A stretch of 54,338 nucleotides of DNA from a virus (Duplodnaviria > Caudoviricetes), in the IMG/VR virus record IMGVR_UViG_3300021062_000018, positions 1-54,338 of that record; one strand, 5' to 3'. The position numbers were made by a program, and so were the translations under genes. Each line of letters starts with the position of its first letter. The first letter of the stretch is position 1. Shown one piece after another: positions 1 to 54,338 of the stretch. Below the pieces are notes generated by a model. That model saw nothing but the letters and a program-made list of their open reading frames with translations. It was not told the DNA's origin and searched no databases.

Positions 1-1
1 T

Positions 2-127
2 GGTAAGCGGCGGCCGAAAGTCTCGCACACGCACCGGGTGGACTCGGGCTTCCACCACCGCAAGAACCGCGTTTGGACGCAATGAGCAAGGGTGATGGGG
101 CCTTCTGGCTGGCGAGGACGCAGGCGG
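2..127 (+). repeat. Terminal direct repeat, copy 1 (assembly overlap of a circularisable contig)
   Basis: Bases 2-127 are identical to 54213-54338; base 1 (t) differs from base 54212 (g). Confidence 0.95.
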
Positions 128-582
128 CGGAGCTGGTCGGGCTCAGCGCGCGGCAGTTCGACGACGCGATCCGGCCGAAGCTCGGCGCCGACGGGACCCG
201 CGGCACGGCGAAGTCGCTCCGGTTCTTCGCGCCGGCCGTCGTGTCTGCGCTGGTGAGGTACCGGGTCGACCAGGCGAAGCCGCCGGTCCCGCTCTCCGGC
301 GACGACGCCCTGCTCATGGACGGCGGCGGCGACTCGCCGGCGCTCGAGCGGCTCCGGATGGCCAAGGCACAGCTGGCCGAGCGGGACCTCGCGGAGCGGG
401 ACGGGGACCTCGTGCGGCGGGCGGTGATCGTCGACGCCCTCCGCCCCGCCGCCGCCGGGCTCCGGCAGGCCGGCGAGCGGCTGGCCAAGGACTACGGGAA
501 CGACGCCGCCGCGGTCTACAACGACGCGGTCGACGACTTCGCCGCGGCCGTCGAGCGGCTCGCCGCGGGCGGTGCCAAGTGA
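82..582 (+). CDS. Terminase small subunit (Nu1-like)
   Basis: N-terminal winged HTH (TQAAELVGLSARQ) and coiled coil (ERLRMAKAQLAERDLAERDGDLV); lies between cos and the large subunit. Confidence 0.85.
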   Translation: MSKGDGAFWLARTQAAELVGLSARQFDDAIRPKLGADGTRGTAKSLRFFAPAVVSALVRYRVDQAKPPVPLSGDDALLMDGGGDSPALERLRMAKAQLAERDLAERDGDLVRRAVIVDALRPAAAGLRQAGERLAKDYGNDAAAVYNDAVDDFAAAVERLAAGGAK

Positions 583-2552
583 CGGCCGTCGCCGCGCTGG
601 CCCTCGAGCTCCGCGGGATGCTGCGGACGCCGGGCATCCGCTCGCTGAGCGAGTTCGCCGAGGCCGAGATCGTCGTCCCCGACGGGCCGCTCGAGGGGCG
701 GCGGTTCCGGCTCGACCGGCACCCGGCCGCGCGGCTGCTGTTCGCCGAGATCGACTCGGGCCGGTGGCGGCGGGTGTTCTGGACGGGCCCGAACCAGGAC
801 GGCAAGACGTTCCTGCTGTCGATCGTCCTGTGCTGGCTCCTGTTCGAGCGGCGGGAGACGGTCGTCTACGGCGTGCCGACGCTCGACATGTCGGCCGACA
901 AGTGGCGGGTCCTGCTGGCCGTGATCCGCGCCAGCCGGTACCGCGACGAGCTGCCGACGAGCGGCGCCGGCAGCCGCGGCGGCGAGGTGACGGCGATCGA
1001 GTTCCGGTGCGGACCGGTCCTGCGGTTCATGACCGGCGGCGGCGACGACCAGAGTCGGTCGGCGTTCACGAGCCGGAACCTGTGCGTCACCGAGGCCGAC
1101 GGGTTCGACGAGGTCGGCGGGTCGAGCCGCGAGGGCGACAAGTTCACCCAGCTCGTCAAACGGACGCTCGCGTTCGGCCCCGACGCCCGGGTGCTGGCCG
1201 AGTGCACGGTCAGCACCGAGCAGGGCCGGGTCTGGCAGGAGTACCAGCGGGGGTCGGCGAGCCGGATCGCGATGCCGTGCCCGCACTGCGGCGCGTACGT
1301 GACGCCGGAACGGGAGCACCTGCACGGCTGGCAGACGGCCGAGTCGGAGGACGCCGCGGCCGACGCCGCCGCGGTCCACTGCCCCGACTGCGGCGCGGCC
1401 TGGACCGAGGCCGAGCGGATCGCGGCCAACGGCCGCGCCGTCCTCGTGCACCGCGGGCAGGAGGTTGCCCCGGACGGGACCGTCACCGGCCCCCCGCCGC
1501 CGACGAAGACGCTCGGGTTCCGGTGGACGGCGGTCAACGCGGTCCTGCGGCCCGGACGGCTGGCCGACGTCGCCCGGGAGGAGTGGGCGGCTAAGCGGGC
1601 GCCCGACGAGGACCTCGCCGACCGGAACCTCTGCCAGATGCAGTGGGTCCTGCCGGCCAAGCCCGCGAAGGCCGACGTCTCGGGGCTCGACGCGTTCGTG
1701 ATCATCCGCCGGACGCTGGGCGAGAAGTTCGGCCGCGGCGTGTGCCCGCCGGACACGCAGGCCGTGACGGTCGCGGCCGACGTCGGCAAGCGGCTGGTCC
1801 ACTGGGCGGCGATCGCGTGGCGGCCGAACGCGACCCCGCACGTCGTCGACTACGGCCGGTTCGACGTGCCGAGCGACGAGCTCGGGGAGGAGCCGGCGAT
1901 CCTGCTGGCCCTGCGGGACTGGCGGGACGAGCTGACGGGGTGGAAGTGCGGGGACCGGATCCTGCGCCCGACGTTCGCGTTCGTCGACGCCGGCAACTGG
2001 CAGGACACTATCCTGCAGTTCGTCGCCGAGAGCGGCCCGCCGTTCTTCGGGACCAAGGGGTACGGGACCGGCCAGCGCCGCGAGGGCAGCTACCGGCGGG
2101 ACACCGGGTCGACGGTCGTGTGGACGAAGGACGGGTACGGGCTGGTCCGGCTGCAAGACGGCCGGGAGTACGTCGAGGTGTCGGCAGACCGGTGGAAGAC
2201 GTGGCTGCACGCGAGGGTGCGGACGCCGCTGGGGCAGGACGGGGCCCTGACGCTGTTCCACGGGACCGACCCCAACGAGCACGTGAGCTACGCGAAGCAC
2301 CTGACGGCCGAGCGGCAGGTCGAGCAGTTCGACCCGAAGCGCGGGACCGTTACGACCTGGCAGGCGGTCAGCCGCAACAACCACTGGCTCGACGCGACCG
2401 TGCTCGCGTGCGTCGCCGGGCATGAGGCGGGCGTGCGGCTGATCGAGCCGGCCGCGCCGCCAGCGGCGGCCCCGGTGACGGCGGTGCGGGAGCCCGATCG
2501 CGAGCGGCCGGCCAGCTCGAACTGGGCCACCGGCCACCGCGGGAGGTACTGA
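579..2552 (+). CDS. Terminase large subunit, lambda GpA family
   Basis: Walker A GPNQDGKT, CPHC...CPDC Zn motif, nuclease motifs AADVG, FVDAG and NHWLDA; GTGA overlap with the small subunit gene. Confidence 0.93.
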   Translation: MTAVAALALELRGMLRTPGIRSLSEFAEAEIVVPDGPLEGRRFRLDRHPAARLLFAEIDSGRWRRVFWTGPNQDGKTFLLSIVLCWLLFERRETVVYGVPTLDMSADKWRVLLAVIRASRYRDELPTSGAGSRGGEVTAIEFRCGPVLRFMTGGGDDQSRSAFTSRNLCVTEADGFDEVGGSSREGDKFTQLVKRTLAFGPDARVLAECTVSTEQGRVWQEYQRGSASRIAMPCPHCGAYVTPEREHLHGWQTAESEDAAADAAAVHCPDCGAAWTEAERIAANGRAVLVHRGQEVAPDGTVTGPPPPTKTLGFRWTAVNAVLRPGRLADVAREEWAAKRAPDEDLADRNLCQMQWVLPAKPAKADVSGLDAFVIIRRTLGEKFGRGVCPPDTQAVTVAADVGKRLVHWAAIAWRPNATPHVVDYGRFDVPSDELGEEPAILLALRDWRDELTGWKCGDRILRPTFAFVDAGNWQDTILQFVAESGPPFFGTKGYGTGQRREGSYRRDTGSTVVWTKDGYGLVRLQDGREYVEVSADRWKTWLHARVRTPLGQDGALTLFHGTDPNEHVSYAKHLTAERQVEQFDPKRGTVTTWQAVSRNNHWLDATVLACVAGHEAGVRLIEPAAPPAAAPVTAVREPDRERPASSNWATGHRGRY

Positions 2553-2556
2553 GCTC

Positions 2557-2802
2557 ATGGCGATCGACGAAGCCGCACTGACCGCGATCCCCGACCTGAC
2601 CGACGCCGGCCTGCTGAAGGCGACGCGGCTGGCGATCGCCCAGATCACGCTGACGGGCACGGCCCGGAGCATCAACGGCCGGTCCCTGACGACCGCGAAC
2701 CTGCCGGACCTGTGGAAGCAGGTCGCGGAGCTCGAGGGCCGGATCAACGCCGACGCCGGCACCGGCTTCGTGGCCGTCGCAACCTTCAACGACCCCCAGT
2801 AG
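2557..2802 (+). CDS. Head-tail joining protein (gpW-like)
   Basis: 81 aa between terminase and portal; SINGRSLTTANLPDL resembles gpW-family proteins. Confidence 0.7.
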   Translation: MAIDEAALTAIPDLTDAGLLKATRLAIAQITLTGTARSINGRSLTTANLPDLWKQVAELEGRINADAGTGFVAVATFNDPQ

Positions 2803-2810
2803 ACGAACCC

Positions 2811-4406
2811 TTGGCCACCAAACGAAAACCCAAGGCCGCGGCCGGTGCCGCCCACGCGGAGCAGAACGTCCGCAAGCTCCGCGCCGAGGTGGAGGCGGCC
2901 GGCCTTCGGTCGATGCTCGCCGCCTACGGCTCGGGCACGCGGGCGACGTACCGCGGCGCCGCCCGCACCCGGCTCGACACCGCCTGGTCGCCGCTGCCCG
3001 GCGTCGGCGTCCGCCAGGCGAACCGCAGCCTACGGGAGTCGTTCCGGAGCCTGCGGGCGCGGGCCCGGCAGCTCGAGCAGGACAACGTCTTGGCCGGCGG
3101 CGTCCTCGACCGGGCGGTGGAGAACGTGATCGGCGGCGGCTTCCGGATCGTCCCGATGTCGTCGTCGCCGGCGTTTAACGCCGCCGCGGCCAAGGCCTGG
3201 GCGACCTGGACGCGGGGCACGCGGGCGGACGTGCGGCACATGCACACGTTCGCCGCGCTGCAGCAGCTGGCGTACCGGGGGAAGCTCCGGGACGGCGACG
3301 GCGGCGTGCTGCTGACCGAGGAGCTCGACCTGCAGGGCCGGTCGCACCCGCGGCTGCAGATCATCGAGGGCGAGCACATCGACAACCCGGCCGGCGGGGT
3401 CAGGGGCGAGGACGGGACCCCGCTCGAGGTGATCGACGGCGTCGAGCTCGGGCCGAACGACGAGGCGGTCGCGTTCCACCTGCTGCCGCGGGACGGGGTC
3501 GGCGGCAAGACGGCCCGGGTCCGGGCGCGCGACTTCGTGTACCTCTGCCGCCCCGGCCTCTACAGCAGCGTGCGGGGGGAGTCAGTCTTCAACGGCGGCT
3601 GGACGCTGTTCGACCAGATCGTCGGGTACCTCGAGGCGGTCGTCGTCGCGTCGCGGGTCGGGGCGTGTCAGGCGGGGATCATCAAGACGAAGAGCCCGGC
3701 CCGGACGCTGAACGGGCTGGCGAACACGCCCGGGAGCCCGGCCGCCGGCGAGGCCCGCAAGTCGTTCAACGTCGAGCCCGGGTCGATCAACTTCCTCGAG
3801 CACGACGACGAGTTCGTCGCCTACAACCCCGCCCAGCCGCAGCAGCAGATGGAGTCGGCGATCAACACGTTCTGCCGGTTCATCGGCCTGCGGCTCGGGC
3901 TGACGATCGAGCAGGTGCTGCTGGACTTCAGCAGGACGAGCTACAGCAGCGCCCGGGCGGCGCGGCTGCAGGCCCAGGCGACGGCCGAGCAGGAGCAGGG
4001 CGCGTTCGCGGCCACGTTCTTCGCCCGGGTGTACCCGTGGGCGGTGGCCAAGTGGGTCAAGGCCGGGCTGATCGACGTGCCCGCGCCCGAGGACGGCAGC
4101 GCCGGCGACTTCGAGTGGATCCCGCCGTCGCGGCCGTGGATCGACCCGACGAAGGAGATCGCCGCGGCGAAGGAGGCGATCGGGCTGAACCTCGACGCCC
4201 GGAGCTTCATCGCCGCCGAGCGCGGGTACACATTCGAACAGCTCGTGGCCGCGAACAAGGCCGACAACGAGAAGCTCGCGGCGGCCGGCCTGGTCCCCCC
4301 GCCCGCGCCGCCCGCGGTCACCGTCAACGAGGCCGGGCAGCTCACGGTCGGCGGCCCCGCCGCGCCGGCGCCCGCCCCGCAGCCGCAGGACGCAGCCAAT
4401 GGGTAA
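2811..4406 (+). CDS. Portal protein, lambda family
   Basis: Motifs LRARARQL, IDGVE, RGES, DFSRTSYSSARA and WIDPTKE; TTG start at 2811 is inferred. Confidence 0.92.
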   Translation: MATKRKPKAAAGAAHAEQNVRKLRAEVEAAGLRSMLAAYGSGTRATYRGAARTRLDTAWSPLPGVGVRQANRSLRESFRSLRARARQLEQDNVLAGGVLDRAVENVIGGGFRIVPMSSSPAFNAAAAKAWATWTRGTRADVRHMHTFAALQQLAYRGKLRDGDGGVLLTEELDLQGRSHPRLQIIEGEHIDNPAGGVRGEDGTPLEVIDGVELGPNDEAVAFHLLPRDGVGGKTARVRARDFVYLCRPGLYSSVRGESVFNGGWTLFDQIVGYLEAVVVASRVGACQAGIIKTKSPARTLNGLANTPGSPAAGEARKSFNVEPGSINFLEHDDEFVAYNPAQPQQQMESAINTFCRFIGLRLGLTIEQVLLDFSRTSYSSARAARLQAQATAEQEQGAFAATFFARVYPWAVAKWVKAGLIDVPAPEDGSAGDFEWIPPSRPWIDPTKEIAAAKEAIGLNLDARSFIAAERGYTFEQLVAANKADNEKLAAAGLVPPPAPPAVTVNEAGQLTVGGPAAPAPAPQPQDAANG

Positions 4407-5292
4407 CCAGCAGCACCGCAGACACGCCATCACCGGCTGCCGCGTCGGCTCCCTGCTCGGCCAGTGGGCGATCGAGCCGCAGCGGTTCCGCCGCATGTAC
4501 GACGTCGCGGTCCGCACCGACCTGCTCGCGCTGGCCGAGCGGCGGAAGGCAATGGCCGACGCCGAGGGCGAGGCGAAGGAGGACGAGCTGCCGTACGAGA
4601 TGATCGGCGACGGCATCGCCCGGATCCCCGTCCACGGCCCGCTCACGAAGTTCCCGACGAGCTTCGACTCGATGTTCGGCGGCAGCTCGACCGTCCGGAT
4701 CCGCAACGCGGTCCGCCGCGCCGCGACCGACAACAACGTGCTCGCCCTTCTGCTCGACGTAGACAGCCCCGGCGGCACGGTCAACGGCACCCCGGAGCTG
4801 GCCGACGACGTGCGGGCGTTCCGGGACGTCAAGCCGGTCGTCGCCTACGTCTCGGACCTGTGCTGCTCGGCCGCGTACTGGATCGCCTCGCAGGCCGACC
4901 AGATCCACGTGAGCCCGGTCAGCTTCACCGGCAACATCGGCTGCTACTCGGTTCTCGAGGATTCGACCGGGGCGCAGGAGAAGTACGGCTACAAGCTCAC
5001 CACCGTCGCGTCGGCCGAGTTCAAGGGGCTTGGCGCCGACGGGAAGGTCACCGAGGCCCTGATCGCCGAAACGCAGCGCGAGGTGACGGGCATCCACGAG
5101 CTGTTCGTCGACGCGGTCGCCGCCGGCCGCCTGATGGACCGCGACGCGGCCGCCGCCCTCGCCGACGGGCGGGCCCACCTCGGGGCCGCCGCGGTCGCCG
5201 TCGGGCTCGCGGACAAGGTCTGCACGATCGACGACACAATCCAGCACCTGATCGACCACCTGTACGCGCCGGCCGACGCCGCCGCCGACTGA
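4399..5292 (+). CDS. Prohead protease, S49 (SppA/gpC-like)
   Basis: Motifs DVDSPGG, CCSAAYWIAS and GNIG. Confidence 0.92.
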   Translation: MGNQQHRRHAITGCRVGSLLGQWAIEPQRFRRMYDVAVRTDLLALAERRKAMADAEGEAKEDELPYEMIGDGIARIPVHGPLTKFPTSFDSMFGGSSTVRIRNAVRRAATDNNVLALLLDVDSPGGTVNGTPELADDVRAFRDVKPVVAYVSDLCCSAAYWIASQADQIHVSPVSFTGNIGCYSVLEDSTGAQEKYGYKLTTVASAEFKGLGADGKVTEALIAETQREVTGIHELFVDAVAAGRLMDRDAAAALADGRAHLGAAAVAVGLADKVCTIDDTIQHLIDHLYAPADAAAD

Positions 5293-5319
5293 CTCTCACA
5301 ACCACAAAGGAGCAGCCAC

Positions 5320-6000
5320 ATGGCTACCCCCACCCGCCGCGCCATCGGCGCGGACCCGGCCGGCGCGCAGGCGACGGCGACCAGCAAGCCCAAGGCCGAG
5401 GACGTCGTCGTCGACCCGGCGGCGGAGCCGGCCCCGGCCCCGGCGACCGAGCCGGCGAAGGACGAGATCGTCCCGGTCGACACGGAGAGTGCCGACTACA
5501 AGGCCGGCTACCAGAACGCCCTCGACGGGGTCGACTGCGAGAGCAACGACTACCGCCAGGGGTACGCGGCCGGCCTCGGGGCCAAGGGCGAGGCCCCGGC
5601 GGACGCACCCGCCGAGCCGGCCCCTGCCGCAGCCCGGGCCGCTGGCAAGCCCGCGACCGTGCAGGAGCTGAAGGCCTTGGCCCCGGACGACGACGCGTTC
5701 GTCGTCGCCCAACTCCAGTCCGGCGCCACGCTCGCCGCTGCGCAGTCCGCCCGGCTCCGGGCGCTCGACGCGCGGCTCAAGGCGGAGACCGCCGCCCGGC
5801 TGAAGGCGGAGAGGGACCTGGCGGCCGAGCAGAAGAGCCCCCCGCCGCTGCGGACCGCCAAGGGCACCACGCCTGCGGCGGCCGCCGCCGCGGACCCAGA
5901 CGCCGAGGCGAAGGCCGACTGGGCGGCGAACGTCGACAACTGCCAGGCCGACTTCGTCAGCGAGCAGGTGTACGTCGGCTACCGCCGGCGTCAGCGCTGA
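5320..6000 (+). CDS. Putative scaffolding protein
   Basis: Ala/Pro-rich with coiled coil; strong AAGGAG RBS; lies between protease and capsid genes. Confidence 0.6.
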   Translation: MATPTRRAIGADPAGAQATATSKPKAEDVVVDPAAEPAPAPATEPAKDEIVPVDTESADYKAGYQNALDGVDCESNDYRQGYAAGLGAKGEAPADAPAEPAPAAARAAGKPATVQELKALAPDDDAFVVAQLQSGATLAAAQSARLRALDARLKAETAARLKAERDLAAEQKSPPPLRTAKGTTPAAAAAADPDAEAKADWAANVDNCQADFVSEQVYVGYRRRQR

Positions 6001-6119
6001 GCCCGCCCCCCACCGAACCAACCAACCGGACGGACCGGGCTCGCCCCGCGACCCGCCCGACGTGACCCCTGAACCGAGACCCCATGCGGGCCACCCGCCC
6101 GCCCAAGGAGTGAAACCCC

Positions 6120-6581
6120 ATGGCTCAGCTCACCGCTGACAAGAGCCGGAAGTACAAGTTGCACCCGGACATCCGGGGCGAGCTGCCCGTCGCGGCGTCG
6201 TCCACGATCTACATGAACTCGGCCGTCGGACGCAGCAGCGGGTACGCCCGCCAGCTCGTGGCCGGCGACGCCTTCGCCGGCTTCGCGGTCGGCAAGGCGG
6301 TCAACGTCGCCGACGCGAACCGCCCCGGCTACGCGATCGGCGGCGTCCTGCTGGGCGCGGCCGGGGCGCTCACGGTCGAGCTCCGCCAGGACGGCATCGT
6401 CGAGGTGCCGACGATCGCCGGCGCCTCGGCCGTGACCGACGTCGGGACGGCCGTCTACATGAGCGACGGCGACACGTTCACGCTCACGTCGACGAGCAAC
6501 ACCCGGGTCGGCACGATCGCCTGGTACCTCAACGGCCTGTTCGGCGTCCGGTTCCAGGCCGACACCGCCAAGGTCGCCTAA
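6120..6581 (+). CDS. Head decoration/cement protein
   Basis: Motifs FAGFA and TDVGTAVYMSDGDTFTLT; directly before the major capsid gene. Confidence 0.7.
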   Translation: MAQLTADKSRKYKLHPDIRGELPVAASSTIYMNSAVGRSSGYARQLVAGDAFAGFAVGKAVNVADANRPGYAIGGVLLGAAGALTVELRQDGIVEVPTIAGASAVTDVGTAVYMSDGDTFTLTSTSNTRVGTIAWYLNGLFGVRFQADTAKVA

Positions 6582-6683
6582 CCCCCGCCGTCTCCCCGCG
6601 CGGGACGGCCGCGTCAGAGTCCTTCACTTTCCACTCACGAACGATGCGCCCGGGCCCGCCGCCCGCGCGAGGAGACCCCTCAA

Positions 6684-7640
6684 ATGCAGACCGCACAGTA
6701 CGGATTGCTCGACAGCCGGAACCTCATCGGGATCTGGGACCAGATGTACGAGCCGGCGCTCAACGGCGTCTGGGCCACCCAGATCGGGTCGATGGTCGAC
6801 TCGAACATGGACACCGAGAGTTACGGCTGGCTCGGGGCGGCCCCCGGCCTCGAGGTGATGACGGCCGACAACCCCACGGAGGAGCAGTTCAAGCAGTACG
6901 CGTACTACCTGAAGAACGTCGAGTACGCGAAGGCGCTGAAGATCGCGGAGAAGGACCTCCGCCGGGACAAGCTCGGGCAGATCAACCTCCGGATCGGCGA
7001 GATGACCGAGAAGGCGGCCGAGCACTGGAACCAGCTGGCCGCCGCCGCGATCGTCGCCAACCCGACTGGGTACGACGGCGTGTCGCTGTACTCGACCGCC
7101 CACCCGGAGAGCGGCACGAACCAGAGCAACGACGTGGCGGCCGGCGCGATCCCCGCGTTGGACGTCGTGTCGGCGACGGCCCCGACGCCGGTCGAGGCGG
7201 CCGCGGCGCTGAACGCCGTCATCGGGCAGTTCTACACGCTGACGGACGACAAGGGCGATCCGATCAACGGGCAGGCGAAGGACTTCACGGTCTTGGCCGG
7301 CACGCCCGCGATCTGGTCAGCCCTCCAGTACGCGGCGACCGCGACGACGTTCGCCGGCGGGCAGACGAACCAGCTCGTGGGGCTGCAGGCGAACGGGATG
7401 AAGATCAACGTCCTGCTCGTCCCGCGGCTGAGTAGCCTGACGACGTCGTTCCTCGTGTTCCGGAACGACAGCCGGGTCAAGGCGCTGTTCCTGCAGAACG
7501 AGGTCGACGTGTCGCCGGCCGTCTCGGACAAGACGAACGACGAGTACATCAAGTTCCGCCGGTTCCTGTTCAGCATCTACGCCAGCCGGGCCGTCGGCGT
7601 CGCCCGGTGGCAGAGCACGATCCGCGCGACGTTCTCGTAA
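6684..7640 (+). CDS. Major capsid protein, Mu gpT-like
   Basis: Motifs ESYGWLG, DLRRDKLGQI, GYDGVSLYSTAH and DDKGDPIN are typical of the Mu-like gpT family. Confidence 0.85.
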   Translation: MQTAQYGLLDSRNLIGIWDQMYEPALNGVWATQIGSMVDSNMDTESYGWLGAAPGLEVMTADNPTEEQFKQYAYYLKNVEYAKALKIAEKDLRRDKLGQINLRIGEMTEKAAEHWNQLAAAAIVANPTGYDGVSLYSTAHPESGTNQSNDVAAGAIPALDVVSATAPTPVEAAAALNAVIGQFYTLTDDKGDPINGQAKDFTVLAGTPAIWSALQYAATATTFAGGQTNQLVGLQANGMKINVLLVPRLSSLTTSFLVFRNDSRVKALFLQNEVDVSPAVSDKTNDEYIKFRRFLFSIYASRAVGVARWQSTIRATFS

Positions 7641-7746
7641 GCCGACCTGCCGGCCCCGCCGGCCGTCCCCAGCGAACCGGCCCCCGGCGACGGACACGCC
7701 GCCGGGGCCCCTGCCTCCCCTCCCCCTCCCCTACCGGAGCACCGCC

Positions 7747-8313
7747 ATGAGCAAGAAGGACGACGTCACGCACAAGCCCAACCCGATCACCGCCAAGGGC
7801 CTGCCGCAGGCCGCGGCGACGGCCCGGGCGAAGGCCGAGGAGCCGGCCACCGCGCCGGCCGCCGCCCTGACCCCTGCGGCGACGCAGCCGACGGACCAGC
7901 CCCCTCACCATGACCCGGCACCGGACCCCCGATCGAACCCGGGCAACCTCCCGCACGTGCAGCCGCCCGCCCCGGCCACGCCGGCCCCCGCGGCGACGCC
8001 GGCCGATCAGCCCCCGGCCGCCCCGTCGCCCGCGGCCGAGGCTCTGCCCGAGCCGGAGGACCCGCGGTCGGCCGCCGAGCTGCGGGCCGAGTACGACAAG
8101 CTCGCCGCTAAGGTGAAGGAGAAGGACCTGGCCAACCGCCGGGCGGAGGCCCGGATCGCCGCCGAGCTCAAGGAGCGGGTGGCGAAGGAGGTCGGGAGCC
8201 TGGCCGAGCTGAAGGAGCGGAAGCGGCAGGCGTTCGTCGCCTGGCAGGCGAAGGAGGAGAAGGAGAAGGCGGAGGCCCGGGCACGGGACCTAGCGGCCGT
8301 CGCCCCCAAGTAG
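7747..8313 (+). CDS. Hypothetical Pro/Ala-rich coiled-coil protein
   Basis: GGAG RBS and strong GC3 bias. Confidence 0.65.
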   Translation: MSKKDDVTHKPNPITAKGLPQAAATARAKAEEPATAPAAALTPAATQPTDQPPHHDPAPDPRSNPGNLPHVQPPAPATPAPAATPADQPPAAPSPAAEALPEPEDPRSAAELRAEYDKLAAKVKEKDLANRRAEARIAAELKERVAKEVGSLAELKERKRQAFVAWQAKEEKEKAEARARDLAAVAPK

Positions 8314-8395
8314 GGGCGGCGCGGTGGCGGAAGACGGTCCGTGGCGTCGCTGGGTCGCTCGGCGGGCCCGGCGCCGGGGTGCGGTGGGTCACGCG

Positions 8396-8746
8396 ATGAG
8401 CTTCCTCGACGACGTCATCGCCTTCGACGCCGAGCACGCGTTCGCGGACACCTTCGGGGAGCCCGTCACGTACACCAAGCGGTCGGGCGCCTCCCGGGTG
8501 ATTACGGCGATCGTCACGCGGTACCCGCCGGCACCGGCCGGTGCCGACTACCGGCAGCCGGCGATGGACGTGTCCGTCGTGAACAGCGCGACGACCGGCA
8601 TCAGCGCGGCCGAGGTCGACTTCGGCGGCGACACGATCGCCGTCGCGCTCAAACCCGGCGGCGCCGCCCGCGCGTACAAGATCCACCAGCCGGCCGACGG
8701 TCAGCCGCACGTCGACGCCGGCATGCTTCGCCTGGAGCTCCATTAA
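8396..8746 (+). CDS. Head-tail adaptor/closure protein (gpFII-like)
   Basis: Motif FGEPVTY; size and position fit; TAATG coupling to the next gene. Confidence 0.65.
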   Translation: MSFLDDVIAFDAEHAFADTFGEPVTYTKRSGASRVITAIVTRYPPAPAGADYRQPAMDVSVVNSATTGISAAEVDFGGDTIAVALKPGGAARAYKIHQPADGQPHVDAGMLRLELH

Positions 8747-9669
8747 TGCCCGCTAGCAAGTACTGGATCGGCGGCACCGCCGGCAACACGGGCAACTGGT
8801 CGACCGCGGCCAACTGGTCGGACGGCGCCGTGCCGGTCACCGGCGACACGGTCGTCATCGACGGCCGCAGCACGTACGCGATCACGGCCGGGCTGTCGCA
8901 GTCGGCGGTCACGCTGGCCAAGCTGACGATCGTCCTCGGGTCGCCGGCCGTCGGGACGACGTCGGCCCCGCTGGCGATCAGCGCGACGATCCTCGACGTG
9001 AACGTCCCGCCGACCGACGGGAGCCAGCCGGGCGGGGCCGCGACGATCAACATCGACACGGGGAGCAACGCCGCGACCGTCACCGTCTACGGGTCGCGGT
9101 CGAGCGGCGACACGGGGCTCGAGCCGGTCATCTGGAAGGGCGCCCACGCGTCGAACGTCCTGTACGTCCGGGGCGGCAAGGTCGGCGTGGCCACGTGCCT
9201 GCCGGGCGACACGGCGACGCTTCCGACGGCCCAGCTCCTCGGCGACGACGCGGCCCTCCGCCTGTCGTCCGGCGTGACGGCGACGACGGTCACCCAGACC
9301 GGCGGGACGCTCCTGCTCGAGTGCGCGGCGACGACGGTCAACCAGGACGGCGGGACGCTCGAGACGCGGGGCACGGGGGCGATCACGACCCTGTACGCGA
9401 ATGGGACCGCCCGGCTGAACAGCACGGGCACGGTCACGAACCTCTACGTCGAGCCGGCCGGCGAGGTCGACTTCACCGGGAACACGGCGGCCCGGACCGT
9501 GACGAACGCGACCGTGACGGGCGGCGGGCGGGTGAACGCGGCGCTGCCGGTGGTGTCCGGGTCCGGCCACCCGATCGCGTTCACGAACGGCGTCGACTGC
9601 ATCCGCGGCGCGAGGTCCGGGCAGGTCGACTTCGGCGGCGACATCACGGTCACCCCCTCGGCGGTCTGA
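8746..9669 (+). CDS. Virion-associated beta-rich (Gly/Thr) protein
   Basis: N-terminal WIGG...NWSTAANWS..VP motif; translationally coupled on both sides. Confidence 0.65.
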   Translation: MPASKYWIGGTAGNTGNWSTAANWSDGAVPVTGDTVVIDGRSTYAITAGLSQSAVTLAKLTIVLGSPAVGTTSAPLAISATILDVNVPPTDGSQPGGAATINIDTGSNAATVTVYGSRSSGDTGLEPVIWKGAHASNVLYVRGGKVGVATCLPGDTATLPTAQLLGDDAALRLSSGVTATTVTQTGGTLLLECAATTVNQDGGTLETRGTGAITTLYANGTARLNSTGTVTNLYVEPAGEVDFTGNTAARTVTNATVTGGGRVNAALPVVSGSGHPIAFTNGVDCIRGARSGQVDFGGDITVTPSAV

Positions 9670-10343
9670 TGGCCACCCCCGGCGTCCTGAGCCTCACCGT
9701 GTCCGACGCGCAGGTCGCGGCGCTCGTCGCCGACCTGGGCGAGATCCCCAAGGGCGTGCCGAAGGCGATCGTCGGCGCGATCAACAAGACGCTGGCGACG
9801 GGCCGCAGCCTGGTTGTGAAGCGCCTGACGAAGGAGCTCGCGCTCAAGCAGAAGGTCATCCGCGACACGATCGGCATCCGGAAGGCGACGTACGACACCA
9901 AGCGGGGCGTGATCACGATCAGCCGCAAGGGCATCTCGCTGATGCAGTTCTCGCCGATCCCGGCGGTGCCCGCGTACGAGCACAAGGTCGCGCTGATCCG
10001 CAAGCTCGTCCAGAAGGGCCAGGGGATCGAGAAGCTCAGGCTGCCGGCCGGCGTGAGCGTGCGGGTCCGGCCCGGCAAGCCCCGGGAGATCCTCAAGGGC
10101 ACGTACGTCGCCAAGATGCGGTCCGGGCACGTTGGCGTGTACGAGCGCCGGCGGACGGGCGGGAAGCGGGCCCCGCGGCTCCCGATCCAGGAGCGGTTCG
10201 GGCCGACCCCCGAGGGCGTGTTCTCGCACGCGCCCGGCGTGGCGGCCGACGTCATGTCGCAGCTCGGGGCCACCCTGCAGAAGAACCTCGACTCGCAGGT
10301 CGACCGCCTGCTGGACCGGAAGAAGGCCGACCGCCCCGAGTGA
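9669..10343 (+). CDS. Minor tail/neck protein (gpZ-like)
   Basis: Basic protein with AINKT, MRSGHVGVYER and RLPIQERFGP. Confidence 0.75.
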   Translation: MATPGVLSLTVSDAQVAALVADLGEIPKGVPKAIVGAINKTLATGRSLVVKRLTKELALKQKVIRDTIGIRKATYDTKRGVITISRKGISLMQFSPIPAVPAYEHKVALIRKLVQKGQGIEKLRLPAGVSVRVRPGKPREILKGTYVAKMRSGHVGVYERRRTGGKRAPRLPIQERFGPTPEGVFSHAPGVAADVMSQLGATLQKNLDSQVDRLLDRKKADRPE

Positions 10344-10344
10344 C

Positions 10345-10836
10345 ATGGGACAGCCCTCGCAGACCATCCTGGAGCGGATCGCGCGGAACCGGCTCGACGC
10401 GCTCAAGGGCGTCAGGGTGCACGCGGGGTACACGATCGACCTGATCGCCGAGCGGCCCGACGCCGTCGACGGCAACCCGGTCCGCGACGGGCTGGCGGTC
10501 CTGACGATGGGTCAGCCGACCCGGCAGGGCGAGGGCGTGCCCGTGACGCTGACCGGCTGGGACCAGCCGTTCGAGGTCGCGTGCACGCGGATCCGGTCGC
10601 AGGCCGACGAGTCGGGCATGGACGTCCTGCTCGCCCGCCTGTGCGGCGACGTGATGCGGGCGGTGACCGCGGACGAGAGCTGCGGCGGGCTCGCGTTCGA
10701 CACCTGGCTCGACGACCCGACGTTCGACTACCTCGGGGCCAACGCGAACGCCGGCGTCGTCACGGTCCGGTTCACGGTCCGGTACCGCACCCTGTTCAAC
10801 GACCCGTTCCGCTCCCCCCACGAAACCTACGAGTGA
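10345..10836 (+). CDS. Tail terminator-like protein
   Basis: Position before the tail tube gene; motifs D..CGGLA and FTVRYRT...DP. Confidence 0.6.
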   Translation: MGQPSQTILERIARNRLDALKGVRVHAGYTIDLIAERPDAVDGNPVRDGLAVLTMGQPTRQGEGVPVTLTGWDQPFEVACTRIRSQADESGMDVLLARLCGDVMRAVTADESCGGLAFDTWLDDPTFDYLGANANAGVVTVRFTVRYRTLFNDPFRSPHETYE

Positions 10837-10845
10837 GGTAACCCG

Positions 10846-11787
10846 ATGTCCGTCCTCGCCCCCCTGCTCACCCGCCAGCGTGTCTTCGCCTGCAAGGCCG
10901 AGACGACGACCGGCACCGCCGAGGCCCTGACGAACGCCGAGGCCGCGTACAACGCGATGGACGCCGACTGCGTCCCGGAGTTCGTCAACACCGAGCGGCC
11001 CGGGCAGTCGTCGCTGTCCCAGCTCCCGAGCGTCCCCGGCGCCGCCGGCGGGCGGATCTCGCTCCGGACGGAGCTGTTCGGGTCCGGGGACAACCTGGGC
11101 CCGACGCCGGCCTGGGCCGACACGCTGCTCGCCGCGGCCGGGTTCCTCGGGGCGACGAACGTCTACAAGCCGAAGACCGGGTCGACGTCGTACACGACGC
11201 TGACGGCGGCGGTGTACAAGGACGGGCTCAAGCAGTTCCTCGCCGGGTGCTCGGCGAACTTCACGCTGACCGGCGAGTACGGCAAGCCGTGCGTGTTCGC
11301 GTGGGACCTGCTCGGCGTGTGGCAGGCCCCGGTCGACGCCGCGATCCTCGCCCCGACGTACCCGACGGTCATCCCGCCGAAGATGGCGTCGGTGGCGTTC
11401 ACGGTCGGGGGCACGTCCTTCCAGCTGACCGACTTCGCGCTCGCGATGAACAACGAGCTGTACCTGCGGCAGGACGGCCGCACGGGCGCCGCGTACCTCG
11501 CGGCCTGCATCCCGAACCGCAAGCCGACGCTGTCCGTCGGCATCGAGGCGTCGCTCCTGGCGACGCACGACTGGTACGCCGACCATGCGGCCGGGACCGA
11601 GCGGGCGGTCAGCCTGGCGATCGGCTCGACGGCCGGGAACACCGTCACGATCGCGGTCCCGAAGGGGCAGCTGATGGAGGCCCCGAAGACCGAGGACGCC
11701 GGCGGCACGGTGAAGTACCGGCTGGCGTTCCAGTGCAACCGGAACGCGGCGGCCGGCGACGACGAGCTCTCACTCACGTTCAGCTGA
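10846..11787 (+). CDS. Tail tube (major tail) protein
   Basis: 313 aa, beta-rich; motifs KAETTTGT and GDDELSLTF; precedes the chaperone and tape measure genes. Confidence 0.8.
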   Translation: MSVLAPLLTRQRVFACKAETTTGTAEALTNAEAAYNAMDADCVPEFVNTERPGQSSLSQLPSVPGAAGGRISLRTELFGSGDNLGPTPAWADTLLAAAGFLGATNVYKPKTGSTSYTTLTAAVYKDGLKQFLAGCSANFTLTGEYGKPCVFAWDLLGVWQAPVDAAILAPTYPTVIPPKMASVAFTVGGTSFQLTDFALAMNNELYLRQDGRTGAAYLAACIPNRKPTLSVGIEASLLATHDWYADHAAGTERAVSLAIGSTAGNTVTIAVPKGQLMEAPKTEDAGGTVKYRLAFQCNRNAAAGDDELSLTFS

Positions 11788-11872
11788 CGGCCAGAGCCCC
11801 GGCGGCCGGGTTCACTGGTCCTGTCCCGCCGCCGGGTGCTTGTTCGACAGGACCGACCCCCACAGGACCACC

Positions 11873-12232
11873 ATGATCTGCGCAGACCCGACCCAGACGT
11901 TCCCCGTGAGACTGAGCGGCGACGACGACCGCAAAGACGCCCCGACGTTCCACCTGCGGTTCATCACGGCCGCCGAGGTCGGCCGAGTGGCGTCGCTGGT
12001 CGCCGAGGCCGACGCCGCCGAGCGCAAGGGCGACGACGTCGCCGCGACGAAGCTGCTGCTCGACGCGATCGCCGTCGGGCTCGTCCGCGCCGACGGCATC
12101 CCCGACGGCAAGGGCCCGGCCGACGTGCTGTCGCTCGACGAGCTGTCGGAGCTCGCGGCCCGGGTGCAGTACGAGCCGCGGTCGGAGGAGCGCCGCCGAA
12201 AAAAAGCATCCGCCTCGCAGCCGGCTACGTGA
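11873..12232 (+). CDS. Tail assembly chaperone (gpG-like)
   Basis: Lies between tube and tape measure genes; ends just after an A-AAA-AAA slippery site. Confidence 0.8.
   Translation: MICADPTQTFPVRLSGDDDRKDAPTFHLRFITAAEVGRVASLVAEADAAERKGDDVAATKLLLDAIAVGLVRADGIPDGKGPADVLSLDELSELAARVQYEPRSEERRRKKASASQPAT
12199..12205 (+). promoter_or_regulatory. Programmed -1 ribosomal frameshift site (A AAA AAA)
   Basis: In-frame CGA AAA AAA G; the -1 frame stays open to 12576; a run of seven A is exceptional in this GC-rich genome. Confidence 0.88.
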
Positions 12233-12576
12233 GCGGCGCCGTCTGCTCGCGGTGCGACCCCGGCCGCACGTGCGTCGACTGCCCCGGGCGGTACGACCCG
12301 GTCCGGATGGTGTGCACGGAGTGCGACGGCGAGCAGTCGGACGGGTGCGAGGCGTGCGGCGGCCGCGGGTGGGAGCCGGTCGACCGGTGCCCGCTGTCGC
12401 TGGTCACCCCGGACGTGTGGGAGCTGCTGACGACGGCCGCGGACGCGGAGGCCGGTTACCTGCCCGTCGCCGGCGGGACGCTGAACCAGACGCACAGCTG
12501 GCTGACGGCGTGGCGACGGATGCGGGCGGAGAAGGCGCACTGGAAGCGGCTAATGGCCCCGGCGGACGCGAAGTGA
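12205..12576 (+). CDS. Frameshift extension of the tail chaperone (gpGT-like), Cys-rich
   Basis: The -1 frame reads SIRLAAGY...CSRC...CVDC...CTEC...CEACGGRG...GYLPVAGGTLNQT and stops 4 nt before the tape measure gene. Confidence 0.8.
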   Translation, partial: SIRLAAGYVSGAVCSRCDPGRTCVDCPGRYDPVRMVCTECDGEQSDGCEACGGRGWEPVDRCPLSLVTPDVWELLTTAADAEAGYLPVAGGTLNQTHSWLTAWRRMRAEKAHWKRLMAPADAK

Positions 12577-12580
12577 CCAC

Positions 12581-14215
12581 ATGGCCGAGAAGCGCGTAGA
12601 CATCGTCGTCGGGGCCAAGGACGAGGCGTCCGGCAAGATCAAGGCGACGGCCGAGAAGGTCCGCAAGGAGCTGTCGGCGCTCGACACGCTCAAGGGCGGG
12701 CTGGGTGAGGAGTCGGCGCTGGGCAACACCCTGAAGGTGTTCCAGGGCGCCGGGGCCATCGCCGGCCTGACGATGGCCGGGACCATGCTGAACACGCTGG
12801 CCACGAAGGCCGGCGAGCTGCGGCGTGAGCTCAACTCGGGCGAGAAGTCCGCCGGCCAGGTCGCCGAGGAGGCGGCCAAGTCGCTGCCGATCTTCGGCCC
12901 GCTGGTCGACGCCGGCCGGAAGTTCCGGGCGATGCTCGACGGGTCGGCCGATGCGGTCGAGCGGATCCAGTCGGAGACGGCCGCGGTCAACGCCCGCACG
13001 GAGGCGATGGCCACCAGCGCGGCCGTCGTCAACGACAAGTGGGGCGGGCTGCCGGAGATCATCCGGAAGGTCCGGCAGGAGATCGACACGCTGCGGACGC
13101 CCGAGGCGGACCGGGCGAAGGTCGGCATCGCGTTCAACGCCGAGGAGGAAAAGCGGGCGGCGGTCAAGGCCGCCGAGGACGCGGCGAAAGCTGCGAACGA
13201 GGCGTGGCAGAAGGCGGACGCGGCCGAGGCGGTTAACGTCGCCGCCGCCCAGCGTCGCATGATGGCGGCGAAGGACGCCGCGCAGTCGGGGTCCGCGTCT
13301 GGATCCGCTGGCGTCGGAGCGAGGGCTGTCGACGATTCCGGACCAAGGCGGGAGGCCGCTGCCCGAGCCGAGCGCGAGTTCCTCGCTGCCAACGCCCGCC
13401 AGAGGGCTGACGCGATGGCCCGGGACGCGAAACTGCAGGCTATCGAGAAGCAGAAGCAGGACGCGGTCACCGACATCGAGCGGAAGGCCCAGCTGCAGCG
13501 GGCCGAGATCGAGCGACAGCAGCAGCGCGAACGGGAAGCCCGGTGGGCTGAGGAGTTCAAGCTCGAGCAGGACCGCGCCCGCCAGCGGGTACAGCTCGCC
13601 ACCGACACCCAGCGAAAGGTCGCCGACATCGCCGCGCAGATGCAGGACGACCGGCTCCGGCTCGCCGGCAAGGGCTTCAAAGCCGACGCCCGGGCGACGT
13701 GGCGGGCGGCCCAACAGGACATCGTCGGGACGCTGCTCGGCGCCGTCTCCGGCGTCTCGCCGGGCGGCGGCACGTTCGGGGCCGAGGGGTTCCTCGACGC
13801 GGGGGCGCGGTTCCGGACGGCCGCGGGGGCGGTGCCGTCGATCACCGCCCAGCGGGACCAGGCCCTCGAGATGCAGTGGAAGGCGAAGGCGGTCGACCAC
13901 ATCAAGCGGGCTCTGTCCGGTCCGTCCCGGGAAGACATCGCCAAGTCAATCCTGCCGACGGCGTCCGACGCGCTGCTCCGGGGGCTGTTCGGGGGCACCG
14001 GCCCGAACCTGCGTGAGGTGCCGCCGGTGGCCCAGATCGCGCCGACGCCCTTCGCGTCACTCCGCGAAGCCCGGTTTCTGACTGGGGCCGGGCTCGACGA
14101 CCCGACGCTGCGGATCGCTCGCGAGCAGAAGGCGCTGCTGACCAGAGCGACGGTCTCGCTCGAGCGGATCGAGGCCCGGATGCGGCAGGAGAACGTCGTG
14201 AAGCTGTTTAACTGA
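12581..14215 (+). CDS. Tape measure protein (short, 544 aa)
   Basis: N-terminal VDIVVGAKDEASG; helical and Ala-rich; canonical position. Confidence 0.75.
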   Translation: MAEKRVDIVVGAKDEASGKIKATAEKVRKELSALDTLKGGLGEESALGNTLKVFQGAGAIAGLTMAGTMLNTLATKAGELRRELNSGEKSAGQVAEEAAKSLPIFGPLVDAGRKFRAMLDGSADAVERIQSETAAVNARTEAMATSAAVVNDKWGGLPEIIRKVRQEIDTLRTPEADRAKVGIAFNAEEEKRAAVKAAEDAAKAANEAWQKADAAEAVNVAAAQRRMMAAKDAAQSGSASGSAGVGARAVDDSGPRREAAARAEREFLAANARQRADAMARDAKLQAIEKQKQDAVTDIERKAQLQRAEIERQQQREREARWAEEFKLEQDRARQRVQLATDTQRKVADIAAQMQDDRLRLAGKGFKADARATWRAAQQDIVGTLLGAVSGVSPGGGTFGAEGFLDAGARFRTAAGAVPSITAQRDQALEMQWKAKAVDHIKRALSGPSREDIAKSILPTASDALLRGLFGGTGPNLREVPPVAQIAPTPFASLREARFLTGAGLDDPTLRIAREQKALLTRATVSLERIEARMRQENVVKLFN

Positions 14216-14216
14216 C

Positions 14217-15164
14217 ATGAGCCAAGCCCCCCAGGCAACCCCCCGGTGGTCGGACTTCTCGCACGCCTATGGTGTGAGCGCGTTCGTCGCGTACGACGTG
14301 CAGGCCGACAGCTCGTCGCAGGCGCTGGGCGCCGTGCCGTACACCGCCGGGAACACGTTCGAGAAGGACGCGGCACTCACCGCAGAGCAGCCGGAGGCCC
14401 GGACGAACGGCGGGCCGCGGACGTGGATTGTCGGGGTGAAGTTCTCCCCCGCCAACGCGAACGCCCAGCAGAAGGACCGGAACAAGCCGCAGATCCAGTG
14501 GTGGCGTCAGGTCAGCCGGGAGGCGGTCGACGCCGACGCGGACGGCAACCCGATCACGAACAGCGCCGGCGACCCGTTCGACCCGCCGCCCGAGAAGGAG
14601 TTCGGCGAGCGGGGGTTCAGCATCTTCCGGTACGAGAAGTCGTACGACCTGCTGCTCGCCGAGTCGTTCGAAGACTCCGTCAACGACGCGGCGGTCACCC
14701 TGCTGGGGCGGTACAAGTTCAGGCCGCTGCAGCTGAAGTTCGACAGCTACCTGCCGACCGGCCGCGTCGCGTACGACGCGACGGAGATCGAGATGGAGTA
14801 CCGGTTCAGCATCCGCCGGGACCAGGTGCCGAACGCCAAGGTCAGCCCGTGGGACTGGCGGCTCATCGACCAAGGCCGGGCGGGGTGGGGGCAGGACAGC
14901 AACGGGAAGCTGATCCGCCAGCCGTTCACGTTCAAGAAGACGAACCAGAGCGGCGGCGTCGACCAGGTCACCGAGAACGTGCTGCTGAACGGGTTCGGCG
15001 TGCCCGTCGACACGGACTCTTACCGCGTCGGCGCCGGCCGCCTCACGGCCAACGCGAACCCTAGGCCGCTGCCAGCAGCGATCGTGGAGAGGGCGAAGAA
15101 TGGCGTCGCGTTCATCCGCCCAAAGAAGTTCCGCCGGATGCCCTTCCAAGGGCTGCACCTCTGA
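14217..15164 (+). CDS. Distal tail/hub-region protein
   Basis: Follows the tape measure gene; NSAGDPFDPP motif; TGATG coupling. Confidence 0.6.
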   Translation: MSQAPQATPRWSDFSHAYGVSAFVAYDVQADSSSQALGAVPYTAGNTFEKDAALTAEQPEARTNGGPRTWIVGVKFSPANANAQQKDRNKPQIQWWRQVSREAVDADADGNPITNSAGDPFDPPPEKEFGERGFSIFRYEKSYDLLLAESFEDSVNDAAVTLLGRYKFRPLQLKFDSYLPTGRVAYDATEIEMEYRFSIRRDQVPNAKVSPWDWRLIDQGRAGWGQDSNGKLIRQPFTFKKTNQSGGVDQVTENVLLNGFGVPVDTDSYRVGAGRLTANANPRPLPAAIVERAKNGVAFIRPKKFRRMPFQGLHL

Positions 15165-15667
15165 TGATCCGTGGGGACCCCGAAGACCTGAAGGAGCTGG
15201 AGCGGATCCGGCGGAAGCTCGACGGCATCCGCGGCGGCCCCGGCATCCTCGTTCGGAACACCCGCGACGGGATCACGATCAGCGGGCCGCCGGGCCGCCC
15301 GGTTGCCGGCGGTCACGACGACGGCCAGCGGTGGGCCCGGGTGACGGCGTCCACTCGGCCCGGGGCGGCGTGGCAGTGGTCGTACACGCTGGAGCTCGTC
15401 GAGAAGACGGCGGCCGGGTACGGCGGGTGGTCGACGGTCAGCGGAGTCGATACGGTGACCGGGTACAACCTGCTCGAGAACGCCAACGGGTCGACGGGGC
15501 TGATGGGCTGCGGCGTGAACATCGACAACCTGCCGACCGGTTTTGAGTTGCAGCCGGCGCCGGTCGGCACGGTCGTTCGGGTGTGGATTGTGCCAGTGCT
15601 CGACGCTGACGCCGAGCACTGGTTCGCACACGAGAACGCGGTCGACGGGACCTGCGGGGGTGCCTGA
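15164..15667 (+). CDS. Tail tip-region protein
   Basis: Translationally coupled on both sides; clear GC3 bias. Confidence 0.6.
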   Translation: MIRGDPEDLKELERIRRKLDGIRGGPGILVRNTRDGITISGPPGRPVAGGHDDGQRWARVTASTRPGAAWQWSYTLELVEKTAAGYGGWSTVSGVDTVTGYNLLENANGSTGLMGCGVNIDNLPTGFELQPAPVGTVVRVWIVPVLDADAEHWFAHENAVDGTCGGA

Positions 15668-16308
15668 TGCCGGTCGCCCCGTGGTGGTGCTGCTGCGGCG
15701 GGTGCGCTGGCCCCTGCTGCGACGTCGCTTGGACACCGTACGTACAGGCCGGCAGTGGCAAGACTGGCGGCGACCTGCTGCGATTCGCGTGGGATGGCGA
15801 GCCGGGCGGACAGGACTGGGAGGCGGCGACGGTACTCGGCCAGCTCCGCGGCGGCCGGGGCCCGAACCCCCGTCGGTGCCGGCGGCTGCTCGTGTACGAG
15901 GGCGTCACTATCGCCGGCGACGTGATCACCGGCGGCGGGACGAACCTGCCGGACTACGTGATCAGCACGAACGCTTACGGGTACCGTCCCGTGTTCAGCG
16001 GGGCGGAGATCGTCGACCGCCTCCCGTTCGAGACCGCGCCGGGCAGTGGGACGCCGCTCGACACCGCGCCGTACTGGTTCGAGACATGCGAGCGGGGCGG
16101 ATTCGCTGACGTCACCGGTTCGCACTGGCACAAGCCGACCCTGTCGGCCATCGAGGGCCGGCGGGACACTGCCCTCGCCGACGGGACCTGGCGGTACCTG
16201 ATCCTCGTCTCGTACGTGTCCTACAAGTTCGCCGACGGGACCTACGCGATCCCGGTGAACAAGGGGAGCGCGAGGCTGTTAGACTGGCGGGCGGAGAAGA
16301 CCGCGTAG
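15667..16308 (+). CDS. Cys-rich tail-region protein; 5' exon probably 15667-16277, unspliced ORF stops inside the intron
   Basis: N-terminal WWCCCGGCAGPCC; the TAG at 16306-16308 lies just before the intron core. Confidence 0.7.
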   Translation: MPVAPWWCCCGGCAGPCCDVAWTPYVQAGSGKTGGDLLRFAWDGEPGGQDWEAATVLGQLRGGRGPNPRRCRRLLVYEGVTIAGDVITGGGTNLPDYVISTNAYGYRPVFSGAEIVDRLPFETAPGSGTPLDTAPYWFETCERGGFADVTGSHWHKPTLSAIEGRRDTALADGTWRYLILVSYVSYKFADGTYAIPVNKGSARLLDWRAEKTA

Positions 16309-16556
16309 CGAATCACTGGCCGTACCGGGTGAACTCAGGGAAGCCTACCGGCCGCGAGGCCCACGGTAATCCTGAGCCGAGCCGGCGGGGAATCCGCCGG
16401 AAGGTGCAGAGACTACGGGCCCCGACAGACCGTCGATGATGCCCGCACGAGCGCCCGGCCCCGCAGACCGCCCGAATGGCGGGAGGGGAAGAGATAGTCC
16501 GACACTCCGGTGAAAGCCGGAGGGCTGGGATAAAGAGCCCGGCCGCCAACGATGTG
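16278..16556 (+). ncRNA. Group I self-splicing intron without internal ORF (IA-like; splice sites approximate)
   Basis: P3 CCGGGTG 16325-31 pairs with CGCCCGG 16452-58; P4 CTCAGG 16334-39 with CCTGAG 16371-76; P6a 16382-88 with 16394-400; R element GAAGGTGCAGAGACTA 16400-15; S element AAGAGATAGTCC 16489-500; P9 with GAAA loop 16505-22; P9.1 with GGATAAAGAGCC. Confidence 0.92.
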
Positions 16557-16789
16557 AGCTGACTTTGTCTACTGGCTGGCTCACGGTCCCCCAGAGCGAA
16601 GCCCGCAGGCGGTTCACCCTGAAAGGGGCCGAACGCCTGCGGGCTTCTGCCGTTGATGGGGCGGCCGACCCGTGGCGGGTGCCGCCCGACGTGTACGCCG
16701 AGTGCCAGCGCTGGTACCGCCAACCCGAGAAGATCCCGGACGGGTACACCGTCGATCAGTGGCGCGAGGGCGGGTGCGGGTGCAAGTGA
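16555..16789 (+). CDS. Probable 3' exon (or separate small gene) ending GGCGCK
   Basis: The frame of ORF 16565-16789 has near-complete GC3 bias over 16660-16789 but no convincing RBS or start codon. Confidence 0.55.
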
Positions 16790-16790
16790 C

Positions 16791-17183
16791 TCAGCGGAGC
16801 GTTTCATTCGACACGCTGAGCGACACGATCTTCCCCTTCCGGACGTCCATGGTGTAGATCCGGTACGCCTTCGGGTCTGACGGGTCGGCCACCGTCGAGC
16901 GGTACGTCTGCGTCGTCCCGTCGTCGGCAACCAGCGTCGCCTTCTCCCGGGCGATCCGCTCCGCCTCGGCCAGAGTCATGCCGACCTTGATCGCTCCGTC
17001 GTCGGCCGCTGGTGCAATCCGGGCCTTCATGTCGGCCAGCTCGCGGCGGAGCTGCTCAACCTCCGCCCGGAGCTTCTCGTTCTCCGCCTTCAGCTCCGCG
17101 TAGGTCGGCGGTTTGGCCGGCTTGGTGGCCGGGGCGGCGGCGACGCACAGCAGCACGATCGGCAGCAACACCATCTTCCGCAC
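16791..17183 (-). CDS. Secreted coiled-coil protein (moron)
   Basis: Signal peptide followed by APATKPAKPP; GGAGGA RBS; C-terminal IKVGMT motif of SmpA/BamE-like domains. Confidence 0.7.
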   Translation of the reverse strand: MRKMVLLPIVLLCVAAAPATKPAKPPTYAELKAENEKLRAEVEQLRRELADMKARIAPAADDGAIKVGMTLAEAERIAREKATLVADDGTTQTYRSTVADPSDPKAYRIYTMDVRKGKIVSLSVSNETLR

Positions 17184-17209
17184 GTTCACTCCTCCCCGGC
17201 TCGGCCGGT

Positions 17210-18574
17210 TCAGATCAGGTCGCTCTTCGCCCCGTTGCACCTTCGGCACAGGAGCTGCACGTTCTTCTCGTCGTTACTCCCGCCGCGGGCGTGCGGGATG
17301 ATGTGGTCGTACTCAAGGTAGTCGGTCGCCCCGCACTCGGCGCACTTGCCGCCGTACGTCTGCCAGACGCGTTGCCGCACGTGCCGCGGGATGTGCCGCG
17401 ACGGGCTCCCCTCGACCGCCTGCGTGATCGTCTGATTCGCCCGGCCGATCGCGACCTGGTAGATGAGCGGGCCCCGCTCCGGCTGGGTCTCGAAGTAGTA
17501 GCACCCCGCCCCCTTGGCCGCCGTCTGCACTTCCGCCACCCCGTGCCCGAGCAGCAGGTTCGCGACCCGCCGGTGCCCGAGGTCGACGCTCAGCAGCGGC
17601 GACACGAAGAGCAGGCGGTCGTCCGTGACGGCGAGGTGCCCGTCGAACTGCTCCTCCCGGTGCTCGCCCCGGCGGACGCGGACCCGCGTGTAGTAGCCGC
17701 GGCCCTGGTAGTGGACGATCTCCCCGCCCCGCAGCTGCAGCCCGCCGGCATCGACGGAGGGAAGCCGGCCTCGGCGGATCGCCGCCAGCTCGTTTACCTC
17801 GCGGATCTGGTTCTCGACGTAGGCCCGGTGTCCGCCGTAGATGCCGAACGTGTCCATGAGCCACCGCAGCCCATCGGCCTCCTGATCGGTTACCTCCCCG
17901 TCCGCCTTCGCGCCGGCGAGCGCCGCCTCGACCACCCGCCCCGCCTGTGGCGCGACAGCCGCCTGCACCTCGGCCTCGGTCATCCCGAGCGCGGCCGCCG
18001 TCGTCACCATCCGCTGCCAGTCGGTCGACGTGAACTGGCCCCGGCGGATCGCCGCCTCCATTGCCGACCGGAGCAGCTGCCCGCCCTCGTCTGCGAATGA
18101 CTGGCGGACCAGGTCGCGGACCGGGACGCCGATGCCCGCCGCGAGCTGCTCGAGCTCCGCCTTCTCGGCCGGAGAGACTTCCCCGTCCGCGACCGCCGCC
18201 CGCAGCGCCTCGCCGAACAGCCTGCCCCCGGTCTCGAGTTCGAGCCGGGACCGCCGCTCGTTAGACATCCCGAGCAGCTGGGCGATGAGGTTGAGCGACT
18301 GCCGCTCCTTCGCGTCGATCGACCCGCTCTGCCACGCCTTCGCCAGCGCGTTCAGGTAGACCCGGCCCGCAACGTCGCGGCGGTCCTGGTCCTCGACGCC
18401 GAGCTGGATGCAGCTCGCCTCGAAGTTGAACGCCCGCTTGTAAGCGGCGATGTGCTTCCACATCTCCACCGCCTGCGTCGCGATCCGCAGCTCGCGATTC
18501 GGGTCGAAGATCAGGTTGCTCGTCTCGAACAGGCGATTACCTGCCGCCCTCAGCCAGTTCACCACGCCCGCCAT
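17210..18574 (-). CDS. HNH endonuclease with N-terminal TerB-like repeats and a PH-like middle domain
   Basis: C-terminal CAEC...EYDHIIP...GGSN...NVQLLCRRCN; four repeats of the form A..DG.V...E; FDGHLAVTDDRLLF. Confidence 0.85.
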   Translation of the reverse strand: MAGVVNWLRAAGNRLFETSNLIFDPNRELRIATQAVEMWKHIAAYKRAFNFEASCIQLGVEDQDRRDVAGRVYLNALAKAWQSGSIDAKERQSLNLIAQLLGMSNERRSRLELETGGRLFGEALRAAVADGEVSPAEKAELEQLAAGIGVPVRDLVRQSFADEGGQLLRSAMEAAIRRGQFTSTDWQRMVTTAAALGMTEAEVQAAVAPQAGRVVEAALAGAKADGEVTDQEADGLRWLMDTFGIYGGHRAYVENQIREVNELAAIRRGRLPSVDAGGLQLRGGEIVHYQGRGYYTRVRVRRGEHREEQFDGHLAVTDDRLLFVSPLLSVDLGHRRVANLLLGHGVAEVQTAAKGAGCYYFETQPERGPLIYQVAIGRANQTITQAVEGSPSRHIPRHVRQRVWQTYGGKCAECGATDYLEYDHIIPHARGGSNDEKNVQLLCRRCNGAKSDLI

Positions 18575-18608
18575 CTCGCACCCCTTCCGTAGGATCCGTG
18601 CTCCCGCG

Positions 18609-19247
18609 TCACTTCCGCCCGCGCGACGGCGAGGACCGCTGGTGCGGCTGGACGTAGGTCCCGTCCTTCCGGGTGTACCCGCGGACCGAGACGCCCCCGC
18701 CCGACGAGCCCGAACCAGCCGACGACTCCGCCGCGGCCGGCTGCTCCGGCTTCGCCTGCGCGACGGTCTCGCGTTTCGCCCGCTCGCGTGCGGCGGTCGC
18801 GATCGTGACGGTGTACCGGTAGTAGTTCGTCGCCCGTACGACGCGGGGGCTTGCGGCGACGGCCGCCTCGAGGTTCCGGTTGTACCGCGACCGCCACACT
18901 TGCAGTGAGCCCGCAGCCTGGGTGCGCTGCTGCTCCGTCGTCGCGTCGCTCACGGCCCGCGTCCGGTTTACGACCTCCCGCAGGTCCGCCTGCGCCTCCG
19001 GTGTCGCGATGTACTCTTGGGCCGCCTGGCGTTTCGCCGCATTCAGTGCAGCCAGCGCCTCGGCCTCGATCCGCTCGGCGTCCGCGAGCGTCAGGGGCAC
19101 CTCGGCCGGTGCCGTCGCCGGTCGCGTTGCCGGCGCGGACGTCGGCCTTGCCACGGCAGGCGGCCGCACCGGGGGCGGTGCTCCCTGCCCGTAAGCCGCT
19201 GCAGGCCCGATCGTCAGCGCCGCCAGTAGGATCACCACGCGATTCAT
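18609..19247 (-). CDS. Secreted protein with C-terminal basic VRGYTRKDGTYVQPHQRS motif
   Basis: Signal peptide, APATRPATAP linker and RBS. Confidence 0.72.
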   Translation of the reverse strand: MNRVVILLAALTIGPAAAYGQGAPPPVRPPAVARPTSAPATRPATAPAEVPLTLADAERIEAEALAALNAAKRQAAQEYIATPEAQADLREVVNRTRAVSDATTEQQRTQAAGSLQVWRSRYNRNLEAAVAASPRVVRATNYYRYTVTIATAARERAKRETVAQAKPEQPAAAESSAGSGSSGGGVSVRGYTRKDGTYVQPHQRSSPSRGRK

Positions 19248-19443
19248 ACCGTCCCCTTCCCGCGCCGACTTCACCCGGTTCTCCGGTCACCGCCCGTCGA
19301 ACCGGCGATGAACCGTCACGGCAGGTGCGCCGGCCGCACCCCTGCTGCCGGTCAGACACCATTCCACCACCGAAGCTACCGCGCGCCGGCCGGTGACTCC
19401 AGCACGACGCGGGACCGCCGCGCCTGCGGTACACTCCCGCGCG

Positions 19444-20028
19444 ATGCCTGCGGTGGACCGCTTCAAGCTTCTGCACGGCCCCTACCGCCCGCCCAAGACG
19501 CGCCGGGACGCCAAGCTGTTCTGCGAGGTCCGCGGGACCGTCACGGTCGGCGGGTACCACGACGGCCCGATCCCGTGGCCGCGGGTGAAAAAGGGCGGCC
19601 GCCCGTGCTTGATCCTCTGCGGCGACCTGGTGCGGGCGGTGCGGTCGGAGTCCAGGCTGGCGGTCGCGCACCACTTCGGGGTCGCGGAGGAAACGGTCTG
19701 GACGTGGCGGAAGGCGCTGGGCCTGCCGCAGTACACGGAAGGGACGCGGAAGCTCCGCAGCCGCGTTGCCAAGGGTTGGGCCGACTCCCCCAACCTCAAC
19801 CACGGCAACCCGATCGAGCACACCGGCGAGCGGCGGGCGAAGGTCGCGGCCGCGTGGCGGCGGAAGGGCCACGGCCCCGCCGGCCCCGGCGCCCGGCTCT
19901 GGGCGGCCGAGGAGGATGCGCTGCTGGGGACGATGCCGGCGAAGGCGCTGGCGGCCCGGCTCGGCCGCACGGTCCAAGCGGTACACGTCCGGCGGTCCAA
20001 GCTCGGCATCCCGCCGTACCGCGGCTGA
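19444..20028 (+). CDS. Basic HTH-repeat protein
   Basis: Two HTH-like segments, AVAHHFGVAEETVWTWRKALG and WAAEEDALLG...LGRT..AV..RR.KLGI. Confidence 0.7.
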   Translation: MPAVDRFKLLHGPYRPPKTRRDAKLFCEVRGTVTVGGYHDGPIPWPRVKKGGRPCLILCGDLVRAVRSESRLAVAHHFGVAEETVWTWRKALGLPQYTEGTRKLRSRVAKGWADSPNLNHGNPIEHTGERRAKVAAAWRRKGHGPAGPGARLWAAEEDALLGTMPAKALAARLGRTVQAVHVRRSKLGIPPYRG

Positions 20029-20031
20029 CCG

Positions 20032-20319
20032 TTACTCCCACAGTTCCACCCCCACCATCCGGGCCAGCTCCACGCCCACCATCCGCGCCAGCTCCACCGC
20101 GCACGCCCGCTCCGCCGCCTCGAGCCCGTCCGCCTCTATGACCACCTTCGCCACCCACTGAGCCCCTGACGGCAGCTCGACGGCCTGGCACTCGACGGAC
20201 GCCGGGACGGTGCCGCGGAGGCTGGCGCCGAGCCGGAAGTACGCGACCCGGTAGCCGAGCGACCGGAGGTGGCGGAGGACCGCGCGGGCGGTGTAGTCGT
20301 CGGGCTCCGTCGCGCTCAC
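20032..20319 (-). CDS. Hypothetical protein with a VELARMVG tandem duplication
   Basis: GTGA coupling with the upstream gene; imperfect 24-nt tandem repeat at 20041-20097. Confidence 0.55.
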   Translation of the reverse strand: MSATEPDDYTARAVLRHLRSLGYRVAYFRLGASLRGTVPASVECQAVELPSGAQWVAKVVIEADGLEAAERACAVELARMVGVELARMVGVELWE

Positions 20320-20543
20320 CTACCCATCTCCGCCAGCCGCTGCTCCGCCAGTGCCTTCGCCTCCGCCTCGGTCGGTCGCATCTCGTGCACGCCGACGATC
20401 TGCCCGCCCCGCCTGAGCGTGCTCCGCCAGTGCGGGGCGTTCGGCATGATCTGCAGGACCTCGGCCTCGACGTCGCCGGCGGTGCCGATCCAGCGGGCGG
20501 TCCAGTTCGGGCGTTCCGGGTGGTGCGTCCAGTCGAAGGGCAT
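20316..20543 (-). CDS. Hypothetical protein (probably leaderless)
   Basis: GC3 bias; TACACT 8 nt upstream of the ATG. Confidence 0.55.
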   Translation of the reverse strand: MPFDWTHHPERPNWTARWIGTAGDVEAEVLQIMPNAPHWRSTLRRGGQIVGVHEMRPTEAEAKALAEQRLAEMGR

Positions 20544-20861
20544 GGGGCGGGAGTGTATCGGGCGGCGCGTTGCCGTCACGCCCGCGGTCGGTCGTGCGGG
20601 TGGGGGTCTAGGGGCCTGTTAATGTTTGTGCGGGGCTGCAGGGGTGAGGCACCGCTCATTCTGCACCACTCGTGCACCCACGGTGGATAACTTCGGGCCT
20701 TCAGCGGCCGCTGAACGATGCCACGGTGGAGACGCCGGAATTCGTTTTGAGTTCGGCCGATGTTCGGTGTAGTGTTCGGATGTCCGGCCGCCACAGAGGG
20801 CGACCGGGTCACGCCCAGGGATAGGGCTCCCCGCACAACCCGCGTCACGAAAGGACCGCCC

Positions 20862-21311
20862 ATGCGTTCCCCGCTCTCGGTGCGCCCGTCAGTCCCCGCA
20901 AAGCCCTGCTGCCCGTCCTGCCGGCGCCCGCTCGGCGGCCGGCCCCGGCTCGCCCGCCCCGTCCCCGTGCTCACGCTCGAGCAGCTCCGCGACGTCGCCG
21001 CCGGCAGCGGCCGCGTCGTCGAGACCGGGGCGGCCGTCGTCGACGTCGGCGACAACCACCAGGTCCGGGCGACGGTGACCATCGCCGTGCGGTTCGGCCC
21101 CGAGGTCGAGCGGTTCGTCGGCGAGGCGGTGCTCGACGAGGACTTCCAGCGGACGGACGTCTGGCACGACGACCCGGTCGGCGCGCTGTGCGGTGTCGCC
21201 GAGGCCCGGGCGATCCGGGCGGCGTTCCCCGGCCGGCTGCGGGGGACGGTGACCGTGTGGGAGGTCGGGGAGGCCGAGCCAGTCGCGTCGCGCGGCGGGA
21301 GGGCGGCGTGA
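20862..21311 (+). CDS. Truncated RecT/Bet-like paralogue 1
   Basis: LTLEQLRDVAAGSG...GEAVLDE...WHDDPVGALCGVAEARAIRAAFP; AAGGA RBS. Confidence 0.7.
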   Translation: MRSPLSVRPSVPAKPCCPSCRRPLGGRPRLARPVPVLTLEQLRDVAAGSGRVVETGAAVVDVGDNHQVRATVTIAVRFGPEVERFVGEAVLDEDFQRTDVWHDDPVGALCGVAEARAIRAAFPGRLRGTVTVWEVGEAEPVASRGGRAA

Positions 21312-21667
21312 GCGCCGTCGCGCTGCTCCGGGAGCTGCGGGCGGTCGTGCCGCCGGAGTGGCGGGAGCGGATCGACGCCGCGCTGCCGCCGCCGCGGAGC
21401 TTCGCCGCGTTCGCCGCTACGCACCCGGTCGACTGGCGGCTCAACAACTGCGACCTCGGCCGCTGCTTCGGCGTCGGCCGGATGGTCGTCGGGGCCGCCC
21501 GCCGGTCCCTTCGGGCGCCGGCCCCGACGTGGCCGCAGCGGCGGACGAAGGCGGCCGAGCGGCTCGAGGCGATCGACCGCCAGCGGGTGCTGGCGATGTT
21601 CTGGAAGACCGAACGGAAGCCAACAGGGAGAAGTGATGCTGCGTCCCTACCGAGTCGTGACGATTGA
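21308..21667 (+). CDS. Hypothetical, possible HTH protein
   Basis: GTGA coupling; segment NNCDLGRCFGVGRMVVGAARR. Confidence 0.55.
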   Translation: MSAVALLRELRAVVPPEWRERIDAALPPPRSFAAFAATHPVDWRLNNCDLGRCFGVGRMVVGAARRSLRAPAPTWPQRRTKAAERLEAIDRQRVLAMFWKTERKPTGRSDAASLPSRDD

Positions 21668-22067
21668 GAAGCTCCGCGAGATGGCCCGCGCCCGCGGCGA
21701 CACGTTCAAGCTGTTCCCGCTGAAGTACACCGCGGACGGCCTGCAGCCCGGGAAGGTGCGGGCCTCCATGCGCATCGAGCGGACGAAGCCGAACGGCCAC
21801 ACGTTCTTCTGCTACGGGTCGGCATGGCTCGACGAGAGCCGCGCGGACACCGCGCTGTGGCGGGACGACCCGCTAGCGGCGATGGCCGAGTGCGCCGAGG
21901 CCGACGCGTACCGGATGGCCTGTCCGGACTTCCTCGCGGCGATCTACAGCCAGAACGAGCCGGCCGAGGATTTCGAACGGATGGAGGAGGCGTGGGCGCT
22001 GCAGTTCGGCGTGCTGGCCGTGATCGACAGGCCGGCCGACCGCCCGACGCCGAAGTACCTGAACTGA
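21633..22067 (+). CDS. Truncated RecT/Bet-like paralogue 2
   Basis: VTIEKLREMARARG...GSAWLDE...WRDDPLAAMAECAEADAYRMACPDFLAAIYSQNE. Confidence 0.72.
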   Translation: MMLRPYRVVTIEKLREMARARGDTFKLFPLKYTADGLQPGKVRASMRIERTKPNGHTFFCYGSAWLDESRADTALWRDDPLAAMAECAEADAYRMACPDFLAAIYSQNEPAEDFERMEEAWALQFGVLAVIDRPADRPTPKYLN

Positions 22068-22071
22068 CGCC

Positions 22072-22476
22072 GTGCCGGACACCGCCCCCGTCACCCTGGC
22101 GACGCTCCGCGCCCTCGCCGAGGCGACCGGCGAGTTCGCCGGCGTCACGTTCTTCGAGGTCGACCCGGACGACTGGCCGGCCGGTGCGGTGTACCGGGAG
22201 GTCGCCGTCGCGTGGCGGCGGGCCGGCGCCCACGGCCGGGCCGTCGCGTTCCCCGGGACCGCGGCGGACGACGAGCTGCCGTGGACCGCGGGCGTCATGG
22301 ACGGCCACCGCCTGCTGAAGGAGTGGGCTGAGGCCCGGGCCCTCCGGAAAGCGTTCCCGGAGTGCCGGGGCCCGCTGCTCGAGGGCGAGCCGGAGCGGGT
22401 CGTTCGGGCGTGCCCGCCCGGGCCGATGCCGGTGCGCCGCCGGCGCGGCGTGTTCGTGGATCCGAACGAGCTGTAA
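22072..22476 (+). CDS. Truncated RecT/Bet-like paralogue 3
   Basis: VTLATLRALAEATGEFAG...RLLKEWAEARALRKAFPE. Confidence 0.72.
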   Translation: MPDTAPVTLATLRALAEATGEFAGVTFFEVDPDDWPAGAVYREVAVAWRRAGAHGRAVAFPGTAADDELPWTAGVMDGHRLLKEWAEARALRKAFPECRGPLLEGEPERVVRACPPGPMPVRRRRGVFVDPNEL

Positions 22477-22488
22477 CCAGGAGAGAGA

Positions 22489-23466
22489 ATGTCCGCACCC
22501 ATCTTCGCATCGGTCGACGGCGCCCCGCTGCCCCTGCTCCCGCGTAACGCGCTCGGCGTGGAGCGGAAGCCGGACGGCGCGTCGGTCCTGTCCCTCGAGC
22601 AGGCCGCAGAGCGGTTCAAGCTGCCCGGCGACGTCCTTCGGAAGCTGTACCTGGCCAATCTGACCGAGCACGCCGAGGCCGGCGGCCGGCCGCTGAGCGA
22701 CGACCCCGACGAGGCCGAGCGGCTGCGGGAGCTGCACCGCAAGGCGTACCCGCAGCTGAAGCCGGTGGAGTTCGCCGGGCTCGTCGACTTCGCGCGGCGG
22801 CTCGGGCTCGACCCGTTCAAGAAGCACGTCTACCCGCAGATCCGGACCGTCAACGGGCGGGTCGGGTACGAGTGGCGGCTCCGGCTGAGCGGCATGAAGG
22901 TCGTGGTCCGGGCGACCGGCGACCACATCGAGGTCTGCGGCCCGCTCTACACCTACACGGAGGAGCGGTACCCGCTGCGGTGCACGATGACCGGCACCCG
23001 GACGAGCCGGTCGGGGCAGAAGTACACGCTGACGGTCAGCGCGGCGTGGGCCGAGCACGCGCGGCCGACCGAGTGGTACGACCGCTCGCCGGAGACGATG
23101 CTGGCCAAGTGCTGCGAGGCGAAGCTGCTCCGCGGGCTGTTCCCTGACGAGCTCGGCGACGTCTACGCGGAGGAGGAGGGGGCGACGCTCGACCTGCCGA
23201 CGGGCGGGGCGCTGCCGCCGGCGCAGGACACCGACCCGCAGCGGCGGAGGCCGTGGCCGAAGACCTCGATGGAGTTCCACCAGGCCCTGCACGACTGCCA
23301 ATTGAGGGAGGCGCCGAAGCGGAAGGCGCTGATCGTGCAGTTTCGCCAGGACCTCGGCGACCGGCTCGGCGACGAGGAGTTCTACCGGGCGGTGCTGGAG
23401 CGTGTGTACGCGGACCCGGCGAGGTACGGGGCGCGGCTGCCGGAGGCGGAGGCGGAGGCGGGGTGA
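22489..23466 (+). CDS. RecT/Bet family single-strand annealing protein (full length)
   Basis: RLGLDPFKKHVY and WYDRSPETMLAKCCEAKLLRGLFPDELGDVYAEEE. Confidence 0.82.
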   Translation: MSAPIFASVDGAPLPLLPRNALGVERKPDGASVLSLEQAAERFKLPGDVLRKLYLANLTEHAEAGGRPLSDDPDEAERLRELHRKAYPQLKPVEFAGLVDFARRLGLDPFKKHVYPQIRTVNGRVGYEWRLRLSGMKVVVRATGDHIEVCGPLYTYTEERYPLRCTMTGTRTSRSGQKYTLTVSAAWAEHARPTEWYDRSPETMLAKCCEAKLLRGLFPDELGDVYAEEEGATLDLPTGGALPPAQDTDPQRRRPWPKTSMEFHQALHDCQLREAPKRKALIVQFRQDLGDRLGDEEFYRAVLERVYADPARYGARLPEAEAEAG

Positions 23467-23568
23467 GGGGCGAGCAACTTTCAGTACCCGGGCACTCGCG
23501 GTGAATCCGGCAATGCTCCTAATTGCGGAACTGCAATACCGGTATTCATACCGTAAGCGGTAATCGAC

Positions 23569-24288
23569 TTAGGTCAACCCATAGCAGATTTTGCGGCACC
23601 CGGGTGTCATGGTGTTAGTAATGATGTGGCGATCCTCGGCGGTGAACTTGTGGAAGTGGTCCTTGTGAAAGATCGCGAGCACGAAGTTGGTTGCCTCCGC
23701 GCATTTCTCGACGGCGAGCGTGTGGAGTTCAAAGGTCGACCTGTCGTACCGTACTTCCGCCACAGCCCGACGGGTTTCGAGATCCGTTACCCGTCGCCCG
23801 TGCACGCCGGCGGAGAGCTCGTCGTACAGCGTCCGTAGCCGGTGCACCGCATCAAACTTTTTCTCTGCCTCGGCGATCAGCGGGTGCTCACCCGCGTACT
23901 CGAGCAGCTCGTCGACGCCGACGTACCACTTCCCGCGATCGTTCATACGCCGGAACTCGATGGGGTGGTCGGCGAAGTAAACGTGCCTCAGCACGTTCTC
24001 GACCACGCCGCGGATCAGCAGCTTCGTCGTCTTCCCGAAGCCGATCATCGCCTGTGGCAATACCTGAAGGGAGTCGGACGCGATTTCCTCGACGAACCAT
24101 TTGGCGTGCTCTGGCATCTTCGGGAGCCGGAACCGCCACAGGATCAAGCTATATGTCGCCCGGTGCATCCGCTTGGCGATTCCCGCGTCGTCGGCGGGGA
24201 ATCGCTCGGGCACGATCCCTCGCTCCGCCAGGTGCGTCATCACCCCCTGGAAGTCAGCGGCGACCGTTGGGATAGCACGCTTGGACAT
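23569..24288 (-). CDS. HEPN-like protein
   Basis: All-helical; LIRGVVENVLR and LYDELSAGVHG match the R..(L/V)E ... Y..LS..VH pattern; TGATG coupling. Confidence 0.6.
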   Translation of the reverse strand: MSKRAIPTVAADFQGVMTHLAERGIVPERFPADDAGIAKRMHRATYSLILWRFRLPKMPEHAKWFVEEIASDSLQVLPQAMIGFGKTTKLLIRGVVENVLRHVYFADHPIEFRRMNDRGKWYVGVDELLEYAGEHPLIAEAEKKFDAVHRLRTLYDELSAGVHGRRVTDLETRRAVAEVRYDRSTFELHTLAVEKCAEATNFVLAIFHKDHFHKFTAEDRHIITNTMTPGCRKICYGLT

Positions 24289-24824
24289 CAGAGCTTCGTT
24301 CCCTTGATGATCCGCTCCCACCTAGAGAAGAAGTCGCGCCGGTCTGCCGCCCGATTCGTGTCGCGCGACATGGCTTCCCTCATCGACCGCTCGAACGCGT
24401 CCCGGGTGCCCGGGTCCAGCGTTTCCAAGTATTCGATGATCCGCGCGGCGATGTCACCGCGCGACATCTTCCGGAACCGCGTGCGGCTCATGTTCGGCAG
24501 GATGCTGGCCGCGAAGGTGATCAGATCTGGATTGGACGGGAACAGCCGCTTCTGCCGCAGCAGGTCGAAGAGGTGCATCGACTCGCCGGATCCAGGCTTC
24601 CGGCCGGACTTGCCCCGAGGAGGCTCGGGCGAGAGTGGTTCCGCCTCGGACTCGGCGGCCTGCGCCAGCCGCAGGTAGGCGTCGATGACCGGGATCAGTG
24701 GAGGGGCCGAGACGAACGCGGTTTCGCGGAACCGCTCCAGGTCCTCTTTGGAATAGGACGCTGGCACGCCCAGTGCCTTTTGGGCGAACGCCAGAAACGC
24801 ATGATGTCGCCGGTTCTCCGCCAA
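24288..24824 (-). CDS. Hypothetical helical protein (second gene of the ParA operon; fused to ParA in this assembly)
   Basis: TTG start with GGAG RBS just after an out-of-frame TAG that looks like the native ParA stop. Confidence 0.6.
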   Translation of the reverse strand: MAENRRHHAFLAFAQKALGVPASYSKEDLERFRETAFVSAPPLIPVIDAYLRLAQAAESEAEPLSPEPPRGKSGRKPGSGESMHLFDLLRQKRLFPSNPDLITFAASILPNMSRTRFRKMSRGDIAARIIEYLETLDPGTRDAFERSMREAMSRDTNRAADRRDFFSRWERIIKGTKL

Positions 24825-24826
24825 CG

Positions 24827-25691
24827 CTACGCTCCGCCCGTCCGGGTCCAAAACTCTTCCACTATCGACTGCATCTCCTTCGCCACTCGACCATGGCTTG
24901 TACTTAAAGATGGGCTGGTGGTGCTCAACCGACTCCGCGACGTGCGTCGAGACGGAGAGGTGGCTCTGGAACATCTCCTCGCCGTGGTTCGCCCGCAGGG
25001 TGTCCATCACCTCGTTCATGCGCGGCACGTTCGCGCGGACGAGCGTGAACACCATTCCGATCTTCTCCAGGCGAATCCCGTACCGCTCCATGCAGTCGTC
25101 CAGCCACCGCTCGAGCAGCGGCAGCCCGACGATCGACAGAGGGTCCGGCTTGATCGGGACGATGTACTTCTGGCTGGCGAGTACGGCCGCCTGGGAGAAG
25201 AGGCTGACGGTCGGCGGGCAGTCGATGATGACGTAGTCGTACCCCCTCGCCCGCTCGTTGATGAAGTTGTTGAGCATGCGCTCCGTGCCGCGCGGCGCGG
25301 CCTCGGAGTCGATCAGCTTCAGCGTGGACGGGATGATGTCGAGCCGCCCGCCCGGCCCCTTGCCCGACGTTCCGGCGTAGATCGGGATGGTGAAGGCCGG
25401 CAGCGACATCCGGCTGCGGTTCACCGGCTTGGCGAAGCCGGTGACGGTGTTTATGGATCCGTCCCGGCGCGGAATCAGGACGTCGAGGAGACTGCCTTTG
25501 CTGCGGTCGCCCATGTGCGCGATGTAGGCGTCGTCTTCTACGAGATACTGGGTCGCGTTGAACTGCGGGTCCGCATCCACCAGTAGCACCTGCTTGTGGT
25601 GGAAGTGGGCGAGGCCATAGGCGACGTTGACGGCCAACGTCGTCTTGGCTACCCCGCCCTTCATGTTGATGAACGAAATCACCTGCCCCAT
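24827..25691 (-). CDS. ParA/Soj-family ATPase with a frameshift near 24887
   Basis: Motifs NMKGGVAKTT, VDADPQFNAT and IIDCPP; the typical terminal helix VAKEMQSIVEEFW lies in a shifted frame. Confidence 0.88.
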
Positions 25692-25746
25692 GCTCGCCTC
25701 CCGACGTACCACCGCCTGACTCACGCCGTCCTCCGCCCCTCACCGC

Positions 25747-25977
25747 CTACTTCGGCGGGTCCTTCACCCGCCCGGTCGCCCGCTCGAGGATCAGCCGGGC
25801 GAGGTTCCCGATGTGCATCGCGCGCTGCTCAGCGATCTGCAGAACATTCCCCTTGAACGGGTACCCGGTCCGGTCGGCCACCCGCTGGGCGACGCGGATC
25901 GCCGTCGCCAGCGCGTCGGCCGTGTCCGGCTCGGTGTCCGGCGGGACCGTCGACTGCTTCGGTTGCTGCTCTGCCAC
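25747..25977 (-). CDS. Small hypothetical protein in the repressor operon
   Basis: AGGAGG RBS and GC3 bias. Confidence 0.6.
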   Translation of the reverse strand: MAEQQPKQSTVPPDTEPDTADALATAIRVAQRVADRTGYPFKGNVLQIAEQRAMHIGNLARLILERATGRVKDPPK

Positions 25978-26003
25978 CGGGTCCTCCTGTGCGTGTTGAT
26001 GCC

Positions 26004-26429
26004 TCAGCCGGTCTGCCGCTTCTTCCTCCCCGCGGGCGGAATCTGCCCCTCGGCCGTCGGCGGGGGCGGCGCTGTCGCGTCCCGCTCCCGCTTCCCCTCC
26101 CGCCCCTGACGCTCCCGGCGCGCGGCGTCGGTCAGCTGCTGGGCCGCGGGCGAGGGGTTGGGGCCGACGAGGGTCTGACCCGGTGGGACGGATGCGGCAC
26201 GTTCGGCCTCGCGTTCCATGTATGCGCGAGCGGCGTCTACGCTGAGCCCTTCCAAAAGCCCGAGGACCGAACGCTGGTACAGATCGTCCTGCGCAGCGAA
26301 CCAGTCCATCAGCTTGCCGAAAACGACGTAGTCCTTCATACCGTAGCGGTCTGCCACGGCTTTAATTTTCTCCGCGGCATCCGCCGTGGTGGCCGCTTTG
26401 ATGACTGCGCGCTTCTGCGTCACAGGCAT
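26004..26429 (-). CDS. Putative immunity repressor, ribbon-helix-helix-like
   Basis: Strand-helix-helix pattern (RAVIKAA / AEKIKAVADRYG / DYVVFGKLMDWF); divergent from the early operon; start codon uncertain. Confidence 0.55.
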   Translation of the reverse strand: MPVTQKRAVIKAATTADAAEKIKAVADRYGMKDYVVFGKLMDWFAAQDDLYQRSVLGLLEGLSVDAARAYMEREAERAASVPPGQTLVGPNPSPAAQQLTDAARRERQGREGKRERDATAPPPPTAEGQIPPAGRKKRQTG

Positions 26430-26442
26430 GAGCATCCCCGTT

Positions 26443-26529
26443 ACTTCTGTTAACTGAAAGCCCAATTGGAGTGCCATTCTTTTCCTTCCTGAGACTTCTG
26501 TTGACTTTTGTCACGACCGGCGGAATACT
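26443..26529. promoter_or_regulatory. Divergent promoter/operator region
   Basis: AT-rich; TTGACT (26501) - 17 nt - AATACT (26524); direct repeat ACTTCTGTT(A/G)ACT at 26443 and 26494; palindrome TGACttttGTCA 26502-26513. Confidence 0.65.
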
Positions 26530-26554
26530 TGGTCCGCCCCATCAGGAGTCACCA

Positions 26555-26752
26555 GTGCCCGACGAGAAGACCAAGACCCCCAGCGACATCGTCCGCTTGA
26601 AGGCGGGGACGCGGCCCAAGCTTGAGCAGATCGCCCGCACCCAACGGTGGAAGCTGAACGAGACCATCGACGCCCTCGCGGACGACTTTCTCGCCCGGCT
26701 GGGCGCTCCCGAGCAGCATCAGAGCGCGCAGGCCGCCACCTCCGCAGCGTGA
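26555..26752 (+). CDS. Cro/Arc-like ribbon-helix-helix regulator
   Basis: 65 aa, AGGAG RBS; IVRL strand followed by two helices; first gene of the rightward operon. Confidence 0.6.
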   Translation: MPDEKTKTPSDIVRLKAGTRPKLEQIARTQRWKLNETIDALADDFLARLGAPEQHQSAQAATSAA

Positions 26753-26839
26753 CCCGCACCTCCGTTCCTCCCGGGCCGGTCGCGCCACGCCCGCTCCCGC
26801 CCATCATTGCCGCCCGTCGTCCCAAGGTTCCGGAATCCA

Positions 26840-27337
26840 ATGCCGAAGTTCACGAACAACCCGAAGCTGTCCGACGCCCTGCGGGCCGTCCGCGAGCGGC
26901 ACGGGATCAAGGTCGAGACGCTGGCGGCCGGGTTCCTCTGCTCCGACTCGACGGTCTACGACGTGCTCGGCGAGAAGCGCGCCTGGGACGAGCTGTTCGC
27001 CGACCTCCGCCACGCGCTGGGCACGCTGCCGGCGCCGGCGGCCGACGCGGTGCTCGGCGTGCTGCTGGCCGGCACGGGGTACCCGGTGCCGCCGCGGGGC
27101 GACGCGGTCCGGGACTTCAACGGCGACGGGGTCGAGGACAAGGCGGACATCCGCCGCGGGCTCGCGCAGGTCGCCGGCACGACGGCCCAGCTGCAGGAGG
27201 CGTGCGAGGAGACCGGCCGGCTGCTCACGCCCGAGGAGGCGGCGGCGCAGCTGGCGGCGATCGACGAGCAGCGGCGGAAGCTCGACGGGGTGCGGGAGCT
27301 CGTCGTGCGGCTGACGTACCCGAAGGCGGCGGGGTGA
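26840..27337 (+). CDS. CII-like regulator (N-terminal HTH)
   Basis: Follows the cro-like gene; HTH-like segment IKVETLAAGFLCSDSTVYDVL; helical C-terminus. Confidence 0.5.
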   Translation: MPKFTNNPKLSDALRAVRERHGIKVETLAAGFLCSDSTVYDVLGEKRAWDELFADLRHALGTLPAPAADAVLGVLLAGTGYPVPPRGDAVRDFNGDGVEDKADIRRGLAQVAGTTAQLQEACEETGRLLTPEEAAAQLAAIDEQRRKLDGVRELVVRLTYPKAAG

Positions 27338-27497
27338 CGGAACAACGCCGCCCGGCGCGGGCGGCACCGGGCGGCTTGCGGGATTGGAGCGGCGTGCGGG
27401 CCGCGTTGAGAGGCACGTCTTGTACCTGCCCCCTCTCCGCGGCGTCAACAGTAATCACAGTCAGCCGGCGACGCCGGCCACACGGAAAGGGATGCAC

Positions 27498-28682
27498 ATG
27501 AGCAGCGGGACCCAACAGACCGCGATCGTGCCGGCCGGGCAGACGACGGCGCTCGCCGTCGCGTCCGAGGCCGACGCGTTCATGCCGGTCATGTCGATCG
27601 AGCAGGCCGTCGGCCGGCGGAACCTCGTCGTCCAGTTCGCGCAGAAGGTGATGGTGAAGGGTCTCGACTACGGGGCGATCCCCGGGACCGGGGAGAAGCC
27701 GACGCTCCTGAAGCCGGGGGCTGAGAAGCTCTGCAGCCTGTTCGGGCTCGTCCCCGACTTCCAGGACTACCGGGTCACGGAGGACTGGGAGAACGGCTTC
27801 TTCTTCTACGCGTACCGCTGCGTCGTCAGCCGCAACGGCAAGCCGATCGGCAGCGGGATCGGGTCCTGCAACAGCCGGGAGAAGAAGTACCGCCGGGACT
27901 CCCGCGCGTGCCCGGAGTGCGGGAAGCCGGCGATCAAGCGGAGCAAGTACCCCCCGCGGGACGACCCGCAGGCCGAGCCGGGCTGGTACTGCTTCGGCAA
28001 GGCCGGCGGGTGCGGGGCCAACTTCGCCGCGGACGACCCGGCGATCGTCGACCAGTCGGCGAAGGTCGACCCGAACGAGGTCGCCGACCTCGTGAACACG
28101 ATCCAGAAGATGGCGCAGAAGCGGGCGCTGGTCGCCGCCGTCCTGGTCGCCACCAGCGCGTCGGAGTTCTTCACCCAGGACGTGGAGGACATGGGGATCA
28201 TCGACGCCGAGGTTGAGCCGCCGCGGGGCCGGACGCCGGCCGCCCACGCCCCGGTCGACGACGAGCCGCAGCAGACCCGCCAGGAGTGGTTCCTCGAGCA
28301 GTGGGACGCGCTGGCCCGCGAGCGCGGGCTGAACGGCGCGGGCCGCGGCGTGCTGCCGGTGCTGGCGAAGAAGGAGAAGCTCCCGACCGACATCAACGCC
28401 TGGACGGACCAGCAGTGCGACGCGGTGCTCAACCGCCTGCGGAACGCGACGGACGAGCAGATCGCCGCGTTGAAGAAGCCGGCGGCGAAGGCACCGGCCA
28501 AGGCCTCGGCCGCCCAGGTCGAAAGGATCGGCGAGCTGCTCGGCGACGTGGCCGACCCGGGCGCCGCGCTGGCGGACGTCCTGCGGGCGCACAAGGTCGA
28601 GAAGCTCGACGACCTGACGGCCGACGCGGCTGTGAAGTTGATCCAGTCCCTCGAAGCCGAGCCGGCCGCCGCGGGGGCGTGA
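27498..28682 (+). CDS. Phage recombination/annealing protein (tentatively Rad52/ERF-like) with Zn-ribbon insert
   Basis: Motifs DYGAIPG, KPTLLKPGAEK, NTIQKMAQKRALVAAV and FTQDVED; insert CPEC...WYC...GC. Confidence 0.6.
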   Translation: MSSGTQQTAIVPAGQTTALAVASEADAFMPVMSIEQAVGRRNLVVQFAQKVMVKGLDYGAIPGTGEKPTLLKPGAEKLCSLFGLVPDFQDYRVTEDWENGFFFYAYRCVVSRNGKPIGSGIGSCNSREKKYRRDSRACPECGKPAIKRSKYPPRDDPQAEPGWYCFGKAGGCGANFAADDPAIVDQSAKVDPNEVADLVNTIQKMAQKRALVAAVLVATSASEFFTQDVEDMGIIDAEVEPPRGRTPAAHAPVDDEPQQTRQEWFLEQWDALARERGLNGAGRGVLPVLAKKEKLPTDINAWTDQQCDAVLNRLRNATDEQIAALKKPAAKAPAKASAAQVERIGELLGDVADPGAALADVLRAHKVEKLDDLTADAAVKLIQSLEAEPAAAGA

Positions 28683-28689
28683 CGGACTG

Positions 28690-29060
28690 ATTTCTAACGG
28701 AGGGGCGCTGAACCTGCGGTGACGGTGTGACCCGCAGCGGAGCCCCGCACGACCCCTGCCCCGGTTGCACCGACTGAGGCAGGGTAGGCCGGCGGATGAG
28801 CCGGGGATCCGGGTGGGCCCGTCGGAAACGGCGGCCCCACCCATGAGGCGAGAGCCTCGCGAGGGATAGAGCCGCGTGCGGTGGGCAAGCCAAGCCGCAC
28901 GAAACGACCGCAAGCGTCCGGCGAAGCGGCGTGCAGGTGACTACCGAGGAGCCGGAGTGCGGGCGGGTCGGGCGGAGACGCCCGGCCCTCCCTTCGCGGC
29001 GCGTGCCGCACGGGGCGACGGGCGCAGCCATTGACCCGGCCCGGCGTCGCCCCGGTTGAA
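28690..29060 (+). ncRNA. Candidate structured non-coding RNA (about 370 nt)
   Basis: Gap in an otherwise tightly coupled operon, tiled by at least eight hairpins, several with GNRA loops; no convincing ORF. Confidence 0.5.
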
Positions 29061-29082
29061 CAACCGACGGCAGGAGGCCCCC

Positions 29083-29427
29083 ATGCTGGTGCTCGCGAGG
29101 CAGCGTGATGAGACGATCGAGATCGGCGACCGCGCGCAGACGTCTGTGATCCTCAGCCCGGCCGACGAGGCGGCGCTGAAGGGGTGCACCGACCCGGCCC
29201 TGCAGGACCTCGCGGCGCGGCTGCTCGACCCGACGAACCGCGGCGTCGTCCTCGCGACCGTCGTCGACATCCGCGGGGACAAGGTCCGGATCGGCCTAGC
29301 CGGGCCGCGCGGCGTGGCGTTCAACCGCCGCGAGGTGGCCGAGTCGATCCGCCGCGAGGGCCGGCACGTGCAGCTGCAGCCGAACCGCGTCGTGAAGCAC
29401 GGCGTCCCCCTGGAGGCAGGCCGATGA
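29083..29427 (+). CDS. csrA: CsrA/RsmA-like translational regulator with an internal insertion of about 38 aa
   Basis: MLVLARQRDETIEIGD ... VVDIRGDKVRIGLAGPRGVAFNRREVAESI. Confidence 0.8.
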   Translation: MLVLARQRDETIEIGDRAQTSVILSPADEAALKGCTDPALQDLAARLLDPTNRGVVLATVVDIRGDKVRIGLAGPRGVAFNRREVAESIRREGRHVQLQPNRVVKHGVPLEAGR

Positions 29428-29795
29428 TCCGCTTCCTCGACGGCCCGGCCGCAGGCGTCAACCTCGTCCTCCGCCGCGCGCCGATCATGCTCCGGGTGGT
29501 CCGCTCCGCCGCAGGCGAGTGGGACGCGCTCGACCAGCTCGACGACGAGCCGGCCGCCGGCGAGGCGGTCTACGTCTACCGGCTGCAGGGCGACGCCGGG
29601 TGGATGCACATCGACTATCGAGACAAGGCCGGCCGCCGTCGGGGCGAGACCCGGATGACCGGCGACTACCGGTACGTCGAAGCCCAGCCGGGCGACCAGC
29701 ACACGCTGACGAACGCGGCGTGGGTGGCGTGGTGCGACGCGAACAAGGACCGGATCCTGGCCGAGCGGGCGGCCGCGGTGCCGGCGAACGGGTGA
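29424..29795 (+). CDS. Hypothetical phage protein
   Basis: ATGA coupling; motifs FLDGPAAG and DALDQLDDEP. Confidence 0.7.
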   Translation: MIRFLDGPAAGVNLVLRRAPIMLRVVRSAAGEWDALDQLDDEPAAGEAVYVYRLQGDAGWMHIDYRDKAGRRRGETRMTGDYRYVEAQPGDQHTLTNAAWVAWCDANKDRILAERAAAVPANG

Positions 29796-29803
29796 GGACG
29801 ACG

Positions 29804-30112
29804 ATGGACCAGGCGACAGCACAACCCACGGTGGCCGGCGGCCCCTACGTCCCGCTGCCCGCCCCGCCGCCCACGCGGATGCTCACCGCCGAGCAGGCCG
29901 CCGCGTACTGCGGCGGCATGAGCGAGCGGACGTTCCGCGACTTCCGGTCGCGCTGGGCGGTCCCGGTGATCCCGCTCATGCCCCAGACGTACCGCTACGA
30001 CGTCCGCGACCTCGACGCCGCCCTCGACCGGGCACGGGTCGCCGCCGTCGCCAAGGGCAACGCGCCGGCCGGCGCCGGCGCGCGGGCAGAGAGCGAGGCC
30101 GCCAATGGCTAG
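29804..30112 (+). CDS. xis: Excisionase-like HTH protein
   Basis: MLTAEQAAAYCGGMSERTF...RYDVRDLD; directly upstream of the integrase. Confidence 0.75.
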   Translation: MDQATAQPTVAGGPYVPLPAPPPTRMLTAEQAAAYCGGMSERTFRDFRSRWAVPVIPLMPQTYRYDVRDLDAALDRARVAAVAKGNAPAGAGARAESEAANG

Positions 30113-31535
30113 CGTGATCAACGACCCCAACGGCCGCAAGCGGATCGAGTTCACCGGCGCCGACGGCCGGCGGAAGCGGGTCCGGATCGGCGTCGCCAAC
30201 GCCGCCAAGGCCGACGCGTTCCGGGCGAAGGTCGAGGAGCTGGCGAACGCCCGGGCCGGCGGGTACGAGCCGTCGCGTGAGGCGGTCGCCTGGTTCGCCG
30301 CGCTCCCGCCGCTGCTCCGCAAGCGGGTGTCGGCCGCCGGGCTGATGCCCCCCTCGGCGGACCCCGCGCGCCGCGAGCTGTCGCTCGGCGGGCTGCTGAC
30401 GGAGTTCCTCGCGGCCGCCGAGGTGAAGGCCGGGACCCGGAAGGTGTACGAGCAGGCCCGGGACAAGCTCGTCGAGTTCTTCGGGGCCGGGAAGCTGATC
30501 CGCGACCTGACCCCGCTCGACGCCGAGAAGTGGAAGCAGTGGCTGAAGGCCGCCGGGTTCGCCGAGGCGACGGTCGCCAAGCGGGTGAAGGTCGCCCGCC
30601 AGGCGTTCAAGGCCGCGGTCCGCTGGCGACTGCTCGCCGAGTCGCCGTTCGCCGGCGTCCGCCCCGGCTCTCAGCGGAACAAGGCCCGGCAGTTCTTCCT
30701 GTCCCGCGCCGACGCCGCGACGGTGATCGCCGGGTGCGGGGACACGGACCTGGCGACGGCGTTCGCGCTGGCCCGGTTCGGCGGGCTCCGGGTGCCGTCC
30801 GAGGCCGTCGCGCTCAAGTGGTCGGACGTCGACGAGGCCGGCGGGCGGTTCCGGGTGACGAGCCCGAAGACCGAGCGGCACCCCGGCGGCGAGCAGCGGT
30901 GGGTCCCGCTGTTCCCGGAGCTGCTCCCGCACCTGGCGGCCGCGCGCCGGCGGGCCGACGCGGTCGGCTCGCCGTTCGTGCTCACAGAGAAGCGGAGCGC
31001 GACGCAGAACCTCGGGACGCGGCTCGAGCGGGTGCTCGCCCGGGTCGGGGTTAAGCGGTACCCGAAGCTGTTCCAGAACCTCCGCAGCACGCGGCAGACG
31101 GAGCTCGTGGCGGACGGGTGGCCCCAGCACGTGGTGTGCGCCTGGCTCGGGAACTCCGAACAGGTCGCCCGGGACCACTACTTCCAGGTGACCGACGCGG
31201 ACTACCTGGCGGCGGCGGGCCGGTCGGTGCCGGTCGCGCCCAAAGTCGCGCCCAATCAGGCCGCGACCCCCGCGAATCCCGGCGGATCAGGAGCTTGTTC
31301 GGACCCCTCATGGCCCACTGAACCCACCGGCGAACGCCGGCACACCGCCGGCAAACCCAGCGCAACGAGTCAAAAAGAGGGGTCGGAGGGTACGACGGGT
31401 ATCCGTCTGCCGTCGCCTGCCGGCGTTAGCCGCGCCCAAATTCGCGCCCAATCTGAGGACCGGTTCGCCCGCAGGCAGCAGCTGCTCGCCCGGGTGATGG
31501 GTCGCGTCCTGCGCCGGAACGGGGGTGGCCGGTGA
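30105..31535 (+). CDS. int: Tyrosine integrase with a C-terminal tail that reads through attP
   Basis: Catalytic motifs GGLRVPSE, PKT, QNLR, WLGNS and HY. Confidence 0.93.
   Translation: MASVINDPNGRKRIEFTGADGRRKRVRIGVANAAKADAFRAKVEELANARAGGYEPSREAVAWFAALPPLLRKRVSAAGLMPPSADPARRELSLGGLLTEFLAAAEVKAGTRKVYEQARDKLVEFFGAGKLIRDLTPLDAEKWKQWLKAAGFAEATVAKRVKVARQAFKAAVRWRLLAESPFAGVRPGSQRNKARQFFLSRADAATVIAGCGDTDLATAFALARFGGLRVPSEAVALKWSDVDEAGGRFRVTSPKTERHPGGEQRWVPLFPELLPHLAAARRRADAVGSPFVLTEKRSATQNLGTRLERVLARVGVKRYPKLFQNLRSTRQTELVADGWPQHVVCAWLGNSEQVARDHYFQVTDADYLAAAGRSVPVAPKVAPNQAATPANPGGSGACSDPSWPTEPTGERRHTAGKPSATSQKEGSEGTTGIRLPSPAGVSRAQIRAQSEDRFARRQQLLARVMGRVLRRNGGGR
31233..31452 (+). other. Putative attP: four arm-type repeats flanking a core resembling a tRNA 3' end
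   Basis: 12-mers containing CGCGCCCAA form tandem pairs at 31233/31245 and 31429/31441; core GTTCGGACCCCTCATGGCCCAC at 31297-31318. Confidence 0.75.
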
Positions 31536-32128
31536 CCCGCCAGCCCCGTCCCGACCCCGTCGCCGTCGAGTCCCGCCGGATGCTCGAGCAGCTCTGGCCG
31601 GACGAGGCCCGCGCAGCGTTCGCCGACAAGCCCCTGCCGCCCGAGCACGAGCCCAGGCCCCAGAAGCGGGGCAAGCGGCTCGAGCGGATGTGCGCCGCCC
31701 CGAGCCCGCTCGTCCTCCTCGTCCGCGTCGAGCAGGGCATCCGCCGGTTCAGGAAGGGCGGCGACTGGCAGCAGCAGTCGGTCAAGAGCCCGCCGGACTT
31801 CTACGGGTGCGTGATCGGCACCGGCCGCCTAGTCGTGTTCGACGCCAAGGAGACCGCCCACGCGCGGCACCTCGACGCCCGGCCGAAGATCGTCAAGACC
31901 CACCAGAAGCGGCAGATCGTCCGGGCCGGCCGCGCCGGCGCGGTCGCCGGGCTCCTGTGCCTCCGCACGACGGACGACGCGCTGTTCTGGTGCCCGTGGC
32001 CCCTGCTCGAGAACGAGACGGTGACGGAGATCCCGTGGTCGGCGATGCGGGCGTGCGGGACCGTCCGCCGCGGCATCGACTGGCGCCTCGTGCTCGCCGC
32101 CGCCGGCGAGGGGAGGGCCGTGGCGTGA
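31532..32128 (+). CDS. RecU-like Holliday junction resolvase (PD-(D/E)XK)
   Basis: KSPPDFYG...VFDAKET...HQ. Confidence 0.72.
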   Translation: MTRQPRPDPVAVESRRMLEQLWPDEARAAFADKPLPPEHEPRPQKRGKRLERMCAAPSPLVLLVRVEQGIRRFRKGGDWQQQSVKSPPDFYGCVIGTGRLVVFDAKETAHARHLDARPKIVKTHQKRQIVRAGRAGAVAGLLCLRTTDDALFWCPWPLLENETVTEIPWSAMRACGTVRRGIDWRLVLAAAGEGRAVA

Positions 32129-32547
32129 AGCTTCTCGACCTCATCCTGTCCCGCGTCGAGTGGTTCGACATCGCCAACGCCGCCGGCGACGTGTTCATGC
32201 GCCGCTACAAGCTGCTGCGGACGCCGCTCGGGAACGTCTACCTGCACCACATCCGGCGGAGCGACGAGGACCGGTGCCTGCACGACCACCCGTGGCCGTT
32301 CGTCACCCTGATTCTGGCCGGCGGCTATCGGGAGGTTCTGCCGGGCGGCCGGCGGTGGCGGGAGCCCGGATCGTTCCTCTCCCGCCGCGCGACGTTCGCA
32401 CACCGCATCGAGGTTGACCGCCCCGCGTGGTCGCTGGTGTTCGTCGGACCCAAGTGCCGCGCGTGGGGATTCTTCACCCTCGCCGGCTGGCGGCAGTTCC
32501 TCCCCGGCCAAGCTCGGCCCATCTGCGAAACGGGGGTGGCCGCGTGA
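32125..32547 (+). CDS. Cupin-fold phage protein
   Basis: YLHH...SD..R.LHDHPW...GGYRE...HRIE. Confidence 0.75.
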   Translation: MKLLDLILSRVEWFDIANAAGDVFMRRYKLLRTPLGNVYLHHIRRSDEDRCLHDHPWPFVTLILAGGYREVLPGGRRWREPGSFLSRRATFAHRIEVDRPAWSLVFVGPKCRAWGFFTLAGWRQFLPGQARPICETGVAA

Positions 32548-33098
32548 AAACCTCGCCGACCGCCTCCGCCGCCGCCCCCAAGCCCTACCCGCAGTACGCG
32601 AACGTCCGCCTCTGCGGCCGCCTCTACGGCGTCGTCACCCGCGGGACCACCCGCGGCGACCTCGTCACGTTCACGATCGCCGTCCAGAAGAACCCGGCCG
32701 ACAAGGCGGCCACCCTGTACCCGTGCCAGGCCTGGGACGCGCTGGCCGACGCGGTGCAGAAGGAGGGGCGGCACCTCCGGTGGGCCGTCGTCGAGGGCTC
32801 CCTCGAGCTGAACCAGTGGGTGAACGGCCGCGAGATGTTCGTCCGGGCCAAGGCCGTGCGGTTCGCGCCCGACTCGCCGGCCACGCCGCCGCCGAAGCCC
32901 GCCCCCGTGAAGGTCACCCAGCCGGAGCTGCCGCTCGGCGACGGGTGCCCCGGGACGATCGGCCCCAACAAGCCCAAGGCCGGCGCGCCCGAGAAGCCGC
33001 GGCCGCCGCCGCGGGGCGGGAGCCTGTTCGACCGTCCCCCGCTCGAGGCGCTGCCGCCGGCGGGGACGCACTACACGCCCGACCAGATCCCGTTCTGA
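32544..33098 (+). CDS. ssb: Single-stranded DNA-binding protein (divergent)
   Basis: Motifs NVRLCGRL, FTIAV, CQAW and VEGSL; Pro-rich linker; C-terminal DQIPF. Confidence 0.75.
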   Translation: MKTSPTASAAAPKPYPQYANVRLCGRLYGVVTRGTTRGDLVTFTIAVQKNPADKAATLYPCQAWDALADAVQKEGRHLRWAVVEGSLELNQWVNGREMFVRAKAVRFAPDSPATPPPKPAPVKVTQPELPLGDGCPGTIGPNKPKAGAPEKPRPPPRGGSLFDRPPLEALPPAGTHYTPDQIPF

Positions 33099-33105
33099 GC
33101 CATTC

Positions 33106-34032
33106 ATGTCGATCCCACGGGAACAACGCACGAGCCGCTCACGACCTTGCCCCGCATGCGGCAAGGCCGGCTGGTGCTACTTCCTCGCCGACGGGACCGC
33201 CTACTGGTGCGGCCGCATGGCGGGCGGGCGGCCGTGGAAGGGCGGCTGGATCCACAAGCTCGAGGGGGCGACGCCGATCGCGGCGCCGCGGCCGACGCCG
33301 CGGCCGCAGAAGGTCGACCGCTCCGCCCTGGCCCGCCTGGCGAGGGACTGCCGGCTGGCCGTCGCCGACCGCCAGCTCAGCGCGCTGGCCCGGGCGCTGT
33401 GCCCGCGGGCCGACGCGATCGTCGGGTACGCCGGCGGGCTGATCCGCCTGGGCACCGGCTGGCTGACCGCCGATGCGGCCGCCGCGCACGACACCGCCTG
33501 TCACGCCGACGGGCTCTGGACGTTCCCGATGTCCGCCGGCGCGCTGCTGGGTAACGGGCACACCGACGTCGTCGGGATCCGTGTCCGCTCGCACGCCGGC
33601 AAGAAGTATTCGGTCACCGGCTCCGACGGGTCCGCCCTCTTCCTCCCGAGCGGCCTCCCCCGCCGCTCCCAACTGGTCCTGCCCGAGGGGCCGACCAGCT
33701 GCGCGGCGCTGCTGGCCGCAGGGTTCGCCGCGGTTGGCCGGCCGAACAACCGGCTCGGCGCCGAGCACCTCCGGCGCCTGTGCAGGGACCTGCGGCCCAG
33801 CCGTCTGGTCGTCCTCGGCGACAACGACGAGAAGGCGGACGGCCGGTGGCCCGGGCTCGAGGGGGCGGAGGAGGTGGCGACGGCACTCGCCGGGGCGGCG
33901 GCCCGCGTCGACGTGGTCCTTCCGCCCCCGGGCGTGAAGGACGCCCGGGACTGGCTCGTGAGGGACGGGCCCGCCGGGTTCCGCGACGGGCTCGTCGAGG
34001 CGATCGAGGCGGCGGCGATGGCGACGGCGTGA
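33106..34032 (+). CDS. Primase (Zn finger plus TOPRIM)
   Basis: CPACGKAGWC...C; PEGPTS; GDND; KDARDW. Confidence 0.85.
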   Translation: MSIPREQRTSRSRPCPACGKAGWCYFLADGTAYWCGRMAGGRPWKGGWIHKLEGATPIAAPRPTPRPQKVDRSALARLARDCRLAVADRQLSALARALCPRADAIVGYAGGLIRLGTGWLTADAAAAHDTACHADGLWTFPMSAGALLGNGHTDVVGIRVRSHAGKKYSVTGSDGSALFLPSGLPRRSQLVLPEGPTSCAALLAAGFAAVGRPNNRLGAEHLRRLCRDLRPSRLVVLGDNDEKADGRWPGLEGAEEVATALAGAAARVDVVLPPPGVKDARDWLVRDGPAGFRDGLVEAIEAAAMATA

Positions 34033-35714
34033 CGGACGCGGGGACGGGAGACGGCATGGAAGACAACGGACCGACCAACTTCGAGCCGGCAGACCCCGCC
34101 GACGCCCCGAGCGCGACGCTGCCGGACACGCGGCCGTACACGCTGGCGGCGGCGTACCTCCGGGCGCGGGGGCTCGGCGAGGTCCACGAGTGCAAGGACG
34201 CCCGCGGGTTCGAGATGCTGCGCTTCGTGCGGCCGACCCGGCTCCGGCACTGGCGCGAGGAGTTCTACGAGTTCCAGTCGTGCGTCTACCGCCGCCGGCT
34301 GCTCGAGCAGCTGCTGAGCGACCTGACGCTCTTCCTGAACAACCAGTGGCACTTCAAAGCGGGGAATGAGCGGGTGCCGCTGCGGGTGACCGGGAGCACG
34401 GTGAACGACGTCGTCCGCCAGCTCCGGGCGCTGTGCCAGGCGGACGTCGAGGCGATGCCCGAGTGGCTCGACGGCGAGGCCGGTGACGACCGCCCGGACC
34501 CGCACCACGTGATCGCGTTCGAGGACGGGCTGCTCGACTACCGCGCGTGGCTCGACGACCCGGCGGTGCCGCTGCAGAAGCCGACCCCGGACTGGTTCAG
34601 CGTGGCGGTCCTGCCGCGGCCGTACCAGCCGGTCGCCGAGTGCCCGAAGATCCTCGGGTTCCTCAGGCAGTCGATCGGCGAGGAGCAGATGCCCGTCCTG
34701 CAGGAGTGGGCGGGGTACCTGCTGACCCGGGAGACGCGGCTCCAAAAGATGATGTGGCTGCACGGCGTCGGCGGCGGCGGCAAGGGGACGATCCTCCGCC
34801 TGCTGACCGAGCTGGTCGGCCCGGTGAATGCGGTCAGCTTCCGGCTCTCGGACCTGTGCGAGCGGTTCACCCTGTCGAGCTTCCTTGGCAAGACGTCCGC
34901 GATGAGCGGCGAGACGCTGCTCGGCCGGAGCGACGCGCACCGGATCGTCGAGCACCTGCTGGCGATCGTGGGCGAGGACGACCGGAATATCGACCGCAAG
35001 AACCGCGAGCTGCTCGCCAGCGTCCGGCTCGGGACCCGCCTGACGCTCGCGGCCAATCGGTTCCCGAAGCTCCCGGACGCCGGGATCGCCATGAAGCGGC
35101 GGTCGCTCGTGATCAGCTTCGAGCGGACGTTCGCGTCGAACCCGGACCCGGACCTGTTCGACAAGCTCCGCGCCGAGATGCCCGGCTTCACCGCCTGGGC
35201 GATGGCCGGCCTCCGGCGCCTGTGGGCGAACGGCTGGCGGTTCAGCCAGACCGAGCGAGGGATCGATCTGCTCGAGCGGTTCAGCCGCCAGTCGTCGCCG
35301 GTGAAGGCGTTCGTCGAGGAGTGCCTCGAGGTATTCGCCTACGAGCTCGACGCGGACGGCCGGCAGAAGGAGCGGCCGCGGGAGCTGAAGCGGCACGTGT
35401 ACGAGCTGTGGAAGTGGTGGCAGGGCCGGAACGGCCACGAGCAGATGGCCCTGAACACGTTCTCGGAGCAGCTGTACGAGGCGACCCTGAGCCTGGTGAA
35501 GCCGGGCCGGCCGTGGGTGGAGACCGGCGGCAAGAAGCGAAGGTCCCACACGTTCGACGGGGTCTCGATCCTGTCGAACTACCGCGCGTACATCCCGACG
35601 AACGAGGTCGACGAGACGCCCGACGAGCGGGACGAGCTGCGGGCGCTGGCGGCGGTGGCGAACGGGCACGACCCGGCCGCCCTCGCCCCGGTGCTGCCCT
35701 TCGAAACCAGATGA
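34029..35714 (+). CDS. D5/P4-family SF3 helicase
   Basis: Motifs IAFEDGLLD, LQEWAGY, Walker A GVGGGGKGT, IDRKN and AAN..P. Confidence 0.9.
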   Translation: MTDAGTGDGMEDNGPTNFEPADPADAPSATLPDTRPYTLAAAYLRARGLGEVHECKDARGFEMLRFVRPTRLRHWREEFYEFQSCVYRRRLLEQLLSDLTLFLNNQWHFKAGNERVPLRVTGSTVNDVVRQLRALCQADVEAMPEWLDGEAGDDRPDPHHVIAFEDGLLDYRAWLDDPAVPLQKPTPDWFSVAVLPRPYQPVAECPKILGFLRQSIGEEQMPVLQEWAGYLLTRETRLQKMMWLHGVGGGGKGTILRLLTELVGPVNAVSFRLSDLCERFTLSSFLGKTSAMSGETLLGRSDAHRIVEHLLAIVGEDDRNIDRKNRELLASVRLGTRLTLAANRFPKLPDAGIAMKRRSLVISFERTFASNPDPDLFDKLRAEMPGFTAWAMAGLRRLWANGWRFSQTERGIDLLERFSRQSSPVKAFVEECLEVFAYELDADGRQKERPRELKRHVYELWKWWQGRNGHEQMALNTFSEQLYEATLSLVKPGRPWVETGGKKRRSHTFDGVSILSNYRAYIPTNEVDETPDERDELRALAAVANGHDPAALAPVLPFETR

Positions 35715-35920
35715 CCCGAGCCCTGACCGGACCCTGACCAAAAGGACGATGACCCTGACCAAAGCCGAGTAGACCCTGACCAAAGCCGGCGAGCCAAACA
35801 CGTCTGACGGCGTGGAAATGGAAGGTTCGCGCCGAAACAGGCGTTTTGGTCAGGGTCACCAGGGTCAAAAGCTACGAGAGAGAGATTTAAAGAGAGAGAC
35901 AGAGAGAGAAGTAAGGGAGA
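35712..35920. repeat. Putative replication origin with iterons
   Basis: GACCCTGACCAAA at 35730, 35751 and 35772 (21-bp period); inverted copy at 35845-35857; partial copies; (GA)n purine tract at about 35876-35920. Confidence 0.8.
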
Positions 35921-35957
35921 GCCCTGTCGGCCCTGCCACCATGACCGAAGGAACGCC

Positions 35958-36668
35958 ATGCACTCACACGACCGAACGCTCCTCGCCAAGCTCGGGTTCG
36001 CCGACGCCGACAAGGGGGACCGACGGCACGACCTCGCCTGCCGCTACCTGGCGACGCCGGAGGTCGCGCGAAGGCTGATCGCGAGCATCTACCCCGACAC
36101 GCCGACCGTCGTCGACCTGCACGACGGCCTAGTCGAGCGCGAGGGCCGGAAGCTCTTCAGCATCGAGGACGGACCCCACCATCAGTTGGAGGCGCCCGTG
36201 AGCAAGGGCGAAGGTCAGTACAAGACGACCATCGGGTTCGTCGACCTGCTGCTCCGGTTCAGCGTGGTGGAAGTGTTCGCCGGGCGGCGACGGTGGCGGT
36301 TCGAGCAGGGTTGCGGCCCGGAGAGGTGGTCGGCCTACATGAGCGAGACGCGGATCAAGGAGCTGCCTTGGTCCGATTGGCGAGAGGAGTCGGCGCTCCG
36401 CGAACACCGGCTCCCGTGCCTCCTCGGGGTCGAGGTGAAGATTCGTCCGGTGGGGGTCGGCGAGATCCTCCGCCAGGTCAACCTGTACCGCGAGTACCAG
36501 CCGACGACGACCTGGGTCGCGGCCACCGCCTTCCCCATGACCGCCGCGGACGTCGCCTCTCTACGAGAGCAGAAGGTCCGCCACGCGCTGCTCGGCCGCG
36601 GCTTCGAGGAGTTCGTCCGCCGCACCGACGCAGAGCCTCAAGGCCAGGCCGACAGCGTCGAGCTCTGA
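35958..36668 (+). CDS. PD-(D/E)XK nuclease-like protein
   Basis: IGFVDL...GVEVK...ILRQVNLY. Confidence 0.6.
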   Translation: MHSHDRTLLAKLGFADADKGDRRHDLACRYLATPEVARRLIASIYPDTPTVVDLHDGLVEREGRKLFSIEDGPHHQLEAPVSKGEGQYKTTIGFVDLLLRFSVVEVFAGRRRWRFEQGCGPERWSAYMSETRIKELPWSDWREESALREHRLPCLLGVEVKIRPVGVGEILRQVNLYREYQPTTTWVAATAFPMTAADVASLREQKVRHALLGRGFEEFVRRTDAEPQGQADSVEL

Positions 36669-36681
36669 CACGGAGACCTTC

Positions 36682-36912
36682 ATGACCCCCTTCGACATCC
36701 GCCAGGAGACCCGCCGCCGGCTGAACGGGACGATCGCGCTCCTCTGCCCGGCCAACGTAGAGGGCGAGCACGACGTCGAGTCGCTCCGCCGCGTTCGCGA
36801 CCGGCTGCGGGCGGAGGCGAACTGGCTGACCAGCGTGCTCCCCGTCCTCGAGCGGGCGGAGGCGCGGCGGGCCGGGCTCGAGACCGCGGCGGCGGGCTGC
36901 TCGTCGCGCTGA
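36682..36912 (+). CDS. Small hypothetical protein
   Basis: GGAG RBS and GC3 bias. Confidence 0.5.
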   Translation: MTPFDIRQETRRRLNGTIALLCPANVEGEHDVESLRRVRDRLRAEANWLTSVLPVLERAEARRAGLETAAAGCSSR

Positions 36913-36939
36913 AGTGAAGGCATCTACTACGCTTGCAAG

Positions 36940-37263
36940 ATGAGACGCGCACCCCAGACCCACCGAACGGTCCCTCCGGCCCCGACGAGCTGGGCGCCCG
37001 CCGCCCCGCCGCCGCCGGACCTCGAGGACCGGATCCGGACGCGGATCGCCGAGGCGGAGCGGCTCGGTCTGCGGGGCAGCGACGGGCGGGTCCGCAGGGT
37101 CACCGGCGGCCGGGCGTACCGGGTCGTCGAGAGCGACCAGGGCCCGCGGTGGGAAGGGCTGATGGCAACGGCCGAGGCGCTGGGCGTGACGACGCAGACG
37201 GTCTGGATGCGGCTGAAGGACGGGCAACCGGTGAAGGGCCACCGGCTGCGGTACGCGGACTGA
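36940..37263 (+). CDS. Small HTH protein (NUMOD1-like C-terminus)
   Basis: LMATAEALGVTTQTVWMRLKDGQPVKGHRLRY. Confidence 0.55.
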   Translation: MRRAPQTHRTVPPAPTSWAPAAPPPPDLEDRIRTRIAEAERLGLRGSDGRVRRVTGGRAYRVVESDQGPRWEGLMATAEALGVTTQTVWMRLKDGQPVKGHRLRYAD

Positions 37264-37313
37264 ACGGATCACAACCGGCCGCGGGCGCGGCCACAACCGA
37301 AGGCGAGGCGAAC

Positions 37314-39176
37314 ATGAGCAGCAACAGCGGGACGACCGAGGCGAAGGCGATCGGCCTGGGCGACGTGGTGTGGTTCCGGACCGGCGAGGACGGCCGGCCG
37401 GCCCGCGGCGAGGTCGTGAAGTTCCGGGCCGGCAAGCCGCGGGTGCGGCTGGCGGACGACACCGAGGAGACGGTCGACCCGTCGCGGATCGTCGAGCCGC
37501 CGGCGGCCCCCGGGGTCGGCGAGACCGTGTGGTACCGGACGGCGAACGGCGGGCCGGCGTCGGCGGTGATGGCCGGCGAGGACGAGAACGGGTGGTACCG
37601 GGTGACGACCGGGCACGGGCTGACGGTCCCGCTGAACCCGGGGCTGGTGATCGACCCGCCGGCGGACGCGGCGAAGGTGTCCGAGCCGGTGGCTGCGGCG
37701 GGCGAGGGGGTACAGCTCGCACCGCCGGAGCGGGACGCGCTGGTCATCAACGTCCCCGCCGGCGCGGTCGCGCACTTCTGGGAGGAGCCGCCGGCCGGGC
37801 ACGAGGAGTTCTGGGCGTTCGGCAAGCGGCCGGACGCCGAGCCCGGCCAGGGGATCGAGTTCCTGATCCGGGGCGAGCTGGTCGCCGAGGCGGTCGTCGG
37901 CCGGGTCGAGGAGCCCGGGCGGACGAAGTGCGAGGGGACCGGCAAGTTCGGCAACCAGTGGAAGGTGTTCTGGCCGCCGGAATCGTTCCGGGACCTGCGG
38001 CCCGTGCTGCAGTGGGAGGTCGAGGGCAAGGGCCCGGACGTGAAGGCGACCGGCCACGGCGGCGCGCAGTTCCGGATCGAGGACGGCGAGCCGACGGACG
38101 ACGAGGTCGAGGTCTGGCACGCCGGCATAGTGCCCGCCGGGCAGGACCTGGTGACGTTCGAGCCGGACCGGTTCCCCACCTTGGCGGCGGCGAAGGCGTG
38201 GTGCGAGGAGCGGAACCGGGAGCTGGCGGCTGCGGCGGCCCCCGTCCGCACGACCGAGACGCCGAAGGACGAGCGGCGGGCCGCGGCCGCCGCGGCGGAG
38301 GAGCCCAAGCCCGACCGCCTGCAGAAGCACCTGGCCGACATCGAGAAGGCCGAGCGGGAGGCCACGAACCTGCGGCTCGAATGGGAGGAGGCGAAGGACC
38401 ACGCGGCCGCACTCAAGAAGGATTACGAGCGGGCGTGCGAGGACCTGTGCCGGATCATCCGGGACTACAACGCCCCGGCCCCGCTGTTCGACCAGGTCGC
38501 CGGCGGCGTGCGGATGCCGACCGCCCAGGTTGTGACCGTCCCGCCCGCCACCGGTGAAGCCCCGGGGGAGAACGGGGAGGCGATTATTCCGCCGTCCGAC
38601 CCCGACGCCTGGCGGGCCGTCCCGATCGGCGAGGTGGTGACCGACGAGAAGCTCGCCGCGCTGCTGGCCGAGCACGGGATCACGACGTTCGGCGAGCTGG
38701 AGGACCACCGGGCCGCCCGCTGGGAGCCGAAGGTCGCCGGGCTGGGGGAGAAGAAGCGGCAGGCGGTCGAGGACTTCATCGTCGCGTACTGGATCGCCCA
38801 CCCGCGGGAGAAAGCGGCAGCGGGGAAGCCGGCGGGGCTGGCGTGGGAGCCGGAGGACGGCGGCAACACGTGGGCGGCCGACAACACGGCCGGGATCACG
38901 GAGGACGAGGGGGAGCCCTCCGCGTTCGTCATCGAGGACAAGGGCGAGGGCGCGGGGTCCGGCCGGTACGCGCTCGACATGTCCAGCGACTACCTGATGC
39001 CGTCGAAGTTCCCGAGCGGGTTCGAGCTCCTCGACGACGCCAAGGCCTGGTGCCAGCGCCGCAACGACGAGCTGGCGGCGGACCCGGACCGCGGCCAACC
39101 CCTCTCCCCTGCACCCGAGGGAGAGGGCGAGGGTGAGGCCGAGCCGGCCGAGGAGCCGGAGGCGGCGGCGGTCTGA
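37314..39176 (+). CDS. Large acidic modular protein (tandem SH3/Tudor-like domains, duplicated module)
   Basis: Repeats GDVVWFRT and GETVWYRT; duplicated F..L..AKAWC..RN.ELAA; HhH-like GLGEKK. Confidence 0.7.
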   Translation: MSSNSGTTEAKAIGLGDVVWFRTGEDGRPARGEVVKFRAGKPRVRLADDTEETVDPSRIVEPPAAPGVGETVWYRTANGGPASAVMAGEDENGWYRVTTGHGLTVPLNPGLVIDPPADAAKVSEPVAAAGEGVQLAPPERDALVINVPAGAVAHFWEEPPAGHEEFWAFGKRPDAEPGQGIEFLIRGELVAEAVVGRVEEPGRTKCEGTGKFGNQWKVFWPPESFRDLRPVLQWEVEGKGPDVKATGHGGAQFRIEDGEPTDDEVEVWHAGIVPAGQDLVTFEPDRFPTLAAAKAWCEERNRELAAAAAPVRTTETPKDERRAAAAAAEEPKPDRLQKHLADIEKAEREATNLRLEWEEAKDHAAALKKDYERACEDLCRIIRDYNAPAPLFDQVAGGVRMPTAQVVTVPPATGEAPGENGEAIIPPSDPDAWRAVPIGEVVTDEKLAALLAEHGITTFGELEDHRAARWEPKVAGLGEKKRQAVEDFIVAYWIAHPREKAAAGKPAGLAWEPEDGGNTWAADNTAGITEDEGEPSAFVIEDKGEGAGSGRYALDMSSDYLMPSKFPSGFELLDDAKAWCQRRNDELAADPDRGQPLSPAPEGEGEGEAEPAEEPEAAAV

Positions 39177-39247
39177 GCGGCGGGCGGACGAGGCCCCGCC
39201 GGCACCGGGCCGGCGGGTGAGGACACACCAGCGCGGGAGAGCAGCAC

Positions 39248-40720
39248 GTGAAGGACCTACACGGAACGGCATCGGGGCGGCGGGCGCGGGGACCGACGAT
39301 GCTCGACGCGCTGCTCGACCAGGTCGCGGCGTTGGCCGAGCAGTGCCGGCGGGCGACGTCGCCGACGCGGCCTGTCGTCGTCACTGTCACCGAGACACGC
39401 AGACCGGCACCGGCGAGGTCCCCGCGGCGGTTCTGGACGGACGCCGAGCTGGCAGTGGTCCGGGAGCGGTCGGCCGCCGGCGACTCGGCCGAGCGGATCC
39501 TCTCCCGCCTCCCCGGCCGCACGCTGTCGGGTGTGCACCAGGCCCGCAAGCGCCTGGGGATCTCGCGGCCGCTGAAGGAACAGCTGGCGGGGGTGAACGA
39601 CTACATCCGCGCCCGGCACGCCGAACAGTGGACGGACGGCGAGATTGCCCGGGGGTGGTCCGAGCTCCGCGGCGTCCCGCTGTCGCGCGAGAGCGTCAGC
39701 GAGCGGCGGCGGAACCTCGGGCTGCCGAACAACCGGCTGGCGGACCGCCAGCGGGTGAAGGTCGCGGCCAGGACGCGCGAGCAGCTCGCGGCGGCCGGGT
39801 TGAGCAGCCTGGCGGAGCTCCGGGTCAAGTCGTTCGCCGAACGGGCGGCGGCCGCCGGGTGGCCGGCCGACCTGCGGCCCCGCGCCGTGCAGATCCTCAA
39901 CGCGATCTGGGACCGCGGCCCCATGACGCGGCGCGAGATCGCCGACGCGATCGGCATGCCGTGGAAGGGGAGCCGGGCCAGCCTGACGAGCAACGACCCC
40001 GAAGGGTCGTACCTGGCCCACCTGATGAAGCGGGGGCTGGTCGTCTGCCTCGGCCGCCAGGTCCGGTCACCGGACTGCGGCAAAGGGAACCGCGCCGGCA
40101 GCGGCCGGAGCGTTTGCGTCTACTCACTGCCGTTCACGATCGAGCGGCGAAAGGTGGTCTCCGATGGGAACGACGAACGGGAACAACAACGGGGCGAACG
40201 GCCTGGCCAGGCTGGGCACGGACGCCGGGATCGAGACGGCGAAGCAGGTGATGCAGCTGCCGCCGTGGCTGCAGACGCTCCGGGACGCGATGGGCGGCGC
40301 GATCAAGGGCGAGGACCTGCAGGCGGTGATGGGGAAGCAGGTCGAGGCGGCGAAGGAGGGGGACATCAAGGCGGCCCGGTTCGTGTTCGACCAGGCCCAC
40401 AAGATGCTGCAGGCGAACACGCAGGCGCTGCCGCCGGTGACGATCGTCCAGAACAACTACTACGACACGCCGGCGGCCGAGCGGCCCGACGCGCCGGTGG
40501 TACCGGAGGACCCGAAGGAGGCGCGGATCCGGAAGCTGCGGAACCGCGTGCGGGCCGGCTCGCCGCTGTCGAAGGACGACGACCGGACCGTGCGGCCCGT
40601 CAGCGACGAGGAGGAGAAGGAACTGCGCAGGCGGGAGCAGGAGCGGGAAGACGACGAGGCGGGCGACCCGCTGAGGGACTGACCTGGCAACACCCCGCAC
40701 GAGAGGCGGTGCCGGCATGA
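39248..40720 (+). CDS. Multi-HTH DNA-binding protein; the last ~185 codons overlap the next gene in another frame
   Basis: Segments WTDAE, WTDGEIAR and GPMTRREIADAIG. Confidence 0.6.
   Translation: MKDLHGTASGRRARGPTMLDALLDQVAALAEQCRRATSPTRPVVVTVTETRRPAPARSPRRFWTDAELAVVRERSAAGDSAERILSRLPGRTLSGVHQARKRLGISRPLKEQLAGVNDYIRARHAEQWTDGEIARGWSELRGVPLSRESVSERRRNLGLPNNRLADRQRVKVAARTREQLAAAGLSSLAELRVKSFAERAAAAGWPADLRPRAVQILNAIWDRGPMTRREIADAIGMPWKGSRASLTSNDPEGSYLAHLMKRGLVVCLGRQVRSPDCGKGNRAGSGRSVCVYSLPFTIERRKVVSDGNDEREQQRGERPGQAGHGRRDRDGEAGDAAAAVAADAPGRDGRRDQGRGPAGGDGEAGRGGEGGGHQGGPVRVRPGPQDAAGEHAGAAAGDDRPEQLLRHAGGRAARRAGGTGGPEGGADPEAAEPRAGRLAAVEGRRPDRAARQRRGGEGTAQAGAGAGRRRGGRPAEGLTWQHPAREAVPA
40164..40682 (+). 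CDS. Hypothetical protein
   Basis: Strong GC3 bias; motif VEAAKEGDIKAARFVFD. Confidence 0.7.
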   Translation: MGTTNGNNNGANGLARLGTDAGIETAKQVMQLPPWLQTLRDAMGGAIKGEDLQAVMGKQVEAAKEGDIKAARFVFDQAHKMLQANTQALPPVTIVQNNYYDTPAAERPDAPVVPEDPKEARIRKLRNRVRAGSPLSKDDDRTVRPVSDEEEKELRRREQEREDDEAGDPLRD

Positions 40721-41613
40721 GCACGCAACCCGAGATGAAGATCAAAGCCCTCGCCCCCTGGTTCGGCGGGAAGCGGACGCTGGCCCCGACGATCGTCGAG
40801 GAGCTGGGCCCGCACCGGGCGTACTGGGAGCCGTTCTGCGGGTCGATGGCGGTGCTGCTGGCGAAGCCCCAGAGCCGGCAGGAGACCGTCGTGGATCTGC
40901 ACGGTGACCTGATCAACCTCGCCCGCGTCATCCAGTCGCGGGACACCAGCGCCGCCCTGTACCGGAAGCTCCGCAGCACGTGGATGCACGAGGACACGCT
41001 GCGCGAGGCCACCGCCCTTCTGGCCGAGCGGGCCGCCGACGCCGACGCCCGCGACGTCGGCCGCGCGTGGGCCTTCTTCGTCGCCTCGTGGTGCGGGCGG
41101 AACGGGTCTGTCGGGACCGAAGGGCACGCCCGGACCAACACGTTCTGCATCCGGTACACCGCCAACGGGGGCGACTCGGCCACCCGGTTCCGCGGGGCGG
41201 TCGAGTCGATCCCCCAGTGGCGCGAGCGGATGCGGAACGTCACGATCCTTAACCGCGATGCCTTCGAGGTGCTCGCCAAGATCGCCGACGAGGCGCAGTG
41301 TGTGATCTACGCCGACCCGCCGTACCTGGTGAAGGGGGCGAAGTACGTCCACGACTTCGGGGAGGGGTTCATGGGGCAAGACGATCACGCCCGGCTGGCC
41401 GACGCGCTCCGCCGGTTCAAGAAGACCCGCGTCGTCGTCAGCTACTACGCCCACCCCCGGCTGGCGGAGCTGTACCCGGGCTGGACGCAGCGCGCGGTGA
41501 CCATGGTCAAGAACATGGCCAGCGCCACGAGGCGGGAGGCCGGCGCGACCGCCGCCCCCGAGGTCCTGCTGATCAACGGCCCGTCGCTGGCCGCCGGACA
41601 GGAGGTCGCGTGA
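40717..41613 (+). CDS. DNA adenine methyltransferase (Dam/D12 class)
   Basis: Motifs PWFGGK, YWEPFCGS and YADPPY. Confidence 0.92.
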   Translation: MSTQPEMKIKALAPWFGGKRTLAPTIVEELGPHRAYWEPFCGSMAVLLAKPQSRQETVVDLHGDLINLARVIQSRDTSAALYRKLRSTWMHEDTLREATALLAERAADADARDVGRAWAFFVASWCGRNGSVGTEGHARTNTFCIRYTANGGDSATRFRGAVESIPQWRERMRNVTILNRDAFEVLAKIADEAQCVIYADPPYLVKGAKYVHDFGEGFMGQDDHARLADALRRFKKTRVVVSYYAHPRLAELYPGWTQRAVTMVKNMASATRREAGATAAPEVLLINGPSLAAGQEVA

Positions 41614-41662
41614 GGCCCCTCCTCATCGACGGCGACGGTACCGTCCGGCCGGCGTCGCCGAG

Positions 41663-42037
41663 TCACGGCTTCCCCGCGTGCTGGGACACGGCCGCGAGGA
41701 CCGAGTCCCACGAGGCCCGGCCCTTCACCAGGAACTCGTTCGCCCCGAGCCGCATCGCCTCCTCGCGACATTCCGGGGAGACGTCGGCCGTGTACATGAC
41801 GACCGAGACGGACTCCGTACGCGGGTCGCGCCGCACCGCCCGCAGGACGTCCAGCCCGCTCATGTCCGACATGGGGCAGTCGAGCACGACGGCAGCCGGC
41901 ACCCGAACCGTCAACAGGCGCAGCGCCTCCGGCCCGGTCGGGGCGGCGACGGCCTCGTACCCGGCGAACCGGAGCAGGCGCTCCAGGCACTGGGCGGTGT
42001 CCAGGTGTTCCTCGACGATCAGCACAAGTTTCGGCAC
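41663..42037 (-). CDS. Stand-alone response regulator receiver (CheY-like)
   Basis: LIVEE...VVLD..M..MSG...MYTA...GANEFLVKG; the Asp, Thr and Lys conserved in receiver domains are present. Confidence 0.85.
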   Translation of the reverse strand: MPKLVLIVEEHLDTAQCLERLLRFAGYEAVAAPTGPEALRLLTVRVPAAVVLDCPMSDMSGLDVLRAVRRDPRTESVSVVMYTADVSPECREEAMRLGANEFLVKGRASWDSVLAAVSQHAGKP

Positions 42038-42191
42038 GGGGGGGAGGTCCTTGCTCCGGCGGCCCGCGTGACGGGCTCGCCCGAAGTAAGGAGGGTCCGA
42101 GGGGTGGGGGTACCAGACGTACGCCCGGGCCGCATCGAGGATCAGAGCAAATCCACGGGGTCGGCCCTCGGGCCGGCCTGATCGGAGCACC

Positions 42192-42419
42192 ATGAACCCC
42201 ACCGACCCCACCCCACCCGTCGACCTGGCCGGCATCACCCATGCCCGGGAGCGCGACGACCGCGCCGCCAAGGGCCCCGGTGCCCTCGTGATCGAGGCCG
42301 TCCTGCTGGCCGACCCGGACACCCTGCCGCCGGCCGTGCGGCTCGCCCGCGACGCGCTCGTGCGGGCGGCGTGGGCGACGGCCGAGGCGGACGTGCGAAG
42401 GGAGGACGCCCGTGCTTAG
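42192..42419 (+). CDS. Small hypothetical protein
   Basis: GGAG RBS and GC3 bias. Confidence 0.5.
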   Translation: MNPTDPTPPVDLAGITHARERDDRAAKGPGALVIEAVLLADPDTLPPAVRLARDALVRAAWATAEADVRREDARA

Positions 42420-42909
42420 CGCCCTCCCGCCGATCGACCCCGCACCGTGCGAGTACTGCGCCGCCGTCCCCGGCTTCCCATGTGCACACCACCGAGAGGC
42501 TGACATGCCAGACCCCAGGCCGCCCGCCCCGATCTCCGACGTCGACCTGATGCTCGTCCGGGAGCTGGCCGCCCGCGGCGAGACTTTCTCGGGCGAGACG
42601 ATGCAGTCCGTGGTAGCCCGCCTCGACGCGGCCGAGACGGACGCCGCCTCCCTCCGCCCGGTCCTCGACGACGTCGCGATCGCCCTCAACGACTGGTACG
42701 CCGAGCGGGCCGCCGCCCACGCCAAGCGGGCGGCTGACTGGCGTGACTACCAGGCCCGTTCGTTTGGGCACGGCGGCGAGCCGTGGGTGTTCGCCGAGGA
42801 GACGATCCGCCGGGACGACGCCGCCACGCTCGAGCCGATCCGGGTGCTGATGCGGCGGGCTGACGCCGCGATCGACCGGAAGCCCGGGGCCGCATCCGGG
42901 GGCCGGTAG
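42412..42909 (+). CDS. Hypothetical protein (start uncertain)
   Basis: GGAGG RBS and GC3 bias. Confidence 0.5.
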   Translation: MLSALPPIDPAPCEYCAAVPGFPCAHHREADMPDPRPPAPISDVDLMLVRELAARGETFSGETMQSVVARLDAAETDAASLRPVLDDVAIALNDWYAERAAAHAKRAADWRDYQARSFGHGGEPWVFAEETIRRDDAATLEPIRVLMRRADAAIDRKPGAASGGR

Positions 42910-43081
42910 CTGCCGGTCGATCAGGCGGATCGATAGATGCGTGAGCACCGGGAACAGGGTGATGGAGCAGAAGAGGTAGAGGAACGCCGCGAGATTCTTG
43001 TTCTTCACACCCAAAGGGTCGTGGCCAGCGGCGGCGGAAATTGAGATTGCCGACCGAGGTCCAATAACCAAGGGATGAACC

Positions 43082-43762
43082 GTGATCCGCTTCGTACCGA
43101 TCGAGGCCTGGCCCGGCACGCACACGCCGACCCGACGCCGCTCGCCCTTCAGGGCCGGATACGCCTCCACCGTCCGGCACCTCGAGCGGGAGCTGGCCGC
43201 CGTGAAGGCCCGGAACGTCGTCGTTCAGCTCGCGCTGCGGGCGGACGAGATCAAGCGGGACGGCCTCCCGTACGCGAACGCCAAGCCGGCCCACCCGGGC
43301 GTGATCGTCTCGTTCGAGACGCCCCCGCTCGGCCGGGTGATCAACGGGAAGTGGACGGAGACGGTGCCGGCGGTGCCGCTGTCCTTCCCCTGCGACCGGT
43401 TCGCGACGTGGCAGGAGAACCTGCGGGCGATCGCGCTGGCGCTCGACGCGCTGCGGCGGGTCGACCGGTACGGCGTCACCCGGAACGCGGAGCAGTACCG
43501 CGGGTGGGCGAAGCTGCCGCCGCCGGGCGGGCTGGTGACGCCGGTCGCCATGAAGGTCGACGACGCGTCCGCGTTCCTGGCCCGGCACACGAACGAGCGG
43601 TGGAGCCACGTGGCGATCGAGGGGTCGGCCGACGCGTTCCGGTCCGCCTACCGGTTCGTCGCCCAGCTCATGCACCCGGACACGAACGGCGGGCGGACGC
43701 ACCCGGACTGGGGCACGCTGCAGCAGGCGAAGGCCGTTCTCGACAAGCACCACGGGCAGTGA
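43082..43762 (+). CDS. Phage protein with C-terminal J domain
   Basis: AFRSAYRFVAQLMHPDTNGG...LQQAKAVL; N-terminal NLRAIALALDALR. Confidence 0.82.
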   Translation: MIRFVPIEAWPGTHTPTRRRSPFRAGYASTVRHLERELAAVKARNVVVQLALRADEIKRDGLPYANAKPAHPGVIVSFETPPLGRVINGKWTETVPAVPLSFPCDRFATWQENLRAIALALDALRRVDRYGVTRNAEQYRGWAKLPPPGGLVTPVAMKVDDASAFLARHTNERWSHVAIEGSADAFRSAYRFVAQLMHPDTNGGRTHPDWGTLQQAKAVLDKHHGQ

Positions 43763-43855
43763 CCGGATCTGCCGAAAGGGGCGAGCCCCCGCGTGACGGC
43801 GGGCGGTGACGCCGCGGGGGACGCGGACTACTGACTATTGACGGAGGACGACCCG

Positions 43856-44059
43856 ATGTTCGACCGCGTCATGCTCCGCGTCGCCACCGCCGCCCTTTGG
43901 GCCGCCTACGCGGCTGTCGGGCTGCTCCTTGGAGCCCTCGCCGGCGAGGGCGTGTGCATCATCGCCCAAGGCCGCGCCGGGTTCGGCTTGTTGATTGTCG
44001 CCGGGGCGCTGCTGGCCCTCTATGCCATTCCGAGATGCGTCCGCCGGCCGAGGCGGTAA
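43856..44059 (+). CDS. Small two-helix membrane protein
   Basis: GGAGG RBS; two hydrophobic segments. Confidence 0.45.
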   Translation: MFDRVMLRVATAALWAAYAAVGLLLGALAGEGVCIIAQGRAGFGLLIVAGALLALYAIPRCVRRPRR

Positions 44060-44184
44060 CCGCCCCACCATCGCAGGCCGGCCCGCCGAGCCCGGTCGGG
44101 TCTGCTACGTTCGTGCTATTTGCTGGGACCGGATGACCCGCAGGTGTAGACTAGGCGTACTGATCTGCGGGACCTCACGACGGG

Positions 44185-44769
44185 GTGCGGATGACGGCGA
44201 CGGCAACCCCAACGAAGAAGCGGCGGCGGCGGGACACGCCCCTCGAGCGGACGCGCGCCCTCCCGCCGGCCGACCCGGCCGTCACCGGCGAGCCCGAGTT
44301 CGGGCCCGAACCGGTCCAGCCGAGCGCGGAGTGGGTGACCCGCCGGGAGATCCAGATCGCCCACTACGCCGCCCTCGGGTTCGAGGCCCGCGTGCTCCAC
44401 GCGCTGGCGGTGCTCGGCGTCGTCCCCCCGCCGGTCCAGTTCCCCCCGCTCCGGGTCCCGCCCCCGATCACCGTCGTCGACCTGCTCGTCGCGTACGTCG
44501 AGGCCCACCTCGTCGAGCGGGCGATGTTCCCGGGCGAGTTCGTCCGGGCCGACGTCGACGAGGCCGACCCGCCCGACGAGGACCTGATCGACGCCGACCG
44601 GCTGAGCATCGTCCCGCCGCCGCGGCACCGCCCGGCCCGCGACTGCATCCTGCCCGGGTGCCAGGGCCGCGCCGCCGACGGGTCCCGCTGCCTGCTGCTC
44701 CGGGCCAGGGGCGACCGGTACTGCCCCGGGTGCGAGCGGAAGGCGCGGCGGCAGATGAAGGCGCGTTAA
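44185..44769 (+). CDS. Hypothetical protein with C-terminal Cys motif
   Basis: C...GC...RC...YCPGC; GC3 bias. Confidence 0.6.
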   Translation: MRMTATATPTKKRRRRDTPLERTRALPPADPAVTGEPEFGPEPVQPSAEWVTRREIQIAHYAALGFEARVLHALAVLGVVPPPVQFPPLRVPPPITVVDLLVAYVEAHLVERAMFPGEFVRADVDEADPPDEDLIDADRLSIVPPPRHRPARDCILPGCQGRAADGSRCLLLRARGDRYCPGCERKARRQMKAR

Positions 44770-44794
44770 CGCGCGCGCACTGTCCTATAGAGGG

Positions 44795-45025
44795 ATGCCG
44801 TTTCCCGCGACCGACAACCCGCTCCTGGCCATGACGCCGCGCCAGCGGGAGGCCTGCGCTCACCGACTCCCAGACGCGGCCGGCTGTGTCGTGCCCCTGT
44901 CCCAGATCGGGGACCGGATGGGCGTGACCAAGGTCGCCGCGCAACGTCTGATCGACCGTGGCCTCCGCCAGCTGGCCGCCGCCGGGTACGACCCGGGGCC
45001 CCTCCGCCGACGCCTCGCCCTCTGA
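44795..45025 (+). CDS. Sigma70 region-4-like HTH protein (possible late regulator)
   Basis: MTPRQRE...LSQIGDRMGVTKVAAQRLIDRGLRQL. Confidence 0.65.
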   Translation: MPFPATDNPLLAMTPRQREACAHRLPDAAGCVVPLSQIGDRMGVTKVAAQRLIDRGLRQLAAAGYDPGPLRRRLAL

Positions 45026-45128
45026 CCGCCGTGCTCCCGCCCTCCGTCCAACCCTACGCCGTCGCCGCGCTCGCCCTCGCGTACTGCGCGGTGTTGGCGT
45101 GGGGGCTGATCGGCCGCCGAGGTCCCCG

Positions 45129-45599
45129 ATGAAGCTCCGCCGCCTGCCCGCCCTCGCCCTGGTCGCCCTGCTGCTGCTGACGGCCGGCGGGTGCAACCAG
45201 CTCAGCCCGGGGCAGCAGGCCGTCGCCGCCTCCGACACGCTCAAAGCGTCGGTCGCCGCCGTCCGTGCCGCGCACGCCGCCGGCTACCTCGACGACGAGA
45301 CGTTCGTCGCCACCGAGCCCGCCGTGAAGGCCGCCGCCGCCGCCGTCGCGACCATGTTCGAGGCCGCCGACGCCGGCAGCCCCGACCAGCCCGGCTCCGC
45401 GTTCTGGCGCGCCGCCCGCGCCGCCGACGCCGCGCTGGCCGAGCTGCTGAAGGTCCGCCAGGCGGCCGAGCGGGCGCGGCCCGTCGCGCCGGCGAGCGGG
45501 CCGGCGGCCGTCGCCCGGCCGTCCGCCCCGGTGCCCGCGGGGGCGCCGCCGTCCGCGCCCCCGCCGGTCGTGCCGCCGAACAGGGACCCCGTCGACTGA
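45129..45599 (+). CDS. Lipoprotein (lysis-associated?)
   Basis: Signal peptide with lipobox-like TAGG-C; Pro-rich tail. Confidence 0.7.
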   Translation: MKLRRLPALALVALLLLTAGGCNQLSPGQQAVAASDTLKASVAAVRAAHAAGYLDDETFVATEPAVKAAAAAVATMFEAADAGSPDQPGSAFWRAARAADAALAELLKVRQAAERARPVAPASGPAAVARPSAPVPAGAPPSAPPPVVPPNRDPVD

Positions 45600-45668
45600 C
45601 ATAGGGCTCGCGCCGCAGGCTTCGACCTTCGTCCTTCCGCCTTCGTCCTTCCGCCCCCGGAGCCGCCG

Positions 45669-45896
45669 ATGTCCACGCCCGCCAGCGAGACCGGGAAGCT
45701 GATCCTCGACGGGGTCACGATCGTCGGCCCGGCCGCGATCGCCGCGTTCAACGCGATCTTCCACCACCCCGACGCCACGCCCGAGGCGAGGGCCGCGGCC
45801 AAGGCCGGGCTCGACGCCGAGTTGGCCCGGTACGACGCGGACATCGCCGCGGCGAAGGACCGGATCGCGGCGCGAGGGGGAAGCCGCGGGCAGTGA
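45669..45896 (+). CDS. Small hypothetical protein
   Basis: GGAG RBS and GC3 bias. Confidence 0.55.
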   Translation: MSTPASETGKLILDGVTIVGPAAIAAFNAIFHHPDATPEARAAAKAGLDAELARYDADIAAAKDRIAARGGSRGQ

Positions 45897-45992
45897 CCGG
45901 ACGGGGCCGGCCCGACCGCCGGCCGACCCGGGCAGGGACCACGACACGACGGTTGGGCCGGCGGGCCGGCCGGGCGTCAACCCGCCGACGCC

Positions 45993-46328
45993 ATGCCGAC
46001 CCTCCTCGCCGACGCCGACGCGGTCACGCTCATCAAGGTCATCACCGAGGGCGGCCCCCTCGTGCTGCTCGGCGTCGGCGTCCTCGCCCTCGTCAAGGGC
46101 TGGGTGGTGACGAAGGGGCACCACACGGACGTGATCGCCGCCCGGGAGCGGGAACACGCGGCCGTGGTCGCCCAGTACGAGATCCGGATCAAGGACAAGG
46201 ACGCCGCGATCGACAACTGGCGCACCCTTTGCGACGCGCAGGCGACGAACGCACGCGCGGCGACGAAGCTGACGGAACATGTCGTGAGCAAGCAGCTCGC
46301 CGCCCCCAACCCCCAGGGGGACGCATGA
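45993..46328 (+). CDS. Membrane-anchored coiled-coil protein (holin/antiholin-like)
   Basis: One transmembrane segment (GGPLVLLGVGVLALVKGWVV) followed by a coiled coil. Confidence 0.55.
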   Translation: MPTLLADADAVTLIKVITEGGPLVLLGVGVLALVKGWVVTKGHHTDVIAAREREHAAVVAQYEIRIKDKDAAIDNWRTLCDAQATNARAATKLTEHVVSKQLAAPNPQGDA

Positions 46329-46576
46329 ACGCTGTGGCCACCCACTCCGCCCAGTTCGACCGGTACGACGACGCCGACGACGCCCGCCGGATGCGGCAGG
46401 ACCGGGACCGACGGGCGTCGGCCGAGGCCGAGATCCGCGCGACCCGCGAACGGCTCGACGGCCTCGCCCGGCTCGCCGGGCTCGACGACACGCTCGCCGT
46501 CCTCACCGCCGACGATGCCGATCCTGCACCTCATCTGCCTTGCGGTGGTCGCCGCCGGCCCGCTGGCGACGCTTAG
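46325..46576 (+). CDS. Small hypothetical protein
   Basis: ATGA coupling with the upstream gene. Confidence 0.45.
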   Translation: MNAVATHSAQFDRYDDADDARRMRQDRDRRASAEAEIRATRERLDGLARLAGLDDTLAVLTADDADPAPHLPCGGRRRPAGDA

Positions 46577-47090
46577 CACGCTCGCCGAGGCCCGCCGCGA
46601 CCTCCGCGCCGCCCGCCGGGCCGGGCTCGACGGGGCCAAGCTGCTGACCGCCGTCCGGGCCCACCGGCACGAGCAGTTCCGGCTCGTCAAGCACCTGACG
46701 TGCGTCGGCGGGCTGGCGCTGGCGTGGCTCGTCGAGGGCGGGGCGTGCCCGATCCCGCTGGCCACGATCGCCACGGTCAGCGCCCTGCTGACCTGGACGA
46801 GCCTGCAGGACGTCCACTACCGCCGCCGGATCGACGTCGCCCGCGACCCGCACCGGGCCGGGCCGGTGTCGCCGGTGCAGCTGGCGTGGTCCGGGCTCCT
46901 GGCGGCCGGCGTCGCGGTCGTCGCCGTGCTGCTGATCGCGAACGCGGCGGCCCGGTGGACGGCAGTCGAGGAGAAGCAGGACGCCGGCCGGGAGCGGGTG
47001 CTGCAGGAGCTGGCCGACGTGCGGGCCCGGCTCGAGCGGTGGGAGCGGGAGGACGCCCGCCGCCGCGCGTCGGGGGAGCCACGGGAATGA
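46515..47090 (+). CDS. Multi-pass membrane protein (holin-like?)
   Basis: Three to four hydrophobic segments. Confidence 0.55.
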   Translation: MPILHLICLAVVAAGPLATLSTLAEARRDLRAARRAGLDGAKLLTAVRAHRHEQFRLVKHLTCVGGLALAWLVEGGACPIPLATIATVSALLTWTSLQDVHYRRRIDVARDPHRAGPVSPVQLAWSGLLAAGVAVVAVLLIANAAARWTAVEEKQDAGRERVLQELADVRARLERWEREDARRRASGEPRE

Positions 47091-47260
47091 GCCGCCGGGA
47101 GTACGTGACCGCGGTCCTATGCCTCGCCGGGATCCTCGTCCTCTCGTGGCTGGCGCTGTCGGGCGGCCGCCCCTGACCGTCCACCCGCCGAACCGCCTCG
47201 CCCTCGCCGCCTGGTGCCTCGTCGTGCCGGTGCTGGCGACGCTGGCCGGCTGCTGAACCA

Positions 47261-48622
47261 ATGAACCGCCCCCTCGCCCTGGTCCTCGCCGCCGTCGCCC
47301 TCGCGCTCGTCGCGGCCGACCGCCCGTCGTCGGTGACGCTCACGTACCCGGACGGCTCGACCGTCGTCTACGTGCCCGGCGGGGTCCTGACGCCGGTGCC
47401 GACGACGCCCCCGGTGCCGGTGCCGGCGACGCTCCCGACGACCGACCCGAACGTCGTGCTCGTCGCGCCCGGCCAGAGCTGGGTCGCCGCCGTCCGCGCC
47501 GCCCGTCCGGGCCAGACGGTGCGGCTCCCCGCCGGCGAGGTCCGCGAGCCGCTGACCGACACGACCGTCCGCCCGGCCGCCGGCGTCACGATCGACGGCA
47601 CGGGGACGACGCTCCGGGTGCCCAAGGGCCCCGCCGTCGTCGCCTGGTGCTGGGAGCGGGTGACGATCAAGGGCCTCCGCGTCGTCGCCGACGACCCGGC
47701 CGACCAGGCGGGCGTCCGGCTGTACCAGGCCCGGGGCGTCACGCTCGACGGCTGCGCGGTCACCGGGTTCGCCAAGGGCCTGACGACCGAGGCGGCCGGC
47801 GACGGCCCGGCCCAGCGGGGCGACGGCGTCCGGCTGCTCAACTGCGACTTCAGCGGCAACAGCGCCCGCGGCGGCACCTACCCGGACCGGACCGGCAAGC
47901 CCCAGCGGGTCGTCTCGGCCGGCGTGTACGCGAGCCGGACCGACCGGCTCGAGGTCCGCGGGTGCCGGTTCGCCGACTGCGGCTGGCTCGCCGGCGTGTT
48001 CGCCGGGACGGAGTTCAACCACGCCCTGTACCTCGCCGGCGACTGCGGCCCGGCCAGGGTCGTCGGCAACGTGTTCGCCCGCCCGAGCAGCCACGGGCTG
48101 CAGCTCCGGTGCGGCGGGGACGCGACCGACAACCTGTTCGTCGACTGCCCGATCGGCCTGAGCTTCGCGCTCGTCAACGGCGAGGGCCCGCTGCCGGTCG
48201 GCGGGTGCTCCGGGACGGTCGCCCGGAACCTGTTCGTCGGGACCCGGCTGCTCGCGGGCTCCCCCCGCGGGTGGGCGATCGAGGTCGGTGACAACGTGCT
48301 GTCGGCGACGGTCACCGGGAACGAGGTCCTGATCCCCGTCGCGGCCGCCCCGCCGACCCGCGGGCAGGCGGTCGCCGCGATCAAGGTCGACGTCGGCGCG
48401 CTGAGCGAGAAGAACCCGTTCAAGGGCAAGGGCCTGCGGGCCGTCCGCGACCTGACGGTGTCGGACAACGCGGTGACGCACTTCGCCGGGCCGCTGTGGG
48501 TGCACAAGGACGTCGCCGCGAAGGCGAAGCTGCGGTCGGCCGGCACGCGGCTCGTGACGCAGACCGAGTGGCCGGCGGCCGACCCGAACGTCGAGGCGGC
48601 GGCCCGGGCGCGGGCGCGGTGA
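47261..48622 (+). CDS. Secreted right-handed beta-helix (pectate-lyase-like) protein
   Basis: Signal peptide, Pro/Thr linker, ARPGQTVRLPAG, repeated V.GN.F strands and FNHALYL. Confidence 0.75.
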   Translation: MNRPLALVLAAVALALVAADRPSSVTLTYPDGSTVVYVPGGVLTPVPTTPPVPVPATLPTTDPNVVLVAPGQSWVAAVRAARPGQTVRLPAGEVREPLTDTTVRPAAGVTIDGTGTTLRVPKGPAVVAWCWERVTIKGLRVVADDPADQAGVRLYQARGVTLDGCAVTGFAKGLTTEAAGDGPAQRGDGVRLLNCDFSGNSARGGTYPDRTGKPQRVVSAGVYASRTDRLEVRGCRFADCGWLAGVFAGTEFNHALYLAGDCGPARVVGNVFARPSSHGLQLRCGGDATDNLFVDCPIGLSFALVNGEGPLPVGGCSGTVARNLFVGTRLLAGSPRGWAIEVGDNVLSATVTGNEVLIPVAAAPPTRGQAVAAIKVDVGALSEKNPFKGKGLRAVRDLTVSDNAVTHFAGPLWVHKDVAAKAKLRSAGTRLVTQTEWPAADPNVEAAARARAR

Positions 48623-48625
48623 GGC

Positions 48626-49606
48626 TTACGCCGGCCCGGTGCCCATAGCGTCGCCGACCCGCCGCACGCTCTGCGTCGTCAGATCGACCACCTGACAGTC
48701 AAGGATCAGTTTCAGGCGGTCGTCCCCGCTCGCGAACGTGAGCTGGCCGGCCTCGTCACGGCTGTCGCGGAACCGGCTCGGCATGTAGCCTTCGGCCGCC
48801 GTGAGCCGGCGGAGGCGGCCCGCACAGTCTTCGCGGACGAAGAACGCGTTGCTGCCGGCCGTGTTCGAGCCGACGAACACATACCCGATGGCGGCGGCCA
48901 GATCGCAGAACGCGTTCAGCGACGCTCCCCAAAGCTGGTTGGAGTGGTGTGCCTGGAATCTGGTAAAGGCCGGGTCGTATGGCACCGTCACCTTCGCAGC
49001 CGGCCCGAACACCCCGTTGTACTCGCAGATGACGATGCGGGGCCGGACGACCGAGATCGCCTTCCAGACCCAGTAGTCATTGCCGTCGATATCAACGCTG
49101 AGCAGGCCGATGTCGCCAGAGATGCCGGCGGCGGAGATGAGCCCGTTGATGTTCTCAGCCGTCACGAACGCGTGCGTGGCGGTCAGGTCGTGCTGCCAGG
49201 TGAGCCACGAGTTGCGGATCGATCCGACGTGCTCGATGCTCCCGTCGATGACGAGCCCGCGCCAGTTGCGGTGGGACAGGAGGAACCGGGTATTCGACTC
49301 CCGATAGTCCTCGACGCCGAACTCGACAAACGTCGGGACGGGGACGTCGATGCGGGACACGAGGTACTCGATGATTCCGTCCTCGCCCCACTGCGAGAAG
49401 ACCGCGAACTCGGCCTCGCGTAGCGGGGAGCCGTCCGGGAGCTGGCGGACCCGGGCAGCCTGCCCGACGCCGACCAGCATCCGAAGGCGGTCGAAGTCCC
49501 TGCCCAGCTTCCACACTTCCCCGGGCAGGGAGGCCAGTTCGGGTCCGGCGGCGCCGAGCGTCCGTCGGGCGATGCGACGCGCGAAGCGTGCGAAGGGTCG
49601 GAGCAT
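48626..49606 (-). CDS. FkbM-like SAM-dependent methyltransferase (glycan-associated)
   Basis: Motifs FSQWGEDGII, FVEFGV, LLSVDIDGNDYWVW, EYN and NAFFVR. Confidence 0.85.
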   Translation of the reverse strand: MLRPFARFARRIARRTLGAAGPELASLPGEVWKLGRDFDRLRMLVGVGQAARVRQLPDGSPLREAEFAVFSQWGEDGIIEYLVSRIDVPVPTFVEFGVEDYRESNTRFLLSHRNWRGLVIDGSIEHVGSIRNSWLTWQHDLTATHAFVTAENINGLISAAGISGDIGLLSVDIDGNDYWVWKAISVVRPRIVICEYNGVFGPAAKVTVPYDPAFTRFQAHHSNQLWGASLNAFCDLAAAIGYVFVGSNTAGSNAFFVREDCAGRLRRLTAAEGYMPSRFRDSRDEAGQLTFASGDDRLKLILDCQVVDLTTQSVRRVGDAMGTGPA

Positions 49607-49615
49607 CCCGGGATG

Positions 49616-50796
49616 CTACCGGCCCACGGGCCGTCCCGCACCCGCCGTCGCCGATGCTTGCTCGCCCGTTCCCCGGTTAGCCGGCACGGGCCGTTCCATC
49701 GGGAAGTAGCGCTTCAGCCGCAGGATCGGTCGCTCGAAGAGGTGATAGCTCGCGACCGCCGCGGCCAGCGCCAGCAGACAGCCGCCGGCCAGCACCAGCG
49801 CCGACCACGGGACACCGGGCAGCAGACGCCCAACGAATGGGAGCAGCACCGTGACCGGCAGGTGGTACACGTACAGCCCATAGCTGTACCTGCCAAGAAA
49901 CCGCAGGGGCGGGACCGAGATGGCTCTGCCCGCGATCGACGTCCGGCCGACGGCGACACACAGGACGAGAACCGAGCCTGCGGCCCATCCCACGGCCGGC
50001 AGTCCGTAGAGCATCGTCAGGCGGTCGCCGGCCGGCAGCCCCCGCAGCCGCAACGCGAGAACCACGACCGAGACGGCGGCCGTCGACCCAGTGACCATTG
50101 CCGGCACGACCAACCGCCTGACGCCGACCCACCTAGCCGCGACTGCTACGGCGGCACCGATGGCGATCGTGTCGATCCGGCAGGGAGTCAGCACGTAGGC
50201 GGTGAGTGGCTGGTGTCGCGCGACGAACCAATAGCGGGCAGCAGCGGCCAGAACGCACAGTCCCGCACAGGTGGCGAGTAGCCCACGGCGGCCGAGCAGC
50301 AGAACGACGGCCGGCCTGACGAGGTAGAAGTGCTCCTCGACGGCCAGCGACCAAAGGTGATTAAGGCTGAATCCCCCGGGCGCCTCGTAAACCCACCCGT
50401 GCCGGGCGGTCTCCACGTTCGAAAGGTACGACCACAACCAGAACCCCCGCCCTCTGAAGGTTGCGGCCACCGGCGAGTCGGGCCAAAGGACGCACGCGAC
50501 CGCGACGCCTGCTAGGAGGCCGTAGTAGAGCGGGAAGATCCGTAGCGTGCGGCGGGCGTAGAAGTTCAGGAAGTACCGCCGGCCGCCCTTGGCGTCGAGC
50601 AGGATGCCGGTGATGAGGAGCCGCTTAGGACGAAGAAGAGGTCCACACCGACCCAGAGCGACCCGCCGATCTGGTAGACGGTCTCGCCCGGCGAGCACGC
50701 CCGCTGGAGAAGGTGGGCGAAGACGACGAGCGTCACCGCCACGCCACGTAATCCGTCGAGCGAGGGGATGTGGCCGCGGAGGTTTGGTTCGTTCAT
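49616..50796 (-). pseudogene. Acyltransferase-3 (OafA/YrhL-like) with a 1-nt deletion near 50619
   Basis: LDGLRGVA and GVDLFFVLSG lie in one frame; LITGIL, FYARRTLRIFP, HLWSLAVEEHFY and SYGLYVYH lie in another. Confidence 0.85.
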
Positions 50797-50841
50797 GAGT
50801 GGCGCGTGGCTTGGTGGCTTCCGTGCGGTAGCTTACCGGTC

Positions 50842-51459
50842 ATGGCCGACCACCGCAGCATCGTCCGGACCGCATTGCGAGCGGTCGCTGACCACCTTCA
50901 GCCCGTCCCGCGATCCCGCCGGATCGCGTTCGTCGGCAACTCGTTGGTGCAGGGGCACATGGTCCCGGCCGACGCGAGCCTCCCGGCGCAGGTCGCCGCC
51001 CTGATCGGCCGCCGCTGGCGGGTCGCGAACCTAGGCGTCGGCGGCCAGGTGACCGCCGAGCTGCCCGACGACGTGGGGTGGCGCGGGGTCTGCGTGATCT
51101 GGGAGGGCACGAACGAGCTTGCCGCCGGCGCGACCGCCGACGACGCGTTCGGCCGACTGAGGGACTACTGCTATCGCCAGCGGATCGCGCGCCGTCGCGT
51201 GCTGCTGCTGACGATCCTCCCGCGGCAACAGCCGGGACTGCCGGAAGGCTTCGATGCGGCGCGGGTCAAGGTTAACGACCGTCTGCGCGGCTCCTACTCT
51301 TGGCACCAGTTGATTGACGTAGCCGCGATCCCCTCGCTGAGTGATCCGACCGACGCCCGCTTCTACCACGACGGAATTCATCTGACGCCGGCCGGGTACG
51401 CCCTCGTCGCCGAGCCGGTCGCCCAGGAGATCCGCGAGCCGATCTTCTATCTAACTTGA
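50842..51459 (+). CDS. SGNH/GDSL hydrolase
   Basis: Blocks FVGNSL, NLGVGG, EGTNE and DGIHL. Confidence 0.85.
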   Translation: MADHRSIVRTALRAVADHLQPVPRSRRIAFVGNSLVQGHMVPADASLPAQVAALIGRRWRVANLGVGGQVTAELPDDVGWRGVCVIWEGTNELAAGATADDAFGRLRDYCYRQRIARRRVLLLTILPRQQPGLPEGFDAARVKVNDRLRGSYSWHQLIDVAAIPSLSDPTDARFYHDGIHLTPAGYALVAEPVAQEIREPIFYLT

Positions 51460-53372
51460 CGCTACTCGTCTCCGACACCTTCACCGACTCGGCCGGCCGG
51501 CCGATCACCGCGCACACGCCCGAGCGCGGCGAAGCGGTCGTCGCGGTGGCCGCGTTCACGGCGGCGCTCGCGATCACCGCCGGCGGGCGGATGCGGGCGA
51601 GCCCGGCCGGCTCGAACGTTGTCCGCTACCTGCGGCGGATGGGGCCGGACCAGGTCCTGCGGGCCCGGCTGGTGATCGTCACGCTCGATGCGGGCTCGCA
51701 CCGCGACGCGCTGGCCGCCCGGATCCAGCCGGACGGCTCGCGGTACGTGGCCGGCTACAACGTCGACCGGTGGCGGATCTTCGCGCCGGGCTACAGCGGG
51801 GTCGGCACCGTCACGGTCGAGCCCCTGGTCGACGGGGCGACGTACGACCTCCTGTTCTCCCTGACCGGCCCCGCCCTGACGCTTGAGGTCAGCACGGACG
51901 GCGGAGCGACGTGGGCCCTCAAGGCCGCCGCGAACAGCTCGGCGATCACGAAGGGCGGCCGCGTCGGGTTCGACCTCTACAACGAGGCCGCATACACGGA
52001 CTCCGCCGGCCACCAGTGGGACGACTTCACCGCGGACGGCACGCCCGAGCAGAGCGAGACGCTCGGCGTCGTCGACAGCAGCTACGGGACCGGCACCGGG
52101 GCCTCGGCAGGGAACGACTACCCCACGGTCCTCAAGGGGCTGCTCGCCAAGGAGGCCGTCGAAAACAGGTCCGTCGGCGCGACCTGCGCCCCCGACCAGT
52201 ACGACCAGGTGCTCCTCCTCCGCGTCGCCCCCGACTCGGTCACCGTATGGGGCACGCCGGGGCTGAACGACTACCGGAACAACGGGACCGACGCGGCGAA
52301 GCTCGAGGACTTCGTCGGGTGCTCGCGGGCGATCCTCGTCGTCCTGCTCGTGCCGCGGTCCCGGTTCGCGTTCGCCGGCACGGCCGCCGTCGCGGAGTCC
52401 GGGGCCGGGTGGAGCTCGGCGGGCGTGCTCGGCGGCGTCCGGTTCACGCAGTCTGAGGGTGCGTACGCGGAGGCCGTGCGGTCCGGGCGGACGATCTACG
52501 TCTGCCTGATGCGCGCGGCCGGCCACGGCGGGCTGGCCGAGATCTCCGTCGACGGCGCGGTCGTCCTGAGCGGGGTCGACACCGACTCGTCCACCTCGAC
52601 CACGGCGGCGCCGCCGCGGACGTACCTGCCGTACTGCGTCCGGATCGGCGGGCTGTCGGACGGCGAGCACGTCGTCCGTGTGACGAACGCCAACGGCGGG
52701 TACGTCACCGTCGTCTGGATCGTCGGGGTGGACGGGAGCGACCTGGGGCCGCGGGTGACCGCCGCCCTCGCCCACCGGATCCCCGGCTACGGGGTCGCCC
52801 CCTCGAACGGGTCGGACGCGGCGGCCGACCTGTACCGGTCGGCCCAGTCGGCCCTGTACACGGAGCTCGGCGGTGACGGGCTGGAGCTGTCGGTCGCGGA
52901 CGTGATGCCGGGGCAGGATCAGGGGACCGACTTCGACCCCGACCTCGTCCACGAGAACGACCTCGGCCACGCGAAGCGGGCCGCCGCGCTCGCGAGCCCG
53001 ACCAGCCTCGCGGTCCACGACTCGGTCGCCCCGGCCGCCCCGGCCGGCGGCTCGGCCGCAGTCGCCGCCGCCACGGTCACCGTCACGCACACTTGGACGC
53101 CGGGCGTTGACGAGACGACCGGGCCGGCCGACTGCGTCCACCGGCTGTACCGCGACGGCGTCCTGCTCGGCACGGGGACGTACAGCGGCGGGACCGTGAC
53201 GTACGTCGAGACGGTCGCGGCCGACGAGTCAGAGCACGACTACCACGCGACGACGGTGGACGCGGCGGGCAATGAGTCGGACCCCTCGGCCGAGTGGTCG
53301 GCGACGTACGCGGCGGCCGGCGGCGGCACCGTGTTCGGTCCCGGCGTGTTCGGCCCCAGGCAACTCGGCTGA
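51456..53372 (+). CDS. Putative virion adhesin/spike: beta-sandwich, degenerate SGNH and Ig/Fn3-like domains
   Basis: Motifs SDTFTD, VDSSYG, PGLND, DLVH.NDLGH and VDAAGNES. Confidence 0.65.
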   Translation: MTLLVSDTFTDSAGRPITAHTPERGEAVVAVAAFTAALAITAGGRMRASPAGSNVVRYLRRMGPDQVLRARLVIVTLDAGSHRDALAARIQPDGSRYVAGYNVDRWRIFAPGYSGVGTVTVEPLVDGATYDLLFSLTGPALTLEVSTDGGATWALKAAANSSAITKGGRVGFDLYNEAAYTDSAGHQWDDFTADGTPEQSETLGVVDSSYGTGTGASAGNDYPTVLKGLLAKEAVENRSVGATCAPDQYDQVLLLRVAPDSVTVWGTPGLNDYRNNGTDAAKLEDFVGCSRAILVVLLVPRSRFAFAGTAAVAESGAGWSSAGVLGGVRFTQSEGAYAEAVRSGRTIYVCLMRAAGHGGLAEISVDGAVVLSGVDTDSSTSTTAAPPRTYLPYCVRIGGLSDGEHVVRVTNANGGYVTVVWIVGVDGSDLGPRVTAALAHRIPGYGVAPSNGSDAAADLYRSAQSALYTELGGDGLELSVADVMPGQDQGTDFDPDLVHENDLGHAKRAAALASPTSLAVHDSVAPAAPAGGSAAVAAATVTVTHTWTPGVDETTGPADCVHRLYRDGVLLGTGTYSGGTVTYVETVAADESEHDYHATTVDAAGNESDPSAEWSATYAAAGGGTVFGPGVFGPRQLG

Positions 53373-54115
53373 TGCTCTACGCCCCCGGCGACACCTTCAC
53401 GAAGCTCTTCCCCACCCGGGGCACGGCGGGCTCGGCGAATGCCGACGGTACGCCTACGGCGGGGCTGTACCGGAACGGCGCGGTCGACGGGACGGTGATA
53501 CTAACGGTCGCCAACGTGGCGACGGGGCTCTACAGGGTGACGGGGACGATCCCGGGCGCGTATGCGGCGGACGACGAGGTCGCGGTCGTGGGCACGGCCA
53601 CGGTCGGCGGGACGACGGACAAGATCGTGATCGACCTGGGGCGGCTGGTGCCGGTCACAGACGGGTTCACGAGCGACGACCGGGAGGCACTCGCCCAGGT
53701 CAAGGCCCAGACGGACCTGATCACCACCGGGGCGCTACAGCACTTCGGGGCCGTCTCCGGAACGTCCCTCACGCTGCACCAGGGCGACAGCTACGGCACG
53801 ACCAGCGGCGAGCAGCTCCCGTTCGCCAAGCCGAGCGGGGCGAGCTGGCCCGACCTGACCGACGGCTGGGCGGTGACGTTCGTCGCCCGGTACGCCAGCG
53901 ACGACGCCGCCGACGGGACGGTGGTGCTGAGCAAGGTCTGCACGGTCACCGGGGCCTCGGGCTTCCGGCTGGACTTGGCCAGCAGCGACACCAGCGGGCT
54001 CGCCGCGGGCTCCGGGGCCTGGGAGTGGCAGGCGGTGGCCGCCAAGACCGGAAGCCTCGCCAAGACGCTTCGGGAGGGGACGATGAGCGTCGTGGAGCGG
54101 GTGACCGTGGCGTGA
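53372..54115 (+). CDS. Putative virion structural protein (Ig-like modules)
   Basis: TGATG coupling; motifs ATGLYRV, LTLHQGDSY and DLTDGW. Confidence 0.6.
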   Translation: MLYAPGDTFTKLFPTRGTAGSANADGTPTAGLYRNGAVDGTVILTVANVATGLYRVTGTIPGAYAADDEVAVVGTATVGGTTDKIVIDLGRLVPVTDGFTSDDREALAQVKAQTDLITTGALQHFGAVSGTSLTLHQGDSYGTTSGEQLPFAKPSGASWPDLTDGWAVTFVARYASDDAADGTVVLSKVCTVTGASGFRLDLASSDTSGLAAGSGAWEWQAVAAKTGSLAKTLREGTMSVVERVTVA

Positions 54116-54181
54116 GGTGAAAAACGCTCGTAAGTCCTTATGGGGAAAGGCTGCCATTCCGGCACCACGCCACCCTGTCGC

Positions 54182-54225
54182 GGGTCCTTCCTAGGGGGCC
54201 GGCCGGGGTGCGGGTAAGCGGCGGC
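54182..54225 (+). promoter_or_regulatory. Putative cos site (cosQ plus cosN)
   Basis: GGGTCCT at 54182-54188 equals lambda cosQ; the lambda spacing of 23 nt predicts a nick before 54212; the site is just upstream of the terminase genes. Confidence 0.72.
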
Positions 54226-54338
54226 CGAAAGTCTCGCACACGCACCGGGTGGACTCGGGCTTCCACCACCGCAAGAACCGCGTTTGGACGCAATGAGCAA
54301 GGGTGATGGGGCCTTCTGGCTGGCGAGGACGCAGGCGG
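54213..54338 (+). repeat. Terminal direct repeat, copy 2
   Basis: Identical to bases 2-127. Confidence 0.95.

Follow-up and report, generated by a model that had tools for sequence, protein, structure and literature searches.

Annealases of the RecT/Red-beta family are regarded as homo-oligomers encoded by a single gene, and recombineering tools use them as their working part. This raises the question of why a phage should carry four RecT-type genes close together, three of them about half the usual length. The window, that is the whole stretch of DNA that was analysed (54,338 nucleotides), comes from a record that represents a complete 54-kb soil phage of 72% GC; contigs compared with this record were identical to it, with zero variants. 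Positions 20862-23466 hold five densely packed genes on the + strand, ORF1, ORFx, ORF2, ORF3 and ORF4, which form one tightly coupled rightward gene set. ORF1 (20862..21311, + strand, 149 aa), a short RecT-core paralogue of subtype A, begins as previously assumed with the ATG at 20862, behind GAAAGGA. ORFx (21308..21667, + strand, 119 aa, GTG start), an unrelated gene within the array with an in-frame third-position GC of 0.97-1.0, overlaps the ORF1 stop with its start and the ORF2 start with its end. ORF2 (21633..22067, + strand, 144 aa, or 143 aa if the ATG at 21636 is used) is a short paralogue of subtype B. It is separated by 4 nt from ORF3 (22072..22476, + strand, 134 aa), the third and most diverged short paralogue, recognised by its HMM match and its third-position GC. 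A gap of 12 nt, with AGGAG ahead of the next gene, leads to ORF4 (22489..23466, + strand, 325 aa), a full-length annealase of the RecT/Red-beta family.

The third-position GC of ORF1 (0.91), ORF2 (0.94), ORF3 (0.96) and ORF4 (0.97) is that expected for genes at 72% GC. ORF1-3 resemble the neighbouring genes in this respect and contain neither internal stops nor frameshifts. The coding signal thus agrees with the description, given in an earlier note, of four co-oriented RecT-type ORFs that are intact rather than decaying, although that description overlooked the fifth gene, ORFx. To the left, an intergenic region (20580..20861, no strand assigned), the probable start of the rightward operon, separates ORF1 from leftward small genes ending at 20579. 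Coding third-position GC is absent from each of its frames and a simple promoter scan returned no sigma-70-like site; a candidate promoter upstream of ORF1 can only be inferred there.

Two split-gene interpretations of the array were rejected. ORFx is not the N-terminal half of a split RecT, as the full-length RecT HMM fails to match it even at E 100; it has no match in Pfam, PHROGs, PADLOC or NCBIfam, and tblastn against 50,697 phage records returned nothing. Read-through of the ORF1 stop into ORF2, the two lying in one frame that is open from 21312, was discarded because third-position GC marks another frame as the coding one there.

The short proteins are strongly diverged from one another and from ORF4 (28-35% identity), and their common descent is established by several comparisons. 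Results of blastp link ORF1 to ORF2 (E 1.4e-11, 34% over 112 aa) and residues 9-111 of ORF2 to residues 131-232 of ORF4 (E 2.5e-7); ORF3 is tied to ORF2 by 93 colinear residues (E 0.02) and reaches only 0.12 against ORF4. HMMs built without the window sequences score 58-118 bits for ORF1, 48-100 for ORF2 and 34-44 for ORF3. Alignment of the short-form profile with the full-length profile by hhalign gives a probability of 99.3% (E 6.9e-21), and a search with the short-form profile retrieves 1128 proteins at E<=0.001, mainly full-length forms of 250-350 aa. Together, blastp, hhalign and these HMMs bear out the shared Bet core that had been read from the sequence. Reference models detect it more faintly: ORF2 matches Pfam RecT over profile positions 138-193 at E 0.0035 and 17.4 bits, under the 24-bit cut-off, and for ORF1 and ORF3 the Pfam RecT search gave no match; against bet_lambda (TIGR01913), ORF2 gives E 3.2e-5 and ORF1 E 0.0044, below the cut-off of that model.

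ORF1-3 correspond to the C-terminal lobe alone of the RecT/Red-beta fold, approximately residues 76-177 of Red-beta, and comprise the long DNA-groove helix preceded by a helix and three strands. Even when whole stop-to-stop frames are offered, they align to positions 137-242 only of the 335-position full-length HMM, the N-terminal lobe being absent from the upstream open frame as well; in ORF3 just 9 residues of this frame precede the HMM match. The truncation point is identical across all short proteins. The N-terminus of ORF1 carries in addition a tail of about 35 aa that is basic and rich in proline. The N-terminal part is kept by ORF4 alone, as had been proposed, Pfam RecT 17-55 and 146-187 both matching this protein.

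ORF4 is the sole ORF of the array above the Pfam cut-off (PF03837, E 7.8e-10, 39.1 bits, cut-off 24). It also matches RecT-like families of PHROGs and can be aligned over its whole length with P0079 (42.5%), P0057 and P0030; about 80 aa of conserved sequence extend its N-terminus, and it has a C-terminal domain. A profile built from its clade matches Red-beta (7ujl_A) over residues 7-179 with an E value of 5.4e-6. ORF4 is a member of the RecT/Red-beta family, which includes lambda Bet, Rac RecT and LiRecT. ORF1-3 have in common with this family the C-terminal lobe and its W...AEAxALRxAFP helix, but in them the N-terminal lobe with its hairpin (about Red-beta 1-75) is missing, E, G, Q or L stands at a near-invariant Lys, and the length is 134-149 aa as against 250-350 aa.

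The arrangement of the genes is equally unusual, several copies standing beside a full-length gene in a phage from which the partner exonuclease is absent. None of 255 other RecT loci holds a second RecT-core ORF (in 177 of these loci the upstream flank spans 2 kb or more, and in 144 both flanks do), and the array is therefore not a product of chance. RecT proteins usually have a partner 5′–3′ exonuclease of the RecE, lambda Exo or YqaJ type, which family membership does not require. The earlier remark that no exonuclease gene is adjacent can be extended to the whole 54-kb record, in which PF09588 (YqaJ) and PF12705 (PDDEXK_1) have no match at E<=1. No description of truncated or tandem RecT paralogues was found in the limited literature searched.

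An AF2 model of ORF2 (pTM 0.68), in which a strand and a helix are followed by three strands and a helix, bears on whether a short copy can adopt the RecT/Bet fold. In a Foldseek comparison it matches 28 BFVD models at E<=0.001, the best at 3.7e-5, and those that carry a name are RecT/Bet; in the Atlas the model reaches a TM of 0.62 to a RecT cluster, RecT accounting for 28 of the 30 nearest clusters. For ORF2, the RecT/Rad52-type fold is thereby supported through BFVD and the Atlas, whereas matches in the PDB are middling. The outcome that the earlier note had named as refuting, short ORFs that fail to model as RecT/Bet, thus did not arise for this copy. The model superposes on residues 76-167 of Red-beta 7ujl_A (Z 5.1, r.m.s.d. 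2.4) and also resembles Sak of phage 80-alpha (Z 6.1), RAD52 (Z 6.0), dsRNA-binding domains (Z 6.2-6.3) and a Gp77 chain (Z 5.8), the last four at Z values that are background for this aligner. A PDB sequence search with alignment A1 yielded chance talin matches only. A predicted complex of ORF1 (residues 30-149) with ORF2 (residues 1-128) scored 0.00 in two runs made without controls, which speaks neither for nor against an interaction.

Short and full-length forms also differ at the conserved lysine of the 'ML-x-K' motif. Of 137 full-length hits, 135 have K in this column, ORF4 among them, whereas none of the 18 proteins of the short family does; in these the column is occupied by E (13), G (3), Q (1) or L (1). 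In the alignment of the ORF4 clade profile with 7ujl_A the column falls on Red-beta H153/K154, which contact and hold the template strand (PMC9512822). The positions aligned with R161 and W143, likewise DNA contacts of Red-beta, are largely retained among proteins under 200 aa (R in 21/21, W in 20/21), ORF3 having M in place of the conserved W. The copies had been called charge-reversed: the term holds for single positions, with the Lys column mostly E and its basic residue lost as originally noticed, but not for the domain as a whole, the median net charge of the core being -3 in short forms and -2 in full-length ones (Mann-Whitney p 0.14), and global charge reversal was rejected. One protein, P0050, combines the K-to-E change with an N-terminal segment, and the two traits are therefore separable. 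The residues of the Red-beta inter-subunit salt bridges show no clear conservation in short forms; the D80 equivalent is acidic in about 8 of 14 sequences, judged by eye in alignment A3.

On sequence evidence, ORF1 and ORF2 group with about 15 further short proteins in an old, separate clade, and the short proteins make up a small, hitherto undescribed family. In the tree, 16 of the 18 short proteins fall into one group (SH-aLRT 90), ORF1 and ORF2 lie far from ORF4, and ORF3 forms a long branch of uncertain placement among full-length forms. The origin of the array by recent local duplication of ORF4 was rejected on account of the age and separateness of the clade to which ORF1 and ORF2 belong. 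Members found elsewhere are of equal length and share a conserved signature of their own. The clade occurs in Phycisphaerae-associated and soil contigs, its named members coming only from Phycisphaerae metagenome-assembled genomes (MAGs); one of these, a Humisphaera sp. MAG, encodes an orthologue of ORF1 (P0003/P0151) that is 78% identical.

The clade consists of two subtypes, A and B, which co-occur in all four cases that allowed two members to be located together: ORF1 with ORF2 in the present record, P0004 with P0009, both on contigs of 11176 bases from the same sources, P0031 with P0007 (locus tags JWO31_553/554), and P0016 with P0152 (locus tags JWO31_334/335). Synteny in relatives was judged by locus tags and contig sizes only. 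By this measure, the conserved array that was sought in relatives is found in part: relatives exist and are paired as A and B, but a full-length RecT could be placed next to the short forms in the present record only, and none of 17 full-length clusters checked lies on a contig of the same size as a short-form contig. Searches for related loci with alignments A4, A5 and A6 gave ordinary single full-length RecT loci only. A word-index search returned ORF2 itself alone, and 7 proteins with alignment A3 and 23 with A4, without useful locus tags. Scanning viral contigs with ORF4 and with ORF2 as single proteins yielded no match, the E-type helix expressed as a degenerate DNA pattern occurred in 0 stretches of viral contigs, and ORF1 had no tblastn match in 50,697 phage records.

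What might such proteins do? In LiRecT, the bulk of the subunit interface is contributed by the C-terminal lobes, the duplex is clamped by the N-terminal lobe, and the hairpin with helices makes one wall of the DNA groove (PMC9772228). Given these roles of the two lobes and the contacts of Red-beta H153/K154, the short proteins are by analogy probably unable to anneal DNA alone and yet able to pack beside RecT-type subunits. We tentatively propose, with somewhat less than even confidence, that ORF1-3 are annealing-incompetent accessory subunits ('pseudo-annealases') that pack against RecT oligomers. They would co-assemble with one another and with ORF4, and would govern how ORF4 oligomers nucleate, how long they grow or how stable they are. 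The homology and extent of the short forms, the modelled fold of ORF2, tight gene coupling, the coding signal, A and B pairing in 4/4 cases, the family signature and the rarity of the array (0/255) are features that argue for such a role. Against it, a full-length RecT could be placed next to the short genes in this record only, and ORF1 and ORF2 lack close kinship with ORF4, so that co-evolution is not indicated. Furthermore, an identity of 28-35% suits arms-race proteins at least equally well, the salt-bridge residues of Red-beta lack clear conservation among the short forms, and P0050 has the K-to-E change yet retains an N-terminal segment.

Shorter paralogues that accompany a recombinase are familiar from other systems: yeast Rad59, a shorter paralogue accompanying Rad52, is a cofactor that retains the entire Rad52 N-terminal domain, whereas ORF1-3 keep half of the core. 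XRCC2 and RadB are shorter Rad51 paralogues in which part of the DNA-handling apparatus is missing and which serve as cofactors (PMC2896510, Lopes et al. 2010). The likeness to the Rad52/Rad59 and Rad51/XRCC2 or RadB sets is one of gene arrangement only. If half-length paralogues do partner RecT, they would be a first sign of dedicated non-annealing subunits for phage annealases, as for eukaryotic Rad52 and Rad51, and if they cap or tune the oligomer, they would offer a handle on the control of annealing by oligomer length, which is debated for RAD52 too. A more specific and rather improbable form of the proposal is that A and B act as face-specific caps: each would keep one packing face of the RecT C-terminal lobe, and the two would therefore jointly close both ends of the oligomer. 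Capping of this kind would fix the size of the RecT oligomer and prevent the large rings or filaments that host sensors recognise, giving the phage a paralogue-based means of both regulating and hiding its annealase.

The main rival to an accessory-subunit role is that the short proteins are anti-defence decoys, which would mimic the surface of the RecT core and absorb or block host recombinase sensors without annealing; we consider it unlikely. Its rationale is that host systems sense the fold class to which the array belongs. Phage recombinases often trigger host immunity: they are targeted by defence systems of several unrelated kinds (PMC11846896), SaPI2 Stl2 responds to Sak/Erf/Red-beta-type proteins, and RAZR is activated by rings of the putative recombinase Gp77 (PMC13017515). 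Gp77 is also a structural neighbour of the ORF2 model, although its Z value of 5.8 lies within the background of the search. Loss of a DNA-contact lysine from a fold otherwise kept, strong divergence among several differing copies, and the position of the array first in an early-looking operon are all common in counter-defence genes and would fit decoys, but PADLOC has no match in ORF1-4 and the stable pairing of A and B in distant relatives resembles a fixed complex more than a set of fast turnover. Stl2 and RAZR are, moreover, host sensors, whereas the array consists of truncated recombinase copies encoded by the phage, which those papers do not describe. Decoys would constitute a new type of counter-defence against recombinase-sensing immunity.

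It is likewise doubtful that the short proteins, singly or as A/B heteromers, bind nucleic acids independently of RecT, whether they act as a minimal annealase, protect ssDNA or ends, or bind dsRNA or duplexes. What they retain is the core common to Rad52 and Sak, the W and R aligned with Red-beta DNA contacts are present, A and B pairs occur on short contigs to which a RecT could not be assigned, and neither a Gam-like nor an exonuclease partner is present in the phage. The resemblance of the ORF2 model to Sak, RAD52 and dsRNA-binding domains points the same way, but at Z values that are background for the aligner. However, the hairpin and helices that wall the LiRecT DNA groove are missing from the short proteins, a glutamate stands in place of the phosphate-binding lysine, and the phage already has a RecT, an SSB and a second candidate annealase. 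Finally, functionless leftovers of decaying recT tandem duplications, which the truncation, the missing conserved residues and the long branch of ORF3 might suggest, are very improbable and close to refuted by the absence of internal stops and frameshifts, a third-position GC (0.91-0.96) like that of neighbouring genes, starts with ribosome-binding sites or stop-start coupling, the 78% identical orthologue of ORF1, the length and signature shared by about 15 clade members, and the common truncation point. The immediate reach of the short family is limited, since it is small and its hosts are uncultured.

The second candidate annealase is encoded by ORF5 (27498..28682, + strand, 394 aa), a context gene outside the array that the earlier note had called annealase-like. 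This designation has weak support at the level of fold, the top Foldseek PDB matches of its AF2 model (pLDDT 86.5) being RAD52 at E 5.5e-3, but kinship with RecT in sequence is not borne out (hhalign probability 0.1%). ORF5 is a weak candidate, from its predicted structure, for a second single-strand annealing protein of the phage, which would thus encode two candidate annealases unrelated in sequence. No RecT core is present in the five closest viral records that carry an ORF5 relative. ORF5 belongs to phrog_10048 (E 3.2e-46), also matches GemA (E 1.1e-5), and has a predicted Rad52-like fold with a zinc-ribbon insert as well as a C-terminus resembling GemA; it is widespread as a single gene, its relatives being encoded in 161 viral stretches.

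The virus record is complete (54,338 bases; CheckV completeness 100%), has a GC content of 72% and yielded no tRNA genes, and its genuine genes are marked by a third-codon-position GC of 0.85–0.99. The array at 20862–23466 consists of five + strand genes in operon-like packing: three half-length RecT-core paralogues, referred to here as short forms, ORF1 (20862–21311, 149 aa), ORF2 (21633–22067, 144 aa) and ORF3 (22072–22476, 134 aa); the full-length RecT, ORF4 (22489–23466, 325 aa); and an unrelated gene, ORFx (21308–21667, 119 aa). The four RecT-core ORFs described in the earlier note are present, but ORFx, with a third-position GC of 0.97–1.0, had been overlooked. The stop of ORF1 overlaps the GTG start of ORFx, the end of ORFx overlaps the start of ORF2, 4 bases separate ORF2 from ORF3, and 12 bases separate ORF3 from ORF4, which is preceded by AGGAG. 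Upstream of ORF1 lies a 280-base non-coding stretch and, beyond it, small opposite-strand genes. The coding signal of ORFx, wedged between ORF1 and ORF2 and overlapping both, is very strong; none of the libraries searched gave a match to it, nor did 50,697 phage records. ORF1 and ORF2 share a reading frame that stays open from the ORF1 stop to the ORF2 stop (21312–22064, + strand, 251 codons). This frame was rejected as coding and probably just reflects the high GC content, since third-position GC marks another frame between the two genes. Phage contigs from two soil-metagenome runs are identical over 20700–23600, with no variants and a very high word depth (about 820 and 223); the record may derive from both of these runs.

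The proposed RecT paralogy of ORF1–4 is borne out by several lines of comparison. ORF4 matches both halves of the Pfam RecT model (E 7.8e-10, 39.1 bits, cut-off 24), ORF2 scores 17.4 bits, under that cut-off, and the model matches neither ORF1 nor ORF3. Pairwise blastp links ORF1 to ORF2 (E 1.4e-11), ORF2 to ORF4 (E 2.5e-7, ORF2 residues 9–111 on ORF4 131–232) and ORF2 to ORF3 (E 0.02). On three HMMs from which all window sequences were left out, ORF1 reaches 58–118 bits, ORF2 48–100 and ORF3 34–44, and hhalign of 15 short forms against 10 full-length forms gives a probability of 99.3% (E 6.9e-21, 104 columns). A profile of ORF1–3 searched against 1.84 billion representative proteins returned 1128 matches at E<=0.001, the majority of them 250–350 aa long with the match beginning near residue 65–80. 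The AF2 model of ORF2 (pLDDT 67, pTM 0.68), with the order strand, helix, three strands, long helix, has 28 matches at E<=0.001 among viral RecT/Bet models (best 3.7e-5); in the Atlas it meets a RecT cluster at TM 0.62, and 28 of its 30 nearest clusters are RecT. Its matches to solved structures are middling (Sak Z 6.1, RAD52 Z 6.0, Red-beta 7ujl_A Z 5.1, the last with an rmsd of 2.4 for model residues 8–100 on chain residues 76–167), and dsRNA-binding domains match equally high (Z 6.3). For this reason the assignment is based on sequence, by which ORF1–3 are members of the RecT family, with a consistent fold.

The N-terminal truncation of the short forms is confirmed in stop-to-stop frames: even over these whole frames, the match of the full-length profile to ORF1–3 is confined to profile positions 137–242, and the frame of ORF3 has just 9 residues ahead of the match. 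ORFx was rejected as the missing N-terminal half, as the full-length RecT profile does not match it. The ORF4-clade profile aligns with lambda Red-beta over residues 7–179 (E 5.4e-6), an alignment that places the start of the short forms at about Red-beta residue 76–77.

Full-length relatives carry the groove-helix motif W-x-K-M-P-x-x-M-L-x-K-C-A-E-A-x-A-L-R-K-A-F-P, in which the lysine ahead of C-A-E-A is present in 135 of 137 full-length hits and in none of 18 short-family proteins (13 E, 3 G, 1 Q, 1 L). Three further proteins of <200 aa retain it; these show the full-length motif along its whole extent and are probably fragments. Other positions also separate full-length from short forms: the M of K-M-P (74% versus 0%), the M of M-L (80% versus 0%), the K of R-K-A-F-P (80% versus 6%) and the G of t-i-D-G-l (77% versus 0%), while E-E-M becomes D-E-P. 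Common to both groups are R14, W75, A-E-A, R93, F96 and E108 (ORF2 numbering). The charge reversal noted earlier is thus local, at single positions, and does not extend across the domain, the core net charge being no different between short and full-length forms (median −3 versus −2, p 0.14).

The Red-beta report (PMC9512822) assigns template-strand binding to R128, W143, H153, K154 and R161, places K36, K61, K69 and K132 near the incoming strand, and includes E121, E125, K148, R149, the R161–D80 pair, D68, K61 and K36 among subunit contacts. In the ORF4-clade alignment with Red-beta, the family lysine aligns with H153, beside K154, the kept W with W143 and the kept R with R161. In the LiRecT report (PMC9772228), helices alpha2 and alpha3 form the groove floor, and the beta1–beta2 hairpin and an insertion form its walls. 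Most of the contact area between LiRecT subunits comes from the C-terminal lobes, whereas the N-terminal lobes act as a clamp on the duplex. By homology with these solved relatives, the short forms would retain the lobe making most subunit contacts and would be without one groove wall and one phosphate-binding lysine.

The short architecture occurs in about 15 complete proteins of 95–183 aa among the best 150 hits, forming 13 clusters at 90% identity. A tree was built from 18 short proteins together with 33 full-length ones, the latter being the ORF4-like and best-ranked among the 137 full-length hits, with the other 104 omitted; in it, 16 of the 18 short forms fall in one group (SH-aLRT support 90). 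Judged from their sequences, the short forms are a separate family and not a local duplication. ORF1 groups with P0003/P0151 (78% identity, support 100) and ORF2 with P0009 and P0010; ORF3 and P0050 are long branches among the full-length forms, their placement unsure. P0050 (183 aa, on a 1735-base contig) has the Lys-to-Glu signature and retains an N-terminal segment, and is a possible intermediate between full-length and short forms. The only taxon names on short forms are those of 'Humisphaera sp.' and 'Phycisphaerales bacterium' MAGs, so the phage host is probably a soil member of Phycisphaerae.

Within the short clade, a group A (ORF1, P0004, P0006, P0011, P0016, P0031, P0017, P0028 and P0005) can be distinguished from a set of branches B (ORF2, P0009 and P0010, plus P0007 and P0152). 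Two short forms could be assigned to one locus in four cases, and each of these pairs joins an A with a B: ORF1 with ORF2 in the window; P0031 with P0007 (locus tags JWO31_553 and 554, 2861-base contig); P0016 with P0152 (JWO31_334 and 335, 5613-base contig); and P0004 with P0009, each on an 11176-base contig from the same sources, presumably a shared one. Adjacency of short forms to a full-length RecT is so far shown by this record alone. Each of 255 other RecT loci (80 genomes, 95 viral contigs and 80 metagenomes), picked for likeness to ORF4 or the short forms and none >36% identical to ORF4, contains a single ORF that the short-form HMM matches at E<=0.001; at least 2 kb was covered upstream in 177 and on both sides in 144. 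A limited literature search found no report of truncated or tandem RecT paralogues, and Pfam, PHROGs, NCBIfam and PADLOC hold no model for the short forms. Shortness alone is not unique to them, since the Atlas lists clusters of short RecT-domain proteins (126 and 168 aa) in other bacteria. The novelty lies in four features occurring together: a shared truncation point, the Lys-to-Glu signature, A/B pairing and a location next to a full-length RecT.

We tentatively favour a reading in which ORF1–3 would be accessory, annealing-incompetent subunits packing with RecT-type subunits, the A+B pair of short forms being the conserved unit and ORF4 its client in this phage. A weak point of this reading is that the divergence of the copies suits a structural partnership no better than an arms race. 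Anti-defence decoys are a less likely explanation, with the rationale that host systems are described as sensing recombinase oligomers. A role as independent nucleic-acid-binding proteins is about as likely as decoys. Decay products are very improbable, and the remaining probability falls to some explanation beyond these four.

No YqaJ or PDDEXK_1 nuclease was found in the whole record, which agrees with the reported lack of an adjacent exonuclease. Downstream of the array, the − strand stretch 23569–25724 encodes a 250-aa protein of unknown function and a ParA-like ATPase of 478 aa, about 200 of which form a C-terminal extension; lying between the two recombination blocks with a GC of 0.65 versus 0.72, the stretch could represent either a partition module or an acquired island. 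The second replication/recombination block holds ORF5, a CsrA-like gene (29056–29427, + strand, Pfam CsrA E 9.7e-11) just upstream of an integrase, a RecU-like resolvase, an SSB (32427–33098) and a primase. ORF5 (27498–28682, + strand) combines a GemA-like C-terminus with an N-terminal domain of the wide phrog_10048 family, which has no assigned function and occurs in 161 viral stretches. The high-confidence model of this domain (pLDDT 86.5; helix, helix, three strands, zinc-ribbon insert, long helix) has a Rad52-like core and finds its best solved matches in RAD52 (E 5.5e-3). The domain shows no profile similarity to RecT. A separate annealase-like gene is thus plausible at the level of the predicted fold only, and the phrog_10048 domain may be an unrecognised annealase family. 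In Geobacillus virus E2 the ORF5 homologue directly follows a Gp157-like gene, and no RecT core was found in the five closest viral records with an ORF5 relative, two of them at least 90% complete. Elsewhere in the record, 17210–18574 (− strand) encodes a 454-aa protein with TerB-like repeats and a C-terminal HNH nuclease, matching the PADLOC candidate system PDC-S48 (E 3.9e-14).
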